Origin: a virus
Lineage: Duplodnaviria > Caudoviricetes
Direction: 5' to 3' (one strand)
DNA: 62,243 bases
IMG/VR virus record: IMGVR_UViG_3300043408_000040
Coordinates: 1 to 62,243 of that record
Shown: one piece after another, positions 1-62,243 of the stretch
How the letters are laid out: each line of letters opens with the position of its first letter
Position numbering within the stretch: position 1 is the stretch's first letter
Notes under the pieces: generated by a model
Databases searched by the model: none
Told to the model about the DNA's origin: nothing
The model's input: the letters and a program-made list of their open reading frames with translations, nothing else
Position numbers and translations under genes: made by a program

Positions 1-240
1 GCTGAGTAGACTTGCTTGGCCACATGTGTGATGGCTTGCGATGGGACTGCTGCCTTCACCAGACGGGCTGTTCCGGCTGCGGTGGTGACGAGATAGATAC
101 GAGTTGTTGTTGTCATGGTGTTACTCCTTAAAATTTCCAGGTGATTGCTTTGACAGCCCACATCTGTGCGGTCTGTGTGTCGGTGATAGCGAGGGACAGC
201 ATTCGCTTCACCTCGTTGTCGGTTGCCTCTGCTCGGCGTT
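1..240. repeat. Terminal direct repeat (copy 1), circular-assembly overlap
   Basis: Identical to 62004-62243 except T113 vs C62116. Confidence 0.97.
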
Positions 241-367
241 TGTGTAACGCATCGACAAGACCCGCATAAAGCTGCTTAATTACGGCAACCTCCATGCTGC
301 CATCGGGATTAAAAGAGACGCCGCAGGCTTTCTCTCCATAACTTAATTCACGTTGCTCTTCGCTCAT
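128..367 (-). CDS. Small helical-hairpin protein, Acb2/Tad1-like (putative immune-signal sponge)
   Basis: 79 aa, AAGGAG RBS; C-terminal 'RMLSLAITDTQTAQMWAVKAITW' resembles the Acb2/Tad1 hairpin motif. Confidence 0.55.
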   Translation of the reverse strand: MSEEQRELSYGEKACGVSFNPDGSMEVAVIKQLYAGLVDALHKRRAEATDNEVKRMLSLAITDTQTAQMWAVKAITWKF

Positions 368-384
368 GATTTCTCCTTGGTTGG

Positions 385-1572
385 TTAATTTCCCTTGACG
401 CAGAGGACCTGCTTCAGGGTGTGTACTACCTCTACGAGGTCAGTTTGGTTTGCCATTACTTGGTCGATGTCCTTGTAACTGGCTGGGATTTCGTCGATCA
501 CGCCTTCGTCTTTGCGGCACTCCACGCCTTCAGTCTGGGCGATCAGATCAGTCAGGCTGAATCGTCGCTTAGCTTCAGCGCGGGACATGACTCGACCTGC
601 TCCGTGTGAACAGGAACAGTAGGATTGAAGGTCACCTTTTCCTCGCACGATGTAACTGCGCTGGCCCATACTTCCGGGGATGATGCCAAGATCGCCATCG
701 CGTGCCCGAATTGCACCTTTGCGGGTGACCCACATATTGCGTCCGAAGTGGTTTTCTTTTTCGACATAGTTGTGATGGCAGTTGATTGCTTCCTGTGTGA
801 TGGTGAACTCAGGCATCATGCCGCGCATAGCTTCAATGACTTGGATCATCATGCGGCGACGGTTCTCAAGCGCATAGTTCTGCGCCCAGCCCACTGCGTA
901 CATGTAGTCGTCGAAGTCCTCCGTGTCTTCAGGGAAGTATGCGAGGTTGTCGTCAGGCAGCGTGATGAAGAATTGCTCCATCTGGCGCTTGGCCTTGGCG
1001 ATGTAGTATGTGCCGATCATGTTTCCAATGCCACGGGAACCCGAGTGCAGCATGATCCACACGTCCTGGTTCTCGTCGATGCAGATTTCAATGAAGTGGT
1101 TACCCGAACCCAGTGAACCGATCTGTGATGCAGCCTTGGCGTAGAACTGCGCAGTGCGGCCTTTGAATATAGGGTCAATGATTGTCTTGCCCATCATCGG
1201 AGTGAACTCGCCAATGTCCGTGCTGTGATCGTGTGCGCCACCAGCACCCAGAGGCACGCGGCGCTCAATCTCATCGCGCAAAGGCTTGAGGTTGTCAGGT
1301 AGATCGCTGGCCTTTAGGGATAGGCGCACAGCATTCATGCCGCAGCCAATGTCCACGCCAACGGCGGCGGGTATCACGGCCTTCTCTGTGGCGATCACAG
1401 TGCCCACGGTTGAGCCGATGCCAGCGTGAACGTCAGGCATGCAGGCCACGCCATTGGAGGCAATGAATGGCAAGCGCGACAGGTTCTTGAGTTGTGTCAG
1501 AGCCGAGGCCTCAACATCGTCTGTCCAGATTTTGATGGGGCGTGAGCCTTCATCTTGAATGACTTGTTTCAT
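385..1572 (-). CDS. rtcB: RtcB family RNA ligase
   Basis: MPDVHAG, VGVDIGCG, GSGNHFIE, LHSGSRG, CHHN, IPGSMG, SHGAGR, DEIPASYK motifs. Confidence 0.97.
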   Translation of the reverse strand: MKQVIQDEGSRPIKIWTDDVEASALTQLKNLSRLPFIASNGVACMPDVHAGIGSTVGTVIATEKAVIPAAVGVDIGCGMNAVRLSLKASDLPDNLKPLRDEIERRVPLGAGGAHDHSTDIGEFTPMMGKTIIDPIFKGRTAQFYAKAASQIGSLGSGNHFIEICIDENQDVWIMLHSGSRGIGNMIGTYYIAKAKRQMEQFFITLPDDNLAYFPEDTEDFDDYMYAVGWAQNYALENRRRMMIQVIEAMRGMMPEFTITQEAINCHHNYVEKENHFGRNMWVTRKGAIRARDGDLGIIPGSMGQRSYIVRGKGDLQSYCSCSHGAGRVMSRAEAKRRFSLTDLIAQTEGVECRKDEGVIDEIPASYKDIDQVMANQTDLVEVVHTLKQVLCVKGN

Positions 1573-2468
1573 GCTTTTTCCTTTGACGCCATGTAGTCCT
1601 GATGCTGCTTGCAGTAAGGAGCCACTTGGCAGAATGATTCACAGCGAGTGCGGCCGCCCTCACGAACTTCAATCAGAAACTTTTCGCCCTTCTTGGCTTT
1701 TTCTGTTGCGGCAGCCAGGGCTGTCTCTGCTGCTTCGCGTGCTTCGTGGACGCTCTTTGCTCTGACGTTGCCATCCTTCTTGAGTGCGTACGTTGTCGGC
1801 TTCTCCCAGGTTTCCTCTGGTGTGCACTCGGGCATCTCGCCGTCGGTTTCCATCTCAAAGAATGCGTCGCCATGCAAAGAGATGCGGCTGCGCACGTAGG
1901 CCTCACGATCAGCAAACGACCACAGAGGGATGTCAATCACCACGATAGGTGCCTTGGGGTAGCCTTCGCGTGTAGCTGCTTCACGGCGGCTCCAGTCGCG
2001 CACGATGGCCACGATCTGCAGCTTCTTCACGGGGATCTTTTTGGCCGCTTCGACAAGGTACGCGTAGCTGTTGAGCTGGTTGTGCCAGTCTTGCTTTTCA
2101 TTAAGTACACTCCATGCTGAGGTGGTCTTGTAGTCCGACACAATGATGCCGTCCTCTTCGATCTCCTGCAGGTCGATCGCGCCACTGATGTGCATGTTGT
2201 CCAGCACGATGTGGATGCGCTCTTCAACGATGTGGTTGTCGCCTTTGCCGTGCTCAAGAACATTGTGAATAGCAGTACCAAAGATGCTCCACACCATTGA
2301 TGATGCATCCTCGGTCAATTCATCCCAATGCTTGCGCTTGAGTTGCACGATACGCGGGCTGTTGAGCAGCTCCGTCACCGACATGTTGGCTTTTCCTTTG
2401 CTGTATTCCGGGCGTGCAATCACGTTCATGATTGTTTCGGGCATGCCAAATTCATTTGTAAGTTTCAT
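1569..2468 (-). CDS. PD-(D/E)XK exonuclease, Cas4-like phage recombination nuclease
   Basis: GTAIH, SGAIDL, DYKTT, QLNSY motifs; C-terminal RCESFCQVAPYC. Confidence 0.8.
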   Translation of the reverse strand: MKLTNEFGMPETIMNVIARPEYSKGKANMSVTELLNSPRIVQLKRKHWDELTEDASSMVWSIFGTAIHNVLEHGKGDNHIVEERIHIVLDNMHISGAIDLQEIEEDGIIVSDYKTTSAWSVLNEKQDWHNQLNSYAYLVEAAKKIPVKKLQIVAIVRDWSRREAATREGYPKAPIVVIDIPLWSFADREAYVRSRISLHGDAFFEMETDGEMPECTPEETWEKPTTYALKKDGNVRAKSVHEAREAAETALAAATEKAKKGEKFLIEVREGGRTRCESFCQVAPYCKQHQDYMASKEKA

Positions 2469-2707
2469 TGCTGGCGCTCCTTGACCATGATGGCTGTTTG
2501 CTTATGCACAGACATGAACAAGTCAACGGCTTCATGCATCGACATTCCGGCTGCCGAGCAGAAGGATGAAAAGATGATTGCGGCTGATGTAGAGGCGACG
2601 GCAACAACGCCATCAGAGTCGTCGAGCAGTGTCTGCCCGTGCTTGTTTGCAAGCCCAATTGACTTTCGCAGAACTTCGATGCTTTCTTGTCTTTCTTCTG
2701 GCGTCAT
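2465..2707 (-). CDS. Hypothetical protein
   Basis: AGGAG RBS before ATG at 2707; stop overlaps next start. Confidence 0.7.
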   Translation of the reverse strand: MTPEERQESIEVLRKSIGLANKHGQTLLDDSDGVVAVASTSAAIIFSSFCSAAGMSMHEAVDLFMSVHKQTAIMVKERQQ

Positions 2708-2738
2708 TTGTTTACTCCTGTGTGGTGGGTGAGGCTTG

Positions 2739-2766
2739 ATTGTACCTGTTATATCAGCATCGTCAA
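2739..2766 (-). promoter_or_regulatory. Sigma70-like promoter of leftward early operon
   Basis: TTGACG-16 nt-TACAAT on minus strand. Confidence 0.65.
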
Positions 2767-2811
2767 CACCCAATACAATATCTTTTCAAAATATTTTCAT
2801 AGGGACAAACC

Positions 2812-3111
2812 ATGAGAAGAGCTGCACGGCGAGATCACGGGGAGCAAGACATCATCAAGGCCATGAGGGCCTGCGGTGCGTTCGTCAAGGTCATCAATGA
2901 CGAGGGCACGTTCGATCTCCTTGTTGGCTGCACAGGTTTTTCAGGTCGGTTTTACACCTTGCTCCTTGAAATCAAAGACGGCACCAAGCCGCCATCAGCC
3001 AGGCGACTCACGGACGCAGAGCAGAAGTTCCACGACGAGTGGCCCGGCGACAACTTGCACATCGTCAACAGTGTTCAAGAGGCATTGGACCTGCTCAAGA
3101 CTTGCGTATAG
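2812..3111 (+). CDS. VRR-NUC / Holliday-junction resolvase-like nuclease
   Basis: FDLLVG...LLEIKDG...RLTDAEQKFHDEW pattern. Confidence 0.7.
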   Translation: MRRAARRDHGEQDIIKAMRACGAFVKVINDEGTFDLLVGCTGFSGRFYTLLLEIKDGTKPPSARRLTDAEQKFHDEWPGDNLHIVNSVQEALDLLKTCV

Positions 3112-3114
3112 AAT
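3085..3114 (+). promoter_or_regulatory. Putative promoter for small RNA
   Basis: TTGGAC-18 nt-TAGAAT. Confidence 0.45.
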
Positions 3115-3120
3115 CGCGTC

Positions 3121-3184
3121 CTGAACATTCATGTGTTCTCCTGTTGGGTAATTTCCCCTCACCTCAGACGTGGGGGGATTTTTT
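3121..3184 (+). ncRNA. Candidate trans-acting antisense sRNA (anti-SD/anti-AUG seed plus intrinsic terminator)
   Basis: 5' hairpin GAACA/TGTTC, seed ATTCATGTGTTCTCCT, terminator TCCCCTCAC/GTGGGGGGA followed by T6. Confidence 0.5.
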
Positions 3185-3191
3185 CAGGGCC

Positions 3192-3307
3192 ACCAACCAT
3201 GCGTCTTTGGGACTTACGTCCGGGCAAAACAAGGATTCATGGTTGATGGTTAAGCGCACTGCTTGCAAGGCGTAGGGCTGGGGATTCTCGGTCGCCATCA
3301 GCCCATG
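3192..3307 (+). ncRNA. Structured RNA element with two mutually exclusive folds
   Basis: 3238-3250 can pair with 3192-3201 or with 3295-3307. Confidence 0.4.
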
Positions 3308-3356
3308 TTGTACATTAGTTCGATTCCATGTATTATTTGATGCAAAGGAGTCAGCA

Positions 3357-3893
3357 ATGTTCACTGAAAAGCAAATTCAAAATTTCCTGTCGAAAACTCA
3401 AGCGCAGGAAAACGGCTGCATACATCACTTGGCCAAGTCAAAAAAACATGGCTACCCGTACGTCCACTTGCGCATTGGGTCTGGTGTTGAAGTAAGAACG
3501 TCAGCCCACAGGGTTGCTTGGATCATCAAGAATGGTCCAATACAAGGCGGTCTATATGTTCTGCACAAATGCGACAACCGGATGTGCTGCAACCCAGATC
3601 ACCTTTTTCTTGGTACGCACCAAGACAACATGGATGACATGAGGAGCAAAGGCCGATCCAAGCTGATCGGCGCAGGAAGAGACTACGAGCTGCTTCAGAG
3701 TTTTGCTCAGTCCGAGTCGGCTCAAGAAAAACGCAGAGAGACATTTGCGCGGATTGGCCATCAGCGTGGCGCGGCAAACTCGCAGCATGGCACGTACTGG
3801 ATCACAAACGGTCTAACCAGCCAAAGGTGGAGGGATTCATTGGGTGAAATTCCGGATGGATTTAAAAGAGGCCGGGTTCAGAAAAGCACTTGA
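3357..3893 (+). CDS. Free-standing HNH homing endonuclease
   Basis: SAHRVAW, VLHKCDNRMCCNPDHLFLGTHQDNMDDM; C-terminal WITNG...GFKRGR tail; AAGGAG RBS. Confidence 0.9.
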   Translation: MFTEKQIQNFLSKTQAQENGCIHHLAKSKKHGYPYVHLRIGSGVEVRTSAHRVAWIIKNGPIQGGLYVLHKCDNRMCCNPDHLFLGTHQDNMDDMRSKGRSKLIGAGRDYELLQSFAQSESAQEKRRETFARIGHQRGAANSQHGTYWITNGLTSQRWRDSLGEIPDGFKRGRVQKST

Positions 3894-3920
3894 CACTAAC
3901 CCTGTAGTGTGTTGTATACT
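3890..3920 (+). promoter_or_regulatory. Putative promoter for downstream ncRNA region
   Basis: TTGACA-19 nt-TATACT (spacer is long). Confidence 0.5.
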
Positions 3921-3926
3921 GGAGCC

Positions 3927-4024
3927 GTTGTCGTTGCACACAACAAGTCAGAAGCCGTTTATGCATGCGTACTGCCCTCATCCTTGAGGGGTGCAACCAG
4001 TTCGCAGTCGTAAACGGCTTTTTT
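3927..4024 (+). ncRNA. Pseudoknotted leader/attenuator ending in a U-tract
   Basis: Loop GTTGCAC (3933-39) complementary to GTGCAAC (3991-97); stem AAGCCGTTTA/TAAACGGCTT followed by Ts. Confidence 0.55.
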
Positions 4025-4034
4025 CATTTGTGCT

Positions 4035-4241
4035 GACTGTTTAAAGATGATGCGGCGTGGACGGACACGCTAGGTGCGGTGCAGAAAAATTCAATGCGGC
4101 GAGGAGTAATTTCCCTGTGGTCGCACTGCGAAGGTACTGACAGGAAATTGGAGTTGGCCCTGGGGACGCCCATCCAACCGGCGGCAGCGGCCAGTGGGCT
4201 GCCAATCTGGAATCAAGCCCAGACATCATCTTTAAACAGTC
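4035..4241 (+). ncRNA. Multibranched RNA closed by a perfect 18-bp stem, with tRNA-like arms
   Basis: GACTGTTTAAAGATGATG / CATCATCTTTAAACAGTC with several internal hairpins. Confidence 0.55.
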
Positions 4242-4249
4242 TCCTCGAC

Positions 4250-4520
4250 TTCCGTACTCCGCACGATAGCAAGCACCTGCATGGGTGGCGCGGAAGGGAA
4301 CACGCGTCTCCGAACGACCAACGGAGGCGTGCCAGACTAACTGTGGTACTGGCGCAGGCATGAGTGATAACGGTGACGGCTACAGCACTCCTCCCGATGA
4401 AGCAGTCGTTTATGACGGGCTACCCAGCGATGGATGCCAGCTAGCCACAGGGCCGACAGATGCGCGGCTGTGGTGGGTACGGTGACTGGATACCTTTATA
4501 CGGGGTCCCCAGTCACCCGG
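4250..4520 (+). ncRNA. Hairpin-dense structured non-coding region
   Basis: At least 6 consecutive stems; no credible ORF with RBS. Confidence 0.45.
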
Positions 4521-4566
4521 CGTAGCAATGGCTGAAACTTTTTTGAGCTGACGGAATTTTGGTTGT

Positions 4567-4590
4567 AAAAAAACCCGCGCTAGGCGGGCT
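4567..4590 (-). terminator. Rho-independent terminator of leftward operon
   Basis: Minus strand AGCCCGC-loop-GCGGGT followed by T-run. Confidence 0.7.
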
Positions 4591-5293
4591 CCGATTTGAT
4601 GGCGTAGTCATGGAAGACAGCACCCCTTGAGGGATCACCCACCTTACAAGGCTTGACCCACACGTTCGAGCCGTTGCGCAGGCGGCGCAGGTGGCCTCTG
4701 CGGTCATGCAAACGGGGTGAGGCATGGTTACCCCCTTTATCCTCCGATCGCGCCTTGACGGGCTCAATGTAGACCGTTGTCCAGTCGTATGTTGGCAGCT
4801 TGCCTTGTTGTATTTTCCTGCGGTTGGTGAAGGTGTCTCGCGCAACAGGACGGTAGCTCTGGGCTCTTTGTGAGATGGACTTGTACCAAGCAGAGACAAA
4901 GCCAAGGATCATCTGGGCCTCCTTCTCCTCGATACTTTCTTTCTCGTCCACTGCGCCATAGCGCACTAGGCCGCCGTCTACCGCGTAGACCAGTATTGGG
5001 CTGGCTATGGGCCGACCACCGGTTGGTGCTCGCCAAACGGACAGAGCAATCCCATCCTCAGGGTCGTCTCCGGCGACGGTCATGAACATTTCCATTGGTC
5101 TTCCGCTGGTAGTCTTGCCCTGAAACACAACCATGCACTTTTCAAACGGCGGTCTGTATTCGAGTAGAGGGTCTGATTCAACGTGGGTTTTGTCTTGGAA
5201 CATCCCGGTTGCATCAAACCACTGAAGCTCAGTTGGATCTATGCCCGCATCTGACATAAACCGCATCGTGGATCGGATCAGCTGCGTTGTCAT
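4580..5293 (-). CDS. Conserved phage hypothetical protein
   Basis: C-terminal HASPRLHDRRGHLRR...VWV...GD motif typical of a phage family; ATGA coupling. Confidence 0.75.
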   Translation of the reverse strand: MTTQLIRSTMRFMSDAGIDPTELQWFDATGMFQDKTHVESDPLLEYRPPFEKCMVVFQGKTTSGRPMEMFMTVAGDDPEDGIALSVWRAPTGGRPIASPILVYAVDGGLVRYGAVDEKESIEEKEAQMILGFVSAWYKSISQRAQSYRPVARDTFTNRRKIQQGKLPTYDWTTVYIEPVKARSEDKGGNHASPRLHDRRGHLRRLRNGSNVWVKPCKVGDPSRGAVFHDYAIKSEPA

Positions 5294-5454
5294 TCCGGAT
5301 CTCTCCAAATATCTGGAGTGGCCCATGCGAACAAGGCCTCCCACATTGATTGGCAATCTCCGATCCGTTCGTAGTAGAACTTGGCAAGCTCCAGCTGGTT
5401 ATCACGCTCTTGGAGCCACCACTCATGGGCTGTGTAGGGGGGATACTTGCGCAT
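5290..5454 (-). CDS. Hypothetical protein (54 aa, not in ORF track)
   Basis: MRKYPPY...WRDPE; translationally coupled on both sides. Confidence 0.6.
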   Translation of the reverse strand: MRKYPPYTAHEWWLQERDNQLELAKFYYERIGDCQSMWEALFAWATPDIWRDPE

Positions 5455-5645
5455 CAGTCCTCCAGTCCAAGCATGCCTACACCGCGGCGCACGGCCGTCA
5501 GCACTTGCTCTAAGTTGTGATTGCTCAGCACCAGTGGGTTTTTAACCTGGAGCGTGCAGCAGTGGGAATCCTCCATCTCCAGGATGAACAGGACGTTCTT
5601 GTCCTCGTCTACAGCCTCTATGCGAGTTGGGTATACGTCGATCAT
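5454..5645 (-). CDS. Hypothetical protein
   Basis: Coupled ORF MIDVYPTRIE... Confidence 0.65.
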   Translation of the reverse strand: MIDVYPTRIEAVDEDKNVLFILEMEDSHCCTLQVKNPLVLSNHNLEQVLTAVRRGVGMLGLED

Positions 5646-5806
5646 GCTGTCTCGCTTTCGCTTGGGATTTGAGTTGGCTGAACTTGCCATTGAGATACAA
5701 CATCCTTGCGGACCAGCAGTGCAAAGTAAAGTATCTCCGGGGTCATCAGGGGAATACCGGCCTCCGCTCCAAGTCGGTTTAGCTTGTCAATAAGCCTCTC
5801 ACTCAT
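5642..5806 (-). CDS. Hypothetical protein (54 aa, not in ORF track)
   Basis: MSERLIDK...; ATGA overlaps on both sides. Confidence 0.6.
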   Translation of the reverse strand: MSERLIDKLNRLGAEAGIPLMTPEILYFALLVRKDVVSQWQVQPTQIPSESETA

Positions 5807-6105
5807 GTCATGTCCTTTTTGATGTCGTAAAAGATTTCCTGAAACTCGCCGTCGCGTCTGGAGATCTTGATTGCCGAATCAAGCCGCCGAGCAAAGGCAA
5901 CATTCGGATAGCTGAATGTGCCGCGCCATGCATTGTCTTTGGTCAGTCTCTCCATGGCGGGATACATGACATCTGAGCCGTACTTGTTGCGGTAATACTC
6001 AATGATGCGCACTACCTCTGGCGACTGGGCGGCACTCGTGTCTGATGCGAGCAGCAGGTACAGAGAGCGCAATCCAACCCAGTCTGGCTTGGTAATCTTC
6101 TTCAT
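5803..6105 (-). CDS. Hypothetical protein
   Basis: GAGG RBS, coupled. Confidence 0.65.
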   Translation of the reverse strand: MKKITKPDWVGLRSLYLLLASDTSAAQSPEVVRIIEYYRNKYGSDVMYPAMERLTKDNAWRGTFSYPNVAFARRLDSAIKISRRDGEFQEIFYDIKKDMT

Positions 6106-6296
6106 TTCGCCTCCTCTATTCGCACCTTGACGCGGATTGCTTCAGCCATTACGCCCGTGGTTCGTGTGATGCTTTCGGCAAAGATGATTGCTTCTTGCTT
6201 GGTGCTCAGTGTGACCGGTCCGCCAGTGGACATCTTGTAGAAGCTACGGCCGCGAAGTTTGATGGCCCATGACTTGGTGCTGATGTTTATTGCCAC
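6102..6296 (-). CDS. Hypothetical protein
   Basis: Operon context. Confidence 0.55.
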   Translation of the reverse strand: MAINISTKSWAIKLRGRSFYKMSTGGPVTLSTKQEAIIFAESITRTTGVMAEAIRVKVRIEEAK

Positions 6297-6628
6297 AAAG
6301 ATACTCTCTCTATGAATTTGGTTTTTGGTATGGTTTCGTTGGCGGCTTGCATCTTTTTAAGATAGCTTTTGCGGCTGCGCTCCACCTGATCTTGGGTCTG
6401 CCGCGGCTGGGCATCCTCGCCCTCGCCGAATGCATAAATCTTGACCCGGTTACGGCCGTCAGTTTGATTGCTGTAGTCGATGACGTAGATCATCTTTTCG
6501 GCTTTGAGTTCAGCCAGAAGATTGCCAACTGTCTTTGGGTTCACGCCGGTGCGCCGCGCCAGATCCAGCCTGCTTGCTGGCCCCTTCATCAGTGCTTTGA
6601 TGACCTGTACTGCTTGAGCGATGTTCAT
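6287..6628 (-). CDS. Winged-HTH DNA-binding protein
   Basis: SRLDLARRTGVNPKTVGNLLAEL HTH pattern. Confidence 0.7.
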   Translation of the reverse strand: MNIAQAVQVIKALMKGPASRLDLARRTGVNPKTVGNLLAELKAEKMIYVIDYSNQTDGRNRVKIYAFGEGEDAQPRQTQDQVERSRKSYLKKMQAANETIPKTKFIERVSLWQ

Positions 6629-6831
6629 GGCTTATCCATCATGGCGTCCATCAATGGCGTGCCGCAGATGTATTTCTCTTGCAACGTGCCCAGTACGATG
6701 CGCTCCAGGCCTTCTATTGCGTTGTGCAGGTCATCGTGCAAGTAATCTGGCAGCGGTGTTTTCATGCTGAACGCCCAAGACTCCAGCGCTGACAGCAGCT
6801 TGATGGCATGCAATGCTTGCTCTTTGGTCAT
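6625..6831 (-). CDS. Hypothetical protein
   Basis: MTKEQALHAIKLLSALESW; coupled. Confidence 0.65.
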   Translation of the reverse strand: MTKEQALHAIKLLSALESWAFSMKTPLPDYLHDDLHNAIEGLERIVLGTLQEKYICGTPLMDAMMDKP

Positions 6832-7118
6832 GCCTCGCCCCTTGCCCGGATGGCGGTGGCAATCAGGCAAATGTCATCTCTACCATTTGGCCATTCATCG
6901 CACACCCGTGCACACGCATCACGCTCTTGAGCCACAATGTTGCACTCGTATGCAGTCCAATGGTCTTGAGTCCATGTGCGGTTTCGCTCGTCAGCACGGA
7001 CAAGCTCGGCAAACTTCTCAAGTTCCTTTGTAAAACAAAGCCAATCAGAATCGCCGTCTTTGTGTGTGGCGATCTCCTCGAATCCGGCTTCCAAGGCCAG
7101 ATCGGTTGCTGTTTTCAT
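6828..7118 (-). CDS. Hypothetical protein (ERxxCA...AIRARGE family)
   Basis: Shares modules with 13514, 13848 and 15600 ORFs. Confidence 0.7.
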   Translation of the reverse strand: MKTATDLALEAGFEEIATHKDGDSDWLCFTKELEKFAELVRADERNRTWTQDHWTAYECNIVAQERDACARVCDEWPNGRDDICLIATAIRARGEA

Positions 7119-7324
7119 AGTAAATCCTTCCGTTTCAACTCAATGATTTCTTCAGTGGTAAAGCCAGCGTTTCGCAACTTCACCAAGTCATCAATGTTCA
7201 CGCCTTGCTTTGCTTCAGTCATTTCAAATGGCTTGATGGTGGCAAGGCAACCAACATACATGTCGTTTGCGTCATAGACCATGTGATTCGTGTCGTCATA
7301 GCTCAATACGATTTTCTTTTTCAT
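7115..7324 (-). CDS. Hypothetical protein
   Basis: AGGAG RBS, coupled. Confidence 0.65.
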   Translation of the reverse strand: MKKKIVLSYDDTNHMVYDANDMYVGCLATIKPFEMTEAKQGVNIDDLVKLRNAGFTTEEIIELKRKDLL

Positions 7325-7325
7325 T

Positions 7326-7559
7326 TCAAACTCCTAGTTGTTTCAAAGCCGCTTGCAGTCCTGCCAGTCCACCGACAGGCTGGCCGTCGATGATGATGTA
7401 GGGTAGCTGGCGTGCCGAGGGATAAAGGGAAGAAAACATTTGTCGTTCCCCATCTGTCTCGACTTCCCACTCGGTGTATTCCAGACCCTTGGACTTCAGC
7501 AGTTGCTTTGCGGTTGTGCAGTTGGGGCAACTTGATTTTGTGTAGATTACGATGTTCAT
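7326..7559 (-). CDS. Glutaredoxin / NrdH-like redoxin
   Basis: IYTKSSCPNC, LPYIIIDGQPVGG. Confidence 0.9.
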   Translation of the reverse strand: MNIVIYTKSSCPNCTTAKQLLKSKGLEYTEWEVETDGERQMFSSLYPSARQLPYIIIDGQPVGGLAGLQAALKQLGV

Positions 7560-7630
7560 TTGTTTCTCCAAAACGCCCACAAATACACGGCTGTGTGAGC
7601 AATGCCGATGAGTACCATCCACCAAGTCAT
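7556..7630 (-). CDS. 24-aa hydrophobic peptide
   Basis: MTWWMVLIGIAHTAVYLWAFWRNK; ATGA-coupled on both sides. Confidence 0.5.
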   Translation of the reverse strand: MTWWMVLIGIAHTAVYLWAFWRNK

Positions 7631-8154
7631 GTGTTCTTTTCCTTGAGTTTGGCTTCGATGGCTCGATCAATGAAGTCAATCAACGCAATGCCACGCACAC
7701 GCTGTTTCCATTCTGTTGGCTCGCCTGTTTTTGAGTGCGGTTCCCATGAATGTTCCCACACATGGAATTGCGTGACGCTTTCGCTGTCGTAACTGTTCTC
7801 CATCAAGAAGCGCCAACGCTGAGCATCCCTTTCTTGACTTGTCAGCGGCTTGCGCTGTGCTGGTGGGGATGTGTAGAGGGGCGTCACGGTCACTTTGCCC
7901 ATGTATTGACCCGCCATCTGCTCTGCCAGTTCTCTATACTTTTGCATTGGATACTTGCTGCTGAACTCAAGACCCCGTGAATGTGACAGCGCCCACGCCA
8001 CAGGCTCCTGCACAAGTGCTGCGGTTGGAGAGTTCTGCAAAAGTCTTTTTTGAATAGCCGTACTTACATCAACTGTGTCTTTATTCCAGTATCCGTCACG
8101 CACTCCTCGCTCAATCGCCTCCAAAGCAAGTCGCAATAATTTTTCATCGTTCAT
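7627..8154 (-). CDS. Modular hypothetical protein (QEPVA / PLYTSPP modules)
   Basis: AGGAG RBS; mosaic motifs. Confidence 0.7.
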   Translation of the reverse strand: MNDEKLLRLALEAIERGVRDGYWNKDTVDVSTAIQKRLLQNSPTAALVQEPVAWALSHSRGLEFSSKYPMQKYRELAEQMAGQYMGKVTVTPLYTSPPAQRKPLTSQERDAQRWRFLMENSYDSESVTQFHVWEHSWEPHSKTGEPTEWKQRVRGIALIDFIDRAIEAKLKEKNT

Positions 8155-8864
8155 TTTGTTTCTCCTGTTGTTGGTGCTGCGGTTGGGGTGGTGTAAACGG
8201 CGTAGGCTCCTTCGCCCAAGCTGCCCCAATACTCAAAGTCGTAGTTTCCGTGGCCCTTGTAAAACCAGATTTTCAACGTGCCTACAGGCTCCTGCACAGG
8301 TGCTGGCTGTGCGGGTGGGGTGTTGTAGATGACATCAAGCGCAGCGGAATACTCGGCGTAGTCGTCATCACTGCTGAGATTGTTCCGCAAGAAGCGATCA
8401 ATCATGTCGTATGCCTCGCTCGCCACAGGCTCCTGCTGTGCTGGTTGCTCACCAACTAACTCGCGTTCGATCTGCCCTGCCAAGGCTTGCTGATATTCCT
8501 CGTTGTGACACATGGGAAACTTGCATTGGTGCTGTGCTGGCTGCTCGGCTTTCAGTGCGCCAATGGCTGCAAGGATCGGCTCTGCTCCGCCTTCTTCTGG
8601 GTCGCACCCAAGTGCATCGCCAATTTGCCCGAGCGCCGAACATGCGGCTTCAAACATGCGCTTGTATTGTGCAAGCTCAATGTCAATCGGACGGTCTTCC
8701 AGCGTGACAGCCAATTTAGAAGGCTGTGATGGCTGCTCTATCGCTTCGTTGGCCAGTGCTTCTCGCAGTGATTTTTCAGCCGCAATCCATTCGTCCACAC
8801 TGACATCGCCTTGATTTCGCATTACCTCCAACGCCAGCTTCATTGCTTCAGTTTGTTTTGTCAT
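8151..8864 (-). CDS. Modular hypothetical protein (EQPAQQEPVA modules)
   Basis: AGGAG RBS; repeated linker motifs. Confidence 0.7.
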   Translation of the reverse strand: MTKQTEAMKLALEVMRNQGDVSVDEWIAAEKSLREALANEAIEQPSQPSKLAVTLEDRPIDIELAQYKRMFEAACSALGQIGDALGCDPEEGGAEPILAAIGALKAEQPAQHQCKFPMCHNEEYQQALAGQIERELVGEQPAQQEPVASEAYDMIDRFLRNNLSSDDDYAEYSAALDVIYNTPPAQPAPVQEPVGTLKIWFYKGHGNYDFEYWGSLGEGAYAVYTTPTAAPTTGETK

Positions 8865-9136
8865 GTGCTCTCCTTAAGCAGCTTTTTCACTTGTTCGTAT
8901 ACGGCATTTCTTTCGGCGTTGTCGGACTCCAACTTATCCCATCCTGCGTAGCGCATCTCGTTTTCGCAGCGCTGCAGTAGTTCATGCACTTCGCGCAGGC
9001 AGTCGGCAGACTTTCCGTGTAAAGGCCATTGCATTGTCTTTTCTAGCATGGCGGCAAGGCGCAATGGTTTTGGAAGTTTGCTCACGCGCAGCAGTTCTGC
9101 GGTGTCTTCTTCGCTTGCGTATTGGTTCTGATTCAT
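8861..9136 (-). CDS. Hypothetical protein, first gene of leftward operon
   Basis: AAGGAG RBS; downstream of promoter. Confidence 0.7.
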   Translation of the reverse strand: MNQNQYASEEDTAELLRVSKLPKPLRLAAMLEKTMQWPLHGKSADCLREVHELLQRCENEMRYAGWDKLESDNAERNAVYEQVKKLLKEST

Positions 9137-9181
9137 GTGCTCTCCTTTTGGCAACTTCCACAAAATAAGTTGCTGAGGTGT

Positions 9182-9210
9182 AGTCTATCGCAATTTTTTG
9201 CAGTCTGCAA
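9182..9210 (-). promoter_or_regulatory. Leftward sigma70-like promoter
   Basis: TTGCAG-17 nt-TAGACT. Confidence 0.6.
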
Positions 9211-9227
9211 TATATTTTTACACCATC

Positions 9228-9256
9228 TTGCAAAGAAGTGTGATTTGGTGTAGCAT
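9228..9256 (+). promoter_or_regulatory. Rightward sigma70-like promoter (probable leaderless transcript)
   Basis: TTGCAA-17 nt-TAGCAT, ATG 7 nt downstream. Confidence 0.6.
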
Positions 9257-9263
9257 ACGTCAA

Positions 9264-9719
9264 ATGAGAAAACAAACCAGAAGAAAAATTTACGCGCTCG
9301 TGAACCCCATCGAGTACGCCATCACCGGCGCCAGCATCACAGATGAATCGAGTCTGAAAATCTTACGCGACAAGGAGAATGGAAGCATGGAGGCATTCAG
9401 GACTGGCAAGGCAAACAAGCAGGACTGGAACAACATCAATGCAGTCTGCAATCTTGCCGAGTCTATGGCTGCCGCCGACATTGGCCCAGAGGTTATGGAA
9501 TACAAGGCCATCGCAGAGATGCACTTGATTGATTCAAGGGATCGGTACCTGAAGACAGGAAGAATGGGGGCTACTGGCCTCGCCCTTCAGGCCTTCAAGG
9601 ACATCATTGAGTATCACGAACTGCAGCGCACGGCTGTGGCACGCAGTGTGTATGAGGGACACATTAAGAAGGTGACCGACATGATCAAGAGTCGCTCACC
9701 GAAGATCAAGTTTTTATAG
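9264..9719 (+). CDS. Conserved phage hypothetical protein
   Basis: MRKQTRRKIYALVNPIEYAI... Confidence 0.75.
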   Translation: MRKQTRRKIYALVNPIEYAITGASITDESSLKILRDKENGSMEAFRTGKANKQDWNNINAVCNLAESMAAADIGPEVMEYKAIAEMHLIDSRDRYLKTGRMGATGLALQAFKDIIEYHELQRTAVARSVYEGHIKKVTDMIKSRSPKIKFL

Positions 9720-9722
9720 GAG

Positions 9723-9923
9723 GTGCAAATGCACGGAGACGGTGGAAAGGGATCTGGTCGCAGGCCATCGGTGGTCAGTCAAGATGAGATCGCAAAGCAA
9801 TGGGACGCAATTTTTGGAAAGAAAAAACATGGAACTTTATTGGCCGAAAACAAAGATCGTCAAGAGTCAGAACAACGCCTTCACGAGCTGGAAGACACCC
9901 AGGGAAAGCCTGATGTCGGGTGA
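9723..9923 (+). CDS. Hypothetical protein
   Basis: GGAGG RBS; DGGKGSGRRP motif. Confidence 0.55.
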   Translation: MQMHGDGGKGSGRRPSVVSQDEIAKQWDAIFGKKKHGTLLAENKDRQESEQRLHELEDTQGKPDVG

Positions 9924-10017
9924 CGACTCTTACCGAAAATCAAAAGCAGCAACAAAGGGCCGCACAGCCAAAGGCGAAGTGCCAAGCCACCTGAGAATTT
10001 ACAAGGAAAAGCAATGA
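9829..10017 (+). CDS. Hypothetical basic protein
   Basis: MELYWPKTKIVKSQNNAF; coupled to next gene. Confidence 0.55.
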   Translation: MELYWPKTKIVKSQNNAFTSWKTPRESLMSGDDSYRKSKAATKGRTAKGEVPSHLRIYKEKQ

Positions 10018-10166
10018 ACGAAGAAGCGCGAAAACAGTTTGAGGCCATGCTTCAATCAAAAGGCAAGCGAGCCACCGGCTGGAATGGTGACCGCTACGAC
10101 AACATCAACATCCAAACCTACTGGCGCTGGTTCCTGTTGGGCTGGACCATGCGAGGCGCCAAATGA
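10014..10166 (+). CDS. Hypothetical protein (50 aa, not in ORF track)
   Basis: AAGGA RBS, ATGA coupling. Confidence 0.6.
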   Translation: MNEEARKQFEAMLQSKGKRATGWNGDRYDNINIQTYWRWFLLGWTMRGAK

Positions 10167-10993
10167 ATAAGGTCATGAACATCGGCGCACTCGTGATGGA
10201 CGAGCGCCTGCAGTCGAGAACAGAGATCAGCGAAGAGACTGTTGCCGAGTACGCTTACGCACTCAAGGATGGCGCAGAGTTTCCCCCTGTGCTTGTCTAT
10301 TTTGATGGCATAAGCTACTACCTGACAGATGGCTATCACCGCGCTCACGCACACAAGCGCGCAGAAAAGGTAAGCATCTTGTGTGAGGTTGTTCAAGGCA
10401 CATTGCGTGATGCAATCTTGCATTCGACAGGCGTCAACTCCAAGCATGGAATGCGCCGTAGCTACGCCGACAAGCGCAAAGCAGTTATGACGTTGCTGGA
10501 TGACTTTGAATGGAGCCAATGGAGCAGTAGCGAGATCGGTCGTCGATGCGGCGTGTCACCCACGTTCGTGTCTGGCTTGCGTGATAGCGGAGGCCCATCC
10601 GAGGTGAAGTACAAGAAGGCATCTGGTGAGGTTGCTGTCAAAGCCAAAGCGCCTGGCCGCCCGGCAAAAGAAAAAGAGCCAGAGCTGAAAGAGCCTGCAA
10701 AGCAGGAGCAGCCTCAAGCAGAAGAGTTTGATCCACGCGACGAGCTGATTGAGCATCTGACCAAAGAGAACGACGAGCTGACCATGAACCTTGCCTTGGC
10801 CCACATGGGTGGCACAGAGCAGGAGCAGGGTGAGGCACGCGAGATCATCAACACATTGCACGAAGAGGTGCGAGTTCTGAAGATTGAGCTGGTGGCAGTG
10901 AAGCAAAGCCGCGATACGTTCCAGTCAGAGAATCAGCAACTCAAGCAACAGTGCGCGTCGTATCAACGTCAACTTAAGAAACTGCAGCCATGA
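10163..10993 (+). CDS. ParB-N-like domain protein with HTH and coiled coil
   Basis: FPPVLV...YYLTDGYHRAHA; SSSEIGRRCGVSPTFV. Confidence 0.8.
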   Translation: MNKVMNIGALVMDERLQSRTEISEETVAEYAYALKDGAEFPPVLVYFDGISYYLTDGYHRAHAHKRAEKVSILCEVVQGTLRDAILHSTGVNSKHGMRRSYADKRKAVMTLLDDFEWSQWSSSEIGRRCGVSPTFVSGLRDSGGPSEVKYKKASGEVAVKAKAPGRPAKEKEPELKEPAKQEQPQAEEFDPRDELIEHLTKENDELTMNLALAHMGGTEQEQGEAREIINTLHEEVRVLKIELVAVKQSRDTFQSENQQLKQQCASYQRQLKKLQP

Positions 10994-11520
10994 ACCCGGA
11001 TGTTATCAAGCATCTCGTAAGCATGCGCCACTCACCTCTGCGCAACTACATTGTTCCCGGCCTAACGAGCTGGATGATCATGGACAACGGAAGCAATGGG
11101 AAGGTGCGCATGTTTGATTGCACGCGAGAGCAGCACGAGTTCATCACACCGCACAGCCATCGCTTTGATTTCACTGCGTGCGTGGTTGAGGGTAGCGTAG
11201 AAAACGCACTATGGATTTCTTCCAGCAGTGGCGATGACTATCAAATGACGCGCACCATATATCTTGATGAGCCAGGAAAGTATGAGTCACAGCTGCGGCA
11301 GAAAAACAAGTACACCACCGATGTTATTGGCTACAAAGAGGGGGATTGGTACGGCATGAAGTTCAATGAAATTCACTCGATCAAGTTTGCCAAAGGATCA
11401 AAAGTTCTTTTCTTTGAGGGTCCAACCAAGGTGAATTTTTCTTACGTTCTTGAGCCAGTGGTTGATGGCGAGCACCTGAAGACTATGAGAACAGAGCCTT
11501 GGATGTTTAAGCGGGGCTGA
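10990..11520 (+). CDS. Hypothetical protein, cupin-like
   Basis: PHSHRFDF...EIHSIKF metal-ligand spacing. Confidence 0.6.
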   Translation: MNPDVIKHLVSMRHSPLRNYIVPGLTSWMIMDNGSNGKVRMFDCTREQHEFITPHSHRFDFTACVVEGSVENALWISSSSGDDYQMTRTIYLDEPGKYESQLRQKNKYTTDVIGYKEGDWYGMKFNEIHSIKFAKGSKVLFFEGPTKVNFSYVLEPVVDGEHLKTMRTEPWMFKRG

Positions 11521-11568
11521 TCAATCGCCCAAGCCAGAGGGCATGTGTGCTGGCAGTTGGAGAATCAA

Positions 11569-13047
11569 ATGAGTTTGCAATTACGAGAGTACCAAGCCGG
11601 TTCCCTTGATGGTTTGAGGCAAGGCTTTGCTGCGGGATACAAGTCGCAGATGCTCTACGCCCCAACGGGAGCCGGCAAGACCGAGATGGCCATTGCCCTG
11701 CTGGAGGCCACAAAGAAGAAGGGCAACAAGGCCGCAATGATTCTGGACCGCATCATCTTGTGCGATCAGACGAGTCAACGCCTTGAGAAGTACAAGATTG
11801 ACCATGGTGTGCTTCAGTCGGGCCACTGGCGGTATCGGCCATACGAGAGCATTCAAGTGTGCTCAGCACAGACGCTGGAAAAGCGCGGATCATTCCCCGG
11901 TCTCACGCTGATGATTGTTGATGAGGCGCATGCCATGAGAAGGCAGACCATTGAGTTCATCAAGAACAACCCAGACATCAAAGTCATTGGGCTTTCCGCA
12001 TCCCCATTTACGAAGGGCTTGGCATCAGTGTATGAGAACGTAGTCAGCACCGTCACCACCAAGCAGTTGGTCGATCAGGGTGTGCTGTGCCCTCTGCGCG
12101 TGTTCATTGCCAAAGAGATTGACATGGCTGGCGCCAAGAAGGTTGCCGGCGAATGGAGTCAGGCTGAGACAAGCAAGCGCGGCATGCAGATCACTGGTGA
12201 TGTGGTGGCCGAATGGATCAAAATGACGCACGAGATATTCGGCGCACCCAAGAAGACCATCGTGTTCTGCTCTGGCGTGGAGCATGGCACAGACCTGTCA
12301 AAGAAGTTCGCAGAGCAGGGCTACAACTTCATCAGCATCTCCTACAAGGATGACGATCAGTTCAAACGTGATGTGATCGAAGACTTCAGCAAGCCTGACA
12401 CAGAGATCCATGGCCTGATCGCCACCGATGTTTTGACCAAAGGCTTTGACGTTCCCGATGTGATGATTGGCGTGAGTGCGCGGCCATTCAGCAAGTCGTT
12501 CTCATCTCACGTCCAGCAAATGGGGCGCGTGATGCGCGGCTATTCTGGCAAGCAGTTCGCCGTCTGGCTGGATCACTCTGGCAACTACATCCGATTCCAA
12601 GAGGAGTGGGATGAGGTTTACAACGATGGCGTGACCAAGCTGGAAGACGGCAAGGAAAAAGCGAAGAAGGAAAAGACGGAAGGCGAGAAGGAGGCGGCCA
12701 AATGCCCCAAGTGCGGCCACCTCTGGGCCAGTGGCTCCGACTCTTGCTTGCATTGCGGCTACACCCGTGAAAAGAAATCCATGGTCGAGTCTGTGCCAGG
12801 CCAGATGGAAGAGCTGTCAACGGGCGGCAAGCATTCAATGCAGGACAAGCAGGCGTTCTGGTCTATGTGCCAGTACAAGAAGCTGTACAACGGTTGGACC
12901 GATGCGCGATGCAAGGCAAGCTATCACGGCCTCTATGGCGTGTGGCCTAAAGGATTGCTTGATGTACCAAAGCCGCCGGACATCAAGTTTGAGAAAACAC
13001 AAAAGGCGCAACTCATCAAATATTTAAAAACCAAAGGAAGAAAATGA
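11569..13047 (+). CDS. Superfamily II (DEAH) DNA helicase with Zn ribbon
   Basis: APTGAGKT, DEAH, SASP, KGFDVPD, QQMGRVMR, CPKC/CLHC. Confidence 0.92.
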   Translation: MSLQLREYQAGSLDGLRQGFAAGYKSQMLYAPTGAGKTEMAIALLEATKKKGNKAAMILDRIILCDQTSQRLEKYKIDHGVLQSGHWRYRPYESIQVCSAQTLEKRGSFPGLTLMIVDEAHAMRRQTIEFIKNNPDIKVIGLSASPFTKGLASVYENVVSTVTTKQLVDQGVLCPLRVFIAKEIDMAGAKKVAGEWSQAETSKRGMQITGDVVAEWIKMTHEIFGAPKKTIVFCSGVEHGTDLSKKFAEQGYNFISISYKDDDQFKRDVIEDFSKPDTEIHGLIATDVLTKGFDVPDVMIGVSARPFSKSFSSHVQQMGRVMRGYSGKQFAVWLDHSGNYIRFQEEWDEVYNDGVTKLEDGKEKAKKEKTEGEKEAAKCPKCGHLWASGSDSCLHCGYTREKKSMVESVPGQMEELSTGGKHSMQDKQAFWSMCQYKKLYNGWTDARCKASYHGLYGVWPKGLLDVPKPPDIKFEKTQKAQLIKYLKTKGRK

Positions 13048-13517
13048 CAAGCAACTACCAACGTACCAAAGCATGGCTCGAAGCATGCGGCAAAGAACCA
13101 TCACCAGAGAACCTATCCGTCCAGGTTGGTTGCATGGCCGAGGAATTTCTGGAAGTGCTTGAGGCTCTGAGCTTTCACAAACCCGGCGCATCACCAGAGT
13201 CATCGGGCTGGCGCGAGGTGGTGGAGCGCATCACTGCCGACGTCGAGGCGCTGGGCAAGGCGCTCAAAAAAGGTGAGTTGCTGGCGTATGTCGAGCCAAA
13301 AAAGCGAGTTGGCCTGCTGGACGGCTTGTGCGATGTCGAGGTGACGCTCAACGGCGTGGCATACCTGGCTGGATTCGACAAGGATGGCGCAGATCAAGAG
13401 GTGCTTGCATCGAACGAATCAAAACTTGAAGATGGCAAAGCTGTATTCGTGGAAGGCACTACGAAAATCGGAAAAGGCGCGTCATATAAAGCACCAGACC
13501 TGCGGGGGTTTGTATGA
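13044..13517 (+). CDS. MazG-like / PRA-PH nucleotide pyrophosphohydrolase
   Basis: EEFLE...LDGLCD...EVLASNESK...KIGKGASYKAPDL. Confidence 0.8.
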   Translation: MTSNYQRTKAWLEACGKEPSPENLSVQVGCMAEEFLEVLEALSFHKPGASPESSGWREVVERITADVEALGKALKKGELLAYVEPKKRVGLLDGLCDVEVTLNGVAYLAGFDKDGADQEVLASNESKLEDGKAVFVEGTTKIGKGASYKAPDLRGFV

Positions 13518-13861
13518 TCCAAAGAGAAACTCTATACATCTTTGAAACGGAAGATGAAATCTATGACCGCATGATGTCGGCCTTCAATCATGCCATGGAG
13601 GGGTTTGAAAGAAATAAGCCAAACAAAATAGAGGCACCCATGACCGACTTTGAAACATGGTGGTATCACGAAGGCAGCCAAGGCCCAACCGCTGGCAACG
13701 ACCTCGAAGAGCACTGCAAACGCATGTGCGCGATCGCATGGGGCAACGGCGCATTCAAGGAGCGTGAGCGTGCAGCCCTGAAGGTCGAAGAGCTTGGCAT
13801 GATCGGATACGGCACCTTGGCCATCGCTGCGGCAATCCGCAAAGGAGATGAACATGAATGA
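13514..13861 (+). CDS. Hypothetical protein
   Basis: Coupled; AAAIR module. Confidence 0.65.
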   Translation: MIQRETLYIFETEDEIYDRMMSAFNHAMEGFERNKPNKIEAPMTDFETWWYHEGSQGPTAGNDLEEHCKRMCAIAWGNGAFKERERAALKVEELGMIGYGTLAIAAAIRKGDEHE

Positions 13862-14078
13862 CAGCGAAATCAGAACCTCAATCCTGAGCGTGTGCAAGGT
13901 GGCCAGCTGGGATAGCGACTTCAATGTCGTAGGGTTTCACGCCTTGTGCGACAAGCTAAAAGAGATTGGCGCTGCCGCCGAGCGAGATCGTTTTGCACAA
14001 GAGTGCATTGATCTTGTCGCCCAATACGGCGGATCAGTTCAGCTTGAGGCGGCTATTCGCGCAAGGAGTGAATCATGA
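13848..14078 (+). CDS. Hypothetical protein
   Basis: AAGGAG RBS; AAIRAR module. Confidence 0.65.
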   Translation: MNMNDSEIRTSILSVCKVASWDSDFNVVGFHALCDKLKEIGAAAERDRFAQECIDLVAQYGGSVQLEAAIRARSES

Positions 14079-14785
14079 TGCAAGTCACAAAAGTCTGGTG
14101 GGATGGCGAGAAGCTGATGGCCGAGCCGATTGATCCTGCGACCATGTACAAAGATCCCGTGGACAGCTTGCTTGATGAGGCCAAAGTTCTTGCGGACGAC
14201 AGGCCGGTTGAGGTTGGCCATCTGCCTCAATGGACGCTCGATGCAGAGCACATGATTCGCAGGCTCGTGAAGGCATTCAACTCTACCCCACAGCCAGCAC
14301 GGCAAGAACCATTCGGCTACTTCAAAGCTGAGCCATTTGGCTGGACTGACTGCGCAGAAACCGATGAAGGCGCTATTGCTTTGTATGAGCAACCCGTCAT
14401 ACCGCAAGGATGGAAGTTGGTTCCCTATGATCCATCCATTGACATGCAAGAGCAAGGAAGCACTGCCTCAGGGTATGACCTCAGTCAAGCCCGCGCAAAG
14501 AGGGTCTATCAAGCCATGATCGACATGCACGATGTCGTGATGGAGCGAGAGCCAACAGACCAATTTCTAAGACTTCAAGCAGGCTATCCAGAACAACCGC
14601 AGCAAGACATGCTAAAGCTGGGATGCATCAATCATGACTGCGAACGGTGTCAGACACAGCATCCGCGCACATGGGTTGGGCTGACACCCGAAGACAAGCA
14701 GCGCATCCTGGCCAACGACTTTGGCGGCAACCGGCTTGATTGCATGGACGCTGCTGAACGCATCCTCAAGGAGAAAAACCAATGA
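14075..14785 (+). CDS. Modular hypothetical protein
   Basis: QEP, PQGWKLVP, TWVGLT modules. Confidence 0.7.
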   Translation: MMQVTKVWWDGEKLMAEPIDPATMYKDPVDSLLDEAKVLADDRPVEVGHLPQWTLDAEHMIRRLVKAFNSTPQPARQEPFGYFKAEPFGWTDCAETDEGAIALYEQPVIPQGWKLVPYDPSIDMQEQGSTASGYDLSQARAKRVYQAMIDMHDVVMEREPTDQFLRLQAGYPEQPQQDMLKLGCINHDCERCQTQHPRTWVGLTPEDKQRILANDFGGNRLDCMDAAERILKEKNQ

Positions 14786-14985
14786 CATTAGAAGTAGTGA
14801 GAATTGGAGCCGCACGGTTCTGGGTGGATGAGGGAATGTATAGCATCGAAGAGATTGAGCAAATGCTGTCCGACTTCAAAGAGGCCAAGCGCAGGCAGGA
14901 TGAGGCCTTGGCTCGGTCAATTGAAAAAAAAGAAGACATCGCCGCACGGATTTTCAATGCGGCATTTAATCCGGAGAAATCATGA
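14782..14985 (+). CDS. Hypothetical protein
   Basis: AAGGAG RBS, coupled. Confidence 0.65.
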   Translation: MTLEVVRIGAARFWVDEGMYSIEEIEQMLSDFKEAKRRQDEALARSIEKKEDIAARIFNAAFNPEKS

Positions 14986-15377
14986 CACCCACAGGAATCG
15001 AAGCCCTTGTCTGTCAAGAGATCGCAGCCAGACAGCAACTCGGCATCAACAAGTACGGCACCACAGTGGCAGACAATCAGCTCACGCTGCGCGAGTGGTT
15101 GCAGCACGCTTTGGAAGAGGCGCTGGATCAGGCCGTCTACCTGAGGAGGGCCATCGCTGAGATTGACAAGCAAAGCAATCAGCCAAGCCCCGACGAGATT
15201 ATTGCAGGCCACGCCAAGCGTTTAGCCATGGACCTTGAGTGCATGTTGCTCGCAAGCGATCCTGGGGTCGCCGTCAACCGCTGGTGGGCTGAGGCCCAGA
15301 CTTCTCTCGACAACTACAAGACCGACATTGATCGGCTTTATCCACAAGACCATGTATCACCACTCGGCAAGGACTGA
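14982..15377 (+). CDS. Conserved phage protein, all-alpha NTP-pyrophosphatase-like N-terminus
   Basis: RQQLGINKYGTT...WLQHALEEALDQAVYL. Confidence 0.65.
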   Translation: MTPTGIEALVCQEIAARQQLGINKYGTTVADNQLTLREWLQHALEEALDQAVYLRRAIAEIDKQSNQPSPDEIIAGHAKRLAMDLECMLLASDPGVAVNRWWAEAQTSLDNYKTDIDRLYPQDHVSPLGKD

Positions 15378-15378
15378 C

Positions 15379-15603
15379 ATGAGTAAACTTAAATCATTGA
15401 CGTTTGATGAGTACAAAGTTGCCGCAAAGGTCACACTGAACGAGGCAATTGACGAGGAGCCCGATGCAGTCATCGTGCTAATGTTTCACCGTGGGAGTGG
15501 GCAGTTCAAAATCAAGTGCTCCAAGATCGAGAATCGACTTGAACTGGTCGGCGCTTTGGAAGAAGCAAAAAATCACATACTTGTAAACGGGTATGCACCA
15601 TGA
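15379..15603 (+). CDS. Hypothetical protein
   Basis: AAGGA RBS. Confidence 0.6.
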   Translation: MSKLKSLTFDEYKVAAKVTLNEAIDEEPDAVIVLMFHRGSGQFKIKCSKIENRLELVGALEEAKNHILVNGYAP

Positions 15604-15854
15604 ACAAAGAAGATGTCATTAGGCTTGCAAAAGAAGCTGACGTTTGGGTTGCGGGGCAAGAGCCGTACCAGGCACAGCTTGAGCGTTTTGCTAGACTGGT
15701 TGCAGCCGCCGAAAGTCAGGCGTGGGTTCGGATGATCAACTCAATCGACCTTGCTGGGCTAAGAGATCATCCAAACATGCAGCGGCTTGTGGCTGAGTTG
15801 TTGAATGGAATCATTGACTGTATGGAGTCAGGGAGCCGCAATGCAGTTCCTTGA
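15600..15854 (+). CDS. Hypothetical protein
   Basis: LERFARLVAAAE module. Confidence 0.6.
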   Translation: MNKEDVIRLAKEADVWVAGQEPYQAQLERFARLVAAAESQAWVRMINSIDLAGLRDHPNMQRLVAELLNGIIDCMESGSRNAVP

Positions 15855-16659
15855 CTTCTGCCGCGCCCACGGCATCCTGATTGACCGCGAGCCACCGATC
15901 GGCGTGTGGCGCAGGTATCCCACGGAAGACAAGCCCACGCATCGCAACGGAGCCGTGAAGTATCTTGGGACCCACGCCTTCTTGCAAAACCACGCCACCA
16001 TGACGGAAATTGAAGTTTGGAAGGCCGATGGCGACACCGTCATAGACCGCGACCGCATCCGGCGCATTGCCCAGCAGGCAGACCGCGACATTCGTGAAAA
16101 GCAGGAGCAGGCTGCACGCAAGGCCGCAGGCATCCTACACAACTGCCAGATCGGCTACCACCCCTACCTCGAAAAGAAAGGATTCAAGGAGGAGCAAGGA
16201 AACATCTGGAAGCATGAAGACGAGCTGCTGTTGGCAATTCCAATGCGCGTGGGCCATCGGCTGGTAGGTTGCCAGATCATCAGCGAGGACGGCACAAAAA
16301 AGTTTCTGTTCGGGCAGCGCACGAGTGAGGCCGCGTTCGTATTCGACAACAAGGGTGTGAACATCCTGTGCGAAGGCTATGCCACGGCTCTCTCAATCAA
16401 GGCTGCGATGAAGGCACTCAAGCGGCGCTACACGCTGCACGTTTGTTTCAGCGCTGGCAACATGAAGAAAGTGGCAGCCACTCTGCCGGGCGGGTTCATC
16501 GTGGCCGACTGTGATGCCAGCAGGACCGGGCAGAACACCGCAGAGCAGATCGGCTGGCCATATTGGATGCCAGACACTGTAGGCATGGATGCCAACGATG
16601 TGCACCAGCGTGACGGGCTGTTCAAGTTCTCGCAGTCCCTCGGCAAAGTGATTCGATAG
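15841..16659 (+). CDS. TOPRIM-domain primase (P4/TraC-like)
   Basis: HPYLEKKG, LCEGYATALS, FSAGNM, IVADCD, MDAND. Confidence 0.88.
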   Translation: MQFLDFCRAHGILIDREPPIGVWRRYPTEDKPTHRNGAVKYLGTHAFLQNHATMTEIEVWKADGDTVIDRDRIRRIAQQADRDIREKQEQAARKAAGILHNCQIGYHPYLEKKGFKEEQGNIWKHEDELLLAIPMRVGHRLVGCQIISEDGTKKFLFGQRTSEAAFVFDNKGVNILCEGYATALSIKAAMKALKRRYTLHVCFSAGNMKKVAATLPGGFIVADCDASRTGQNTAEQIGWPYWMPDTVGMDANDVHQRDGLFKFSQSLGKVIR

Positions 16660-16662
16660 ACG

Positions 16663-16686
16663 AAAAAAAGCCCGCACAAGACGGGC
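16663..16686 (-). terminator. Terminator between convergent operons
   Basis: GCCCG-7 nt-CGGGC with a flanking A7 run. Confidence 0.6.
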
Positions 16687-16710
16687 ATTCGGTAGCATCT
16701 CCGCAAGCAA

Positions 16711-16929
16711 CTACTGGTAGTTCTTACAAAAGGTCAGAGGTTGAACCAGCAGCCGATCGGGGTGATCGAACGAAGCCAGTTCCAGTTTCTGCATGATCTC
16801 CATGCCTATGTCGATGGCGTTCGGTCCGGTGCCAACTGCCTCCGCAATAGCAGACACCCGGCCATTTTCATCCTCAATCAAATGGATGGAGAACAGGGAC
16901 TTGCTGGATTTCTTTGATGGCAATAACAC
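16711..16929 (-). CDS. Hypothetical protein
   Basis: End of leftward cluster; start uncertain. Confidence 0.5.
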   Translation of the reverse strand: MLLPSKKSSKSLFSIHLIEDENGRVSAIAEAVGTGPNAIDIGMEIMQKLELASFDHPDRLLVQPLTFCKNYQ

Positions 16930-17071
16930 GGGTGTCCTTTAGGTCTCGATCATCATAGTCCAAAGCCATGGTTGTGATTTTTTTCAAGGCATCGGCGCGG
17001 TCGGCAGCTTCTACGTCAAGCTGAAAGCGAACGGTTCTTTCGATGGTCAGGCGGTAGGTGGGCATCGTCAT
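16874..17071 (-). CDS. Hypothetical protein
   Basis: MTMPTYRLTIERTV; coupled. Confidence 0.6.
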   Translation of the reverse strand: MTMPTYRLTIERTVRFQLDVEAADRADALKKITTMALDYDDRDLKDTRVIAIKEIQQVPVLHPFD

Positions 17072-17190
17072 TCCAAGTAAAAATAAACAGCCAGGAAGGC
17101 GGCCAGCAACAAAAAGCAAATGCGCTCGGCTTTGTCGCTGACGATTTCCACGGCTGTGGGGATGGGTTTGGCTGGACCGGTGTATTTCAT
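17068..17190 (-). CDS. 40-aa membrane peptide (not in ORF track)
   Basis: MKYTGPAKP...CFLLLAAFLAVYFYLE; ATGA coupling. Confidence 0.55.
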   Translation of the reverse strand: MKYTGPAKPIPTAVEIVSDKAERICFLLLAAFLAVYFYLE

Positions 17191-17369
17191 GCTTGTTTCC
17201 TTTCGATCAATATTTCGGCGGCCAATCTGCAAGCGGCAATGGTTTGCTCGGCAGCATCTTTTTCAAGGGCGCGGATCAGCTTCACGGCATCGGCCATGGC
17301 GCTGTGTGTGGTCGCTCGTGCGCCAGCGATGTGGGCCAGCGTGAGCGGGTGGTTTTGGTTCGGTAGCAT
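17187..17369 (-). CDS. Hypothetical protein
   Basis: Coupled ORF. Confidence 0.55.
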   Translation of the reverse strand: MLPNQNHPLTLAHIAGARATTHSAMADAVKLIRALEKDAAEQTIAACRLAAEILIERKQA

Positions 17370-17378
17370 CTTTGCAAG

Positions 17379-17525
17379 TCACCAGGGTGCGGCCGGCGCG
17401 TCTTTCGGCGGCTGCTCTTGCTGGCGCTGGTAGGCGCGAATCCGTCCAGGCGTCCAGGGCGTGGGGCCAGTGGCGGGCGGGAAGGGCCAAACCCCCCGGG
17501 GCGATGGGGTGGGTTTGTTGGTCAT
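17379..17525 (-). CDS. 48-aa Pro-rich protein (not in ORF track)
   Basis: MTNKPTPSPRGVWPFPP...; ATGA coupling. Confidence 0.5.
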   Translation of the reverse strand: MTNKPTPSPRGVWPFPPATGPTPWTPGRIRAYQRQQEQPPKDAPAAPW

Positions 17526-17707
17526 GCGGTGGCTCTTGCCTCTCTGCGTCCCTGCTCGATCAGGTGCCGGGCCTCGGTCTGGTCGTGCGGCTTTTCGGTC
17601 TCTAACATGGCGCGGATGGCTTGTGATGCTGCGGCCACTTGTCCGGGCGTTCTGGCGCGTTCGTAGGTGTACCCGGCTTGGGTGTAGGCGTGTTCAGTGT
17701 TTTTCAT
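17522..17707 (-). CDS. Hypothetical early protein
   Basis: AGGAGCCC RBS. Confidence 0.7.
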   Translation of the reverse strand: MKNTEHAYTQAGYTYERARTPGQVAAASQAIRAMLETEKPHDQTEARHLIEQGRREARATA

Positions 17708-17886
17708 GCTGCGGGCTCCTCGTTGGTTAATTGGGCGGCTTGGGCTTCCAGTGCTTCGGCGCTGCGTTCGTGCTGGCGCATGCTGGCGGCGCTGTTGTTC
17801 AGGAAATCGCGGGATTGTGCGCGATGCCATTGGGCGCGAATCCATATTGCGGCGGCGCGTGTGGCCGGGCTTGGTTGGTCGTTCAT
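17704..17886 (-). CDS. Hypothetical early protein
   Basis: AGGAGCCC RBS. Confidence 0.65.
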   Translation of the reverse strand: MNDQPSPATRAAAIWIRAQWHRAQSRDFLNNSAASMRQHERSAEALEAQAAQLTNEEPAA

Positions 17887-17953
17887 GGTTGGGGCTCCTG
17901 TTGTCGGGACAATTCCAGCGACAACCCTCCGCGAAGGGCTGGCGCTGGCGCTG

Positions 17954-18631
17954 TCAAGCTGCGGCGATGGGGATTACCCGGCGGGCCAGTTTGTCGGCGG
18001 TCTTGGCGCGTGTGCCGTGTGCTCTGAATCCGATAATCTGGCGGCGGTCGGCGCGTTGGCACAGTGCGCATAATGCGCAAGTCATGTGTTCCGTTGTTTG
18101 TGCGGGGCAGATTAAAACCGGGCGGCCTTCGGGCGTCTGGCTGTGCTTGGGCGTGTCTATGGGCACGATAACGGCCACCGGGAGACCGTGGGCGGCGAGT
18201 CGGTCGGCGTGGCCTACATCGTCGGCGCTAAGGTTTACAGTAAAACCCCAGTTTGTCGCGTGCTTGGCCCATTTGATGGAGTCCGGGCTGTGCTTGTGTG
18301 TGTAGGTGAAACCCTTTCTGCCGCGGTTGGCTTTCACAATCTGGCCCAGCTGGTAAGCGTCCACGTTCTCGCCGTCTCCGGGTAGGTCGCCCGCTACATT
18401 GTGTCTCCATAGTTGGCCCTTAGGCAATCGGTTAATGGCCGCGAGTAGGCCATCTAGGTCAGTGCCTCGGGCCGGTACTTTGTCCCATGTTAGGCGGGTG
18501 TAGAAGTCCTCTGCATAGCAGTCGCTGCGGTAATGGGCGCATGAAGGCGGGCACGATTCGCGGCTGGTGTAGGTCTGGGGTATCGGGCCGGTTTTGCGGT
18601 TGCTGCTGGCTTGGATGAAGTGGTATTTCAT
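17954..18631 (-). CDS. Cys-rich Gp88-like protein (possible Fe-S / radical-SAM-related)
   Basis: SCPPSC...CYA, RHNVAGD, YTH, CPAQ...TCALCALC, FRAHG. Confidence 0.7.
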   Translation of the reverse strand: MKYHFIQASSNRKTGPIPQTYTSRESCPPSCAHYRSDCYAEDFYTRLTWDKVPARGTDLDGLLAAINRLPKGQLWRHNVAGDLPGDGENVDAYQLGQIVKANRGRKGFTYTHKHSPDSIKWAKHATNWGFTVNLSADDVGHADRLAAHGLPVAVIVPIDTPKHSQTPEGRPVLICPAQTTEHMTCALCALCQRADRRQIIGFRAHGTRAKTADKLARRVIPIAAA

Positions 18632-18909
18632 GCGGTGGGCTCCTGTCCGGCTTTGGTGATTGCGGCGCGGGCTCGCTCAAAGCATGGGGAGCCTGGATAT
18701 TCTTCGGCAAATATCGTTAGAACGTCCTGCAATACTTGCAGAAGGTCGGGCGCTGCGGCGATTAGTCGGGCATTTGCTTGGAGTTCTGGGTTTTTTTCGC
18801 CCAAAGCATAGGCAATAGCGCTGTCATCATTTATGCGGATACTCCATCCGCTGCTGATAATTCTTTGATGTGGGCCTACGGTCCACGGGCCTGGGGTGTG
18901 CGTGTTCAT
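18628..18909 (-). CDS. Conserved phage protein (HTPGPW...ANARLIAAAPDLL family)
   Basis: Characteristic motifs. Confidence 0.8.
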   Translation of the reverse strand: MNTHTPGPWTVGPHQRIISSGWSIRINDDSAIAYALGEKNPELQANARLIAAAPDLLQVLQDVLTIFAEEYPGSPCFERARAAITKAGQEPTA

Positions 18910-19073
18910 TCTGTGGGCTCCAATAATTCGATCAGGTCAAGGCGGGCGCGGTCTAGCTCTCCGGCTGCGCGTTTGTTTGAAAATTCGCAGGGCTGGCCCC
19001 TAAGTCGGGCGGCTGCGCTTTGCATGGCTTCGAGAATCTCGGCCAGTGCTGCGGGGTCAATTTCAGTGTTCAT
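18906..19073 (-). CDS. Hypothetical early protein
   Basis: Coupled ORF. Confidence 0.6.
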   Translation of the reverse strand: MNTEIDPAALAEILEAMQSAAARLRGQPCEFSNKRAAGELDRARLDLIELLEPTE

Positions 19074-19285
19074 AATTTGCCCCTTTGCATATCGTTGGCT
19101 AGGTCTTGGCCTCCGTTGCGGCCTATCCATCCACACCCCTGCCATCCCCATGGTGTGTGCTCAATGGTGATTTGATTCTCTCCCCATGTAAGCTGAATCC
19201 ATGCCTCGCCTTTGTTGGCTGCTTTTTTAATGGCTGCCTTTAGGGTGGTAATGCTTGGTTTGTTTGTGTAGTCGATCTGAATCAT
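19070..19285 (-). CDS. Hypothetical early protein
   Basis: MIQIDYTNKPS; coupled. Confidence 0.65.
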   Translation of the reverse strand: MIQIDYTNKPSITTLKAAIKKAANKGEAWIQLTWGENQITIEHTPWGWQGCGWIGRNGGQDLANDMQRGKL

Positions 19286-19620
19286 GCTATCACCCCGTGG
19301 CGGTTGAAATACTCGGCGGCGCAAAACCGGCCCAGGATGGCGTTGTAGGTGTCGCGCTTGCTGTGGTAGTAATCGGCGTTTCGTTCGCCCTTGCGGAAGT
19401 TGTGCCACTGGTTAGCGCTGGCGTTGACTTCAATGTCGCGCTGAAGGCTGCCGGGTCTGCTGTATTCGGCGATAAACCCGTGGCGGTCATGGTGGGCGAT
19501 AAACCCGTTGCAGTTCATGATGAATTTGTAGCCGGTCTCGTTCAATTTGTTTATGTCGCGGCATGCGGCGATCACGTTGTTAACGATGCGGGTCTGCTGG
19601 ATGTCGGTTAATGGCTTCAT
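19282..19620 (-). CDS. Hypothetical early protein
   Basis: AAGGAG RBS. Confidence 0.7.
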   Translation of the reverse strand: MKPLTDIQQTRIVNNVIAACRDINKLNETGYKFIMNCNGFIAHHDRHGFIAEYSRPGSLQRDIEVNASANQWHNFRKGERNADYYHSKRDTYNAILGRFCAAEYFNRHGVIA

Positions 19621-19632
19621 GGTGTCGGCTCC

Positions 19633-19986
19633 TTAGTGTGTAGCATGGGCTTTTACGGTCATGCGGGTGGATGGTGCGCCCGTGGTGGTGTGTGCTGCGA
19701 TTAGCTGGCGGCTAGGCTTGAATTTGGCCGCGATGCTTTGCCAGTCGGTGAGGGTGCGGCCCGCGCATTGGGCGAAGTTCACCCGGTACAGTTGGCCGTG
19801 TATGTCGGCGAGTCCGGCGTCCTCCAGTTCGGCGCGTAGCGTGTCGGCCTCCTTTTTCATTGCGGCCATTGCGGCATTGATTGCGCCCAGTCGGTCAACC
19901 TTGGCGGCCAGGTCGGCGGCTGCGGTGGGTGCTGGTGGAATCATCAGAATGTTGCGGGCGAGTGTTTGCATGTCTTGGGGTTTCAT
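19633..19986 (-). CDS. Hypothetical early protein
   Basis: AGGAGCCC RBS. Confidence 0.7.
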   Translation of the reverse strand: MKPQDMQTLARNILMIPPAPTAAADLAAKVDRLGAINAAMAAMKKEADTLRAELEDAGLADIHGQLYRVNFAQCAGRTLTDWQSIAAKFKPSRQLIAAHTTTGAPSTRMTVKAHATH

Positions 19987-20004
19987 GGTGTGGGCTCCTG
20001 TGGT

Positions 20005-20319
20005 TTATTGCTGCGTCAATGGTTGCCAGTGGCTGGCGAGAAAATCGTCGGTTGATTTGTATTTGTTGATTGGTTCATTGCTGGCCCAGTGTGGGCGGTG
20101 CTCGATTGCCGCGGCCATGGTGTCGGCCTTGTAACCGGTTCCGGCATGCTTGCAGGGCTTGTGCACTGTGGAAAATGTCGGGCCAGTGGCGCGGCCGTGT
20201 TGGTAGTAACCGATTTTGTCATCCTTGCTGAAGTAAAAATATGTTGTCAAGGTCTTGGGCGCGTGCACAGTGAACCCCTCGCGCTTGGCTTGCTCAATCA
20301 TCTCTTGAATGGGTGTCAT
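20005..20319 (-). CDS. Hypothetical early protein
   Basis: AGGAGCC RBS. Confidence 0.7.
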   Translation of the reverse strand: MTPIQEMIEQAKREGFTVHAPKTLTTYFYFSKDDKIGYYQHGRATGPTFSTVHKPCKHAGTGYKADTMAAAIEHRPHWASNEPINKYKSTDDFLASHWQPLTQQ

Positions 20320-20322
20320 GGT

Positions 20323-20502
20323 TTAGGCTCCTTTTGTGGTGGCGGCGACAAATCGACCGGCGCGGGTAATGGTGGCGGCTGGGTAGCATGCTGCCCAGCT
20401 GAGGGCCTCGCGGCGCGTCAGGCTGTAATGGGTTTTTTTGTACCCGTGGCCGGTGGTGGCATAACCGATAAGGCGGGCGGCTGTGGTTTTGATGGTGTTC
20501 AT
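20323..20502 (-). CDS. Hypothetical early protein (59 aa, not in ORF track)
   Basis: AGGAGCCC RBS; MNTIKTTAARLIGY... Confidence 0.65.
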   Translation of the reverse strand: MNTIKTTAARLIGYATTGHGYKKTHYSLTRREALSWAACYPAATITRAGRFVAATTKGA

Positions 20503-20546
20503 GTGGTGGGCTCCTGTGTGTTAGGTGGTTAGCCGGGCGGGGTGGG

Positions 20547-20732
20547 TTAGATGATGAAATCGGGGTGGTTGGTAAGGCCTAAAACATCTGCCACCACGAG
20601 AAGCTGTGCGGTCGTGTTCTTTCCGCGTGTTGATCGGATAAGTGCCGACAAGCTGAGCGCTGCGGTTTCTGGGTGGCCCATCCGGCGGTACTTCTTCACA
20701 ATGTCAAGCTGTCGCTGTTCTGCTTTGGTCAT
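20547..20732 (-). CDS. Hypothetical early protein, first of cluster
   Basis: AGGAG RBS downstream of promoter. Confidence 0.65.
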   Translation of the reverse strand: MTKAEQRQLDIVKKYRRMGHPETAALSLSALIRSTRGKNTTAQLLVVADVLGLTNHPDFII

Positions 20733-20779
20733 GTCGTCTGCTCCTGTCTGTTTGGTTGTAGGCGTCCTGCCTGTTAGGA

Positions 20780-20808
20780 ATTATGCGCCCGGTTCTGTCT
20801 GTTTTCAA
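20780..20808 (-). promoter_or_regulatory. Early sigma70 promoter of small-gene cluster
   Basis: TTGAAA-17 nt-CATAAT. Confidence 0.65.
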
Positions 20809-21039
20809 TGGTGGCGAGCGAGTAAATATTTATGGCGTTTTGGGATTCGATAGGCGTGGGCTATCGGCGAAGCCGTGCGGCTCTGGTGCTGCCGTAGTGG
20901 AAGCCATAGGGAAGGAGACAACCCGCTGCCGGTTTCCCTTGGCCGTTTCGGTGTCCAGGTGCTGATCGGTTGGCCGTGGTTGTGGTGGCCGTGTGAAGGT
21001 GGCGTGAAGGCTGGGCGCGGGTGTCTTAAGGCAAAGCCG

Positions 21040-21068
21040 TTGCAGTGCTCCCGCTGTTCTCCTAGAAT
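21040..21068 (+). promoter_or_regulatory. Promoter of terS (probable leaderless transcript)
   Basis: TTGCAG-17 nt-TAGAAT, ATG 7 nt downstream, no SD. Confidence 0.6.
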
Positions 21069-21075
21069 CGCCCCC

Positions 21076-21798
21076 ATGAATACATCACCCGCACCCAAGA
21101 AGCTAACAAGGGCCCAGTTAACCGAAGCGCTGGACTCTGTGCCCTTGTCTCACGTACTGGGTAAAGCTGTTTCCAAGGAACTAACGGGAAAGCAAAAGAA
21201 GTTTTGCCTAGAAGTGGCAAAGGGCGAGACAAAAGCCAGCGCATATAGGAAGGCGTACAACGTGAAATCAAAAAATACATTGCAGCGCGAACCCTATCAA
21301 CTGACGCGCGACCAACGGATAACCAATGAGATCGAGGCGATGCAAGCGGCTATTCGGGCTCAGGAATACCAAACCCCTGCCGCCCTGCGTGCCTTGGTCA
21401 TTCAATCACTGGTCGGCGTGATAACCGACCCCGACTCGAAACCCGGCCAGATAACCGCGGCCGCTAAGGTTTTGGGTACTGTCACTGAAGTGGCCGCCTT
21501 TACTGAGCAAAAGGTCGTTCGCACCATTACAAGCAGTGAAACAGCGCGCGCCCAAGTGCTCGAACAACTGCGAACGCTTGTTCAAGGATCAGCCACTGAC
21601 GTGACCGTGATTGATCGCGATGCTGACTCTCTGCTCGCTGAGTTGGCGGGTGCTGGCGACGTGGTGGAATCGGTGGAGGGCGAGACCCACCCTGGGGCCA
21701 CCCCCCAAACTGTGGATGAGGAGTCCCTTAATTCTATGCATACTATTCCACACGAACGACCCCCTTCTACACAGGAAGACCCCCCCATCAACGAGTAA
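21076..21798 (+). CDS. terS: Terminase small subunit
   Basis: LTGKQKKFCLEVAKG..KASAYRKAY motif; upstream of terL. Confidence 0.75.
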   Translation: MNTSPAPKKLTRAQLTEALDSVPLSHVLGKAVSKELTGKQKKFCLEVAKGETKASAYRKAYNVKSKNTLQREPYQLTRDQRITNEIEAMQAAIRAQEYQTPAALRALVIQSLVGVITDPDSKPGQITAAAKVLGTVTEVAAFTEQKVVRTITSSETARAQVLEQLRTLVQGSATDVTVIDRDADSLLAELAGAGDVVESVEGETHPGATPQTVDEESLNSMHTIPHERPPSTQEDPPINE

Positions 21799-22007
21799 AA
21801 CCCACCCCCCGGTGGTATATTTTGCTTAAAAAATAGGCAGCCTCTACGTCAAGAGGCTTTGAAACAAATAGTACTCACTGAATCTTCAAGATGAATGCAA
21901 AAACAACGCGGCAACTTCCACGCTTAAATTGCCGTACAAAAGTTATCCACAGGGACATGAAGATTCGGCGGAGTGATTACACGCGGCAAGAGTGTTTGGA
22001 GGTAGAT

Positions 22008-22241
22008 ATGAGTCCGGCCCAGAAGGAAGTTTTCATGGCGATTGATGAGTGGTGGAAGAGGTATGGGTTTTCGCCGACCATACGGGACATTGCGTATGTG
22101 AGGGGGAAGATGGGGTTGGCGAACACGAAGAAGATTGTTGACCGGCTTGTGCTCCTAGGTGTTATAAAGAAGGTTGATGGAGTAGGTAGGACAATTCGAC
22201 CTGCATGGGTGAACTACAAGAACCTGAAGGAGTTGGAATGA
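22008..22241 (+). CDS. LexA-type DNA-binding-domain (wHTH) protein
   Basis: MSPAQKEVF...YGFSPTIRDIA; GGAGG RBS. Confidence 0.75.
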   Translation: MSPAQKEVFMAIDEWWKRYGFSPTIRDIAYVRGKMGLANTKKIVDRLVLLGVIKKVDGVGRTIRPAWVNYKNLKELE

Positions 22242-22351
22242 GACGAGAGACGTACGTGGACAAAAAGATCAAGGTGCAGATGTTCATCTTGAAGTTGCTT
22301 GCATGGGCCATTGGGCTTGTTGCTGTTATTGGCGTTGTCCAAAAAATATAA
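22238..22351 (+). CDS. 37-aa membrane peptide (not in ORF track)
   Basis: MRRETYVDKKIKVQMFILKLLAWAIGLVAVIGVVQKI; AAGGAG RBS. Confidence 0.5.
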   Translation: MRRETYVDKKIKVQMFILKLLAWAIGLVAVIGVVQKI

Positions 22352-22363
22352 AAATTGCTCCGC

Positions 22364-23872
22364 ATGGACATTGAAAAAATCATTGCCGGTCTGCCGATAA
22401 ACGAGCAGGAGAAATTGCTGTCTCAAGTGGCCGAGTACAAGGCTGCGCTAGAGAGGGAGCAGTGTCAAAAGTCGTTCATGGCTTTCGTTAAGAAAATGTG
22501 GCCAGGGTTTATTCACGGACGGCATCATGCGGTGGTGGCCAAGGCGTTTGAGGAGATCGCGTCCGGCAAGATCAAGCGGCTGGCCATCTCGATGCCTCCT
22601 CGGCACACGAAATCGGAGTTTGGCTCCTATATGCTTCCGGCTTGGTTCCTTGGAAATTTTCCCGGCAAGAAAGTTATGCAGGCGTCCAACACTGGCGAGC
22701 TGGCTGTAGGTTTTGGCCGCAAGGTTCGCAACTTGGTGATGAGCGAGCAATACCACGAGGTGTTTCCCGACACGAATATTCGACAGGACTCAAAGTCAGC
22801 AGGGCGCTGGGCTGTAAACGAGGTGGGTGAGTATTTTGCGATCGGCGTTGGCGGTACGATGACCGGCCGCGGCGCTGATCTGGTCATCATTGACGATCCC
22901 CACACAGAAGGCGAAGCTGCTTTGGCGGCCCATGACCCGTCTGTCTATGACAAATCGTACGAGTGGTACACGTCCGGCCCCCGTCAGCGACTTCAGCCTA
23001 ACGGCGCAATTGTGATTATTGCCACCCGGTGGTCCGAGAGTGACCTCATTGGCCGGGTTTTGAAGGATGCGGCCGAGCGAGGAAAGCCTGATGAGTGGCG
23101 CGTCATTGAATTTCCTGCAATTTTGCCGTCTGGCAATCCTCTTTGGCCTGAATTCTGGCCTCTTGAGCAGCTCGAAGCTCTAAAAGAGGAGCTGCCGCCC
23201 ATCAAATGGAACGCCCAGTACCAGCAAAAGCCCACTGGAGAAGAGGGTGCGATCGTAAAGCGGGACTGGTGGAACATTTGGGAGAAGGAAGACCCACCTC
23301 GGTGCGAATTCATCATCCAATCTTGGGACACGGCTTTTACAAAGAATGAACGGTCCGACTTTTCGGCCTGCACGACGTGGGGCGTGTTCTATTTGAACGA
23401 AGATCCCAACGACGCGAACATTATTTTGCTGGACGCCTTCCAAAAGCGGATGGAATTTCCTGAACTTAAGGCCAAAGCCCGCGAGCATTACCTTGAGTGG
23501 GAGCCTGACGACTGCATCATTGAAGCAAAAGCGGCCGGAGCATCGCTGATTCAAGAGCTAAACCAGCAAGCCGACATATTTGTGCGCGGGTACACACCAA
23601 GCCGAGGAACAAAACAGCAATCGAACGACAAAATCTCTCGCCTAAACGTGATTGCCCCAATTTTCCAAGGCGGAAAAGTCTGGGCGCCAGACACCCGGTG
23701 GGCTCGCGAGGTCATTGACCAGATGGCGGCCTTTCCAAATGCGGCTCACGACGACTTGGTTGATACGGCAGTCATGGCCGTCACAAGGTTTCGACAAGGA
23801 GGCTTCTTGAGACTAGAATCTGACCAGCGCGACGAACCAGAAGGCATCGGTCGCAAAAGCTCCTTCTATTAA
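22364..23872 (+). CDS. terL: Terminase large subunit
   Basis: MPPRHTKS Walker A, LVIIDDP, QSWDTA, IIEAKAAG, HDDLVD. Confidence 0.95.
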   Translation: MDIEKIIAGLPINEQEKLLSQVAEYKAALEREQCQKSFMAFVKKMWPGFIHGRHHAVVAKAFEEIASGKIKRLAISMPPRHTKSEFGSYMLPAWFLGNFPGKKVMQASNTGELAVGFGRKVRNLVMSEQYHEVFPDTNIRQDSKSAGRWAVNEVGEYFAIGVGGTMTGRGADLVIIDDPHTEGEAALAAHDPSVYDKSYEWYTSGPRQRLQPNGAIVIIATRWSESDLIGRVLKDAAERGKPDEWRVIEFPAILPSGNPLWPEFWPLEQLEALKEELPPIKWNAQYQQKPTGEEGAIVKRDWWNIWEKEDPPRCEFIIQSWDTAFTKNERSDFSACTTWGVFYLNEDPNDANIILLDAFQKRMEFPELKAKAREHYLEWEPDDCIIEAKAAGASLIQELNQQADIFVRGYTPSRGTKQQSNDKISRLNVIAPIFQGGKVWAPDTRWAREVIDQMAAFPNAAHDDLVDTAVMAVTRFRQGGFLRLESDQRDEPEGIGRKSSFY

Positions 23873-23881
23873 GGCATCAAT

Positions 23882-26305
23882 ATGAGTATCGAAAACTCGC
23901 TGTACGCAGCCCCCACTGGTCTTGACTCTTTGGGTGAGAATGAATCTCCACTCGAAATTGAAGTTGTTGATCCAGAGTCCGTGACCATCACTGCTGGCGA
24001 CATGGAAATCACCATTGTTCCCGATGGCGAAGGAGAAGACTTCGGCATGAACTTGGCCGAGGAGATGGATGAGGGCGAGCTAAGCAAAATTGCAACCGAT
24101 TTGATCGAAGAGATTGATGCCGACATTACCTCCCGCCGTGATTGGGTTGAGATGTATGTGAAGGGCCTTGAAGTCCTTGGCATGAAGTACGAGGAGCGCA
24201 CCGAGCCATGGAGCGGCGCATGCGGTGTGTACTCTACGGTTTTGACAGAGGCGGCCATTCGCTTTCAGTCGGAAACCATCACTGAAACTTTCCCGGCTCA
24301 AGGACCGGTAAAGACAAAAATTGTTGGCGCCATCAACAAGATGACGGAAGAAATTGCAGAGCGTGTCCGCGAAGACATGAACTACAAGCTCACCGATGAA
24401 ATGCCCGAGTATCGTCCAGAGCACGAGCGCATGCTGTACTCGCTTGGCTTGGCTGGCTCTGCATTTAAGAAGGTCTACTTTGATCCGGGTCTTGGTCGCC
24501 AAGTGGCCATGTTTATTCCGGCTGAAGACCTGATCATTCCTTACGGCGCATCCAATGTGATGACGTCTGAGCGCGTTACGCACACGATGCGCAAGACAAA
24601 GAACGAAATTCGCAAGCTGCAGGTTTCGGGTTTCTATCTTGATGTTGACCTTGGTGAGCCAGTGTCAATTCACAGCGACATTGAAAAGAAAAAAGCCGAA
24701 GATCAGGGTTTCTCTTTGACGGATGATGATCGCTATCAACTGCTTGAAGTGCACGTTGATTACGACCTTCCCGGCTACGAAGATCCAGACGGCATTGCAC
24801 TGCCATACGTGATCACCATTGACCGCGCATCCACAAAAGTTTTGGCCATTCGCCGCAATTGGAAGCAAGGCAGTGACCTAAGAACTAAACGCAATCACTT
24901 TGCTCAGTACACCTACATTCCCGGCTTTGGTGTGTATGGCTTGGGCTTGATTCACATTATTGGCGGTTATGCGCGTGCCGGCACTTCGTTGATTCGTCAG
25001 CTGGTTGACGCCGGCACATTGAGCAACTTGCCCGGCGGTCTGAAGGCCCGCGGCCTACGCATCAAAGGCGATGACACCCCGATTGCTCCCGGTGAATTCC
25101 GTGATGTTGATGTGGCCAGCGGAACGGTGCGTGACAACATCATGCCTCTGCCATACAAAGAGCCAAGCCAGGTTCTGATGGCGTTGCTGAATCAAATCAC
25201 TGAAGAGGCTCGCCGCCTCGGCTCTGTTGCTGACATGAAATTCAGTGACATGAGTGCCAATGCACCAGTTGGAACAACTTTGGCAATTCTTGAACGTCAA
25301 CTGAAGACCATGTCGGCCGTGCAAGCTCGCGTGCACTTCTCGATGAAAGAGGAATTCAAGCTCCTCAAAGACATCATTCGAGACAACGCGCCGGAAAGCT
25401 ATGACTACGATCCAATTGGCGGCGATCGCAAGCTGAAGCAATCTGATTACGATGTGGTCAATGTGATCCCTGTGTCTGATCCCAATAGCGCGACCATGGC
25501 TCAACGGATCATGCAGTATCAGGCTGTGATTCAGTTGTCACAAACTGCACCTCAGATTTACGATTTGCCGCAATTGCACCGTCAAATGATTGAAGTTCTT
25601 GGCATCAAGAATGCCGACAAACTGATCCCGCTTGATGAAGACCAAAAGCCAAAAGACCCCGTCTTTGAAAATATGGCCATCATCAACATGAAGCCGGTCA
25701 AAGCATTCCAGTATCAAGATCATCAAGCTCATATTCAGGTGCACATGTCTGCAATGCAAGACCCTGTCATCATGAAAATGGTTGGTCAAAACCCGCAGGC
25801 GCAGGCCATGCAGGCGGCCATGATGGCTCACATTGCAGAGCACACAGCCTTTGCATACCGTCAGCGCATTGAGCAGCAACTTGGCATTGCGCTGCCACCA
25901 GAGGGCGAAGATTTGCCACCAGAAGTTGAGTTGGCTTTGTCAAACATGATGGCTCAGGCTGCACAGCAAGTACTGCAAGAGAATCAAGCTCAGGAATTAC
26001 AAGAGCAAGCTCAACAACAAGCGCAAGATCCGGTGCTTCAGATGCAACAGCAGGACTTGCAAATCAAACAGGGTGAACTCGCCTTGAAAGAGAAGAAGTT
26101 ACAAATTGACGCATCAACAAAAGCCGATGAGCTTGAGCTCAAGAGACAGGCTCTTGAGAGCAAGATGCAATTAGATGGTTTTCGTGCTGGCCAACAAGCT
26201 CAGCAAGCAGAGAAAAAACTGCAAGCCGACCAAGAGCGAGAAGGTGTTCGCATGGGCATCGAAATTGCAAAAAGCCGCACTGAAGTGGCAAAAAGAGGTG
26301 AATAA
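23882..26305 (+). CDS. Portal protein
   Basis: 807 aa directly after terL; Q-rich coiled-coil C-terminus. Confidence 0.88.
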   Translation: MSIENSLYAAPTGLDSLGENESPLEIEVVDPESVTITAGDMEITIVPDGEGEDFGMNLAEEMDEGELSKIATDLIEEIDADITSRRDWVEMYVKGLEVLGMKYEERTEPWSGACGVYSTVLTEAAIRFQSETITETFPAQGPVKTKIVGAINKMTEEIAERVREDMNYKLTDEMPEYRPEHERMLYSLGLAGSAFKKVYFDPGLGRQVAMFIPAEDLIIPYGASNVMTSERVTHTMRKTKNEIRKLQVSGFYLDVDLGEPVSIHSDIEKKKAEDQGFSLTDDDRYQLLEVHVDYDLPGYEDPDGIALPYVITIDRASTKVLAIRRNWKQGSDLRTKRNHFAQYTYIPGFGVYGLGLIHIIGGYARAGTSLIRQLVDAGTLSNLPGGLKARGLRIKGDDTPIAPGEFRDVDVASGTVRDNIMPLPYKEPSQVLMALLNQITEEARRLGSVADMKFSDMSANAPVGTTLAILERQLKTMSAVQARVHFSMKEEFKLLKDIIRDNAPESYDYDPIGGDRKLKQSDYDVVNVIPVSDPNSATMAQRIMQYQAVIQLSQTAPQIYDLPQLHRQMIEVLGIKNADKLIPLDEDQKPKDPVFENMAIINMKPVKAFQYQDHQAHIQVHMSAMQDPVIMKMVGQNPQAQAMQAAMMAHIAEHTAFAYRQRIEQQLGIALPPEGEDLPPEVELALSNMMAQAAQQVLQENQAQELQEQAQQQAQDPVLQMQQQDLQIKQGELALKEKKLQIDASTKADELELKRQALESKMQLDGFRAGQQAQQAEKKLQADQEREGVRMGIEIAKSRTEVAKRGE

Positions 26306-26499
26306 TGGACAGTCAAGTTCTCGATCTGCTAAAGTCAAAAATTGATGAACGTAGACAGCGAATCGTAGAGAGTCTTGGTGATGGCGTAGCGAAAGACTAT
26401 GCTGAGTACCAGAACAAGTGCGGGGTTATCCTGGGTCTGTTGACCGCACTTGCTGAAATCAACGACCTTGCGCAAAAAATGAAAGACTACGATGAGTGA
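26305..26499 (+). CDS. Small helical protein after portal
   Basis: GAGG RBS, synteny. Confidence 0.75.
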   Translation: MDSQVLDLLKSKIDERRQRIVESLGDGVAKDYAEYQNKCGVILGLLTALAEINDLAQKMKDYDE

Positions 26500-26890
26500 A
26501 TTTGATGTTTCGGCAGTTGACCTGACCGGCGTTCTGAATAAGAGCGAAGAGGAAAAGGCCAAGCAAGTTCCCGATCCAGTGACGTACCACCTTCTGTGCA
26601 TCCTCCCAGAAGCCAACGAAGAGTACGAAGGCGGACTGATTAAGTCCAGCCAAACAATGCACTTTGAAGAGCTCTTGTCCCCTGTGCTGTTCGTGGCAAA
26701 GATGGGTCCAGATGCATTCAAAGACGAAAAGCGCTTTCCAAGCGGCGCAAGCTGCAAAGTTGGTGACTTCATCTTGGTTCGCCCAAACACCGGTACTCGC
26801 ATGAAGATTCATGGCCGCGAATTCCGTGTCATCAATGATGATTCGGTTGAAGCTGTCGTGCAAGATCCTCGTGGAATCCAGCGCGTCTAA
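26492..26890 (+). CDS. GroES-like co-chaperonin
   Basis: GGLIK...VAKMGPDAF...CKVGDFIL...FRVINDDSVEAVV. Confidence 0.8.
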   Translation: MSEFDVSAVDLTGVLNKSEEEKAKQVPDPVTYHLLCILPEANEEYEGGLIKSSQTMHFEELLSPVLFVAKMGPDAFKDEKRFPSGASCKVGDFILVRPNTGTRMKIHGREFRVINDDSVEAVVQDPRGIQRV

Positions 26891-26900
26891 GGAGTAAACC

Positions 26901-27863
26901 ATGACACTTGAAAAAACTGAATTCGAGTTTCCTGATGAGGCTTCTGAAAATCCTCGCACTGGAGGAAAAGTGGTCGAGCCTGAAGTTGAAGTCAAAACCC
27001 CTGATGTTGACATCGAGGTTGTAGACGACACTCCTGCTGCAGATCGCAACCGCAAGCCAATGGAAGAGCCACCCAAAGACATGGGTGATGAAGAGTTGGC
27101 CAAGTACGACGAGAGCGTGCGAAAGCGAATTCAACACTTTACCAAGGGCTATCACGAAGAGCGACGCGCAAAAGAAGCAGCTCAACGAGAGAAAGATGAG
27201 GCAATTCGCATTGCTCAGTCAATCATCGAAGAGAACAAACAACTTCGCGGCACTTTGCATGAAGGTCAAGGCGCTTACATTGAACAGGCTAAGCTGGTTG
27301 CAGCCAATGAGCTGGATAAGGCAAAGCGTCAGTACAAAGCAGCTTACGAATCCGGTGATTCTGATGCATTGGTAGATGCCCAAGAGGCACTTACCACTGC
27401 AAAAATGCGTGCCGAACGAGTAAATAATTACACTCCAGCTCCTTTACAGGAGCGGGAAATTGAGGTAAAAACTCAACCACAGCAGGAACCTGCTCCGAAA
27501 ATTGACGACAAACTAGCTGAGTGGCAACAAAAGAACTCATGGTTTGGAGCCAATCAAAAAATGACGGCTTACGCTCTTGGCCTTCATTCGGAATTGGTTT
27601 CTGAAGGAATTCCAGTTGGCAGCGACGACTACTACGAACGTATCGACGCTGACATGCGGAACCGCTTCTCGGATTCTTTCGAGCCGAAGAAGCAGATGGA
27701 TGCGCCACCTCCGTCTAAACAATCGAATGTTGTCGCACCAGCAACACGTAGTACTGCGCCCCGCAAGGTCGTACTTACCAAAACGCAGGTCGATCTCGCC
27801 AAGCGGCTGGGTGTTCCATTGGAACTCTATGCTCGTAAGGTTGCGGAAGAAATGAGGAAATGA
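26901..27863 (+). CDS. Capsid scaffolding protein
   Basis: Acidic coiled coil; C-terminal LAKRLGVPLELYA; position. Confidence 0.75.
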   Translation: MTLEKTEFEFPDEASENPRTGGKVVEPEVEVKTPDVDIEVVDDTPAADRNRKPMEEPPKDMGDEELAKYDESVRKRIQHFTKGYHEERRAKEAAQREKDEAIRIAQSIIEENKQLRGTLHEGQGAYIEQAKLVAANELDKAKRQYKAAYESGDSDALVDAQEALTTAKMRAERVNNYTPAPLQEREIEVKTQPQQEPAPKIDDKLAEWQQKNSWFGANQKMTAYALGLHSELVSEGIPVGSDDYYERIDADMRNRFSDSFEPKKQMDAPPPSKQSNVVAPATRSTAPRKVVLTKTQVDLAKRLGVPLELYARKVAEEMRK

Positions 27864-28321
27864 AAATGGCTGAACAGAATCGTGATAAACGTGAACTTGA
27901 TACGCGAGCAAAGGCAGAGCGTCCTACAAAATGGATGCCTCCACAGCTTCTACCTGACCCACATCCTGAGCCAGGTTATGCGTTCCGCTGGATTCGCATC
28001 AGCACGTTGAACAATGCTGACCCGTTGAACATTTCGTCTAAGCTCCGTGAAGGCTGGGAACCCGTCAAGGCTTCTGAGCATCCAGAGATTCGTTTGTTTG
28101 GTTCTGCGACAGACGGTCGCTTTCCAGACTCCGTTGAAGTGGGTGGTCTGTTGCTCTGTAAAACCCCGGTTGAGTTCGTGGAACAGCGTAATGCGTATTA
28201 CAGCAATCAAGCTGAGTCGCAGATGCAATCCGTGGACAACAGCTATATGCGTGAAAGTGATCCCCGTATGCCGATGTTCAAAGAGCGGTCTACAAAGGTT
28301 ACTTTCGGTAAAGGTACTTAA
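27860..28321 (+). CDS. Conserved head-associated hypothetical protein
   Basis: FRWIR...KLREGWEPV...GGLLLCK. Confidence 0.75.
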   Translation: MKMAEQNRDKRELDTRAKAERPTKWMPPQLLPDPHPEPGYAFRWIRISTLNNADPLNISSKLREGWEPVKASEHPEIRLFGSATDGRFPDSVEVGGLLLCKTPVEFVEQRNAYYSNQAESQMQSVDNSYMRESDPRMPMFKERSTKVTFGKGT

Positions 28322-28338
28322 CTTTTTGGAGTTTTAAC

Positions 28339-28941
28339 ATGGCATCTACTGCTTCTCCCTACGGCCTGAAAGCCGTAAACCGTAACGACGGCATGCCTTA
28401 TGCCGGCGCTACAAGTCAGTTTCTGATTAACCCAGCCGGCACATCGACCAACCTGTTCTTTGGACAAGTTGTTCTGGTTGATGCTGATGGTTACATCGCT
28501 CTGTCTACAGCCACTGGCGCTGACTTGACCACCAACAACCTTGGCGGTTCTAGTTTGGGTGCTTGGGGTGTTTTTGTGGGTTGCTCCTACATCAACGCAC
28601 AAGGTCAGCAGATTTACGCTCAGTACTACCCCTCCGGCACAACCGGCGTGGTGACTGCATACGTGATCACTGATCCAAACGTCACTTTCCAAGCTCAATT
28701 GGACGGTTCGGTTACTCAGGCAGCCCTGGGTGCAAACACCTTCTTTGCCGCAGCTCAGAGCACCAGCACAGGTTCTACCCGTACTGGCAACTCGACAAGC
28801 GCTCTGGAGTCCACTGTGGTGACTACTGCCGCCGCGTTCAAGATCATCGGCTTCGCTTCTCCAGTGACCGACGCATTCCCTGACGTGCTGGTCAAGCTCA
28901 ACCCCGGCGCTTCTGCCTTCACCAACGCCGTCGGCATCTAA
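28339..28941 (+). CDS. Capsid decoration / cement protein
   Basis: Gly/Ala/Thr-rich, directly before MCP, strong codon bias. Confidence 0.7.
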   Translation: MASTASPYGLKAVNRNDGMPYAGATSQFLINPAGTSTNLFFGQVVLVDADGYIALSTATGADLTTNNLGGSSLGAWGVFVGCSYINAQGQQIYAQYYPSGTTGVVTAYVITDPNVTFQAQLDGSVTQAALGANTFFAAAQSTSTGSTRTGNSTSALESTVVTTAAAFKIIGFASPVTDAFPDVLVKLNPGASAFTNAVGI

Positions 28942-28954
28942 GGAGTAACTTACC

Positions 28955-29869
28955 ATGGCTATTTCACGCGCACAACTGCTCAAAGAGCTGCTCCCCGGTC
29001 TGAACGCTTTGTTCGGTATGGAATATGCACGCTACGGCGAGCAACACAAAGAAATCTACGAAACCGAAACTTCGGAACGTAGCTTTGAAGAAGAGACCAA
29101 GCTGTCTGGCTTCCAAGCCGCTCCTGTCAAGAACGAAGGCTCCGCCATCACCTATGACAACGCGCAAGAAGCATGGACTGCTCGCTACACCCACGAGACT
29201 ATCGCTCAAGGCTTCTCCATCACTGAAGAAGCTGTTGAAGATAACTTGTATGACAGCCTGTCCAGCCGCTACACCAAGGCCTTGGCCCGTGCAATGGCTT
29301 ACACAAAGCAAGTCAAAGGTGCTGCGATCTTGAACCAGGGCTTCACAGGCTCCGGCAACCCCACCTATGGTGACGGTCAAGTGTTGTTCTCTACTGCTCA
29401 CCCTCTGGTGTCCGGTGGTACCAACAGCAACCGCCCTGCCACTGCTGCCGACTTGAACGAAACATCGTTGGAAAACGCTGTCATTCAAATCGCCGCTTGG
29501 ACAGACGAACGCGGCCTGCTGATCGCAGCAAAACCCAAGAAATTGGTGGTTCCTCCAGCCCTGCAATTCGTTGCAACCCGCCTGTTGGAAACTGAACTCC
29601 GCGTCGGTACTGCTGACAACGACATCAACGCCATCAAGAACAACGGTTCCATTCCCGGTGGTTACACAGTCAACAACTTTTTGACTGACACCAACGCTTG
29701 GTTCCTGTTGACTGACGTGCCTAACGGTCTGAAGCACTTTGTGCGTTCGCCTTTGAGCAATTCAATGGACGGCGATTTTGACACGGGGAACGTCCGCTAC
29801 AAAGCTCGTGAACGCTATTCTTTTGGTGTGAGTGATCCCCTCGGGGTATACGGCTCTCCCGGCGCTTAA
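28955..29869 (+). CDS. Major capsid protein (Mu gpT-like HK97 fold)
   Basis: MAISRAQLLKELLPGL...KLVVPPAL...DFDTGNVRYKARERYSFG; strongest codon bias. Confidence 0.9.
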   Translation: MAISRAQLLKELLPGLNALFGMEYARYGEQHKEIYETETSERSFEEETKLSGFQAAPVKNEGSAITYDNAQEAWTARYTHETIAQGFSITEEAVEDNLYDSLSSRYTKALARAMAYTKQVKGAAILNQGFTGSGNPTYGDGQVLFSTAHPLVSGGTNSNRPATAADLNETSLENAVIQIAAWTDERGLLIAAKPKKLVVPPALQFVATRLLETELRVGTADNDINAIKNNGSIPGGYTVNNFLTDTNAWFLLTDVPNGLKHFVRSPLSNSMDGDFDTGNVRYKARERYSFGVSDPLGVYGSPGA

Positions 29870-29879
29870 TTCGGGAATG

Positions 29880-29903
29880 AGAGGGGCTTCGGCCCCTTTC
29901 TTT
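29880..29903 (+). terminator. Intrinsic terminator after MCP
   Basis: AGGGGC-TTCG-GCCCCT followed by T-rich tail. Confidence 0.85.
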
Positions 29904-29951
29904 GGTTTGTTGTGATACACTTTAAGTGTCTTAACCAACTAAAGGGTAATC

Positions 29952-30677
29952 ATGAACCAAGGAATCTACAAAATTACAAATTCGGGAAACGATCATTTCT
30001 ACATTGGCAGTTCTGTAAATTTGACCCGAAGGAAGTCAAGGCATTTTTCAGAACTTCGCAACAACCGCCACAACAATAGACACTTGCAAGCGGCTTGGAA
30101 TAAATACGGCGAGGCTGCATTCACCTTTGCAGTTGTGGAGCTTGTGGGAGATGTCGATCAGCTACACGTTGCTGAAGACAGGTGGCTTGCTGGACATGTA
30201 GGGGCCTCATATTGCTACAACATCGGCATGGCTGCAATTTCTCCAATGCTTGGCTTATCGGGATCGCTTAGCCCGACGTACGGATACCGCCATACACCAG
30301 AAGCAAAGGCGAAGATTGCTGCCGCCGGGAAAGGTCGCGTAATCTCAGAGGAGACGCGGGCCAAACGCTCGGTCAAGCTCAAGGGCCGAATCATCTCCCA
30401 AGAACAGCGCGACCAAATCAGCAAAACACTGTCTGGAGAAGGCAACTACTGGTACGGCAAGAAGCGACCAGATCACGGCGCAAAGGTCCGCAAAGCGGTA
30501 GCAACCTACCGGGATGGCGTGTTGGTCAAGATGTACGCTAGCATCAGTGAGTTGCGAGCGGAGTTCAAAGCAACCCCTACAACAGTTAATCGACTACTGA
30601 AGTCCGGCAAACCCGCTTATGGCAGTGTTTTCAAAGATTTATCGGTCTGCTATGTTGACCCCTCCACACCCGCATGA
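29952..30677 (+). CDS. Free-standing GIY-YIG homing endonuclease with NUMOD3 repeats
   Basis: GIYKITN...FYIGSS...R..RH...LQAAWNKYG; HTPEAKAKI, SEETRAKRS. Confidence 0.92.
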   Translation: MNQGIYKITNSGNDHFYIGSSVNLTRRKSRHFSELRNNRHNNRHLQAAWNKYGEAAFTFAVVELVGDVDQLHVAEDRWLAGHVGASYCYNIGMAAISPMLGLSGSLSPTYGYRHTPEAKAKIAAAGKGRVISEETRAKRSVKLKGRIISQEQRDQISKTLSGEGNYWYGKKRPDHGAKVRKAVATYRDGVLVKMYASISELRAEFKATPTTVNRLLKSGKPAYGSVFKDLSVCYVDPSTPA

Positions 30678-30683
30678 TATAAA
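30655..30683 (+). promoter_or_regulatory. Sigma70 promoter with extended -10
   Basis: TTGACC-17 nt-TATAAA with TGn. Confidence 0.7.
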
Positions 30684-30690
30684 CGAGCCA

Positions 30691-30770
30691 CTCCCGGATT
30701 TTTCCGGTGTATCTGACAGCCTCCGGGGCTGACGACATGCAGACAGATACGCCTCAACTCGCATGTGAGG
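30691..30770 (+). ncRNA. Interlocked-pseudoknot 5' leader RNA
   Basis: Three crossing complementary pairs, the last abutting the GAGG RBS. Confidence 0.5.
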
Positions 30771-30777
30771 AATCATC

Positions 30778-30987
30778 ATGTCTTTGACTACATTCTCTGG
30801 CCCCGTCAAGTCGAACGCGGGCTTCTTGTTCCCTGTCACTACTACCGCTTTGCTGCCAGCCGCAGCTAGCGTTGCTGCCGGTACTGCCTATGTTATCTCT
30901 GACAATGGCGCGGGCAACAACGAGTATTGCGTGGTCATCAGTACCGGCACTGCTTGGGTTACTGCCGTCGGCGCAGCTCTGAGCTAA
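30778..30987 (+). CDS. Small virion protein (head fibre/decoration-like)
   Basis: TTFSGPVKS N-terminus; GAGG RBS. Confidence 0.7.
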   Translation: MSLTTFSGPVKSNAGFLFPVTTTALLPAAASVAAGTAYVISDNGAGNNEYCVVISTGTAWVTAVGAALS

Positions 30988-30999
30988 TAGGTGCCCACC

Positions 31000-31278
31000 A
31001 TGGGTATGCAAACTGACGTCAAGGCCATTTCACTGGCCGCCTCGGGTGCTGTAACGAGTGCTCGCACTCGTGTGCGCGGTATGATCGTTGAGCCGAATAC
31101 TTCGGCGGGCAGCGTGGTCATCAAAGACGGCGGAGCCAGTGGCACTACACTGTTCACAATCAATACCACGGCCGCAGGGACACCATTTAACGTCCTCATC
31201 CCGGCTGAGGGCGTTTTGTGCATGACCAGCGCATATGCGACGCTGACCAATGCCAAAGTGACGGTGTTCTATGCCTAA
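31000..31278 (+). CDS. Virion structural protein (beta-rich)
   Basis: MQTDVKA...IPAEGVL...VTVFYA. Confidence 0.7.
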   Translation: MGMQTDVKAISLAASGAVTSARTRVRGMIVEPNTSAGSVVIKDGGASGTTLFTINTTAAGTPFNVLIPAEGVLCMTSAYATLTNAKVTVFYA

Positions 31279-31540
31279 AGCAGCCCCCAAAAAGAAAGGC
31301 CCCTCCCTTGCGGTCGGTCGCGGCGAGAAGCTGTCGGTCGCCAAGGGTGCCGGACTGACTGCAAAAGGGCGAGCTAAGTACAACGCCGCAACGGGCAGCA
31401 ATCTGAAGGCTCCACAGCCTCAAGGCGGTGCGCGCAAGGACTCGTTTTGCGCAAGGATGTCGGGCATGCCCGGCCCCATGAAAGACGAAAAAGGCAAGCC
31501 TACTCGGAAAGCCGCGTCTCTTGCACGATGGAAATGCTGA
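31271..31540 (+). CDS. Small basic protein
   Basis: GLTAKGRAKYN...RKDSFCARMSGM...LARWKC. Confidence 0.75.
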   Translation: MPKAAPKKKGPSLAVGRGEKLSVAKGAGLTAKGRAKYNAATGSNLKAPQPQGGARKDSFCARMSGMPGPMKDEKGKPTRKAASLARWKC

Positions 31541-31541
31541 C

Positions 31542-31745
31542 ATGATACAAAATCACGACACCGTAAAGAACACGCTGGACATTCTTTCTGTGTTTGCAGC
31601 CATTGGGTCCTTTTTGCAAATGTTGACCCCTGTGTTCGGTCTGATTGGCGCGGTATGGACCTTAATGCGCATTGCCGAAATGATTGCTGGCAAGCCGTTT
31701 GCGGAGATCATCCGCCGGAAGAAACCCGATGCCGTCGACGAGTAA
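31542..31745 (+). CDS. Small membrane protein (holin-like)
   Basis: Two hydrophobic segments and a basic tail. Confidence 0.55.
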   Translation: MIQNHDTVKNTLDILSVFAAIGSFLQMLTPVFGLIGAVWTLMRIAEMIAGKPFAEIIRRKKPDAVDE

Positions 31746-32139
31746 AAAACAGCACAACTTCATGAATGCCGTGGCGCACAGCCCTGCGTTTGCGAAGAAG
31801 GTAGGCGTCCCACAATCCGTGGGCAAAGACTTTTCAACTGCGGACAAGGGCCGCAAATTTTCAAAAGGTGGCGATATGGCCGAGTCCAAAGCAATGATGA
31901 AAAAAGAAGTTGGCTTCATGAAAAAAGCTGGCGCCCCAAAGTCCATGATCAAGCATGAGATGACTGAATCTGGCATGAAAAAAGGCGGCAGCGTTGGCAC
32001 AACCAAAATGTCTGCCGTTCGCACAGCGGCTCCAAATCGTGATGGCGTTGCCTCAAAGGGCAAAACCAAAGGCAAACAAATTGCAATGTCTCCATCCGTG
32101 GTTAAGGCCACCGGCATGAAGCGCGGCGGCAAGTGCTAA
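31729..32139 (+). CDS. Lys/Met-rich basic protein with xxKGG motifs
   Basis: FSKGG, MKKGG, MKRGG. Confidence 0.7.
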   Translation: MPSTSKKQHNFMNAVAHSPAFAKKVGVPQSVGKDFSTADKGRKFSKGGDMAESKAMMKKEVGFMKKAGAPKSMIKHEMTESGMKKGGSVGTTKMSAVRTAAPNRDGVASKGKTKGKQIAMSPSVVKATGMKRGGKC

Positions 32140-32149
32140 GGAGAGAGCC

Positions 32150-32347
32150 ATGAGCAAAGAAATGATTGACCAAGCCATCCAAGATGCCAAGGATGCAAAG
32201 GATCGCGCCAAGGCCGAAAAGGCTTACAACGATGCAAGCTCAACTGCGCCAGCTCCAGCAACTTCCACAAAGAAGTTGGCTAAGGGTGGTGTGACTCGTG
32301 CTGATGGCTGCATTGCCAAAGGCCACACTCGCGGCAAAATGGTGTAA
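32150..32347 (+). CDS. Small basic protein
   Basis: AAGGAG RBS; LAKGG..RADGCIAKGHTRG. Confidence 0.7.
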   Translation: MSKEMIDQAIQDAKDAKDRAKAEKAYNDASSTAPAPATSTKKLAKGGVTRADGCIAKGHTRGKMV

Positions 32348-32350
32348 GCC

Positions 32351-32584
32351 ATGATCGCAAGTAGGGGCATGGGAGCTATCTCGGCGTCAAAGATGCCCAA
32401 AGGCGTCCGCAAGGCACGCCGGGATAGCACCGACTTCACCGAGTATGCCGAGGGCGGTAAAGTTGGGCTGTACGCCAACATCAACGCCAAGCGCGCTCGT
32501 GGAGCCAAAATGCGCAAACCGGGGCAAAAAGGTGCTCCGACTGCTCAGGCATTCATTGACTCGGCAAAAACAGCAAAGAAGTAA
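32351..32584 (+). CDS. Small basic protein
   Basis: YAEGG, GLYANINAKR. Confidence 0.7.
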   Translation: MIASRGMGAISASKMPKGVRKARRDSTDFTEYAEGGKVGLYANINAKRARGAKMRKPGQKGAPTAQAFIDSAKTAKK

Positions 32585-32587
32585 ATC

Positions 32588-33286
32588 ATGACCACATCCG
32601 GAGTCGCAAACTTCAACGTCGATTTGACTGAAATCGTCGAGGAGGCGTTCGAGCGCGTGGGTTCCGAGATGCGGACTGGCTATGATTTGCGTACGGCTCG
32701 TCGTTCGCTGAATCTGTTGTTTGCTGACTGGGCAAACCGCGGCATCAACATGTGGACGTTCGAGCAGGGCACGCAGGTGCTCACCCCGGGCGTGGCCACG
32801 TATGAGCTGCCGGCCGACACTGTGGACCTGATGGAGCACGTCATCCGGACCGGTGCCGGCAGCGCATCAACGCAGGCCGACCTAACCATTACGCGCATCA
32901 GTGTTTCCACGTATGCCACGATTCCCAACAAGCTGACGCAAGCTCGCCCAATTCAGATCTGGATTGAGCGTTTGAATACTCCGCGGTTTACCGTGTGGCC
33001 TGTGCCAGACAACACCACAACCTACACGCTGGTGTACTGGCGTCTGCGCCGCATCCAGAATGCTGGCGAGGGCGTGAACACAATGGATATGCCATTCCGC
33101 TTTATTCCGGCCATGATTGCCGGATTGGCTTATTACTTGGCCATGAAGGTGCCTGGCGCGCTGGACCGGCTTCAGATTCTCAAGGCTCAATATGATGAGG
33201 CCTGGGATCTTGCCTCAAGCGAAGACCGTGAAAAAGCTGCGGTTCGATTCGTCCCGCGCCAGATGTTCATCGGAAGCGGTGTCTAA
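32588..33286 (+). CDS. Head-to-tail adaptor protein
   Basis: EEAFER...TARRSLNLLFADWANRG; synteny. Confidence 0.65.
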   Translation: MTTSGVANFNVDLTEIVEEAFERVGSEMRTGYDLRTARRSLNLLFADWANRGINMWTFEQGTQVLTPGVATYELPADTVDLMEHVIRTGAGSASTQADLTITRISVSTYATIPNKLTQARPIQIWIERLNTPRFTVWPVPDNTTTYTLVYWRLRRIQNAGEGVNTMDMPFRFIPAMIAGLAYYLAMKVPGALDRLQILKAQYDEAWDLASSEDREKAAVRFVPRQMFIGSGV

Positions 33287-33676
33287 ATGGGAAACCGTTT
33301 TGCCGCTGGCAAGCGTGCGATTGCCATGTGCGATCGCTGCGGGCAACAGTACAAGCTGAAGCAGCTTAAGACTGAAATCATCAAGCAGCGCAAATATGAA
33401 CTGCTGGTGTGTTCTGAATGCTTTGATCCAGACCACCCGCAACTGATGCTTGGCACTTTTCCAGTGGATGACCCGCAGGCTTTGCGTAATCCGCGCAAGG
33501 ATACTACGTACGTTACTTCTGGCATTGGCACGGATGGTTTTAATGGCGGCGGCAGTCGAGACATCCAGTGGGGCTGGCTACCCGTGGGTGGATCGAGCTT
33601 TTTTGATGCTGCGCTTACTCCAAATAACTTGGTGGCGCAGGGTTTTGTTGGTACAGTACAGGTCAGTGTGACCTAA
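33287..33676 (+). CDS. Zn-ribbon hypothetical protein
   Basis: CDRC...CSEC..DHPQL...DPQALRNPR. Confidence 0.7.
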   Translation: MGNRFAAGKRAIAMCDRCGQQYKLKQLKTEIIKQRKYELLVCSECFDPDHPQLMLGTFPVDDPQALRNPRKDTTYVTSGIGTDGFNGGGSRDIQWGWLPVGGSSFFDAALTPNNLVAQGFVGTVQVSVT

Positions 33677-33692
33677 GCACAAGGAGTCTCAA

Positions 33693-33866
33693 ATGGACGC
33701 GAAAACTGCAGTGCGCAAGCACGAATCAAATATGCACCCCGGCGAAAAGCCCACAAAACTGGCCAAGGGTGGCAAGACCAATGCTCAAATGAAGCAGCTT
33801 GGTCGTGGTATGGCCAAAGTCGCCAACCAAAAGAAGTCTTCGTTCACCTACAAAAATGGTGCTTGA
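33693..33866 (+). CDS. 57-aa basic protein (not in ORF track)
   Basis: AAGGAG RBS; MDAKTAVRKHE...LAKGGKT. Confidence 0.65.
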   Translation: MDAKTAVRKHESNMHPGEKPTKLAKGGKTNAQMKQLGRGMAKVANQKKSSFTYKNGA

Positions 33867-33867
33867 T

Positions 33868-34140
33868 ATGGCAAAGTTCAGTCAAAAAATGGGCGGTAAA
33901 GAAGTTGGCCAAGCCAGCGTTTATGCCAAGCCCCACACAATGGACGGCAAGCCCGGAACAGGTGCTAAGGTCATGCAAGACCCCAATACCCTGGCTGCCA
34001 ACAAAATGACCCACTATACAGCCACTCCTCGCGTAAGCGTGGGTGACCCAGGCGCGGACAACGTCAAGACCTCGGGCATCAAAATCCGTGGCACTGGTGC
34101 AGCTCAGCGCGGCGTAATGGCTCGCGGCCCTATGGCCTGA
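33868..34140 (+). CDS. Small basic protein
   Basis: KTSGIKIRGTGAA.RG..ARGPMA. Confidence 0.7.
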   Translation: MAKFSQKMGGKEVGQASVYAKPHTMDGKPGTGAKVMQDPNTLAANKMTHYTATPRVSVGDPGADNVKTSGIKIRGTGAAQRGVMARGPMA

Positions 34141-34147
34141 TACGAAC

Positions 34148-34828
34148 ATGAACTACACCCAGTTGACCGCTGCAATCTGCGATTACACGCAGAACTTTGA
34201 CCAAGACTTCGTTGGCAACATCCCGGTGTTCGTCAAGCAGGCGGAGCAGCGCATCTACAACACGGTGCAGTTCCCTTCGTTGCGCAAAAACGTAACAGGC
34301 TCGACTACCGCAAACAACAAGTACCTGTCAGCGCCGAGCGACTTTCTGGCGGTGTACTCTCTGGCGGTCATTGACCCTGCGGGGGCGTATGAGTTCCTGT
34401 TGAACAAGGACGTCAACTTCATTCGGCAGGCGTACCCAACACCAACGAGCACAGGGCTGCCAAAGTATTACGCCTTGTTCGGCCCCTCGACGACAAACGA
34501 CGCTACGCCGATCATCACGAACGAGCTGTCTTTGCTTCTAGGCCCCACGCCTGCGGCCGTGTATGGGATTGAGCTGCACTACTACTACAACCCCGAGTCG
34601 ATCACGACCGCTGCTTCTGGCCAGACATGGCTGGGCGACAACTTCGACTCCGTGCTGCTGTACGGCGCTTTGGTTGAGGCAAACACATTCATGAAAGGCG
34701 AAGCCGACATGACTGCGATGTACAACACCAAGTACACCGAGGCATTGGCATTGGCCAAACGACTGGGCGACGGCATGGAGCGCGGAGACGCGTACCGCGA
34801 CGGGCAGTACAAACAACGGGTGACTTGA
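34148..34828 (+). CDS. Podovirus adaptor / tail tubular A-like protein
   Basis: MNYTQL...FVKQAEQRI...GLPKYYA...LLYGALVEA. Confidence 0.7.
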   Translation: MNYTQLTAAICDYTQNFDQDFVGNIPVFVKQAEQRIYNTVQFPSLRKNVTGSTTANNKYLSAPSDFLAVYSLAVIDPAGAYEFLLNKDVNFIRQAYPTPTSTGLPKYYALFGPSTTNDATPIITNELSLLLGPTPAAVYGIELHYYYNPESITTAASGQTWLGDNFDSVLLYGALVEANTFMKGEADMTAMYNTKYTEALALAKRLGDGMERGDAYRDGQYKQRVT

Positions 34829-34829
34829 C

Positions 34830-35246
34830 ATGGCGTTTGACCAAACACTCACCACGAGTTTCAAGCAGGACATCCTGCTGGGCGTGCACGACCTTGAGAC
34901 TGACACCATTAAGATGGCGCTGTTCTTGGCCACGGCCGACTTAGGGGCAGCCACCACGACGTACTCCACAACCGGCGAAACATCGGGCACGGGGTACACC
35001 GCCGGAGGCAAGACGCTGACAGGTGTGACGGTGCTGACTTCTGGCACTACAGCGTACGTAGACTTCGCCGATCCCTCGTGGGACCCCGCAGTTTTCACAG
35101 CACGCGGCGCCCTCATTTACAATGCCAGCAAGAGCAACAAAGCGATTGCGGTGCTGGACTTTGGTGCGGACAAAACGTCCACCACAACATTCACGGTGCA
35201 GATGCCTGCCAACACAGCGACAAGTGCGCTGATCCGTATTTCCTAA
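34830..35246 (+). CDS. Tail structural protein
   Basis: SFKQDILLG.HD...GYTAGG...ARGALIYN...VLDFGADK. Confidence 0.7.
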   Translation: MAFDQTLTTSFKQDILLGVHDLETDTIKMALFLATADLGAATTTYSTTGETSGTGYTAGGKTLTGVTVLTSGTTAYVDFADPSWDPAVFTARGALIYNASKSNKAIAVLDFGADKTSTTTFTVQMPANTATSALIRIS

Positions 35247-35257
35247 AGGGGTTTGAC

Positions 35258-35833
35258 ATGTTCAACGAAAAAGCTGAAACCGGGGACGTGATGTCTGCAG
35301 GGTTTGTTGCAAAAACTGGTTTTGGCGAAAACGCCAAGGGTGGTGGCGTTTACCACGTTGAGTGTCTGGACAAAGACGGCAACGTGAAGTGGTCCGGCAC
35401 GATGCACAACCTCGTAGTTGACACCGGGCTGCAAGACATGAACGCGAAGTATTTCAAAGGCTCGACGTACACCGCTGCGTTTTACATTGGGTTGGTCATG
35501 GGTCCGGCTTCTGCCACTACGTATGCTGCGGCGGATACGCTGGCGTCCCATGCGGGGTGGACTGAAATGACAGCGTACTCAGGCTCTCGCAAAGCTGTGA
35601 CTTTTGGCACGGCTACGACGGCAACACCGTCGGTAATCAACAGCACCGCCTCCCCTTCGTCATTTGCCATCACCGGCAGTGCAGTGGTTGCGGGCGCGTT
35701 CATTTGTACTGTTGCCAGCGGCACCTCGGGCACACTGTTTTCAGCGGCCGATTTCGATGCTCCCGGCGACCGCACCGTAGTCAACGGCGACACCTTGAAC
35801 GTGTCTTACACATTCAGCCTTGCCGCCGCATAA
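35258..35833 (+). CDS. Tail structural protein
   Basis: HNLVVDTG...GTLFSAADF...GDTLNVSYTF. Confidence 0.7.
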   Translation: MFNEKAETGDVMSAGFVAKTGFGENAKGGGVYHVECLDKDGNVKWSGTMHNLVVDTGLQDMNAKYFKGSTYTAAFYIGLVMGPASATTYAAADTLASHAGWTEMTAYSGSRKAVTFGTATTATPSVINSTASPSSFAITGSAVVAGAFICTVASGTSGTLFSAADFDAPGDRTVVNGDTLNVSYTFSLAAA

Positions 35834-35845
35834 AGGGCACCCCCA

Positions 35846-36463
35846 ATGCTAGGGTTCGCGCCACTTGCTGCGGCCCCGTTGGGGGCTCTTGGCTCCGGAG
35901 GAGTTTCGTACGATGCTGCGTTTTCCGGCGCAGCGGCGGTCTCTGATTCGGCACTACAAGCGTTCGCCACGTTTGTTGGTCAAGTTGCTGCAGGTGCGTC
36001 CGCAGCAGGCACAGCGCGCGTCACGGGCTCCACTTTTAACGCCAACATGTCTAGCGCGGCAACAGGTTCTGTAGCGGCAACTGCGGTGGCGACGTTTTTG
36101 GCAAACATTTCTAGCGCGGGCGTAGGCGCTTCCTCGACCGCAGCCGTGGCATCGTTTCTTGCCAGCGTATCCAATACGGCAGTGGGCGGGGATGCTGCGC
36201 GAGTCGCTGCTTCAGTGTTTGGGGCGGCGGTGTCGGATGCGGCAACAGGCCACGATACGGCCCGCGCGCTGGCGGTGATGCTTGCTTCGGTTGCGGACTC
36301 GGCCGCGATCACGGATTCAGATGTGGCAGACTTCTTGTGGAAGCTCATCAACGATTCTCAAGCGGCTTCTTGGGGCGCAGTTGGAACGCACCAAACCCCG
36401 GGTTGGGGCACAATCGGTACCGGTCAAACGCCCGCTTGGGCGCCGGTTAAAACACAGTCATAA
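35846..36463 (+). CDS. Ala/Ser-rich tail-associated protein
   Basis: MLGFAPLAAAP N-terminus; C-terminal W-x9 repeats. Confidence 0.65.
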   Translation: MLGFAPLAAAPLGALGSGGVSYDAAFSGAAAVSDSALQAFATFVGQVAAGASAAGTARVTGSTFNANMSSAATGSVAATAVATFLANISSAGVGASSTAAVASFLASVSNTAVGGDAARVAASVFGAAVSDAATGHDTARALAVMLASVADSAAITDSDVADFLWKLINDSQAASWGAVGTHQTPGWGTIGTGQTPAWAPVKTQS

Positions 36464-36472
36464 GAGGCACAA

Positions 36473-39400
36473 ATGGCCATTGTATTAAAAGACCGGGTGA
36501 AAGTTTCCTCCAGCGTCACCGGGACCGGCAGCGCTGTTCTGGGAAGCGCTGCCGCTGGATACCAAGACTTCAGTGCGATTGGGAGCGGGAACAGCACCTA
36601 CTACGCCATCACGCAGCAGTCAGGCACCGAGTGGGAGATTGGGAAGGGCGTCGCAACCAACAGTGCAGGAACATGGACCCTGACTCGTGACGTGGTGTTC
36701 AGCTCCAGCAACGCAGGGGCTCTGACTAACTTTACTGGGGGCACCAAAGACGTCTTTGTCACGTACCCCGCAGAGAAAGCAATCTACGAAGAGCTGGCAG
36801 GTAATGTACTGGTCGATGGTGGCCCGATTACAGTGATCGGAAACAATGTCACTGCGTACACCACGTTCTCTGCCGCTCTGGGGGAGTTGTACGCCAACAT
36901 CAACAGCTTTGCCCAGCTGTACGCGCAGAACTACAGCAGTGGCAATGAGGCCTCCGCAGACTTTGTAGCGTACCGCAACGATGCCACAAATGACACAGCC
37001 AAGTTTGTGGACATGGGCATCAACAGCTCAAACTACACGTCTACGGCGTACCCCGTGTTTACTCCGGGATCGGCGTATGTGTTTAACGACGGCGGGGAGA
37101 TGTTCTTTGGCAGCGCCACCGACGATGTGGTCCTCTTTGCAGGCGGCGCAGGCACAGCGAATCGGGCCATCCGCATCAAAGGTACCACTCAGAGTGTAGA
37201 GCTGGCCAATGGGCTGTCCGTCGCGGGTGCCGCAGGAGTGACCGGCCCCGCTACATTCGGGTCTACAGTTCTGCTGGCGGCGGACCCGACCTTGGCACTT
37301 CAAGCGGCAACAAAAGCGTATGTTGACCAAGCGGTCTCGACGGGGTTGCACGTGCACCAGCCCGTAAGGGTTAACTCGACGGCGAACCTGACTGCCACCT
37401 ACAACAACGGGGCTGCCGGGGTTGGCGCCACGCTGACTAATCTAGGCGCGCTCGCTGCGCTGAGCATCGACGGGGTAGCGGTTGCGGTGAACGACCGGGT
37501 TCTGGTGTTCCAGCAGACCGCAGCAGCCCAGAACGGGGTGTATGTTGTCACTGCTGTCGGCTCCGGCGCGGTAGCTTGGGTGCTGACGCGGTCGAGCGAC
37601 ACCAATTCATATATCCCTGAAAGCGACACAGGCCTTGGTGGTGGGGACTATTTTTATGTGCAAGAAGGCTTGACGGGCGCGGGTGACTCCTATATCTGCA
37701 CAAACAGCGGCACGATCACTTTCGGCACGACTGCCATTACGTTCACACAGTTCAGTGGCGCAATCACATACACCGGGACTGCGCCAATCAGCGTTACTGG
37801 GCAGACGATCGCACTAACAGGCACAGTCGGCGCTGTTAGTGGCGGCACAGGTCAAACTGCTGTGTCTACGGGGGACTTGCTGTACGGCACGGGGGCCAAT
37901 ACGTGGGGGCGCCTTGCTGCTGGCGCAGGATACAAATCGCTCATGATGAATGCGGGGGGCACCCAAGTCGAGTGGAACGCGGTACCCCTTAACCAGTCAA
38001 GCGCGGTCTCAGGGGCACTCCCCACAGCAAATGGTGGGACAGGCCTGACTACCTACACGTTGGGCGATCTGTTGTACTCGTCTGCAACCAACACCTTGGC
38101 CAAGCTGGCGGGCAGTGTTTCCACAACCAAGACATTCCTGACTCAGACCGGCACAGGGGCAGCTTCTGCGGCGCCGGCATGGGGCTCTATTGCAGCCGCA
38201 GATGTTTCGGGGCTGGCGCCTTCGGCAACAACGGATACTACCAATGCAGCAAACATCACGTCGGGCACGCTCGCGGTTGCACGACTTAGCGGCGCATATA
38301 CTGGCATCACTGGAGTTGGTACTCTCACTGCTGGTACTTGGAACGGCGGCACTGTTGCTGCTGGCTACGGTGGCACTGGGTTTGCTACTTATGCTGTTGG
38401 GGACCTGTTATACGCAGGCACAACAACGTCTTTGGCCAAGCTCGCGGGTGTAGCTTCTGGCAACGCCCTTTTGTCTGGCGGCGTGGGCACTGCTCCGGCG
38501 TGGGGCAAGATAGGCCTTCAGACACACGTCAGCGGCACTCTGGCGATTGCCAACGGAGGTACAGGCGCAACTGATGCGGCAACTGCGCGGGCAAACTTAG
38601 GCGCAGGCACCGGTAACGGCTCCGTAACATCCGTGGCTGCTGGCGCATATCTGACTGGCGGGACGATCACAACGGCCGGCACTCTGGCCGTCGATGCAGA
38701 TACAGCGAACACGGCTTCTAAAGTCGTGGCGCGAGACGCCTCCGGGAACTTCAGTGCGGGCACGATTACGGCCAACCTGACGGGCACAGCCTCGAACGCC
38801 ACTACCGCAGTAAACGTCTCCGGAACAGTGGCCATTGCCAACGGCGGCACGGGGGCGGCCACAGCTACGGCAGCCCGAACAAATCTGGGGGCTACAACCC
38901 TCGGCTCCAGCTTGTTTACGCTCACCAACGTAGCGGCAATCTCGTTCCCAAGGTTCAACGCAGACAACACCGTTTCTTCTTTGGATGCTGCAACATTCCG
39001 AACAGCAATCGGGGCGGGGACATCAAGCACGACAGGCACAGTGACCAGCATCGTGGCTGGTACAGGCCTTTCTGGCGGCACGATAACCACCACTGGCACC
39101 ATTGCGTTGGCCAACACCGCCGTAACAGCAGGCAGCTACACAACCGCCAACATAACCGTAGACGCACAAGGTCGCATTACAGCGGCGTCCAACGGGTCTG
39201 GTGGGGGCGGCGTTACCTCCATCACAGGCACGGCCAGCCAAGTTGTCGCATCTGCCTCGACAGGGGCGGTCACACTGTCGCTTCCGCAAAGTATCGCCAC
39301 AACGTCTAGCGTGCAGTTTGGCTCGTTTGGTGTGGGCACCGCCGCTTCTGGAACCGCAGGTGAGATTCGCGCCACCAACAACATCACGGCGTACTACTCT

Positions 39401-39736
39401 TCGGACATCAAATTCAAGGAGAACGTCACTGAAATCACCAATGCCAGCAGCATTGTTCGTGGGATCGGCGGCAAGTTTTTTGATTGGACCGATGCGTACA
39501 TCGCGGACCATGGCGGGGCGGACGGGTACTTCATCCAGAAGCAGGACTTCGGGGTGATTGCGCAGGATGTTCTGCGGGTATTCCCCCGGGCGGTTCGCAC
39601 TCGCCCTGACGGGTCTCTTGCCGTGGATTACGAGAAACTTGGCGTTCTGGCCTTCCCTGCGCTGGTTGAGACCATGGACAGACTGGACGCGCTTGAGGCC
39701 CTCGTGGCACAATTGACTAAAGGCAGCACAACATGA
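36473..39736 (+). CDS. Long tail fibre with C-terminal S74-type intramolecular chaperone
   Basis: DRVK N-terminus, GGTG repeats, YSSDIKFKEN...GVIAQD...VDYEKL. Confidence 0.88.
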   Translation: MAIVLKDRVKVSSSVTGTGSAVLGSAAAGYQDFSAIGSGNSTYYAITQQSGTEWEIGKGVATNSAGTWTLTRDVVFSSSNAGALTNFTGGTKDVFVTYPAEKAIYEELAGNVLVDGGPITVIGNNVTAYTTFSAALGELYANINSFAQLYAQNYSSGNEASADFVAYRNDATNDTAKFVDMGINSSNYTSTAYPVFTPGSAYVFNDGGEMFFGSATDDVVLFAGGAGTANRAIRIKGTTQSVELANGLSVAGAAGVTGPATFGSTVLLAADPTLALQAATKAYVDQAVSTGLHVHQPVRVNSTANLTATYNNGAAGVGATLTNLGALAALSIDGVAVAVNDRVLVFQQTAAAQNGVYVVTAVGSGAVAWVLTRSSDTNSYIPESDTGLGGGDYFYVQEGLTGAGDSYICTNSGTITFGTTAITFTQFSGAITYTGTAPISVTGQTIALTGTVGAVSGGTGQTAVSTGDLLYGTGANTWGRLAAGAGYKSLMMNAGGTQVEWNAVPLNQSSAVSGALPTANGGTGLTTYTLGDLLYSSATNTLAKLAGSVSTTKTFLTQTGTGAASAAPAWGSIAAADVSGLAPSATTDTTNAANITSGTLAVARLSGAYTGITGVGTLTAGTWNGGTVAAGYGGTGFATYAVGDLLYAGTTTSLAKLAGVASGNALLSGGVGTAPAWGKIGLQTHVSGTLAIANGGTGATDAATARANLGAGTGNGSVTSVAAGAYLTGGTITTAGTLAVDADTANTASKVVARDASGNFSAGTITANLTGTASNATTAVNVSGTVAIANGGTGAATATAARTNLGATTLGSSLFTLTNVAAISFPRFNADNTVSSLDAATFRTAIGAGTSSTTGTVTSIVAGTGLSGGTITTTGTIALANTAVTAGSYTTANITVDAQGRITAASNGSGGGGVTSITGTASQVVASASTGAVTLSLPQSIATTSSVQFGSFGVGTAASGTAGEIRATNNITAYYSSDIKFKENVTEITNASSIVRGIGGKFFDWTDAYIADHGGADGYFIQKQDFGVIAQDVLRVFPRAVRTRPDGSLAVDYEKLGVLAFPALVETMDRLDALEALVAQLTKGSTT

Positions 39737-40311
39737 GCACGTACTCCCCCTCTTTGCGAATCGAACTCATCACCACCGGCGATCAAGCCGGGGTGTGGGG
39801 TAATACGACAAACACGAACCTTGGAACGCTCATTGAGTCCGCCATTGCTGGGTACACTTCGGTATCCATCACGTCCGCCAATCAGGCGCTAACCGCACTG
39901 AACGGGGCGGCCGACCAATCGCGCAACATGGTCATTGCGCTGACCACGACAACCGGCGCAGCGTTCAACGTGTACGCACCCCCGGCGGAGAAAACGTACG
40001 TCATCAAGAACGCCAGCGCGTACCCAGCCACGCTGTACAACTCCACGGTACTCGGCAACACAACGGCCGCAGGAGCAGGTGTGGTTATTCCTGCAGGCCA
40101 GACAGCCTCAGTGTGGTCTGACGGCACAAACTGCGCATTTCAGAATACGTATATTGAAGGAACCACGGGCAGCCTCACAACGGCGAACTGGTCTGTGTTG
40201 CAGATTGGCGATGCTCTGTACTTCCGCCACAACGGGATCAACAAAATGAAACTGGACCCAGACGGCAACGCCACTGTCGCCGGGGACGTCACCGCCTTCG
40301 GCACACTGTAA
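39733..40311 (+). CDS. Tail fibre-associated protein
   Basis: STYSPSLRIELITTGDQAGVWGNTTNTNL. Confidence 0.7.
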   Translation: MSTYSPSLRIELITTGDQAGVWGNTTNTNLGTLIESAIAGYTSVSITSANQALTALNGAADQSRNMVIALTTTTGAAFNVYAPPAEKTYVIKNASAYPATLYNSTVLGNTTAAGAGVVIPAGQTASVWSDGTNCAFQNTYIEGTTGSLTTANWSVLQIGDALYFRHNGINKMKLDPDGNATVAGDVTAFGTL

Positions 40312-40320
40312 GGGTTTTGT

Positions 40321-41757
40321 ATGGCAATACCTGCAACAAACATCACAAGCAGTACAGTTAACACCAACTTGGGCAATACCGCCACAGCAGAACTTTCGTT
40401 GGATAACGCCCGTGTTCGATCGCTTGGCAGCAATAGCGGCGCATCAGGGACAGCCTTCAGCGTCTCGTCTTTGGGCTCCAAAAGCGGGACGTTTATCATG
40501 CTGACCAACACTACCGCAAACTTTACGACAGACTCTAGTTCTAGCGGCTACGCCTTTAGTACGCAGCCGCAGATGGCAGACGCTTTTTACTCGACGAGCA
40601 TAGAAACCAGCAGCCTTGATCTTGCGCTGACGAAATACTATTTGAACTCCGGCATCCGCTTGCGCGCAGCCTTTAAGGCGCCGGGGAGTGTTGCTTTATA
40701 CGGCAACGGCGTTGCTACCTCACCCTCCACAACGTCCAACCTGTTTGTCGGTACTCAATACTATCTTGCCGGTGTTCAGCGCGCCGGAATTTTAAAGCTA
40801 AACACCGCGCTGCAAGTAGTGGCGCAGTGCTATATACCCAACTACACATCAGCGGGTGGTGTTGTGGTGGATGCTTCTGAGAACATATATTTTTCGGGTG
40901 GTACCACAATAGGCGGCAGCACTTCGCAGTACGTGCTTGTCGCGCTGAACCCGACTATGACTACAATGCGGTGGAATAAAACCAGAACAGATAGCCCAAT
41001 TACTCCGCAGTGTACGGATACGCTGGGTAATCTGTACGCAATAATTGGCGACACTAGCCTCATCCAGCGGATTGTTAAGTTCAATTCTTCTGGTACGCAA
41101 CTATTTCAAACAACAACCCGCCCTAGTGTTGCGGGGTTTGTCGCATCCGTGAACTGTAACGGTAGCGGGACGTTTGCGGCGTTGTCTTGGTCAGGCTCCG
41201 GGGTGTGTCTTGCGTTTTACAGCTCCGCAGGGGCCTTTCAATGGGCAAGGCAGTTAGGTGGCATAACAGATTCCTCAAGCAAGGTGTTTGTGACATCTGC
41301 CGGGGATGTGTACTGTGTGTGCGCGGCGTCGGACATATCCCTGTACATTTTTAGATTTAACTCCAGCGGGACACTCGTTTGGCAGCGAAGGCTCACGGCA
41401 TCCGTTACTTCTGGTGCGATCACCCCAAATCTTTTTTTTCCGCAAGGAGCCATAAGCGTTGTTGGCGCCGCTGATGGCGTGCTGACAGTGGCTTTTACTC
41501 TTGGTTACGACGACGGGTACAGCTACCGAGCCGAGGGGGGGTTGTTGTCGGTCCAGACAGACGGCTCTGGTGCGGGCACCTACGCAACAGGGGGTGTAAC
41601 ATTTACGTACGCGGCTAGTTCTTTAGCAATTGCTATACTAACATCCGTTACCAACACAACTGTTGCGCTAAACAGCGATACTATTTACATCCCGCAACCA
41701 GTTTCGCCAGTTTCTGCCACGCCCGCCGCCCTCACAACATCGACGGTAAATATATGA
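40321..41757 (+). CDS. Putative receptor-binding protein (beta-propeller-like)
   Basis: Repeated KFNSSGT.(L/V)WQR blades; T4 gp38-like N-terminus. Confidence 0.6.
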   Translation: MAIPATNITSSTVNTNLGNTATAELSLDNARVRSLGSNSGASGTAFSVSSLGSKSGTFIMLTNTTANFTTDSSSSGYAFSTQPQMADAFYSTSIETSSLDLALTKYYLNSGIRLRAAFKAPGSVALYGNGVATSPSTTSNLFVGTQYYLAGVQRAGILKLNTALQVVAQCYIPNYTSAGGVVVDASENIYFSGGTTIGGSTSQYVLVALNPTMTTMRWNKTRTDSPITPQCTDTLGNLYAIIGDTSLIQRIVKFNSSGTQLFQTTTRPSVAGFVASVNCNGSGTFAALSWSGSGVCLAFYSSAGAFQWARQLGGITDSSSKVFVTSAGDVYCVCAASDISLYIFRFNSSGTLVWQRRLTASVTSGAITPNLFFPQGAISVVGAADGVLTVAFTLGYDDGYSYRAEGGLLSVQTDGSGAGTYATGGVTFTYAASSLAIAILTSVTNTTVALNSDTIYIPQPVSPVSATPAALTTSTVNI

Positions 41758-42119
41758 GCATTTACGCATACAGAAAAAAGGCCACCGGTGAGTATCCGAG
41801 GTTTGAGGGGGATGTGCGGCTGGAGCACCCTGAGATCGGTGGTGTTTTTGTGTGCCCGGACACGTACGAGCCCGTTTATGCGGGCGTGTTTCCGGAGCTT
41901 TTTGCAGACATCGTTGCGGTTGAGTTACCGCCAGCGGAAGTGGGCGGGGTTTGGGTTCAGCAGTTCGCAGTTACACCAGCCCCCGCCTTAAGGCCTGCGT
42001 TTTCACCGGGCGGTTTTCCGCAACGCCCGAAACTGCGGCGCCCTACTGGCGCCAGTGCCATATTCCCAACCGAGGCCACAGGCCGTATTGAAGTCACGCG
42101 GCTTGGGCCAAACACTTAA
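41754..42119 (+). CDS. Tail fibre assembly-like protein
   Basis: EYPRFEGDVRLEHP...ELPP...GVWVQQF. Confidence 0.55.
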   Translation: MSIYAYRKKATGEYPRFEGDVRLEHPEIGGVFVCPDTYEPVYAGVFPELFADIVAVELPPAEVGGVWVQQFAVTPAPALRPAFSPGGFPQRPKLRRPTGASAIFPTEATGRIEVTRLGPNT

Positions 42120-42128
42120 AGGATTGCC

Positions 42129-42488
42129 ATGACAGCACCAACAGTAAACATCGGAACCGTCGCCAACGTATTTGTGCGGCAGATGGTTTTTGCGGCAGCA
42201 GGAGATCAAGAACTGGGGCATGCGCACCCATTCGACCATATGACGTTGCTTGCAAAAGGCAGTATGTCGGTGACGATCGGTGACAAAGAGACTGTGTTTA
42301 CCGCCCCCAGTATGGTCTATATTGAGGCGAATACACAGCACACGCTGACGGCCACTTCCGAACAAACCGTGGCCTACTGCGTTCACGCACTCCGTGAGCC
42401 AGCAGGGGATATTATTGCGCCCGACATGATTCCTCAAGGGGCTGCGCTTTTTGATGTTTTGGTGGCGAGCACATCCAAGAATGCGTAA
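42129..42488 (+). CDS. Cupin-domain protein
   Basis: GHAHPFDHMTLLAKGS...IEANTQH. Confidence 0.8.
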   Translation: MTAPTVNIGTVANVFVRQMVFAAAGDQELGHAHPFDHMTLLAKGSMSVTIGDKETVFTAPSMVYIEANTQHTLTATSEQTVAYCVHALREPAGDIIAPDMIPQGAALFDVLVASTSKNA

Positions 42489-43017
42489 TATCCTGCCCGA
42501 GGACGTGCCTGAGTTTTCTGACTTGGTGCATTTTACTGAGTGGTATCTGGCTGCGGGCATGCCAATTCTTTTACCGGAAACAACAGAGGTATTCCTGTCA
42601 GACGACGCTACGGCAACTTGTCTGTTTCGATACGGGCGGTATCAGTTTGAGATGTACTTCATCCACCCGGACCCAATTATTCCCGTGCACGCACATCCGG
42701 GGGTGGAGAACATTGAAATTCCAATCTCTGGTTGGGGGTTATTGACGCACAGCGTGCTGCAGTCCCGCGTTCAGCGGGAAGGGCAAACCCACGGTAAAGG
42801 TATTCGAGAGCGAGCGGACACCGCAGGGTTTGCGCTTTTTTCGGCACAAAAGTGGGATGATGGTGTTGAGATGTCAACCATAGGCGCACGGTGGAAAGGC
42901 TTCACGGCGGGTCCAAAACATGATGCGCTGATTCGCCGGTTTAACCCTGATTGTTTCGCGTATGCTGGATATGCCGACGTGACGCTCAAAAAGCCTTTGG
43001 CCGACGCAGTCATGTAA
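42481..43017 (+). CDS. Cupin-like protein (paralog of next gene)
   Basis: LFRYGRYQFEMY...HAHPGVENI...THG. Confidence 0.7.
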   Translation: MRNILPEDVPEFSDLVHFTEWYLAAGMPILLPETTEVFLSDDATATCLFRYGRYQFEMYFIHPDPIIPVHAHPGVENIEIPISGWGLLTHSVLQSRVQREGQTHGKGIRERADTAGFALFSAQKWDDGVEMSTIGARWKGFTAGPKHDALIRRFNPDCFAYAGYADVTLKKPLADAVM

Positions 43018-43023
43018 GGATGC

Positions 43024-43539
43024 GTGATGCAGTTTGTTTTTCCAAACATCTCCGGGACGCTTGAAGAGTTTGCGGCTTGGTACAAAGCGAACGAGTACCC
43101 TGTGCGCCCTCCATTTGAGGATTGTGTGTACGTCACGGATAACAGCTACAGCTACGTGCTTTTTCGCCAAGGGTGTTTTCAGGCGGAAGTCTATTTGGTA
43201 AAGCCGGACTCAGGCTCCCCGGACCACAGCCATCCCGGAGTTGAGAACATAATCTTGTTGTGGGGCGGCGACGCGTACCCGAGTTTTGACGGCGTTCGTT
43301 CCCCAGTCGTGCGGTCAATCGCACGCGCAGACGGAACAAGCTCCTGCTTTGGCGTTATAGGCCCTAAAATAACCGACGCGCACACGCACGCCCTGCACAC
43401 CGGACCAAAAGGGGCGGCGTTCTTGAGTCTTGAAAAGTGGCCAGAGGACGTTAAGCCGACCAGCGTTATTGTGAACTGGAAGGGTGCAGCCATTGGCGAC
43501 GAACACGCAACACAAATTCAACCGCTGAACGGCGGGTAA
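43024..43539 (+). CDS. Cupin-like protein
   Basis: LFRQGCFQAEVY...HSHPGVENI...THAL. Confidence 0.7.
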   Translation: MMQFVFPNISGTLEEFAAWYKANEYPVRPPFEDCVYVTDNSYSYVLFRQGCFQAEVYLVKPDSGSPDHSHPGVENIILLWGGDAYPSFDGVRSPVVRSIARADGTSSCFGVIGPKITDAHTHALHTGPKGAAFLSLEKWPEDVKPTSVIVNWKGAAIGDEHATQIQPLNGG

Positions 43540-43547
43540 GGACCTAC

Positions 43548-43958
43548 ATGTTTCCATTGACTGCACTTTTAGACGTGGGTGGCAAACTCATCGACAAGCT
43601 GATCCCGGACCCCGAAGCCAAAGCTCGCGCGCAACTGGAGCTGGCCAAGATGGCGCAGGACGGCGAGTTGGCAAAAATGGCCAACGACACCAAGCTGTTT
43701 GAGGTTGAGCAGACCAATACCACGGAGCGGTGGAAAGCAGACATGAGTTCCGACTCTTGGCTGTCAAAAAACATCCGCCCCATGGCGCTGATCGCCATTT
43801 TCGTGGCGTACTTTGTGTTCACCATGATGAGCGCATTCGGATACAACGCGCAGTCCGCCTACGTGCAACTCCTCGGCCAGTGGGGGCAGATCGTGTTCAT
43901 CGCTTACTTTGGCGGTCGCACTATTGAAAAGCTCGCGGACATGAAGGCCAAGAAATGA
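43548..43958 (+). CDS. Holin (3TM, GTA-type)
   Basis: KLIDKLIPDP...SWLSKNIRP...YFGGRTIEK. Confidence 0.8.
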   Translation: MFPLTALLDVGGKLIDKLIPDPEAKARAQLELAKMAQDGELAKMANDTKLFEVEQTNTTERWKADMSSDSWLSKNIRPMALIAIFVAYFVFTMMSAFGYNAQSAYVQLLGQWGQIVFIAYFGGRTIEKLADMKAKK

Positions 43959-44467
43959 AAGCCAATTTCGACTCCGCCCTCAAGGCCATCCTACATCACG
44001 AAGGCGGCTACGTGGACAACCCCGCTGACCCGGGCGGGCGCACCAACCTTGGTGTGACCCAGAAAGTCTGGGAGGAGTGGGTGGGCCACCCCGTGGACGA
44101 GAAGCAGATGCGCGCGCTGACGCCTGAATTGGTGGGCCCCATGTACAAGGTTAAGTATTGGGACAAGGTCAAGGGTGACGATTTACCGACAGGTGTGGAC
44201 TACGCCGTGTTTGACGCGGCTGTGAACTCCGGCCCCGGCCGTGCCGCAAAGTGGCTGCAGGCGTGTGTAGGCGTTGACCCTGACGGCGGTATTGGCCCCA
44301 AGACGCTGGCTGCTGTGGCCAAGTTTGACCCCGCCGATCTGATCGAGGATTACGCCAAGCGGCGCCTGTCCTTCTTGATGGATTTGCCGCATTGGGGTAC
44401 ATTTGGCAAGGGCTGGAGCCGCCGCGTGGCGGAAGTGCAAACCGTAGCCTCGTCCATGACCGCGTGA
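43955..44467 (+). CDS. Endolysin, glycoside hydrolase family 108
   Basis: HEGGYVDNPADPGGRTNLGVT, FDAAVNSG, FGKGWSRR. Confidence 0.93.
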   Translation: MKANFDSALKAILHHEGGYVDNPADPGGRTNLGVTQKVWEEWVGHPVDEKQMRALTPELVGPMYKVKYWDKVKGDDLPTGVDYAVFDAAVNSGPGRAAKWLQACVGVDPDGGIGPKTLAAVAKFDPADLIEDYAKRRLSFLMDLPHWGTFGKGWSRRVAEVQTVASSMTA

Positions 44468-44475
44468 GGTAAACC

Positions 44476-46419
44476 GTGCCATTGCAAAAACTTCAGCTTC
44501 GCCCCGGCGTCAATCGAGAATCAACATCGCTGGCCAATGAGGGCACTTGGTTCGAGATGGACAAGGTGCGTTTTCGCTCGGGCTATCCCGAAAAGCTGGG
44601 CGGTTGGGACTTGGACACGGGTACTACGGTGAGTACGCTGAAACCCCCGGCCGGCTCGTATTGGGGTGTTTGCCGTTCATTGTGGAACTGGATCACACTG
44701 GCGGGATTCAACCTGATGGGTCTCGGCACCAACCTGAAATACTACATTCAGCAGACCTCCGGTGGCAGCTTCCACGACATCACACCCCTCCGTGAAGTGG
44801 CAACAGTTGGGTCAAATGCCTTCACCACAATCAACGGCTCCACCACGGTAGTGGTCAACGATACGGCGCACGGCGGCCAGACGGGTGATTTTGTGACGAT
44901 CTCCGGCGTGGCGGGTGCGGTCAACGGCATTCCTGCGGCAGCGCTGAATCTTGAGTTTCGCATGACGTACCTGACGTCGAACACTTACAGCATCACGGTT
45001 TCCGCGCCTGCCACGTCGTCGGGCACCGCTGGTGCGGCGACATTTTCGTATCAGATTTCCGTTGGCGGCGACATTTTCACGGTCGGTGTTGGCTGGGGTG
45101 CGGGCGGCTGGGGCGGAGATTCCAATGGCACATTGACTGGGTGGGGTTCTGCGGCCCCGGCGGGACTTGGTGTCGGCATCCAAATGCGCTTGTGGAGTCA
45201 GGCCAACTACGGGCAAGACCTTATCATCAACCCCCGTGGCGGCGCCTTGTATCTGTGGAAGGTCAACGCAAACCCTACTGTGTATGACCGCGCTGTTTTG
45301 CTCAGCTCAACGAGCCCCGCACCGTACACCACGGACACCTCCTGCCCGTCTGTGTGTAACGCAGTGGCCGTGTCAGACGCTTCGCGCTTTGTGCTGGCGT
45401 TTGGCTGCAACGACTACGGCGAGACGGCCATCGACCCTCTACTGGTGCGCTGGTCGGATCAGGAAAATTACAGCGTGTGGGCGCCTGCGGCAACCAATCA
45501 GGCCGGTAGCTACCGCCTGAGCACGGGTTCGTCCATTGTGGCCAACCTGCAGACCCGGCAGGAAATCTTGGTCTGGACCGATGCAGCGCTGTACTCCATG
45601 CAGTACCTTGGCCCACCTTACGTCTGGGGTTTCCAGATTCTGGGCAGCAACCTTTCTATCGCTGGGCCGAACGCCGTCGCCACGGCGGCAAACGTCACAT
45701 ACTGGATGGGGCTGGACAAGTTCTACATGTACTCCGGTCGTGTGGAGACTTTGTACTGCCCACTGCGACAGTACATCTTCGGCGACATCAACCTGCAGCA
45801 GCAGTACCAGTTCTTTGCCAGCACCAACGAAGGCTTCAACGAAATCTGGTGGTTCTACTGCTCGGCCAACTCCACGACCATTGACCGCTACGTGATTTAC
45901 AACCACTTGGAAAAAATCTGGTCTTACGGCAACATGGCGCGAACTGCTTGGGTGGACAGCCCCCTGCGGGACTACCCCGCCGCTGCTGGTTACAACGGCC
46001 AGCTGATCTACCACGAAGACGGCGTTGATGACGGCACCACAAACCCTCCAAGCCCGATCGAGTCGTACGTACAGTCTGCCGACATGAACATCGGTGATGG
46101 TCATAACTACGGCTTTGTCTGGCGCATGATCCCCGATGTGACGTTTGACGGCTCCTATGTGAACAATCCTGCAGTGACCATTACGCTGCGCCCACGGCAG
46201 AACCCCGGCTCCAACTACAGTGCTGCACCAACGCTCGAAGTCGCAAGTGCACAGAACTATCAGGGCCAGCGCAACTACGTTGTGCAGCAGTTCACCGAGA
46301 TTGTGTACACCCGCGTGCGCGGCCGGCAGATGGCGTTCAAGATTGCGTCCGATGGCCTCGGGGTGCAGTGGCAGCTTGGCGTGCCTTCGCTCGATTTGCG
46401 TCCTGATGGACGTAGGTGA
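44476..46419 (+). CDS. Tail nozzle / packaged-DNA stabilisation protein (P22 gp10-like)
   Basis: VRFRSGYPEKLGGW, VRWSDQE, YWMG, RPDGRR; synteny. Confidence 0.7.
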   Translation: MPLQKLQLRPGVNRESTSLANEGTWFEMDKVRFRSGYPEKLGGWDLDTGTTVSTLKPPAGSYWGVCRSLWNWITLAGFNLMGLGTNLKYYIQQTSGGSFHDITPLREVATVGSNAFTTINGSTTVVVNDTAHGGQTGDFVTISGVAGAVNGIPAAALNLEFRMTYLTSNTYSITVSAPATSSGTAGAATFSYQISVGGDIFTVGVGWGAGGWGGDSNGTLTGWGSAAPAGLGVGIQMRLWSQANYGQDLIINPRGGALYLWKVNANPTVYDRAVLLSSTSPAPYTTDTSCPSVCNAVAVSDASRFVLAFGCNDYGETAIDPLLVRWSDQENYSVWAPAATNQAGSYRLSTGSSIVANLQTRQEILVWTDAALYSMQYLGPPYVWGFQILGSNLSIAGPNAVATAANVTYWMGLDKFYMYSGRVETLYCPLRQYIFGDINLQQQYQFFASTNEGFNEIWWFYCSANSTTIDRYVIYNHLEKIWSYGNMARTAWVDSPLRDYPAAAGYNGQLIYHEDGVDDGTTNPPSPIESYVQSADMNIGDGHNYGFVWRMIPDVTFDGSYVNNPAVTITLRPRQNPGSNYSAAPTLEVASAQNYQGQRNYVVQQFTEIVYTRVRGRQMAFKIASDGLGVQWQLGVPSLDLRPDGRR

Positions 46420-46422
46420 CTT

Positions 46423-47061
46423 ATGGCCCGTCTAAATCTGACTCGGCCACCGTTCCTGCCCGTTGCGCCGCAGGACTACGATGCGCATTTCCACAACCAG
46501 CACAGCGATGTGCTGCGTTTGTACTTCAACCAGCTGGATAACACGCTGTCTTCCGTGCTGGCCCCTCGCGGCGGCAAGTGGTTGGACCTTCCTTACGCTG
46601 CGATTCAGCGAGACACCGACAAGACTTTTACGGCCAATACGGCCACGCAGATCACGTTCAACACCAACGACTTCCTGAACGGCTGCACAAACAACGGCAC
46701 GGACGGGATCGGCGTGTCGCAAAGCGGAATCTACAACTACCAGTTCAGCGTGCAGTTTGCCAATACTGACACCCAAATCCACGCGGCATGGGTGTGGTTG
46801 CGCAAGAATAACGTGGACGTTACGGGTACGGGCAGCCGGTTCGACATACCAGCCAAGCACGGAAGCAGTGATGGGTACCTGATCGCGGCTTGTAACTTTT
46901 ACGTGGAGCTGTCTGCCGGGGACACGGTTGAGATGATGGCGGCGGTAGGCAATGCAGGGGTGTACATGGAAGCCTACCCGGCCCAGACTACTCCGTTCGC
47001 ACGACCGTCCATCCCGTCGGTTGTGGCTACGCTGGCATTTGTGTCAAACACGCCCGCGTGA
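46423..47061 (+). CDS. Tail needle-like protein with C1q-like C-terminal domain
   Basis: LRLYFNQLD helix; GIYNYQFSVQF. Confidence 0.6.
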   Translation: MARLNLTRPPFLPVAPQDYDAHFHNQHSDVLRLYFNQLDNTLSSVLAPRGGKWLDLPYAAIQRDTDKTFTANTATQITFNTNDFLNGCTNNGTDGIGVSQSGIYNYQFSVQFANTDTQIHAAWVWLRKNNVDVTGTGSRFDIPAKHGSSDGYLIAACNFYVELSAGDTVEMMAAVGNAGVYMEAYPAQTTPFARPSIPSVVATLAFVSNTPA

Positions 47062-47095
47062 TAGACTCGATCAACCCCTTTTCTGCGAGGCCTGC

Positions 47096-48199
47096 ATGAG
47101 CTTCCCACCATATCAAAACCCCGGCATTGGCCCGATTCAGGCCATGTCCGATCAAAATGCAAACGAGACTCTGATGGCTAACGGCGGTCAGATGTTCGCT
47201 TCGGGCGGTATCGCCATGCTGGCTGACGGTGGCCTGAACGCGCTGCCCAAGTACAAGTACGACCCCAAGACACAGCGCTACACATTGGCAGACGCAGAGG
47301 CTGCTCCAAAGGCTGGCGGCCTAGAAAATTTGATCGCCCGTAGTGGCTCGGCTTCTGGCGGCGACAGCGTCCCCAGCTCGTGGTCAAGCATGACCAATGC
47401 GGAAAAAGCGGCATACTATGCGGACAACCCCACCATGGGAAAACTTGCTCGCGGCCTGCAAGCAGGGCTTGGCATGACGGGTTTGGGGGCTGTTGCCAAG
47501 TACCTCAACCCTCAAGGGTGGGGTGAGGCGGATGCTATTTCACGCGGTTTTGACCCGTCGCAGACCAGCTTTGGCCGGGAGTCCGCCTTGTTTGGTTTAC
47601 TGCCGGGACGCGAAGCAGTTCCGCAGCCGGGTGTGGACGCGTACGGTTACGGCGCCAGCGGCTACGGCTTTGCCAACCCAATGCAGGTTGAAGGCGGTAC
47701 TCAGGGCCCTATGTCTGGTGCAGCTTTTGGCGAGGCCGCGCCCAATCTAGCGGGCCTTGGCTCCGGATACGAAGGCATGGGCGGCGCCGGGATGTACAAC
47801 ACAAGCACCTACAACAGCTACAACCCGTCCGACAGTAGCGACGGTAGCGAGAGCGGAGGCGGTGTGGGCGCAGCCCAAGGCGGTTTGATGGCTTTGGCTG
47901 GCGGTGGGATGAGCCATTTGGGCGACTATTCTGATGGTGGGCGTTTGCTGCGGGGCCCCGGCGACGGCGTGTCCGACGACATCCCCGCGACAATTGGCGA
48001 CAAACGCCCCGCACGTCTCGCGGACGGAGAATTTGTGGTTCCTGCCCGTATTGTCTCGGAGCTGGGCAACGGCTCAACTGAGGCAGGCGCGCGGCAGCTT
48101 TACGCCATGATGGATCGCATCCAGAAAGCCCGAGGCAAGACGGTTGGCAAAGACAACGTGGCGGTAGACAGTCGCGCAGCGAAGCACCTACCTGTATGA
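47096..48199 (+). CDS. Internal virion protein
   Basis: Multiple xAxGG motifs; GPGDGVSDDIPA...LADGEFVVPA domain. Confidence 0.7.
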   Translation: MSFPPYQNPGIGPIQAMSDQNANETLMANGGQMFASGGIAMLADGGLNALPKYKYDPKTQRYTLADAEAAPKAGGLENLIARSGSASGGDSVPSSWSSMTNAEKAAYYADNPTMGKLARGLQAGLGMTGLGAVAKYLNPQGWGEADAISRGFDPSQTSFGRESALFGLLPGREAVPQPGVDAYGYGASGYGFANPMQVEGGTQGPMSGAAFGEAAPNLAGLGSGYEGMGGAGMYNTSTYNSYNPSDSSDGSESGGGVGAAQGGLMALAGGGMSHLGDYSDGGRLLRGPGDGVSDDIPATIGDKRPARLADGEFVVPARIVSELGNGSTEAGARQLYAMMDRIQKARGKTVGKDNVAVDSRAAKHLPV

Positions 48200-48600
48200 A
48201 ACTGCAATTCGTCCCTGTTGAGTGGGTGAACCAGACGTGGCCTCAAGTCGAGGCCTTTATCGCGTCTGCGCTGGAATACTCCAAGGGCGAATACACGGTC
48301 GAGCAAGCCAAGGTCATGGCAACAACAGGGCAGTGGCAGCTTCTGGTAGCGACAACCGAAGAAGGCATTGCCGGCGCCGCGCTGGTGCAGTTCTTCAACC
48401 GGCCGAATGACCGGGTCTGTTTCGTTGTAGCACTTGGTGGCAAGCTCATCATTGCAGCAGAGCCCTTTGAGCAGTTGAAAACTTACGCGGCCTCTATGGG
48501 GGCCACTTGTATTGAGGGCGCTGTGCGGGAATCTGTTGCACGCCTGTGGACACGGTACGGTTTCTCTGAGAAGTACCGAATTGGAGGAGTTAAATTATGA
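48196..48600 (+). CDS. GNAT-like protein preceding ejection genes
   Basis: WPQV..FI..AL...IEGAVRESVARLW..YGF; position typical of podoviruses. Confidence 0.6.
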   Translation: MKLQFVPVEWVNQTWPQVEAFIASALEYSKGEYTVEQAKVMATTGQWQLLVATTEEGIAGAALVQFFNRPNDRVCFVVALGGKLIIAAEPFEQLKTYAASMGATCIEGAVRESVARLWTRYGFSEKYRIGGVKL

Positions 48601-49646
48601 GCGGTGGCGGATCAACATCAACACAGTCCAACAGCATCTCCCCTTGGATGGAGGAGGCGGCCAAGACGCAGCTTGGCAAAGCCACGGCGCTGACGGACAT
48701 TAACCAGAACCCGTACCAGCAGTACGGCGGCCAGCGCATCGCGGAGTTCAATCCGATGCAGCAGCAATACTTCCAAGGCGTGCAGAACCTGCAGGGCTCC
48801 AGCGCTATCGGTCAAGGTATTGGCGCAGCAGGCGAAGCTACGCAGCGTGCACTCGGCACGTCGTACGGTGCTTACCAGCCCGGGCAGTTCGGCGCGCAGG
48901 CGGGGCAGTATATGGACCCGTACATGCAGAACGTGGTTGACATTCAACAACGTGAAGCACAGCGTCAGGCGGATATTGCGGGCACCCAACGTGGCGCGGA
49001 AGCCGTAAAGTCCGGTGCGTTTGGCGGCAGCCGTCAGGCCATTGTTGATGCAGAAGCTGCGCGCAACTTGGCCACGCAAAAGGGAGACATTCAGGCGCGT
49101 GGCTTGCAGGATGCTTACACCCAGGGCCAAACCCAATTCAACACTGAGCAGCAGCTCGGGGAGCAGTCGCGACAGTACGGTGCAGGCTTGGGGCTTCAGG
49201 GCTTGCAGACAGCGTTGTCCGGTGCATCGCAGTTGGGCGGTTTGGGTTCGACCCAGTTTGGCCAGCAAAAAGACATCCTCAGCGCACAACAGACCGCCGG
49301 CGCACAGCAGCAGGCTCAGGCGCAGGCCGGGCTCACACAAGGTTATGAAGACTTCCTTGCCAAGCAAAAGTACCCGTACCAGCAGTTGGAGTTCATGTCC
49401 AATATCGTGCGCGGCACGCCGTACGGATCAACCACATCTATGTATAGCCCCGGCGCGTCAACAGGCTCGCAGTTGTTGGGTGCAGGCACTTCTTTGGCCG
49501 GCGCAGCGATGCTGGGTGGCTGGAAACCCTTTAACGAGGGCGGTTTGGCCACCGCATACGCCAAAGGCGGCTCAGTATCGGACGCCAAAGTCAAGCGTGA
49601 AACCAAGCGGTCTAGCCTGGTTGACTTGGCACTCTCGCAAATGTAA
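48597..49646 (+). CDS. DNA ejection / pilot protein
   Basis: Q/G-rich; YMDPYMQNVVD, GAFGGSRQ. Confidence 0.7.
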   Translation: MSGGGSTSTQSNSISPWMEEAAKTQLGKATALTDINQNPYQQYGGQRIAEFNPMQQQYFQGVQNLQGSSAIGQGIGAAGEATQRALGTSYGAYQPGQFGAQAGQYMDPYMQNVVDIQQREAQRQADIAGTQRGAEAVKSGAFGGSRQAIVDAEAARNLATQKGDIQARGLQDAYTQGQTQFNTEQQLGEQSRQYGAGLGLQGLQTALSGASQLGGLGSTQFGQQKDILSAQQTAGAQQQAQAQAGLTQGYEDFLAKQKYPYQQLEFMSNIVRGTPYGSTTSMYSPGASTGSQLLGAGTSLAGAAMLGGWKPFNEGGLATAYAKGGSVSDAKVKRETKRSSLVDLALSQM

Positions 49647-49654
49647 GGCTGATC

Positions 49655-51409
49655 ATGGTAAACATCGAGCAAATCACATCTACTCTGGCCAAGATGCCAG
49701 ACCAAGCCCTGCAGCGTTACGCCATGATGCATAAGGATGATCCTTACATCATGTCGCTGGCCGTGTCTGAGTCCAAGCGCCGCAAAGAAATGCGTGCAGC
49801 CGGACAGGCGCAAGCTATGCAGCCTCAGCCCAAGGTGGTTGACCAAGCTGTTTCTGATATGCGTCAAACGGCTCAACTTGCACCCAGCATGCCAGAAGAG
49901 CACGGCATCGGCGCACTGCCCGCCGCCCAACAAATGAACTTTGCTGATGGCGGCATCACTGGTTATGCTGGCGGTGGCAAGATGTATGAAACTCCATACG
50001 ATCGCATGAACCGAGAGAATCGTGAGGCTGCTGCTGCCGAGCAGGCCGCCCGAGAGACTCAAGCTGCAGAGCGCGGAGTGACGCCATATGGCGAGCAAAT
50101 GAGTCGCATGGGAAGTGCTTTTGCAAATATTCCGGGCGAGGTTTTGAAAACACTTGTAAGTGCTCCGGGTTACGGTTTGAGTAACATGATTGGCTCTGGC
50201 TCTTCTCAGCCAGCCGAGGTAGCTCCCGTGGCTCAGCCGCAATACAACCCGGCCGAAGCAACTCGTCGAAGCGCATACGAGCAAGGTGCTGCCAATATGG
50301 ATCAAGCGGCAGCAGCTCGTCCGGCCGCGGGCCAAATGGCTGCATATCAATCCGGCCCATCCGTGGCTCGTGCGCCTGCGGCCCCTGCGCAATCCATCGA
50401 AGATCGTTTCCTTGATTCTCAAAAGAGAATGACTGAGCAGCCAAATCCATTTGCAGCTCAAGAGTCCGCAATGTCGGATGAAGAGAAAAAACTGGCAGAG
50501 CAAAACCTGGCTGGCGTAAAGGCCTCGCAAGAAAAATTCAAAGATGCCTTTGCTGGCAGAGAAGCCCGCTTGAGTGAAAAAGCAAAAGAACTGGAAAAGT
50601 CCAAGGACACCAACACCGGCTTGGCATTCCTTGAGGCCGGCTTGGCCATGATGTCCACTCCGGGCGGATTGGCTACAGCTATCGGCAAAGGCGCACGCGA
50701 AGGTACTGCAAAGTATGCTGCCGGCATTGACAAGCTCCGCTCGGCTCAAGACAAGCTGGACGAGGCAAAAGATCGCATTGAAGAACTCAAGCTCAATCGC
50801 GCCGAATTGTCTGACAAAGAGCTGCGTGAAGCTGAACTCGGCATTCAAAAGACTGTTGTCAAGGGCAAGAGGGATGCGCTTGATGCATCTAAGGCCTTGT
50901 ACGGCAAACAGTCTGATCTGGCTAAGGATGTCACAAAAGCCACTATTGAGGTGGAGCAAAAAGCCTTGGATCGTGCGTCTCATGAGCGCACCGCCGGTGC
51001 TGCTGCCGCCATTGCCCGCAAATCTGAAGTTCAGTTCGTTAATGACTGGCTTGCAAAACCAGAGAACAAGGGCAAATCGTTCTCCGATGCGTATGCTGCA
51101 TTTAAGTCTGTCGGACCGGCTGCTGAGCGCAATGATATTACCGGCTTGAAATCTGTAAGAGCTGGGCTAAGCAAAGATCTCGAAGACTACAGGATCACGC
51201 CATCGGAGCGTGTGGCAAAGCAGGCTCGAATTGAAGAAATTGATAATCAAATTCTTTCTTTGTCTGGAGCTGCATCATCAAAATCAGCTCCAACTTCCGC
51301 CATGCCATTGCCAGCAAATGCCTCCGCAGACACTTTAAAGGTGGGAACCATTTACCAAACGGCAAAAGGTCCGGCAAAATGGACGGGTTCCGGGTTTTCG
51401 CCCATCTAA
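49655..51409 (+). CDS. Internal virion (ejection) protein
   Basis: Ala-rich helical; FADGG motif. Confidence 0.7.
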   Translation: MVNIEQITSTLAKMPDQALQRYAMMHKDDPYIMSLAVSESKRRKEMRAAGQAQAMQPQPKVVDQAVSDMRQTAQLAPSMPEEHGIGALPAAQQMNFADGGITGYAGGGKMYETPYDRMNRENREAAAAEQAARETQAAERGVTPYGEQMSRMGSAFANIPGEVLKTLVSAPGYGLSNMIGSGSSQPAEVAPVAQPQYNPAEATRRSAYEQGAANMDQAAAARPAAGQMAAYQSGPSVARAPAAPAQSIEDRFLDSQKRMTEQPNPFAAQESAMSDEEKKLAEQNLAGVKASQEKFKDAFAGREARLSEKAKELEKSKDTNTGLAFLEAGLAMMSTPGGLATAIGKGAREGTAKYAAGIDKLRSAQDKLDEAKDRIEELKLNRAELSDKELREAELGIQKTVVKGKRDALDASKALYGKQSDLAKDVTKATIEVEQKALDRASHERTAGAAAAIARKSEVQFVNDWLAKPENKGKSFSDAYAAFKSVGPAAERNDITGLKSVRAGLSKDLEDYRITPSERVAKQARIEEIDNQILSLSGAASSKSAPTSAMPLPANASADTLKVGTIYQTAKGPAKWTGSGFSPI

Positions 51410-51421
51410 TAGGAGTTTTCA

Positions 51422-54400
51422 ATGGCAAAAGAGTTTTCGCTGGAAGAAGCGCTTGGTACAAAAAAACAAACTGCCAATGAATTCTCACTGGAGGAGGCCC
51501 TTGGCAAGAAGCCTGAGCGCACCTACGGCGAAGCTGCTACCGACATTGGTGCCAAGTTTGTATCTGGCCTTGGCAGTCTGATTCAACAGCCTGGCCAGCT
51601 GTACGGCCTGGCTACTGGAGCCATCAAGGAAAAAGATTTCGGCACGACTGGCGCTCAAGGCATCGGCCAAGAAATGCAGGAATGGGCTAAAGAGCACACC
51701 TCCAAAGCGCTGCTGGCAAAAGAGGCCGAGACGGCTAGAAAGGCTCAAGAGGCCGAGAAGACTGGTGGCCAGTGGGCTGCATTCAAAGCTCAAGCTGGTG
51801 CCATGCTGTCTGATCCAGCCCAGTTGACGGCATTCCTCGCAGAGCAAACTCCGCAGGCAATTCCATCCATCATTGCCGCCCTGATTCCGGGTGCCGGTCC
51901 TGGTGTTGCTGCCGAGCTTCGTGCTGCTCAAGTTGCGGCGAAATCCGCCACCACTGTTGCTGCAAAAGAAGCCGCTGAAGCCGCTGTTGCAAGTGCTGTG
52001 CAAAAAGCCACGGCAAGCCAAGTCGCCCGAGGTGCTGCTGCAGCCAAGGGTGTTGGTGCGGTTCAGCAGGGTGCTGACATCGGTGCTGGCGCATACGAGG
52101 ATATTTACAAGAAGTTGATAGAGGGTGGCGCGTCAGAACCCGAGGCCGCCGACAAAGCGATCAACTTGGCTCGCGCCGCAGGTGTTGGCGGTGGTGCTTT
52201 GTCGTTGCTGGCTGCAAAGCTGCCCGGCGCACAGGCATTTGAGCGGGCCTTGGCTGGTGAGAAAATTGGCGCAAAAGGCATCCTTGGCAAGGCCGCCGCA
52301 ATTGGGGCTGGTGCCCTCAAAGAGATTCCCGGCGAGCAGTTTGAAGAGGTCGGTGGCAAGGCTCTGCAGAACTTGGCAATGCGTCAGGTTAATCCAGAGC
52401 AGTCGTTGACAGAAGGCCTTGGCATCACTGCCGCTCAAGCAGCCATTGGCGCTGCTGGCATGGGCGGTGTTGGTGGCGCCTTGAGCGGCCGACAGCCAGA
52501 AGCCGCTGCACGCACCACCACAACCACCGCAGAGCGATCACAGCCAGAGATTGCTCCAACGCCAGAAATGATGCAGGCTCAACTCGCAGAGCAAAAAGCT
52601 GTTGAGCTTGAAATGCAGCAGAACAAGCAGCGTGCGGCGATGGATCGCTCGGCCGAAAACATGATGGGCGGTGCAGGGCAAGCCAACCAAGAATTGCTAA
52701 CTCAGGCGCGAATTCGCAAAGAGCAACAAGAGCGCGCCGCTGCAGCGGAAGAAAAGGCCGCTGAAGCCGAACGCAAAAAAGCATTGCGTGCCGAGCGAGT
52801 AAGGATTGCTGGTACTCAGTACAGTAGCGATCCTGCACTCAACGAGGTTTTGCGCACCAAAGCCATTGCTGAATTTGATGCGGCGAATGCTCCAAAGGTT
52901 GAGGCACCAAAGATTCCGGAATTTCAGCCAACAAAGACCATCGAGCAGACCACTCCAATCGCCCAGCCTGAAGGCATCAACATTCTCAGGGGAATGGAGT
53001 CTCGCAATGCCGACTTGATGTCCGCGATCGGCGAGCGCCGTGCAGCAGAGCAAGCAACCGCAGAAGCAAAAGCCAGAACAGCTGAAGTCAAAAAAGCAGA
53101 GGAAACCAAGAAGGCTGAAGTTTCTCGTGCGGACGTTGACCAGCGTGTTGCTCAGGTTGAAAACTTCTTGATGTCTCCGGCAAAGAAGACTCAGCAAGAG
53201 ACAGCCGACTACATGGCTGGAGTTGTTCCAGAAATGCAAAAGGATTTCCTTGCGCTGCTGGATGAAGACATGAGTCAACCTCTGACGCCAGAGCAAACCA
53301 AAGCGCTGAAAGACCAAATTCGTCAACGCCTGCAACCAGAAGTGGCGGCCGAAGAGGATGTCCAGCGCACTCCGTTCAAGCGCTTCTTGGCATCGAAGGG
53401 CATGAACACCAAGGACGTTCAGGACATTTTTGGAGAGAACGCCTATCGCGCAAACCAGCAACTACCAGGCTCCGTTAGGGCAACCGGCCCTCGCCTGGAT
53501 ATGCTTGCGGAAGCCGCTGTGCAGGAGGGGTTTCTAAAAGAAGAGGATGTAGATCAGCTCGTCCAAATGATTAAGGATGAGTTTGGTGGAGAGCAGCAGA
53601 CCCCTGTTGGGATGGCTGATGAGCGAGCCGCATCGGAATATGAGGCCGAGCGCGAAAATGAGGTCATGAGTCGGGCTGGTGTTATTGGCCTTGATACCAA
53701 GGGCATGACTGTCGATGAGGTTGCAACTCGACTCGATCGAATCGAGCGCCAGCGTGAAGTCAAGCGCAAGCAGTATTCAAAAGATGTTGATGGCTTCGCT
53801 GATTTGCCGACGGCGGAACAGGATCGAATCATTGATGTAATGACCGATCGCTTTGGTGAGCCTCAAGTTTTTGATGTGGAGCGAGCCGAACAAGAGGGTC
53901 AGATTGTTCGAGAAAAAGGTCTTCCACCAGAAGGCCCGGCCACCGAAACTCTTGAGGCAAAAACAGAAAAGGGTGGATGGAAAATTGAGCCAGAAGAGCA
54001 GAGGATTGAGCGGGAATTGACTGGCAAGAACTTCATGCAAGTCGCTCAATGGGCTGTTGATAGTGCGCCCAATGCCTTCTATCGCACCATTGCAGAAAAA
54101 GTTCAGTCGCGCCTGCGTGAATATCAGCGCAAGGGTGTTGAGTTTGACTTCAAGCTGCACACCGGGACAACTCGCTCCAGCGGCATGCGCGGGCGAGCTG
54201 GCGCTGTTGAGTTCACTTGGGAGCGTCAGGGTTCGACCAAGGGCTCAAAAATGGAGATGCACCTTAACGGGGCTGCATCCATCAACAATCAATCCGGTTA
54301 TGCGCCGGGCGTTCAGTACGACACCATTCTTCATGAGTTGCTGCATGCCGCTCTGAGGACGCAAACAAGATTCCTGCCAGAGACGGATCAGCTCTACAAA

Positions 54401-57400
54401 GACCTGATGGAGCTTAACAACAAGGTTATAGCGGCCTTCAACAAGCAGGCAAAAGAAGGCGCACTTCCACCGGTAATGATGGATTACTACCGCCGAGAAA
54501 ACAACGTTCTCGCCACGCCAGATGAGCTTATTTCCTGGGGCATGACCGACAAGGGTGTTCAGAATTGGCTGGACACAATTAAGGTCGGAGAGAAGAGCGT
54601 TCTCACAAAGCTGGTTGAATTGATGCGCAAAGTGCTTGGCCTTGGAAAGCCGTACGAATCCGCTTTTGAGAAACTGGTGCGCACAACAGACTCGCTGCTT
54701 GATGTTGATGTTGGCTCGATCGAAGGCAACATGATGGATGCTGGGTTTGGCATGGGCGTCGCAAAGAAGGCAACATCCACATCGAAGCCTGTGCAGCAGA
54801 CGCTATTCAGGGAGGTTACATCAAAGAAGACGGAAGCCCGCACGCCGAACGAGATCGGACAGAAATCGCTTGACATCATGAGCTCCACCGGCATGCAGCT
54901 GCCACCAGTTGCGCCAGGGCAGATCGAGCGCCTGAAGGCTGCCGCCAAGTCCGCAGTCGAAGACCCTGCATTGACGTCTGCATCCGCAAAGAAGGCGATC
55001 GTCAAGTTCTTGGACAAGATGGAAGTTGCCGCCTTCTCTGGTGATGCCGCTTTCAACAACGACATTCGTCGCAACCTGATCGCCGATTTGAACGAGCACC
55101 CAGAAGTCATGGGCATGCTGCTGGAAGCCAGCCAATCCCAGGCCGTCCACTCGGATGCACTGGCCAGCCAGTTCATCATCGACGGTGGCATTGCCTATGA
55201 TCCTGAAGCCAAGAAATGGGTGTCGGTCAAAAAGGAAGACAACTTCATCGTACTGGCCAAGAAAATCGATAAGGTCGCAAACAAGTACGGCCTGACCAAA
55301 GAGCAGGCTGAGCGCGTTGCTCACACCTACTTCGTGGCCAAGCGGTTCAAGTCACTGCTGGCCAAGCAGCGCGGCCGTGAGTCTGAGATCGCACGACTGG
55401 AAGATGAGCTGGCTTCTGAGAATGCGAACATCAAGAGATACATCGAGGAAAACGATTACGAAAAGGCGAACACTTCGGAGCGCGCCAAGAACGACATTAA
55501 GAGCGAGATCAAAAAGCTGAAAGAGGCTGAGGTCAAGATTGATGCAAGTCAGATTGCAATGATCGAGCCTGGCATGAGCCTGGCTGAAAACATGCCAGAG
55601 CTGAAGGACATCAGCGACACATGGCAGGCCATCCGATCCAGCGCAGCAAGAGCCATGGTTGATGGTGGATTGTGGAGCATGAAGCAATCAGAAGAAATGC
55701 TGGACAACATCGACTACGTGCCCTTCTATCGTGAAGAGCAGCTTGAAGAGGGTGGTGGCCCGCAAGAGTTTGTCAAAGGTCTTGAAGTAAAGGCGCAGGA
55801 ATACCGCCTGAAGGGCTCCGGCTCGCCAGTGAACGACGTGTTCGACAACATGGTGCGCTGGACCCAGTACGCCATCAACCGATCTGTGCGCAACCACAAA
55901 GCGTTGCAGATGGTTGACATCGGAACAAAGCTGCAAGTCGGTGATGGAAAGATGGCTGAGAAGGTCGGAAAGATGGATTCCAAGCAGAACACTATTCGCG
56001 TGTTCAGAAATGGAAAGCAAGAAATTTACAAAATGGCCGACCCGTTGTACGTCGATGCGTTCTCGTCCATCAGCAACGTGACAATTCCAAGCCTGAAGTT
56101 CTTCACTTGGTTCTCCAACCTGCTGCGTGAATCTGTGGTTCTTTATCCGCTGTTCTCGGTGGCCCAGGTTCCGCAGGATGCGATCTCCGCCATGTTCAGC
56201 TCTGGCTTGAAGCCGCAGTACGCATTGCGCATTCCAGTCATGGCCGTCAAGGAATTCATCAAGACCTTGAACAAGAGCAGCGCGACGCACAACCTGCTGA
56301 AGTCCTATGGCGCAACCGGCGTGCGAGATTTCTCTGCTGCTGTGGCTCGCAAGGACATCGAGATTGCCGCCGGCCTGAAAGCTGAAAAAGGCCTGGGTGG
56401 AAGGATCAAGGAGGGCTTGAGCCACATCGCCATGGCTGCTGACAACTCTGTCCGTCAGGCCGTGTACGACGCATCCGTTGCGCAGGGTTTGTCGAAAGCT
56501 GAAGCGCTTGAGAAGTCGTTCGACATCATCAACTTCCGTCGCCGTGGCACCAGCAAGATGATCAACCTCATGGGTCAGGTTGTGCCGTTCTTCTACGCCT
56601 ACATGTCCGTGCAGCGCACAGCGTACAAGACCATCACTGGCGTTGGCATCTCTCCGCAAAAGCGCTCGGAGGCCATGAAGACTCTGGCTGCTACGTCTGG
56701 TGCGGTTATGGCCTTGGCGCTGTTCTACACGATGATGAACGCTGGCGATGACGAGTACGAGAAGACTCCGACAGCAGTGCGCGATCGCACCCTGAACATC
56801 CCCGGCACAGGCGGCATGCGTATTCCTTTGCGACCAGACTTGTTCTTGTTCCCAAAGGTGATCACAGAGCACCTGTACCACATGATCACGGATGACGGCC
56901 TGTCTGACGGCGCCAAGTTCCGCAAGTCGGTTGCCGACGGCATGGCCAATGCTGTGCTGAGCCCTCAGCCGATTCCGCAAGCGATCAAGCCTGCGTTTGA
57001 GGTGGCCATCAACTACGACTTCTTCCAGGGTCGTCCGCTGATTGGCCAGTTCGAGAAGCAGAAAGAAGCCGAGCGCCAGTTCAACGACAACACCTCCGAG
57101 TTCTCGAAGATGCTTGGCCAGTTCGGTGTTTCGCCAATCGCTGCAGACCATGTGATCCGAGGCATGTTTGGCTCGGCTGGCGGCCTGTTCCTGTACGGCA
57201 CAAACTTCATGCTGAACAGTGATCCTGACGTACCACGCCCAGAGCTGTCTTTGCGTGACGCCATGGCTGCGCTGCCGGGCACAAGCGGCTTCGTCACTAA
57301 GGCAAGCGAGAACGCACTGAAGAATGACTTCTTCGCTTTGCGCGACGAGGTCGAGAAGACCAAGAACACTTACAACGACATCAAGATGCGCAGCCCGCAA

Positions 57401-57643
57401 GAGCTGGAGCAATTCCTGTCGGATGAAAAGAACATCGCTCGACTCGGCTTGGCCAAGGGCACGGAGAAAATTGGCATGCAACTGTCGAAGATTCGCCGCG
57501 CAATTACCCAGATCACCAACGCACCAAGCGACCTGTACTCGGCAAGCGAAAAGACTTCCGCGATCAAGGAGCTGCGTCAGGTTGAGAAGGATATGCTGAA
57601 GTCGATCGACCTCGGTGAAATGCGAAAGCAGGCTCAACTCTGA
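51422..57643 (+). CDS. Large polyvalent ejection protein with HExxH metallopeptidase-like and LPD38-like domains
   Basis: 2073 aa; ILHELLHAAL..ELISWG; INFRRRG...VPFFYA...NYDFFQGRPL. Confidence 0.75.
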   Translation: MAKEFSLEEALGTKKQTANEFSLEEALGKKPERTYGEAATDIGAKFVSGLGSLIQQPGQLYGLATGAIKEKDFGTTGAQGIGQEMQEWAKEHTSKALLAKEAETARKAQEAEKTGGQWAAFKAQAGAMLSDPAQLTAFLAEQTPQAIPSIIAALIPGAGPGVAAELRAAQVAAKSATTVAAKEAAEAAVASAVQKATASQVARGAAAAKGVGAVQQGADIGAGAYEDIYKKLIEGGASEPEAADKAINLARAAGVGGGALSLLAAKLPGAQAFERALAGEKIGAKGILGKAAAIGAGALKEIPGEQFEEVGGKALQNLAMRQVNPEQSLTEGLGITAAQAAIGAAGMGGVGGALSGRQPEAAARTTTTTAERSQPEIAPTPEMMQAQLAEQKAVELEMQQNKQRAAMDRSAENMMGGAGQANQELLTQARIRKEQQERAAAAEEKAAEAERKKALRAERVRIAGTQYSSDPALNEVLRTKAIAEFDAANAPKVEAPKIPEFQPTKTIEQTTPIAQPEGINILRGMESRNADLMSAIGERRAAEQATAEAKARTAEVKKAEETKKAEVSRADVDQRVAQVENFLMSPAKKTQQETADYMAGVVPEMQKDFLALLDEDMSQPLTPEQTKALKDQIRQRLQPEVAAEEDVQRTPFKRFLASKGMNTKDVQDIFGENAYRANQQLPGSVRATGPRLDMLAEAAVQEGFLKEEDVDQLVQMIKDEFGGEQQTPVGMADERAASEYEAERENEVMSRAGVIGLDTKGMTVDEVATRLDRIERQREVKRKQYSKDVDGFADLPTAEQDRIIDVMTDRFGEPQVFDVERAEQEGQIVREKGLPPEGPATETLEAKTEKGGWKIEPEEQRIERELTGKNFMQVAQWAVDSAPNAFYRTIAEKVQSRLREYQRKGVEFDFKLHTGTTRSSGMRGRAGAVEFTWERQGSTKGSKMEMHLNGAASINNQSGYAPGVQYDTILHELLHAALRTQTRFLPETDQLYKDLMELNNKVIAAFNKQAKEGALPPVMMDYYRRENNVLATPDELISWGMTDKGVQNWLDTIKVGEKSVLTKLVELMRKVLGLGKPYESAFEKLVRTTDSLLDVDVGSIEGNMMDAGFGMGVAKKATSTSKPVQQTLFREVTSKKTEARTPNEIGQKSLDIMSSTGMQLPPVAPGQIERLKAAAKSAVEDPALTSASAKKAIVKFLDKMEVAAFSGDAAFNNDIRRNLIADLNEHPEVMGMLLEASQSQAVHSDALASQFIIDGGIAYDPEAKKWVSVKKEDNFIVLAKKIDKVANKYGLTKEQAERVAHTYFVAKRFKSLLAKQRGRESEIARLEDELASENANIKRYIEENDYEKANTSERAKNDIKSEIKKLKEAEVKIDASQIAMIEPGMSLAENMPELKDISDTWQAIRSSAARAMVDGGLWSMKQSEEMLDNIDYVPFYREEQLEEGGGPQEFVKGLEVKAQEYRLKGSGSPVNDVFDNMVRWTQYAINRSVRNHKALQMVDIGTKLQVGDGKMAEKVGKMDSKQNTIRVFRNGKQEIYKMADPLYVDAFSSISNVTIPSLKFFTWFSNLLRESVVLYPLFSVAQVPQDAISAMFSSGLKPQYALRIPVMAVKEFIKTLNKSSATHNLLKSYGATGVRDFSAAVARKDIEIAAGLKAEKGLGGRIKEGLSHIAMAADNSVRQAVYDASVAQGLSKAEALEKSFDIINFRRRGTSKMINLMGQVVPFFYAYMSVQRTAYKTITGVGISPQKRSEAMKTLAATSGAVMALALFYTMMNAGDDEYEKTPTAVRDRTLNIPGTGGMRIPLRPDLFLFPKVITEHLYHMITDDGLSDGAKFRKSVADGMANAVLSPQPIPQAIKPAFEVAINYDFFQGRPLIGQFEKQKEAERQFNDNTSEFSKMLGQFGVSPIAADHVIRGMFGSAGGLFLYGTNFMLNSDPDVPRPELSLRDAMAALPGTSGFVTKASENALKNDFFALRDEVEKTKNTYNDIKMRSPQELEQFLSDEKNIARLGLAKGTEKIGMQLSKIRRAITQITNAPSDLYSASEKTSAIKELRQVEKDMLKSIDLGEMRKQAQL

Positions 57644-57649
57644 CGGAAA

Positions 57650-57672
57650 AGAACTTCCACAGTGGAAGTTCT
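57650..57672. repeat. Perfect 11-bp inverted repeat between convergent operons
   Basis: AGAACTTCCAC-A-GTGGAAGTTCT. Confidence 0.85.
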
Positions 57673-57688
57673 GATCACATCATGGTAT

Positions 57689-57964
57689 TCATTTCTCGCT
57701 AAACAAGATTCCAATAGTTTTGTTTAGCGCAGAAAGCTCATCCAGCTTGTGGATGGCCCACATGCGCTTTTGTCCATGGATTCCGTTGAGGCTTCCACGA
57801 TGGCAATCGGCGCAAAGTGGCATGGATGTGAACCACTGACCTTGGTCGATCTCGTGGCATTCGCTTGGGCCTGATCCACCGCACACCACGCAGTCCATCT
57901 CCTTGATCCGCGTGATGTGCTCCCGCTCTAATGCGGTGGGTGCCTTCTTATTTTTTGACTGCAT
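57689..57964 (-). CDS. Ref/DUF968-like Zn-binding HNH nuclease
   Basis: CVVCG..SECHEI...MPLCADCHRG..GIHG. Confidence 0.7.
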   Translation of the reverse strand: MQSKNKKAPTALEREHITRIKEMDCVVCGGSGPSECHEIDQGQWFTSMPLCADCHRGSLNGIHGQKRMWAIHKLDELSALNKTIGILFSEK

Positions 57965-58295
57965 CTGACTTGCCGATGTCAAATCCGGACTTCAGCCAAA
58001 ACTGTCGCTCCGACCGAAGCCTTTCGATCTCGGTCTTTGCGGCCAACAAGATTGGATGGAATTTGCTGTGTATTCCGTTGCTCATGACGAAATCAAGAAC
58101 CTCCAGAATGTCCACGGCGCCATCTGAACCTCGCAGGGCAACCCAAGACATTGCTCTGTCCACATTTTCGTGCACAGCTTGAGCATGGACTGAGATGCCT
58201 TGATAGTCCTTATGCAAGAGCTTGTGCTCCATGGCCTTGAGTTGAATCTCGGCCTGCATCAAATGCGTGCTCCAGTCATTGAAGGCCAAGCTCAT
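57948..58295 (-). CDS. Hypothetical protein
   Basis: GGAGG RBS, coupled. Confidence 0.65.
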   Translation of the reverse strand: MSLAFNDWSTHLMQAEIQLKAMEHKLLHKDYQGISVHAQAVHENVDRAMSWVALRGSDGAVDILEVLDFVMSNGIHSKFHPILLAAKTEIERLRSERQFWLKSGFDIGKSDAVKK

Positions 58296-58519
58296 ACCAT
58301 CCTCCGCTGAAGCATTTCATCCGCATGATCAAAAGCCGCGGCGTGCACGCTGGTGATTCCATCGTCACTTTCAATGACCCCTCTGTCGCCGTAGTAGGCC
58401 AGCAGGCCCTGTAGCGCGAACGCCGCAAAGAAGTCCTGCATGGTCAGATCCTGAATGGATACAGGATCTTGCTTGGCCACAATTGCAGCCAGGCCCTCAG
58501 CCTTTTTTCGTGCGGCCAT
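58292..58519 (-). CDS. Conserved phage protein (DFFAAFALQGLL...ADEML family)
   Basis: Characteristic motif. Confidence 0.75.
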   Translation of the reverse strand: MAARKKAEGLAAIVAKQDPVSIQDLTMQDFFAAFALQGLLAYYGDRGVIESDDGITSVHAAAFDHADEMLQRRMV

Positions 58520-58814
58520 TGCTCTTCCCCTTTGGTTGAATGATCAAGCCATCAAGTTCCGATGCCAAATAGTCTGCGATCGTGACGTTTTGGATGCTGA
58601 TTGAAGAGCACCATTGGTTGTCGTTGATCAGGGCTGTGGCATCGCGGATGGCCTTGTTGTAGCCACCAGTGAATTCATCTGTGCCCTCGACGATGATGGT
58701 GATGGCATCACGCACTAAGGCTGATGCTTTGCGCTCGCCTGCCGCTGCCTTGAGCTTCTTGTAGATGTCTTCCGGCAGGTGCACGGAATAGGGAATCAAG
58801 CGCTTGGGTTCCAT
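58497..58814 (-). CDS. Ribbon-helix-helix DNA-binding protein
   Basis: PYSVHLPEDIYKKLK...ASALVRDAI. Confidence 0.65.
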   Translation of the reverse strand: MEPKRLIPYSVHLPEDIYKKLKAAAGERKASALVRDAITIIVEGTDEFTGGYNKAIRDATALINDNQWCSSISIQNVTIADYLASELDGLIIQPKGKSNGRTKKG

Positions 58815-59227
58815 TGCTGGTACTCCTCGTATACGGCCCAGAATTTCTTGGCCTTTTGTTGATCTTCTTTCAGCTCTGTACGCGACTCAATGTCGAGTTC
58901 ACCCTTGAGCCATTCGATTACGTCGGCCTCTTTCTTTTCAAAGATTTCTTCTTTGTCAAAGAGGTACTGCGCAAATTGTTTATCGCGGCACAGCATGCCT
59001 GCGGTACGAACAGGATCGCGGCTGTATTCCGCATCCCTGCTCATTGGTCTGTTTTCGTCGTTCAATCTCACCATGACTACCTGATACCTGGCGCCCACAT
59101 AATCCCTCATGAGGTCAACGGGCAGTTCATCTGGATGGATATTCAGGGTCAAAATATGACCCGTCTTATCCTGCTTCATGGCGATCTTGACCGCTTCAAA
59201 TTGAAGTGTCTTGATGCTCATGATCAA
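58796..59227 (-). CDS. Conserved hypothetical protein
   Basis: Coupled; AGMLCRD..F...IESRTEL motif. Confidence 0.7.
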   Translation of the reverse strand: MIMSIKTLQFEAVKIAMKQDKTGHILTLNIHPDELPVDLMRDYVGARYQVVMVRLNDENRPMSRDAEYSRDPVRTAGMLCRDKQFAQYLFDKEEIFEKKEADVIEWLKGELDIESRTELKEDQQKAKKFWAVYEEYQQWNPSA

Positions 59228-59601
59228 AATGGCAAATCTGAGTCATCCATTTCAACTGGATCTGGCTTTGGTGCCTGACGTTGCTGTGGCTCTGCATCCT
59301 TGCGTCCGCCTTGCAGCGCGATGTCGTTCACGCGCACATCCATGGACTTGCGCTTGTCCCCGTCCTTTGAGGTCCATTCGCGTTCTGTGACGGTACCGAT
59401 GACGGTGACTGCTTGGCCCTTCGTGAGGTACTGAGATAGGCTCTCGGCACGCTTGCCAAACAGAGTGCAGTTCCACCAAATCGTACCCTTGTCGCGACCC
59501 ATAGAGTCTGCAATGGAGAAGTTGCAGATGTAGTCTCCGCTGGTCATTTGTTTGAGTTCTGAGTCTTTTCCTAGAGAACCCGAGATGCTGATGCTGTTCA
59601 T
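59224..59601 (-). CDS. ssb: Single-stranded DNA-binding protein
   Basis: OB-fold motifs; C-terminal DDSDLPF. Confidence 0.92.
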   Translation of the reverse strand: MNSISISGSLGKDSELKQMTSGDYICNFSIADSMGRDKGTIWWNCTLFGKRAESLSQYLTKGQAVTVIGTVTEREWTSKDGDKRKSMDVRVNDIALQGGRKDAEPQQRQAPKPDPVEMDDSDLPF

Positions 59602-60299
59602 GCTGCTTCCTTATGTTTGGCTCGTGCCTGTTTAAATTCATCCATCAGGACGTCGTATGCGGCGGGAGAGCCGCTTTTCACTTCGTCATAGATGTTGCGG
59701 TTGGTCTTAAAGACGGACATCACCTCAGCCTCGGTCTTGACCTGCTCAAGCTGAAGCATCGTTGCGTCGATGACCAGTTGTGACCACTCTCCGTGATCGC
59801 CGTCTGGCTTTGCCACAACCTTGAGCTGCCACTCGGTGTCTTTGCCTTCAACCTTGGTTGGGGCTGCTGCGGGCTTTGCTGCTGGTGCAGAAGTAGGCTT
59901 TGGTGCCGCTTGCTTTTGCTGTACAGCATTGGTTGCGCTATTGCCATCGTCATCCTCTGGCGCAATGCCGCAAGCCGCTTGCAAAGCGTACCGCCTGGCG
60001 TAAGTCAGTGCGCTGCCGTAGCCCTGCGGATCGTGCTTGGCTGCTGGTACATGCAGCTTTCCGCCGCTCATTGTTTCTCCGGACTCATGGATGAACAGCG
60101 TCTCAACAATCACGCCGTCTTCGCAGAGGTGTGTTGGCTGCATGAGCATGATGCCGTTGTCGTTCAGTGCATCAATGACGGCATCAATGCAATTCTCCAG
60201 CTTTGCATATTTCGAGCGAAAGGCTGGGTTGGTGCTGGTCTTCAAAGCCGGGCCAAAAGCCTTCTGAGCTTTGACGAGTGCTGCTGAGATTTCTTTCAT
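59598..60299 (-). CDS. erf: ERF family ssDNA annealing recombinase
   Basis: NPAFRSKYA...HESGE...QGYGSALTYARRYAL...EDDDGN. Confidence 0.92.
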   Translation of the reverse strand: MKEISAALVKAQKAFGPALKTSTNPAFRSKYAKLENCIDAVIDALNDNGIMLMQPTHLCEDGVIVETLFIHESGETMSGGKLHVPAAKHDPQGYGSALTYARRYALQAACGIAPEDDDGNSATNAVQQKQAAPKPTSAPAAKPAAAPTKVEGKDTEWQLKVVAKPDGDHGEWSQLVIDATMLQLEQVKTEAEVMSVFKTNRNIYDEVKSGSPAAYDVLMDEFKQARAKHKEAA

Positions 60300-60493
60300 G
60301 GCGCTTCCTTGCGTTGTGCTTTGTTATCGGGATGTAAGAGCCACTTGTCTCCAAGAAACTCAATGGATGCGAGGCGCTTTTCTTCGTTGCGCTCTCGAAT
60401 GAATTCGATCAGCTCTGGTGTGATCGGCCCATGCAGCGGGTTGGCGCTGATTGGGTTGATGTCGAACTCGTTAAAAAACTCTTTTACTTTCAT
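60296..60493 (-). CDS. Hypothetical protein
   Basis: AAGGAG RBS; LGDKWLLHP motif. Confidence 0.7.
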   Translation of the reverse strand: MKVKEFFNEFDINPISANPLHGPITPELIEFIRERNEEKRLASIEFLGDKWLLHPDNKAQRKEAP

Positions 60494-60494
60494 G

Positions 60495-60722
60495 TCATTC
60501 TCCTTTTGCTTTCCTGTCTGCCCAGTATTTTTTCATGCGCTCAGATGCTGCCAATTTGCTTTCTTCGTTCCACACCCGGTTCTTGCTCTTTTTTTCTTTT
60601 GGTGGTGTGCAGGCCAGTTGCGCAACAACATACGAAAGAGAGTTTTCAAGTGTGCGAATTTTTGTTTTCAGTCCAATGATTTCAAGTTGAATCTGATATT
60701 TTTCCGCTTTTGAAATGAACAT
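60495..60722 (-). CDS. Hypothetical protein
   Basis: GAGG RBS; SERMKKYWA motif. Confidence 0.65.
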   Translation of the reverse strand: MFISKAEKYQIQLEIIGLKTKIRTLENSLSYVVAQLACTPPKEKKSKNRVWNEESKLAASERMKKYWADRKAKGE

Positions 60723-60731
60723 TTTTATTCC

Positions 60732-60881
60732 TCAATGAAACCACAACCACATGCCGTGAATGATCCCGATCGGGAACATTACTGCGCCGGCCAACAGGAA
60801 GCCCCACAGGCCCTCACTGAAGCAAGTAAAGATGTGATTGAACCATGCGGCGATGCAGGTTAAGCCAATGATCCAGCCCAT
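60732..60881 (-). CDS. Small two-TM membrane protein
   Basis: AAGGAG RBS; AWFNHI..C...GAVMFPIGIIHG. Confidence 0.7.
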   Translation of the reverse strand: MGWIIGLTCIAAWFNHIFTCFSEGLWGFLLAGAVMFPIGIIHGMWLWFH

Positions 60882-60891
60882 GGGGTACTCC

Positions 60892-61695
60892 TTATTTGAT
60901 GTGGACGAACGGGGTGACTTGGCCTGGCATGGTGCTTGGAAGTTTTCCATCCCACTTCTCGATGGCTTTTAGCTCAACGTACTCGCGTCCACCTTGAGAA
61001 GTGATCGCTGCAGCACGCAGACGGATGGCGTCGGCATCGCCCTGAGCCTCAACACGCTTGCGGTCAGCTTCGGCCTTGGCAAATTCGACTTCCTTTTGCT
61101 TGGCGGCGATCTGGAAGTTACGGTTTGCAGCCTCCTTGATAGATGCTTCCAGCGCAGGGTCTGTCACCAAGTTGCGCACGTTGGCCGAGCGTACAAAGAA
61201 CCACCCTTTGCCAGCGGACTCATCAAGGTCGGACTGCAGGTTTTTCACCACCTCAGCGGCGATCGACACACGCTCAGTGTGGACGGTGTCGCTGCCGTAC
61301 TTGGCGATGGCGTTGTAGATGGCCTCACGGGCTTGGCGGGTCACGTAGTTGTTGCCAACGCGCACACCGTCTTCACCCTTCATCTCGGCCATGTCGCCGG
61401 GCCAGCGGGTCATGATGTCCGAGGCTTTGGCCGGGTCGATTTGGTAGTAGATGTCCACGTCCAAGTCGGCCAGCGTGATCTTGTCCTTGGTCTGAGGCTT
61501 CATGTCGTCCATCTTCAGCAGCAGTTCCTTGGCCGTGACCTCAGTGACTCGCTTGAACACAGTCATGTACACGCCGGGCGGCATGGTCTCTTTTTTGACC
61601 TGTCCCATGGTGGACTCAACGCCGATGTTTCCGGTGTCGATTTGCGTGCAGGCCGACAGAGCGGCAACTGCGATGATTGTCATAATTTTTTTCAT
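60892..61695 (-). CDS. SPFH / Band-7 lipoprotein
   Basis: Lipobox ALSAC; IDTGNIGV; AEA..EAQGDADA...IEKWDGKLP. Confidence 0.88.
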   Translation of the reverse strand: MKKIMTIIAVAALSACTQIDTGNIGVESTMGQVKKETMPPGVYMTVFKRVTEVTAKELLLKMDDMKPQTKDKITLADLDVDIYYQIDPAKASDIMTRWPGDMAEMKGEDGVRVGNNYVTRQAREAIYNAIAKYGSDTVHTERVSIAAEVVKNLQSDLDESAGKGWFFVRSANVRNLVTDPALEASIKEAANRNFQIAAKQKEVEFAKAEADRKRVEAQGDADAIRLRAAAITSQGGREYVELKAIEKWDGKLPSTMPGQVTPFVHIK

Positions 61696-61702
61696 GTGTA
61701 TC

Positions 61703-61894
61703 TCAGAGAATGTTGATTGAACCATTGTGAACTGCGAAGAAGAGACCCGCCCAAAGGCCGACCCAGATCGCAATGACCTTGAGTGCATGACGAACCAGGA
61801 AATCCTTGATGAAGAATTTCGTGCGGTTCGGCGTGTACTGCCAGCCAAAATAGGCCAGCAGTGCAAGCACAATCAGCAAGATAAAGTGCTTCAC
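61703..61894 (-). CDS. Small membrane protein
   Basis: Two hydrophobic segments; AAGGA RBS. Confidence 0.65.
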   Translation of the reverse strand: MKHFILLIVLALLAYFGWQYTPNRTKFFIKDFLVRHALKVIAIWVGLWAGLFFAVHNGSINIL

Positions 61895-61903
61895 TTATTT
61901 TCC

Positions 61904-62119
61904 TTACTCGACGTCCAGCTCGCCTTGAGCTGTTTCGCCGTACGTCTCGACTTTGGTGCCATTGCTCAGCGCCTCAACCAGATCATCTTGCGATGCAATG
62001 CGAGCTGAGTAGACTTGCTTGGCCACATGTGTGATGGCTTGCGATGGGACTGCTGCCTTCACCAGACGGGCTGTTCCGGCTGCGGTGGTGACGAGATAGA
62101 TACGAGTTGTTGTTGCCAT
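61904..62119 (-). CDS. Conserved small hypothetical protein (5' part duplicated at 1-116)
   Basis: AAGGAG RBS; TRIYLV...RLVKA...QAITHVA. Confidence 0.75.
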   Translation of the reverse strand: MATTTRIYLVTTAAGTARLVKAAVPSQAITHVAKQVYSARIASQDDLVEALSNGTKVETYGETAQGELDVE

Positions 62120-62243
62120 GGTGTTACTCCTTAAAATTTCCAGGTGATTGCTTTGACAGCCCACATCTGTGCGGTCTGTGTGTCGGTGATAGCGAGGGAC
62201 AGCATTCGCTTCACCTCGTTGTCGGTTGCCTCTGCTCGGCGTT
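62004..62243. repeat. Terminal direct repeat (copy 2)
   Basis: Identical to 1-240 except one SNP; cuts through two genes. Confidence 0.97.

What the first reader, a model, noticed from the sequence alone, without database searches (positions are those of the whole stretch)
3121..4520. 1.4-kb cluster of structured non-coding RNAs around a free-standing HNH gene (top candidate for an undescribed system)
Seen: in an otherwise gene-dense genome, about 850 nt flanking the HNH gene lack credible ORFs but are packed with stems. They form five separable elements (3121-3184, 3192-3307, 3927-4024, 4035-4241, 4250-4520) with candidate promoters and terminators on the + strand. The cluster lies about 1.5 kb from rtcB. 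I cannot assign any element to a known RNA family. Inference: a phage RNA control or decoy locus. Options are antisense regulation, tRNA-mimic decoys repaired or circularised by RtcB, a replication-priming RNA (no initiator gene is visible), or RNA partners of the HNH protein.
Basis: partly seen in the sequence, partly recalled or inferred. Interest (0 to 1): 0.8.

Follow-up and report, generated by a model that had tools for sequence, protein, structure and literature searches.

The report
Phage island of structured non-coding RNAs
The gene-free DNA around this phage's HNH gene encodes real, conserved folded RNAs from families found in many uncultured freshwater phages and absent from the RNA catalogue, while the HNH gene is a selfish insertion and the nearby RtcB gene is unrelated.

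Summary

- C (3926-4024) is a small RNA behind a sigma-70-type promoter. It has a hairpin-loop/internal-loop pseudoknot and a long terminator hairpin. In 36 distinct homologues 94.8% of cells pair, 25 of 31 pairs covary, and the pseudoknot pairs in 36 of 36.
- E (4243 to about 4545) starts with a near-invariant hairpin, E1, found in at least 119 viral contigs. In 83 of 98 contexts E1 lies about 13 nt behind a C-type terminator. It is single-copy in 4 of 4 complete genomes checked.
- The E2 body covaries in 11 homologues, and its 41-codon ORF is broken in relatives.
- D (4034-4242) is a tRNA-like hairpin-closed module; B is a three-hairpin element; A is a gene terminator.
- Rfam has no family for any of them.
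- Relatives carry tRNA genes where the window has the HNH cassette. RtcB and this HNH are not conserved with the RNAs.

Function is unknown. My best reading is a terminator-gated unit making stable, self-acting RNAs, akin in kind to GOLLD/ROOL beside tRNA islands. First readers of this scan noted E1-like stretches in other genomes, without follow-up.

The parts
3121..3186 (+). Element A: conserved 3' region of the 99-aa gene, with a small hairpin (3123-3138), a terminator hairpin (3154-3178) and a U-run (3179-3184).
   Evidence: Terminator scan. Fold z -2.62. nhmmer finds it behind the 99-aa gene in 21 related loci. Best Rfam match is Betaproteobacteria_toxic_sRNA at 18.8 bits against a cut-off of 50.
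3186..3306 (+). Element B: a long hairpin S1 (about 3188-3251), hairpin S2 (3254-3273), hairpin S3 (about 3276-3293) and a tail (3294-3303). The tail repeats the 5' strand of S1, so it could pair with the 3' strand of S1 instead.
   Evidence: Fold z -3.04. 7 distinct homologues. RNAalifold gives 29 pairs, 6 of them with compensatory change. The alternative tail pairing is read from the sequences.
3309..3893 (+). HNH homing-endonuclease cassette: promoter-like site 3309-3336 and CDS 3357-3893 (178 aa). Its stop codon lies inside the -35 hexamer of the C promoter.
   Evidence: Pfam HNH_3 4.6e-15 and zf-His_Me_endon 1.5e-4. Promoter scan. In relatives B abuts the C promoter, or tRNA genes lie there. 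The only phage-database matches of the 2-kb query fall inside this gene.
3890..3920 (+). Promoter of C: -35 hexamer at 3890-3895 and -10 hexamer at 3915-3920, with a 19-nt spacer in the window.
   Evidence: Read. The equivalent promoter matches a strict pattern in 29 of 36 homologues.
3926..4024 (+). Element C: pseudoknotted small RNA. P1 is 3927-3931/3940-3944. P2 (pseudoknot) is 3933-3939/3991-3997. P3 (long terminator stem) is 3953-3974/3998-4019. The apical hairpin is 3975-3980/3985-3990. The U-run is 4019-4024.
   Evidence: Fold z -6.47. Alignment A1 holds 36 distinct sequences. Pair counts: 94.8% paired against 76.8% in shuffles and 32-49% when slid; 25 of 31 pairs change on both sides; P2 is 100% paired with 5 of 7 pairs covarying. 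G-U outnumbers A-C 76 to 13. The covariance model finds one copy in the window at 97.9 bits.
4034..4242 (+). Element D: a tRNA-like module closed by an 18-bp perfect stem (4035-4052/4224-4241). A 5' hairpin (4054-4059/4066-4071) lies 1 nt inside the stem, and a 3' hairpin (4206-4223) abuts the 3' strand.
   Evidence: z -4.27. 15 distinct relatives lie on the E strand, with compensating changes in the closing stem seen by eye. Two relatives (L122, L156) keep canonical-looking tRNA D-stem and T-loop letters. ARAGORN calls none of the D elements in 11 such loci a tRNA.
4243..4303 (+). E1: near-invariant 5' domain of E. The invariant hexamer is at 4252-4257, the basal stem at 4258-4261/4291-4294 and the apical stem at 4274-4277/4284-4287.
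   Evidence: The core pattern occurs in at least 119 viral contigs and in 106 distinct contexts. Alignment A2 has 88 sequences: 6 of 8 pairs covary, and the apical pairs show 3-42 double changes. RNA-library contigs cover 4251-4303.
4304..4545 (+). E2: the class-IV body of E. Helices are 4306-4312/4322-4328, 4329-4339/4344-4355, 4357-4366/4386-4395, 4396-4400/4406-4410, 4440-4446/4519-4526 and 4481-4496/4502-4517. A U-run lies at 4539-4544.
   Evidence: 11 distinct homologues. 95.2% paired against 86.1% in shuffles and 34-45% when slid; 16 of 42 pairs change on both sides. G-U outnumbers A-C 85 to 3. The ORF at 4361-4486 is broken in relatives. RNA-library contigs cover 4305-4491 and 4305-4578.
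4543..4588 (.). End of the island: a promoter-like remnant (4543-4571) aligned with the promoter-like TTGACT-17-TTAGACT site that precedes the downstream gene in relatives, then the hairpin 4574-4588. The hairpin terminates the convergent - strand gene 4580-5356.
   Evidence: Read (L335 and L200 keep a TTGACT-17-TTAGACT promoter at the aligned place). The - strand T-run precedes the hairpin on the + strand. Not tested further.

Best explanation
Window 3121-4575 is an RNA-gene island of a roughly 62-kb freshwater phage whose hosts are probably Betaproteobacteria. It is not spacer and not coding.

Its core is one sigma-70-driven unit that recurs once per genome in this phage group.

- The promoter at 3890-3920 first makes C. 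This is a roughly 100-nt RNA in which the loop of a 5' hairpin pairs with the inner loop of a long hairpin. That long hairpin is also an intrinsic terminator.
- Polymerases that stop there release C as a compact small RNA.
- Polymerases that read through make D, a tRNA-shaped expansion module, and then E. E is a roughly 300-nt multi-hairpin RNA with a near-invariant 5' hairpin (E1) and an exchangeable body (E2; class IV in this window).

Because this lineage keeps C-D-E although nothing is left downstream to regulate, I take the products to act as RNAs in their own right. The likely mode is E1 engaging a conserved host or phage partner. This is comparable in kind to the large ornate phage RNAs found beside tRNA islands.

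B and A are further conserved RNA structures upstream. The HNH gene is a homing-endonuclease cassette that landed where relatives carry tRNA genes. Neither it nor RtcB is part of the mechanism.

Shown: the RNAs, their folds, their coupling and their distribution. Inferred: read-through, stability, action in trans, and the partner.
For: Real folded RNAs read from the + strand:
- Covariation is strong in C, E1 and E2.
- Wobble pairs are strand-specific, with G-U to A-C ratios of 76:13, 30:1 and 85:3.
- ORFs are not conserved. The ATG is lost in L337, L335, L338 and L200, and L203-type sequences have a frameshift.

One unit:
- Of 98 distinct E1 contexts, 83 have a T-run within 45 nt upstream (median 13), 13 have it farther away and 2 have none. 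66 show a perfect 7-bp pseudoknot candidate.
- A promoter pattern precedes 29 of 36 C copies.
- There is one C in the window and one E1 in each of 4 of 4 complete genomes of at least 99% completeness.

Self-contained function:
- The window lineage (L002, L005, L047, L050, L054, L061, L062) keeps the unit in front of a convergent terminator.
- The E body is swapped between at least four classes behind the same flanking genes.

Transcription hints:
- Contigs from RNA libraries of 4 studies cover E1 or E2 at 90-99% likeness.
- One 1064-nt contig spans from just before A to just after E2 and no further.

tRNA context:
- tRNA genes fill the same slot in 4 of 28 relatives scanned.
- D relatives keep tRNA-like letters.

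GOLLD and ROOL are described as phage RNAs of unknown function often near tRNA islands, and GOLLD sometimes has tRNAs in its linker (passages read).
Against: - No ends, abundance or strand of any RNA are shown. The RNA-library data are assembled contigs in which DNA carry-over cannot be excluded.
- E alone folds no better than shuffles (z -1.25).
- C ends in a strong terminator, so how much E is made is unknown.
- In 71 of 100 contexts the first ORF downstream is on the same strand. The commonest such gene (9 loci as first gene, 14 loci nearby) matches replication-initiation PHROGs. That fits a cis-acting leader or an origin-linked role at least as well as action in trans.
- The window's C promoter has a poor 19-nt spacer.
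- E2 covariation rests on 11 sequences from about 3-4 lineages, and the structure was predicted from those same sequences.
- No partner is identified.
Confidence: 0.5

Rival explanations
1. Replication-control or primer RNA. The promoter-C-E unit marks or feeds the phage origin. C's terminator limits how many transcripts reach E, and folded E forms a persistent hybrid or loads the primosome next to the replication genes.
For: - The unit is single-copy per genome.
- Its neighbours across phages are recombination and replication genes: PD-(D/E)XK, ERF, YqaJ, RecT, RecE-like, helicase, primase and RusA.
- The most frequent first downstream gene matches the replication initiation protein and primosomal protein PHROGs at 3.5e-13 to 2.2e-8.
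- No homologue of that initiator is found in the window by tblastn.
- Class I bodies end in a G-rich tract facing a C-rich tract (by eye).
Against: - In the window the helicase (11545-13047) and primase (15805-16659) lie 7-12 kb away, behind a block of opposite-strand genes.
- Only 9 of 100 contexts have the initiator-like gene as first neighbour.
- Non-homologous E bodies are swapped without their flanking protein genes changing.
- Nothing shows origin activity.
Confidence: 0.2
2. Cis-acting early-operon leader. C and/or E modify or gate the transcribing polymerase, by attenuation or by put-like processive antitermination, for the genes downstream.
For: - The unit lies directly behind a strong promoter.
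- A terminator is built into the leader.
- In 71 of 100 contexts the next ORF is on the same strand.
- HK022 put RNAs are structured RNAs just downstream of early promoters that act without protein factors (passages read).
Against: - The window lineage keeps the unit with no same-strand gene downstream.
- By my reading, several units are followed by a second promoter-like site before the genes (not counted).
- E lies after, not before, the terminator it would have to overcome.
- The unit is single-copy, whereas put occurs at both early operons.
- There is no sequence or size likeness to put, which is about 70 nt with two stems.
Confidence: 0.15
3. Anti-defence tRNA mimicry. B, D and perhaps E are decoys or sponges for host tRNA-directed nucleases or tRNA-binding factors. 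They work alongside the phage tRNA genes found in the same slot in relatives, and possibly with RtcB repair in this phage.
For: - tRNA genes occupy the slot in 4 of 28 relatives.
- D relatives retain tRNA D- and T-arm letters.
- The modules are mosaic and fast-exchanging.
- The window's neighbours include RtcB and an Acb2/Tad1 hairpin-domain protein.
- The convergent 258-aa protein has an AcrVA2-like look-alike cluster in the Atlas (score 0.98, with the family on 19-46% of members).
Against: - D and B lack an anticodon arm and a free acceptor end, so they do not resemble substrates of anticodon nucleases.
- RtcB is absent from all other loci.
- Pfam does not confirm AcrVA2-like for the 258-aa protein.
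- C and E have no tRNA likeness apart from single hairpins.
Confidence: 0.1
4. The region is protein-coding (small ORFs on either strand), or it is decaying tRNA and spacer DNA without function.
For: - The window has open frames of 66-106 codons at 4079-4363 +, 4285-4485 + and 4041-4361 -.
- A blastp cluster of antisense ORFs overlaps E in 24 loci.
- A 10-nt T-loop-like remnant lies at 3318-3327.
Against: - There are no Pfam or PHROG hits.
- Frames are not kept in homologues.
- The start codon is lost or the frame shifted in relatives.
- The substitution pattern is compensatory in helices, not codon-like.
- The antisense cluster follows from RNA conservation.
Confidence: 0.03
5. The RNAs are guides or cofactors of the HNH nuclease.
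For: Adjacency in the window only.
Against: - The RNAs occur in well over 100 contigs without this HNH.
- The HNH is a 178-aa HNH_3 protein typical of free-standing homing endonucleases.
- Relative L048 carries an unrelated HNH (PF01844, 1.4e-10) elsewhere in the slot.
Confidence: 0.02

Closest known systems
GOLLD and ROOL RNAs (large ornate phage and prophage RNAs)
   Same: Both are phage-borne, large, multi-helix RNAs with pseudoknots and unknown function, lying beside tRNA islands. GOLLD has one conserved and one variable part and sometimes carries tRNAs in a linker (passages read). Here a conserved E1, an exchangeable E2 and a tRNA-like D sit in a slot that holds tRNA genes in relatives.
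   Different: There is no Rfam match to either family even at E up to 10. E is about 300 nt, against about 600-800 nt or more. The conserved part is at the 5' end, not the 3' end. E is coupled to an upstream pseudoknotted terminator RNA. Multimer formation was not tested.
Phage T4 tRNA gene region with the segB homing endonuclease
   Same: A free-standing homing endonuclease gene sits inside a phage cluster of stable-RNA genes (abstract seen in the listing, PMC2330249). That T4 also encodes small stable RNAs of unknown function there is my recollection.
   Different: The endonuclease here is HNH_3, not GIY-YIG. The window has lost all tRNA genes. The RNAs are unrelated families.
HK022 put RNAs
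   Same: Both are structured RNAs made directly behind an early phage promoter that work without a dedicated protein.
   Different: put is about 70 nt, has two stems, is present at both early operons and lies upstream of the terminators it overrides. C contains its own terminator, E lies behind it, and the unit is single-copy. There is no sequence likeness.
P4 CI RNA / P1-P7 C4 antisense RNA leaders
   Different: In C both pairing partners lie within the same 100-nt RNA. No third copy of either 7-mer recurs nearby: 20 scattered occurrences in 36 loci, against about 26 expected by my estimate. Rfam C4 is not matched.
tRNA-like RNAs (bacterial Y-RNA-like YrlA, tRNA-like expansions)
   Same: D has a long closing helix with a D-arm-like and a T-arm-like hairpin abutting it. 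Relatives keep tRNA letters.
   Different: There is no YrlA match in the window or in L047. The only YrlA match, in L002, scores 17.7 bits against a cut-off of 69 and overlaps a true tRNA. There is no Ro60/TROVE hit among the 25 of 30 Pfam families shown for 71 window proteins. D has no anticodon arm and is not called by ARAGORN.
Betaproteobacteria toxic small RNA (RF02278), for element A only
   Same: Both have a pyrimidine-rich 5' motif followed by a terminator hairpin. The alignment covers the full model length.
   Different: It scores 18.8-21.4 bits against a gathering score of 50. A lies in the 3' region of a gene.

Membership tests
Any Rfam 15 family | Covariance-model score at or above the family's gathering score | tested here: not met
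   There were 0 matches in the window. In 2900-4800 at E up to 10 there were 7 matches, all far below cut-off. In 16 related loci the only matches were tRNAs. L047 and L002 at E up to 10 gave nothing but tRNAs above cut-off.
tRNA | Cloverleaf with anticodon arm, recognised by ARAGORN or Rfam RF00005 | tested here: not met
   There are 0 tRNA genes in the window. ARAGORN calls none of the D elements in 11 loci. True tRNAs were found in relatives L002, L005, L061 and L064.
YrlA / bacterial Y RNA | Match to RF02553, with a Ro60 (TROVE) gene nearby | tested here: not met
   There is no RF02553 match in the window or L047. The one 17.7-bit partial match in L002 overlaps a tRNA. TROVE is not among the 25 of 30 Pfam families shown for 71 window proteins; 5 families were not shown.
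GOLLD / ROOL | Match to the Rfam models; size of about 600-800 nt or more | tested here: not met
   No match at E up to 10. E is about 300 nt.
GOLLD / ROOL | Phage-borne and close to tRNA genes | tested here: met
   The window is a virus record. tRNA genes lie in the same slot in 4 of 28 relatives.
GOLLD / ROOL | RNA-only multimeric cage | not testable with these tools
   Needs biophysics or cryo-EM.
HK022 put RNA | About 70 nt, two stem-loops, upstream of terminators, two copies (putL and putR), acts on the RNA polymerase beta' zinc-binding domain | tested here: not met
   Architecture and copy number differ. The features of put are taken from passages read. Action on polymerase is not testable here.
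C4 / CI-type immunity RNA | Loop sequences complementary to separate target sites in the same leader or operon | tested here: not met
   Neither pseudoknot 7-mer recurs within 3 kb. There is no RF01695 match.
Free-standing HNH homing endonuclease | HNH_3 / His-Me finger domain, own expression signals, sporadic presence at a site that is empty or differently filled in relatives | tested here: met
   Pfam gives 4.6e-15. There is a promoter-like site at 3309-3336. The gene is absent from the slot in all related loci. Cleavage and homing were not tested.
Intrinsic terminator (for the 3' ends of A and C) | G+C-rich hairpin followed by a U-run | tested here: met
   One search lists 3154-3178 and 4006-4019. 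A T-run precedes E1 in 96 of 98 contexts, within 45 nt in 83 of them. Termination efficiency was not tested.

The most novel reading that the evidence does not exclude
C-D-E is a previously undescribed class of modular phage RNA machine. It combines a pseudoknot-locked terminator RNA that meters transcription into a large RNA, a universal 5' handle (E1), hot-swappable bodies and plug-in tRNA-shaped domains. On this reading it works without any dedicated protein, for example as an RNA-only assembly or as the RNA that sets replication initiation in this widespread group of freshwater phages.
Probability: 0.25. Interest if true: 0.85.

Novelty: new variant of a known kind. Interest (0 to 1): 0.62.

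Why it matters
These RNAs are abundant in uncultured freshwater phages. The E1 core alone occurs in at least 119 viral contigs. They are single-copy, strongly constrained in structure and missing from Rfam.

They add a compact case to the small set of large phage RNAs whose roles are unknown, such as GOLLD and ROOL. The handle-plus-exchangeable-body design, the built-in terminator gate and the tRNA-shaped inserts give concrete handles for experiments on how phages use RNA-only devices.

The result also corrects the annotation. RtcB and the HNH gene are bystanders, and the HNH cassette marks a homing hot spot inside an RNA-gene island.

Tried and rejected
Rejected or unproductive lines:
- RtcB linkage is rejected. 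tblastn finds RtcB only in the window among 231 sequences.
- HNH-RNA partnership is rejected by distribution.
- Element A as an anti-Shine-Dalgarno regulator. The 16-nt core has one further match at 3 mismatches or fewer in the window, and 15 of 100 shuffles give as many. Not supported by this test.
- A third target site for the C pseudoknot strands: none found.
- Coding readings are rejected.
- Cultured phages and E. coli. The 2-kb query matches GenBank phages only inside the HNH gene. A class-I E query matches one uncultured phage record. There is no match in 5,426 E. coli genomes.
- Bacterial genomes. Of 77 pattern matches in genome contigs, my extended pattern kept 4. One of these (L238) does not look like E1. 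One more (L253) looks like E1 by eye. So about 4 true hits (L250, L253, L275, L291), and the rest are consistent with chance (about 277 expected by my estimate).
- B as a tRNA-like cloverleaf. RNAalifold prefers three plain hairpins, so I do not claim it.
- My first tally of the D closing stem used an inconsistent register. I rely on the printed sequences, not on that table.
- The 258-aa neighbour as replication initiator. It shows no likeness to the initiator-like cluster. The AcrVA2-like Atlas lead is not confirmed by Pfam.

Literature. Searches found no description of this unit. PMC10690425 (passages read) predicts 8,495 candidate structured RNAs from IMG/VR.

RNA-library parts without cover, and the small word shares of runs X2-X20, are not used as evidence.
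Full report
What is there. The window is a 62,243-base virus record, estimated 75% complete. Genes 385-2773 run leftward and encode RtcB, a PD-(D/E)XK nuclease and a 102-aa protein. From 2812 a 99-aa gene runs rightward. The next 1.46 kb of the + strand holds only one credible gene, a 178-aa HNH_3 endonuclease at 3357-3893. At 4580 the stretch meets a convergent 258-aa gene. No tRNA and no Rfam family is found. The stretch folds better than shuffles overall (z -4.27 and -4.03). By element, C and D are strongest (-6.47 and -4.27) and E is unremarkable on its own (-1.25).

The five elements are real modules. Using the flanking 99-aa and 258-aa proteins I fetched 111 related viral loci. The slot between these genes is variable, and the window's pieces reappear there in different combinations. 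The breakdown is as follows.
- A lies behind the 99-aa gene in 21 loci.
- B has 7 distinct forms.
- C occurs in dozens of loci.
- D lies between C and E1 in L002, L051 and L127, and behind a different C-type leader in L053/L054.
- E1 occurs in many loci.
- The window's E2 body occurs in L005 and L062 at 92-94% identity, while L002, L061 and L054 carry one different body and L047 and L050 another behind the same flanks.
- In 4 of 28 relatives scanned, true tRNA genes sit between A/B and the C promoter. That is exactly where the window has the HNH cassette.

Element C. A promoter precedes it: 29 of 36 homologues fit a strict pattern, while the window has a 19-nt spacer and the HNH stop codon lies inside its -35 hexamer (read). 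In 36 distinct sequences (alignment A1) the proposed fold is kept in 94.8% of cells, against 76.8% in column shuffles and 32-49% when partners are slid. 25 of 31 pairs change on both sides. The pseudoknot P2 (3933-3939 with 3991-3997) pairs in every sequence and shows up to four pair types per position. The long stem P3 ends in a U-run. No further copy of either P2 strand recurs nearby, so the pairing is internal. The covariance model finds one copy in the window.

This gives 106 distinct contexts. Its hairpin covaries: 6 of 8 pairs, and the apical stem shows 3-42 double changes in 88 sequences. The 5' 18 nt were fixed by my search pattern, so they say nothing about conservation.

E1 almost always follows a C-type terminator. 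Of 98 contexts, 83 have a T-run within 45 nt (median 13), 13 have it farther away (mostly where D-type inserts intervene) and 2 have none. Behind E1 come bodies of at least four unrelated classes. The window's class has 11 distinct members. There 95.2% of cells pair, against 86.1% shuffled and 34-45% slid, and 16 of 42 pairs change on both sides. Two caveats apply: few independent lineages, and a structure predicted from the same sequences.

The 41-codon ORF at 4361-4486 loses its start codon in L337, L335, L338 and L200 and is frame-shifted in L203-type sequences. Longer open frames are not kept in homologues. G-U pairs outnumber A-C mismatches 76:13 (C), 30:1 (E1) and 85:3 (E2), so the + strand is the folded strand. 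Each of 4 complete genomes checked has exactly one E1.

Elements D, B and A. D is closed by a perfect 18-bp stem, with one hairpin just inside each strand. Fifteen distinct relatives exist. They lie either between C and E1 or as the tip of a hairpin inside class-I bodies. Two of them keep canonical-looking tRNA D-stem and T-loop letters. ARAGORN calls none a tRNA. I regard D as a tRNA-derived expansion module. B folds into three hairpins with modest covariation (6 of 29 pairs, 7 sequences). Its 3' tail repeats the 5' strand of the first hairpin, which allows an alternative pairing. Its role is unclear. A is the conserved terminator region of the 99-aa gene. The proposed antisense targets are not above chance.

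Bystanders. RtcB occurs only in the window among 231 sequences, although 57 loci keep its PD-(D/E)XK neighbour. This HNH is in the slot only in the window. L048 carries a different HNH (PF01844, 1.4e-10) at the other end of the slot. A homing endonuclease inside a phage RNA-gene cluster has a precedent in T4 segB (abstract seen).

Expression hints. Four RNA-library runs from four studies hold assembled contigs matching E1 (4251-4303, summed depths up to 143) or E2 (4305-4491, 4305-4468 and 4305-4578) at 90-99% likeness. One 1064-nt contig runs from 67 nt before 3153 to 12 nt after 4578 and covers A, part of B and E2 of a relative. These are contigs, so DNA carry-over, strand and ends cannot be judged. 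I count this as a weak hint only.

Context and function. Across phages the unit lies in the early recombination and replication region. Neighbours include PD-(D/E)XK, ERF, YqaJ, RecT, RecE-like, helicase, primase, RusA and methylase genes. In 71 of 100 contexts the next ORF is on the same strand. The commonest such gene matches replication-initiation PHROGs. By my reading, a second promoter-like site often intervenes (not counted).

In the window lineage, however, the unit faces a convergent terminator and is still conserved. The window's helicase and primase lie 7-12 kb away. That is why I favour self-contained RNA products over a purely cis-acting leader. The replication-linked and leader readings remain as serious rivals.

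True E1 hits in bacterial assemblies number about four and come from Burkholderiales-type or Sulfuritalea MAGs and one small contig labelled Legionella. This suggests Betaproteobacteria-type hosts. Cultured phages and E. coli lack the unit.

Comparison with known systems. The closest kind is the large ornate phage RNAs near tRNA islands. GOLLD and ROOL have unknown function, and GOLLD has one conserved and one variable part and occasional embedded tRNAs (passages read). No membership test is met. put, C4/CI and YrlA also fail their defining features (see the table). PMC10690425 predicted thousands of candidate RNAs from the same collection, and I could not see its supplements.

Earlier scan notes. 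First readers flagged E1-like stretches in other genomes. Follow-up agents described analogous, but by sequence look-up unrelated, structured RNA cassettes with tRNA mimics behind phage early promoters.

Verdict. These are new RNA families in a known kind of phage locus, and the mechanism is still open.

Noticed in passing
window 3318-3327: A 10-nt stretch with the letters of a tRNA T-loop and stem (GTTCGATTCC) lies between B and the HNH start, overlapping the HNH promoter-like site. It may be a remnant of a tRNA gene displaced by the HNH cassette.
   Followed up: no
window 4543-4571: TTGAGC-17-TAAAAA aligns with a promoter-like TTGACT-17-TTAGACT site that precedes the downstream gene in L335 and L200. 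It looks like a decayed second promoter kept in the lineage where the downstream genes were replaced by a convergent block.
   Followed up: partly
L048 4882-5229 (+): A 115-aa HNH protein (PF01844, 1.4e-10), unrelated to the window's HNH_3, sits at the far end of the same slot. It lies after a roughly 370-nt structured-looking stretch that replaces E. The slot seems to be a homing hot spot.
   Followed up: partly
window 4580-5356 (-): The convergent 258-aa protein, conserved in 45 viral loci, has no Pfam or PHROG family. Its nearest Atlas clusters carry AcrVA2-like (PF26125) on 19-46% of members (score 0.98; TM 0.70 by query). This is a lead for an anti-defence role. Pfam does not confirm it.
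   Followed up: partly
window 2812-3111 (+): The 99-aa protein upstream of the island has a D...ExK pattern that I recall as typical of small PD-(D/E)XK/VRR-NUC nucleases. It has no Pfam or PHROG hit, and it is conserved in 66 viral loci.
   Followed up: no
L115, L119, L120, L130 and others, about 150-330 nt after E1: Class-I E bodies contain a T-arm-like hairpin. They end in a long pyrimidine-rich strand paired with a G-rich strand carrying two G-runs. Such a tract could favour RNA-DNA hybrids or quadruplexes.
   Followed up: no
A2 alignment (E1), class-I members: By eye, the apical loop of the E1 hairpin is complementary to 4-5 nt lying about 8 nt behind the hairpin, and the two change together between phages. 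This suggests a pseudoknot. The window's class, whose loop is self-complementary, does not show it.
   Followed up: no
window, elsewhere (not located): Pfam hits among 71 window proteins include GIY-YIG plus NUMOD3 (a second homing endonuclease), an Acb2/Tad1 hairpin domain, an SPFH domain and an SU10-type adaptor. No integrase is among the 25 of 30 families shown.
   Followed up: no

What the first reader, a model, noticed from the sequence alone, without database searches (positions are those of the whole stretch)
3121..3184. Candidate sRNA complementary to the SD/AUG regions of consecutive phage genes
Seen: a ~64-nt unit between a + strand promoter and a T6 terminator carries ATTCATGTGTTCTCCT(GTTG). 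It matches the + strand at the translation starts of minus-strand genes: 9131-9146 (15/16, the difference gives a G-U pair), 8861-8874 (13/14, G-U), 8160-8170 (11/11) and 7627-7636 (10/10). These are the first four genes of the leftward operon. The anti-AUG sits in a hairpin loop. Inference: a trans-acting multi-target translational repressor acting as a timing switch, possibly also hitting host mRNAs.
Basis: partly seen in the sequence, partly recalled or inferred. Interest (0 to 1): 0.72.

Follow-up and report, generated by a model that had tools for sequence, protein, structure and literature searches.

The report
Conserved phage RNA mirroring gene starts
Just after a small nuclease-like gene, this uncultured freshwater phage and its relatives keep a short promoter-to-terminator unit whose RNA would be the mirror image of a ribosome-binding site, so it is probably a small translation-blocking RNA of a known kind, though no transcript or target has been shown.

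Summary
ATTCATGTGTTCTCCT (3127-3142) lies between the stop of a conserved 99-aa + gene and a strong + terminator, and it matches the start regions of four consecutive leftward genes.

- **Conservation:** about 25 distinct related viral contigs keep the same layout: stop codon inside a TAnnnT hexamer, usually TTCAT, then TTCTCCT, then hairpin and T-run. The antisense ORF behind the "RBS+ATG" runs from 0 to 45 codons, so it is not a gene.
- **Wider set:** the same terminator sequence ends other stand-alone phage units that have their own -10 boxes and CU-rich stretches. Several units score below threshold against Rfam RF02278, the betaproteobacterial CU-rich "toxic" sRNAs.

My best reading (about 0.5) is a + strand RNA of about 62 nt, made from its own promoter or from the 3' UTR, that masks strong translation starts.

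The four-gene timing switch is not supported.
- Only two targets are strong.
- Five of 105 reverse-complemented real gene starts pair as well.
- Seed and target do not co-vary across relatives, and the one orthologous target is not matched.
- The nearest relative lacks the anti-AUG.
- No RNA data exist.

This scan has reported phage anti-SD sRNAs on other DNA before.

The parts
2812..3111 (+). Conserved 99-aa gene. Distant homologues are annotated by depositors as endonuclease or tRNA-endonuclease-like. Its 3' end carries the putative promoter of the unit.
   Evidence: ORF. 66 relatives in viral contigs. No Pfam, PHROG or NCBIfam hit. Depositor annotations of distant homologues.
3086..3114 (+). 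Promoter-like site: -35 TGGACC (3086-3091), 17-nt spacer, -10 TAGAAT (3109-3114). The -10 contains the TAG stop codon of the 99-aa gene.
   Evidence: 9 of 12. A TAnnnT hexamer over the stop occurs in 26 of 26 distinct unit-bearing sequences, against 1 of 20 distinct distant homologues without the unit. One exception is L133.
3121..3184 (+). Predicted small RNA of about 60-64 nt. The 5' end is inferred from the -10; the 3' end is the terminator T-run.
   Evidence: Fold -22.7 kcal/mol, z -2.56. Layout conserved in relatives. Sub-threshold RF02278 match at 3134-3185, 18.8 bits.
3123..3138 (+). 5' hairpin GAACAU/GUGUUC with loop UCAU (3129-3132). The anti-AUG CAU is at 3130-3132.
   Evidence: CAU unpaired probability 1.0. 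Hairpins with other stems but UUCAU(G) in the loop occur in L070, L019, L094 and L097.
3136..3142 (+). CU-rich anti-Shine-Dalgarno stretch TTCTCCT, the most conserved part of the unit.
   Evidence: Present as [TC]CTCC in 22 of 25 distinct units. In the window it is predicted mostly paired (unpaired probability 0.11).
3154..3184 (+). Intrinsic terminator: stem-loop 3154-3178 plus T6 at 3179-3184.
   Evidence: Compensatory stem changes among relatives. The near-identical hairpin CCCACCTNAGACGTGGGG occurs in 109 viral stretches.
9131..9151 (-). Translation start region of the 91-aa first gene of the leftward operon. Best predicted target.
   Evidence: 15/16. 25/30 local alignment, score 33 against shuffles 15.5 +/- 2.3. 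Duplex -35.6 kcal/mol, rank 1 of 106.
8861..8874 (-). Translation start region of the 237-aa second gene. Second named target.
   Evidence: 13/14. Duplex -27.3 kcal/mol, rank 4 of 106.
8160..8170 (-). SD region of the 175-aa third gene. Weak, generic match.
   Evidence: 11/11. Duplex -23.9 kcal/mol, rank 7 of 106.
7627..7637 (-). Start of a 24-codon ORF that overlaps the stop of the third gene. Weak match, and the reality of the gene is uncertain.
   Evidence: 11/11. Translation. Duplex -22.8 kcal/mol, rank 11 of 106.
2995..3132 (-). 45-codon antisense ORF behind the SD-ATG. Considered and rejected as a gene.
   Evidence: No family hit. The equivalent ORF in relatives is 0, 5, 9, 11, 18, 20, 21, 25, 26, 32 or 44 codons. 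It lies antisense to the conserved 99-aa gene.

Best explanation
A short + strand regulatory RNA of about 62 nt. It is transcribed either from a promoter embedded in the last codons of the 99-aa gene, with the stop codon inside the -10 box, or as the 3' end of that gene's mRNA. It ends at the intrinsic terminator at 3154-3184.

Its 5' part carries a CU-rich anti-Shine-Dalgarno stretch and, in the window, an anti-AUG presented in a hairpin loop. Together these are the antisense of the stereotyped translation start AGGAGA-N5-AUGAA used by many genes of this phage clade.

The inferred action is base pairing in trans with such start regions, which blocks ribosome loading. In this phage the extended 19-of-21 match makes the first two genes of the leftward early operon the likeliest targets.

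Shown: the sequence layout, its conservation, the absence of a conserved antisense ORF, and the predicted pairing. Inferred: transcription, the 5' end, trans action and repression.
For: 1. **Conserved layout.** 32 of the 33 loci I read, all with at least 45% protein identity, have a hairpin plus T-run closely after the gene's stop. The exception is L033. Of 25 distinct units, 22 keep [TC]CTCC ahead of the terminator, and 18 of those 22 have a CAT within 16 nt upstream. The spacers and the surrounding sequence differ freely.
2. **Terminator stems change by compensatory pairs**.
3. **-10 box over the stop codon.**
   - The stop lies in TAnnnT in 26 of 26 distinct unit-bearing sequences, as five hexamer variants: TAGAAT, TAAACT, TAAGAT, TAATAT and TAGTAT.
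   - A T-T/G-G-started hexamer sits 17 nt upstream: TTGACA in L030/31, TTTACA in L029, TGGACA in L020 and TTGCAC in most.
   - Among 20 distinct distant homologues without the unit, 13 use TGA and only 1 fits TAnnnT.
   - By eye, other promoters here have the same TTGCAN-17-TAnnnT style.
4. **The antisense ORF is not conserved**, and no minus-strand promoter-like site lies between 2766 and 9834.
5. **The gene's own start is not a target.** It ranks 72 of 106, which argues against cis autoregulation.
6. **Shared terminator in other contexts.**
   - The same terminator sequence occurs in 109 viral stretches.
   - Of 53 distinct contexts read, 22 have a 6-nt CU motif within 60 nt upstream, against 4 of 210 background windows.
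   - Five of the six stand-alone units inspected show a -10-like box by eye, such as TGTATAAT, TGCTATAGT or TTGCAA-17-TACACT; the sixth (L134) I did not assess. Four of the six sit divergently upstream of a minus-strand ORF, and two (L176, L208) lie between convergent large genes.
7. **Sub-threshold Rfam matches to RF02278:** window 18.8 bits, L007 32.4, L019 20.9, L176 31.2, L197 25.8, against a gathering score of 50. That family is 57-67-nt CU-rich sRNAs whose unpaired stretches are reverse complements of RBSs (PMC5688073, passages).
8. **Pairing in the window.** 0 of 200 shuffled seeds reach the real best or top-4 energies.
9. **Downstream context.** In relatives the unit is followed by a promoter that drives tRNAs (L019) or a structured RNA (L084), so this region acts as an RNA-gene island.
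Against: - No RNA run holds this DNA, so there is no expression evidence either way.
- The window's -35 is poor (TGGACC), and promoter-like sites are not enriched locally.
- L133 keeps the unit but has a TGA stop.
- Five of 105 reverse-complemented real gene starts pair as well as the real seed, and 9 of 105 do so for the top-4 mean. The complementarity is therefore what any antisense of a strong start would give.
- No seed-target co-variation was detected. Own-seed ranks on own loci among 23 seeds are 2, 1, 5, 1, 6, 13, 9, 8, 9, 8, 4, 5, 17, 4, 21, 23, 19, 23, 19, 7, 11, 2 and 8.
- The 91-aa orthologue (found in L074 and L075; tested on L075) is not matched by its own seed.
- L068 and L069 lack the anti-AUG, and L090, L092 and L095/96 lack the CU motif.
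- The CU stretch is not predicted to be more accessible than in shuffled controls (0.60 against 0.57, with 11 of 22 above their own control). In the window it is mostly paired (0.11).
Confidence: 0.5

Rival explanations
1. A cis-acting 3' UTR element only. The CU-rich tract and hairpins belong to the end of the 99-aa gene's mRNA, serving terminator efficiency, stability or chaperone binding, and have no trans targets. The resemblance to gene starts would then be incidental to a pyrimidine-rich, structured 3' end.
For: - The unit always sits directly between that gene's stop and its terminator.
- No co-variation with targets was detected.
- The CU stretch is not especially accessible.
- The window's -35 is weak.
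Against: - The gene's own start is a poor partner, at rank 72 of 106.
- The TAnnnT hexamer over the stop is kept in 26 of 26 distinct sequences.
- Stand-alone units with the same terminator and CU motifs exist without an upstream co-oriented gene.
- A CAT at SD-like spacing recurs in 18 of 22 units, which a stability element does not need.
Confidence: 0.2
2. A functional translation start on the minus strand. AGGAGAACACATG (3132-3144 read on the minus strand) would load ribosomes on a leftward read-through or antisense transcript, as a short non-conserved ORF or a ribosome-loading site. The + strand complementarity would then be a by-product.
For: - A perfect SD and an ATG at 4-10 nt spacing, often followed by AAA, occur in about 15 of 23 distinct units despite differing spacers.
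- A leftward operon converges on the unit both in the window and in L084.
- Weak Rfam matches on the minus strand to Mu-gpT-DE, a hairpin plus SD plus AUG motif: 16-20 bits against a gathering score of 49.
Against: - ORF length varies from 0 to 45 codons, and the start codon is absent in L068/69, L085 and the L086 group.
- The ORF is antisense to a conserved protein gene.
- No minus-strand promoter-like site lies nearby.
- No family hit for the 45-aa product.
- The hairpin has a T-run on the + strand only.
Confidence: 0.12
3. A non-functional relic or chance. Under this reading, a copy of a stereotyped gene-start linker was left by module shuffling next to an ordinary terminator.
For: - The 30-nt similarity to the 91-aa gene's start region (25/30) looks like shared descent.
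- Gene starts in this clade are stereotyped, since foreign seeds often fit as well as own seeds.
Against: The motif persists at the same place across relatives whose protein has diverged to about 55-60% identity, while neighbouring bases, spacer lengths and terminator stems have all changed.
Confidence: 0.08

Closest known systems
Betaproteobacterial 'toxic' / double-hairpin sRNAs (Rfam RF02278; B. cenocepacia ncS03, ncS05, ncS27, ncS62; bdhR1)
   Same: - Length of 57-67 nt.
[quoted passage not shown]
- Predicted interactions concentrated at gene starts (PMC5688073, passages read; PMC11722255, passages read).
- It is the best-scoring Rfam family for the window unit and for several related units.
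   Different: - Scores of 18.8 to 32.4 bits lie well below the gathering score of 50.
- The family's central CU-loop hairpin is missing in the window (7 nt where the model has 21).
- The unit is phage-borne.
- It has an anti-AUG as well as an anti-SD.
- Its promoter lies inside the upstream gene.
SprX (RsaOR) of Staphylococcus aureus converting phages
   Same: A phage-encoded sRNA whose CU-rich loop pairs with the translation initiation signals of a target, spoVG (PMC4005690, abstract and passages read).
   Different: The host phylum and the sequence are unrelated. SprX acts on host genes and has experimental proof, whereas here no target has been shown.
c4 antisense RNA of phages P1 and P7
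   Same: A phage RNA that acts in trans on complementary sites around a ribosome-binding site of the phage's own gene, with the pairing bases thought to lie in loops (review PMC12197685, passages read).
   Different: No Rfam match to a C4 family appeared in any scan. That c4 is processed from a longer transcript and serves immunity is recalled, not checked here. There is no sequence or structural likeness.
3' UTR-derived sRNAs that share the terminator of an upstream mRNA (recalled examples: CpxQ, DapZ, SroC)
   Same: The unit sits at the 3' end of a protein gene and uses that gene's terminator. An internal promoter within the coding 3' end is one of the two known routes for such sRNAs (recalled, not checked in a paper here).
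   Different: The route (own promoter or processing) is unknown here, and the context is phage.

Membership tests
Rfam RF02278 Betaproteobacteria toxic sRNA | Covariance-model score at or above the curated gathering score (50 bits) | tested here: not met
   Window 18.8 bits. The best related unit, L007, scores 32.4 bits. L176 scores 31.2 and L197 25.8.
Rfam RF02278 Betaproteobacteria toxic sRNA | [quoted passage not shown] | tested here: inconclusive
   A 5' hairpin plus a terminator are present. The CU stretch is the reverse complement of an SD, but it is predicted mostly paired in the window (0.11 unpaired). The model's first hairpin is largely absent.
Independent sRNA gene (own promoter plus intrinsic terminator) | Intrinsic terminator on the RNA's strand | tested here: met
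   9-bp stem, 6 GC pairs, 7-nt loop, T6. Compensatory stem changes in relatives.
Independent sRNA gene (own promoter plus intrinsic terminator) | Own promoter and a defined 5' end | tested here: inconclusive
   9 of 12 match. TAnnnT over the stop in 26 of 26 distinct sequences against 1 of 20 homologues without the unit. The sequences are related by descent, L133 is an exception, and no transcript data exist.
Trans-acting base-pairing sRNA with defined targets | Seed and target sites co-vary across relatives | tested here: not met
   Cross-matrix of 23 seeds by 23 loci shows no own-locus preference. The orthologue of the top target in L075 pairs at -19.4 kcal/mol with its own seed.
Trans-acting base-pairing sRNA with defined targets | Expression of the RNA and repression of the target | not testable with these tools
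   This needs a transcript assay and reporter fusions. The one search for sequencing runs is described under Tried and rejected.
Cis-antisense pair / type I toxin-antitoxin | Conserved small ORF on the opposite strand whose start the RNA overlaps | tested here: not met
   The antisense ORF is 0 to 45 codons in relatives. No family hit.
P1/P7 c4-type antisense RNA (Rfam C4) | Match to the family model | tested here: not met
   No such match at the gathering score or at E up to 10.

The most novel reading that the evidence does not exclude
Uncultured freshwater phages may carry a modular family of small RNAs built on one shared terminator scaffold (CCCCACCUNAGACGUGGGG plus U-run) with exchangeable CU-rich seeds. 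The window's member, nested in the end of a nuclease-like gene, would copy both RNA elements that the ribosome uses to find a start: the 16S anti-SD and the initiator anticodon CAU. In that way it would mask the phage's own stereotyped early gene starts, and perhaps strong host starts, as an RNA-only translational shut-off.
Probability: 0.15. Interest if true: 0.7.

Novelty: new member of a known kind. Interest (0 to 1): 0.42.

Why it matters
Few phage-encoded small RNAs have known roles. If this unit is expressed, it adds a conserved and easily testable example from uncultured freshwater phages, in which one short RNA could tune or shut off a class of early genes through their ribosome-binding sites. 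The terminator sequence recurs behind different CU-rich seeds in many phage contigs, and it was absent from the 401 bacterial genomes sampled. That hints at a phage-specific sRNA scaffold worth a systematic survey. The mechanism itself, a CU-rich seed masking an SD, is well known.

Tried and rejected
**Expression**
- The one search for sequencing runs listed 19 DNA holders, mostly labelled freshwater metagenomes, and no RNA holder. I did not use read laying. This says nothing about expression.

**Known RNA and phage matches**
- The Rfam gathering scan of the window gave 0 matches, and ARAGORN found 0 tRNAs.
- Megablast of 2400-4400 against named phages found no match.
- An exact 36-nt search in viral contigs returned 0 stretches.

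**Named phages with distant homologues of the 99-aa protein** (41 records, under 42% identity)
- I read three loci.
- The Vibrio phage gene is overlapped by the next gene.
- Acinetobacter phage IME-AB2 has a promoter-like site and a terminator after the gene but no CU stretch.
- E. coli phage vB_EcoM_APEC has a long AT-rich gap with no such unit.

**Co-variation**
- No usable signal. The candidate gene-start sets are heuristic (any start with an SD-like word and an ORF of at least 40 aa), locus sizes differ, and flanks reach at most 10 kb. Absence of a signal is therefore weak evidence.

**Accessibility**
- A first version picked the wrong motif in some units and was redone. It showed no enrichment.

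**Second-best predicted site**
- The site at 9387 (-31.8 kcal/mol) lies inside ORF 9198-9719, whose true start is unsettled; by eye it may be a leaderless ATG at 9264. I make nothing of it.

**Host**
- The genome-contig scan found 2 loci, one with the unit, in a MAG titled only 'Gammaproteobacteria bacterium'.
- The terminator pattern was not found in that genome, in 7 genomes of its order, or in 401 sampled genomes of its class. The host remains unknown.

**Proteins**
- The PDB sequence search and NCBIfam gave nothing meaningful for the 99-aa protein or the target proteins.

**Literature**
- Kimelman et al. 2012 was not in the library search. I know it only as a reference cited in PMC11722255.
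The supplements of PMC5688073 (alignments, upstream motif) might refine the RF02278 comparison.

**Not attempted**
- I did not build a covariance model, because the terminator would have dominated it.
- I computed no chance expectation for the 109 viral matches.
- Only 80 of the 109 matching loci were returned, and I read those.

Full report
**What is there.** The window is a whole IMG/VR virus record, estimated 75% complete.
- **Gene:** a 99-aa ORF runs on the + strand from 2812 to 3111.
- **Motif:** sixteen bases after its TAG stop lies ATTCATGTGTTCTCCT (3127-3142).
- **Terminator:** a 9-bp, GC-rich stem-loop (3154-3178) and T6 follow.
- **Promoter-like site:** TGGACC, a 17-nt spacer and TAGAAT end at 3114, so the stop codon is part of the -10 hexamer.
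- **Antisense reading:** on the minus strand the motif reads as a textbook SD plus ATG, opening a 45-codon ORF antisense to the end of the 99-aa gene.

**The observation.**
They sit at the starts of three consecutive leftward genes of 91, 237 and 175 aa and of a 24-codon ORF.
- Against shuffled sequence the excess is clear: 4 matches against 0.39 expected, and 0 of 200 shuffled seeds pair as well with the 106 start regions.
- Any antisense of a strong translation start will match other starts, so I ran a fairer control. I reverse-complemented each of 105 heuristically called gene starts and paired it with all the others. Five of 105 did as well as the real seed, and 9 of 105 did so for the mean of the top four.
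- With the full 33-nt unpaired part, the named targets rank 1, 4, 7 and 11 of 106. Only the first two are strong, at -35.6 and -27.3 kcal/mol.
- The match to the 91-aa gene's start is a 30-nt local similarity of 25/30, scoring 33 against 15.5 +/- 2.3 in shuffles.

**Is the + gene or the antisense ORF real?**
- The 99-aa protein has 66 relatives in viral contigs, down to about 32% identity, and 41 distant ones in named phages. Some depositors call those endonuclease or tRNA-endonuclease-like. It has no Pfam, PHROG or NCBIfam hit.
- In relatives the antisense ORF behind the SD-ATG is 0, 5, 9, 11, 18, 20, 21, 25, 26, 32 or 44 codons long. Its start codon is missing in several lineages.

**Conservation of the unit.**
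- I read the DNA after the stop in 33 loci and again with 10-kb flanks. All but L033 have a hairpin plus T-run within about 40-90 nt.
- Of 25 distinct units, 22 keep [TC]CTCC before the hairpin. L090, L092 and L095/96 do not.
- Of those 22, 18 have a CAT within 16 nt upstream.
- Spacer lengths, flanking bases and terminator stems differ, and the stems change by compensatory pairs.
- The closest relative (L068/L069, 87% protein identity) has a deletion that removes the anti-AUG but keeps TGTTTCTCCTGTTGGGT. The CU-rich stretch is therefore the core, and the anti-AUG is dispensable.

**Folds** show two arrangements.
- **Arrangement 1:** the window, L070, L019, L094 and L097 have a 5' hairpin with different stems and UUCAU(G) in the loop, followed by the CU stretch.
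- **Arrangement 2:** the L072-L084 group pairs UUCAU with a downstream (A/G)UGAA and holds the CU stretch in the loop.
- **Accessibility:** the predicted accessibility of the CU stretch is no higher than in shuffled controls (0.60 against 0.57). In the window it is mostly paired (0.11), while the CAU is fully open.

**A promoter?**
- The stop codon lies in TAnnnT in 26 of 26 distinct unit-bearing sequences, as five hexamer variants. A T-T/G-G hexamer sits 17 nt upstream, ranging from a perfect TTGACA to the window's weak TGGACC.
- Among 20 distinct distant homologues without the unit, 13 end in TGA and only one fits TAnnnT.
- L133 keeps the unit with a TGA stop.
- By eye, other promoters of these phages have the same TTGCAN-17-TAnnnT style, for example in the 9163-9264 divergent region of the window and right after the unit in L084.
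- This is suggestive but not proof. The sequences are related, and the -35 lies in coding sequence.

**A wider set of units.**
- The terminator hairpin is nearly identical in many relatives, so I searched CCCACCTNAGACGTGGGG in viral contigs. It gave 109 stretches, of which 80 loci were returned.
- Of 53 distinct contexts, 44 have a T-run and 22 have a 6-nt CU motif within 60 nt upstream, against 4 of 210 background windows.
- Eight or so of those 22 are units attached to the 99-aa gene. The rest are four or five other types.
- I inspected six of these stand-alone units.
  - Five show a -10-like box by eye: TGTATAAT (L151), TTGCAA-17-TACACT (L138 and L197), TGCTATAGT (L176) and TAATAT/TATACT (L208). 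I did not assess the sixth, L134.
  - Four (L151, L138, L197, L134) lie divergently upstream of a minus-strand ORF, and two (L176, L208) lie between convergent large genes.
- Other contexts are plain gene ends without a CU stretch.
- The pattern was not found in 401 sampled genomes of the class that contains the one MAG carrying the unit.

**Known families.**
- Nothing reaches a gathering score.
- The best sub-threshold family is RF02278: 18.8 bits in the window, 32.4 in L007, 20.9 in L019, 31.2 in L176 and 25.8 in L197, against a gathering score of 50.
- From the passages I read in PMC5688073, this family consists of 57-67-nt double-hairpin sRNAs of Burkholderia. Their unpaired CU-rich stretches are reverse complements of RBSs, and overexpression slows growth. 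PMC11722255 links it to a conserved Bordetella sRNA (passages).
- The unit works like these sRNAs but is not a member.
- Phage precedents are SprX of S. aureus converting phages, where a CU-rich loop pairs at the spoVG start (PMC4005690, abstract and passages), and c4 of P1/P7 (review PMC12197685, passages).

**Targets and co-variation.**
- I paired 24-nt seed cores of 23 distinct units with heuristic start regions of all 23 loci. Own seeds rank first or second only for the window, L068, L070 and L075, and the L086 clade ranks last. There is no general preference for a phage's own gene starts.
- The 91-aa top target has an orthologue only in L074/L075 (76% identity). Its start pairs with its own seed at -19.4 kcal/mol, against -36.3 in the window.
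- The divergent 80-aa neighbour has orthologues in 13 loci, and own-seed ranks there are mixed: 6, 1, 2, 3, 9, 8, 6, 2, 3, 3, 9, 4, 1 of 13.
- Foreign seeds often fit as well. The window's seed matches the 80-aa gene's start in L077 over 16 contiguous bases.
- The seeds therefore approximate the antisense of a clade-wide consensus start rather than tracking particular genes.

**Verdict.**
- The unit is most likely a real, selected + strand RNA element that mirrors a translation start. I give about 0.5 to a small RNA masking strong starts in trans, and in this phage the first two leftward early genes are the likeliest targets.
- Rivals:
  - a purely cis 3' UTR element (0.2);
  - a real minus-strand ribosome-loading site (0.12);
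  - a relic (0.08).
- The specific four-gene timing switch is not supported.
- The kind is known, and this scan has already reported phage anti-SD sRNAs on other DNA.
- The new points are this family, its promoter nested in a gene end, and the shared terminator scaffold.

Noticed in passing
window 3185-3356, with HNH gene 3357-3893: A 172-nt structured stretch (MFE -61.6 kcal/mol, z -2.87) starts right after the T-run and leads into an HNH endonuclease gene (Pfam HNH_3). Relatives either have a similar element after the terminator (stems differ, e.g. CCATCACG...CGTGATGG against CCACCAACCATG...CATGGTTGATGG) or go straight to a promoter. It looks like a mobile HNH insert with a structured leader. 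No Rfam hit.
   Followed up: partly
L084 10350-10552 (also L014, L018, L003, L006 and L012 by eye): Directly after the unit, relatives without the HNH insert have a promoter (TTGCAC, 18 nt, TATACT). It is followed by a structured RNA of about 170 nt closed by a long stem and a T-run (z -3.51). In L019 the same position holds four tRNA genes. This region of the phages is an RNA-gene island.
   Followed up: partly
viral loci L139, L141, L157, L167, L168, L179, L182, L189, L195, L205: The same terminator sequence, loop included, also ends a protein gene whose product finishes in ...GMFGS.GA, in about ten other phage contigs with no CU stretch. I did not explain why one hairpin sequence, including its loop, is shared across such different contexts.
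   Followed up: no
window 9163-9266: Divergent early promoter region, read by eye. Leftward, TTGCAG-17-TAGACT gives a leader of about 45 nt with a perfect 7-bp hairpin (GCAACTT/AAGTTGC) just before the 91-aa gene's SD. Rightward, TTGCAA-17-TAGCAT would start transcription at or next to ATG 9264, suggesting a leaderless mRNA for ORF 9198-9719.
   Followed up: no
L129 1779-1855 (Acinetobacter phage IME-AB2): The distant homologue of the 99-aa gene is also followed by a promoter-like site (TTGCAA, 17 nt, TATATT) and a short unit that ends in a terminator. This unit has no CU-rich stretch.
   Followed up: no
L176 1702-1769: A near-threshold match to the Rfam int-alpA RNA (34.3 bits, gathering 35.8) in one of the contigs that carry a stand-alone CU-rich unit.
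   Followed up: no
window 385-2707: The leftward operon beside the 99-aa gene encodes RtcB RNA ligase (Pfam E 3e-127), a PD-(D/E)XK exonuclease and an 80-aa protein conserved next to the 99-aa gene in 13 relatives.
   Followed up: partly
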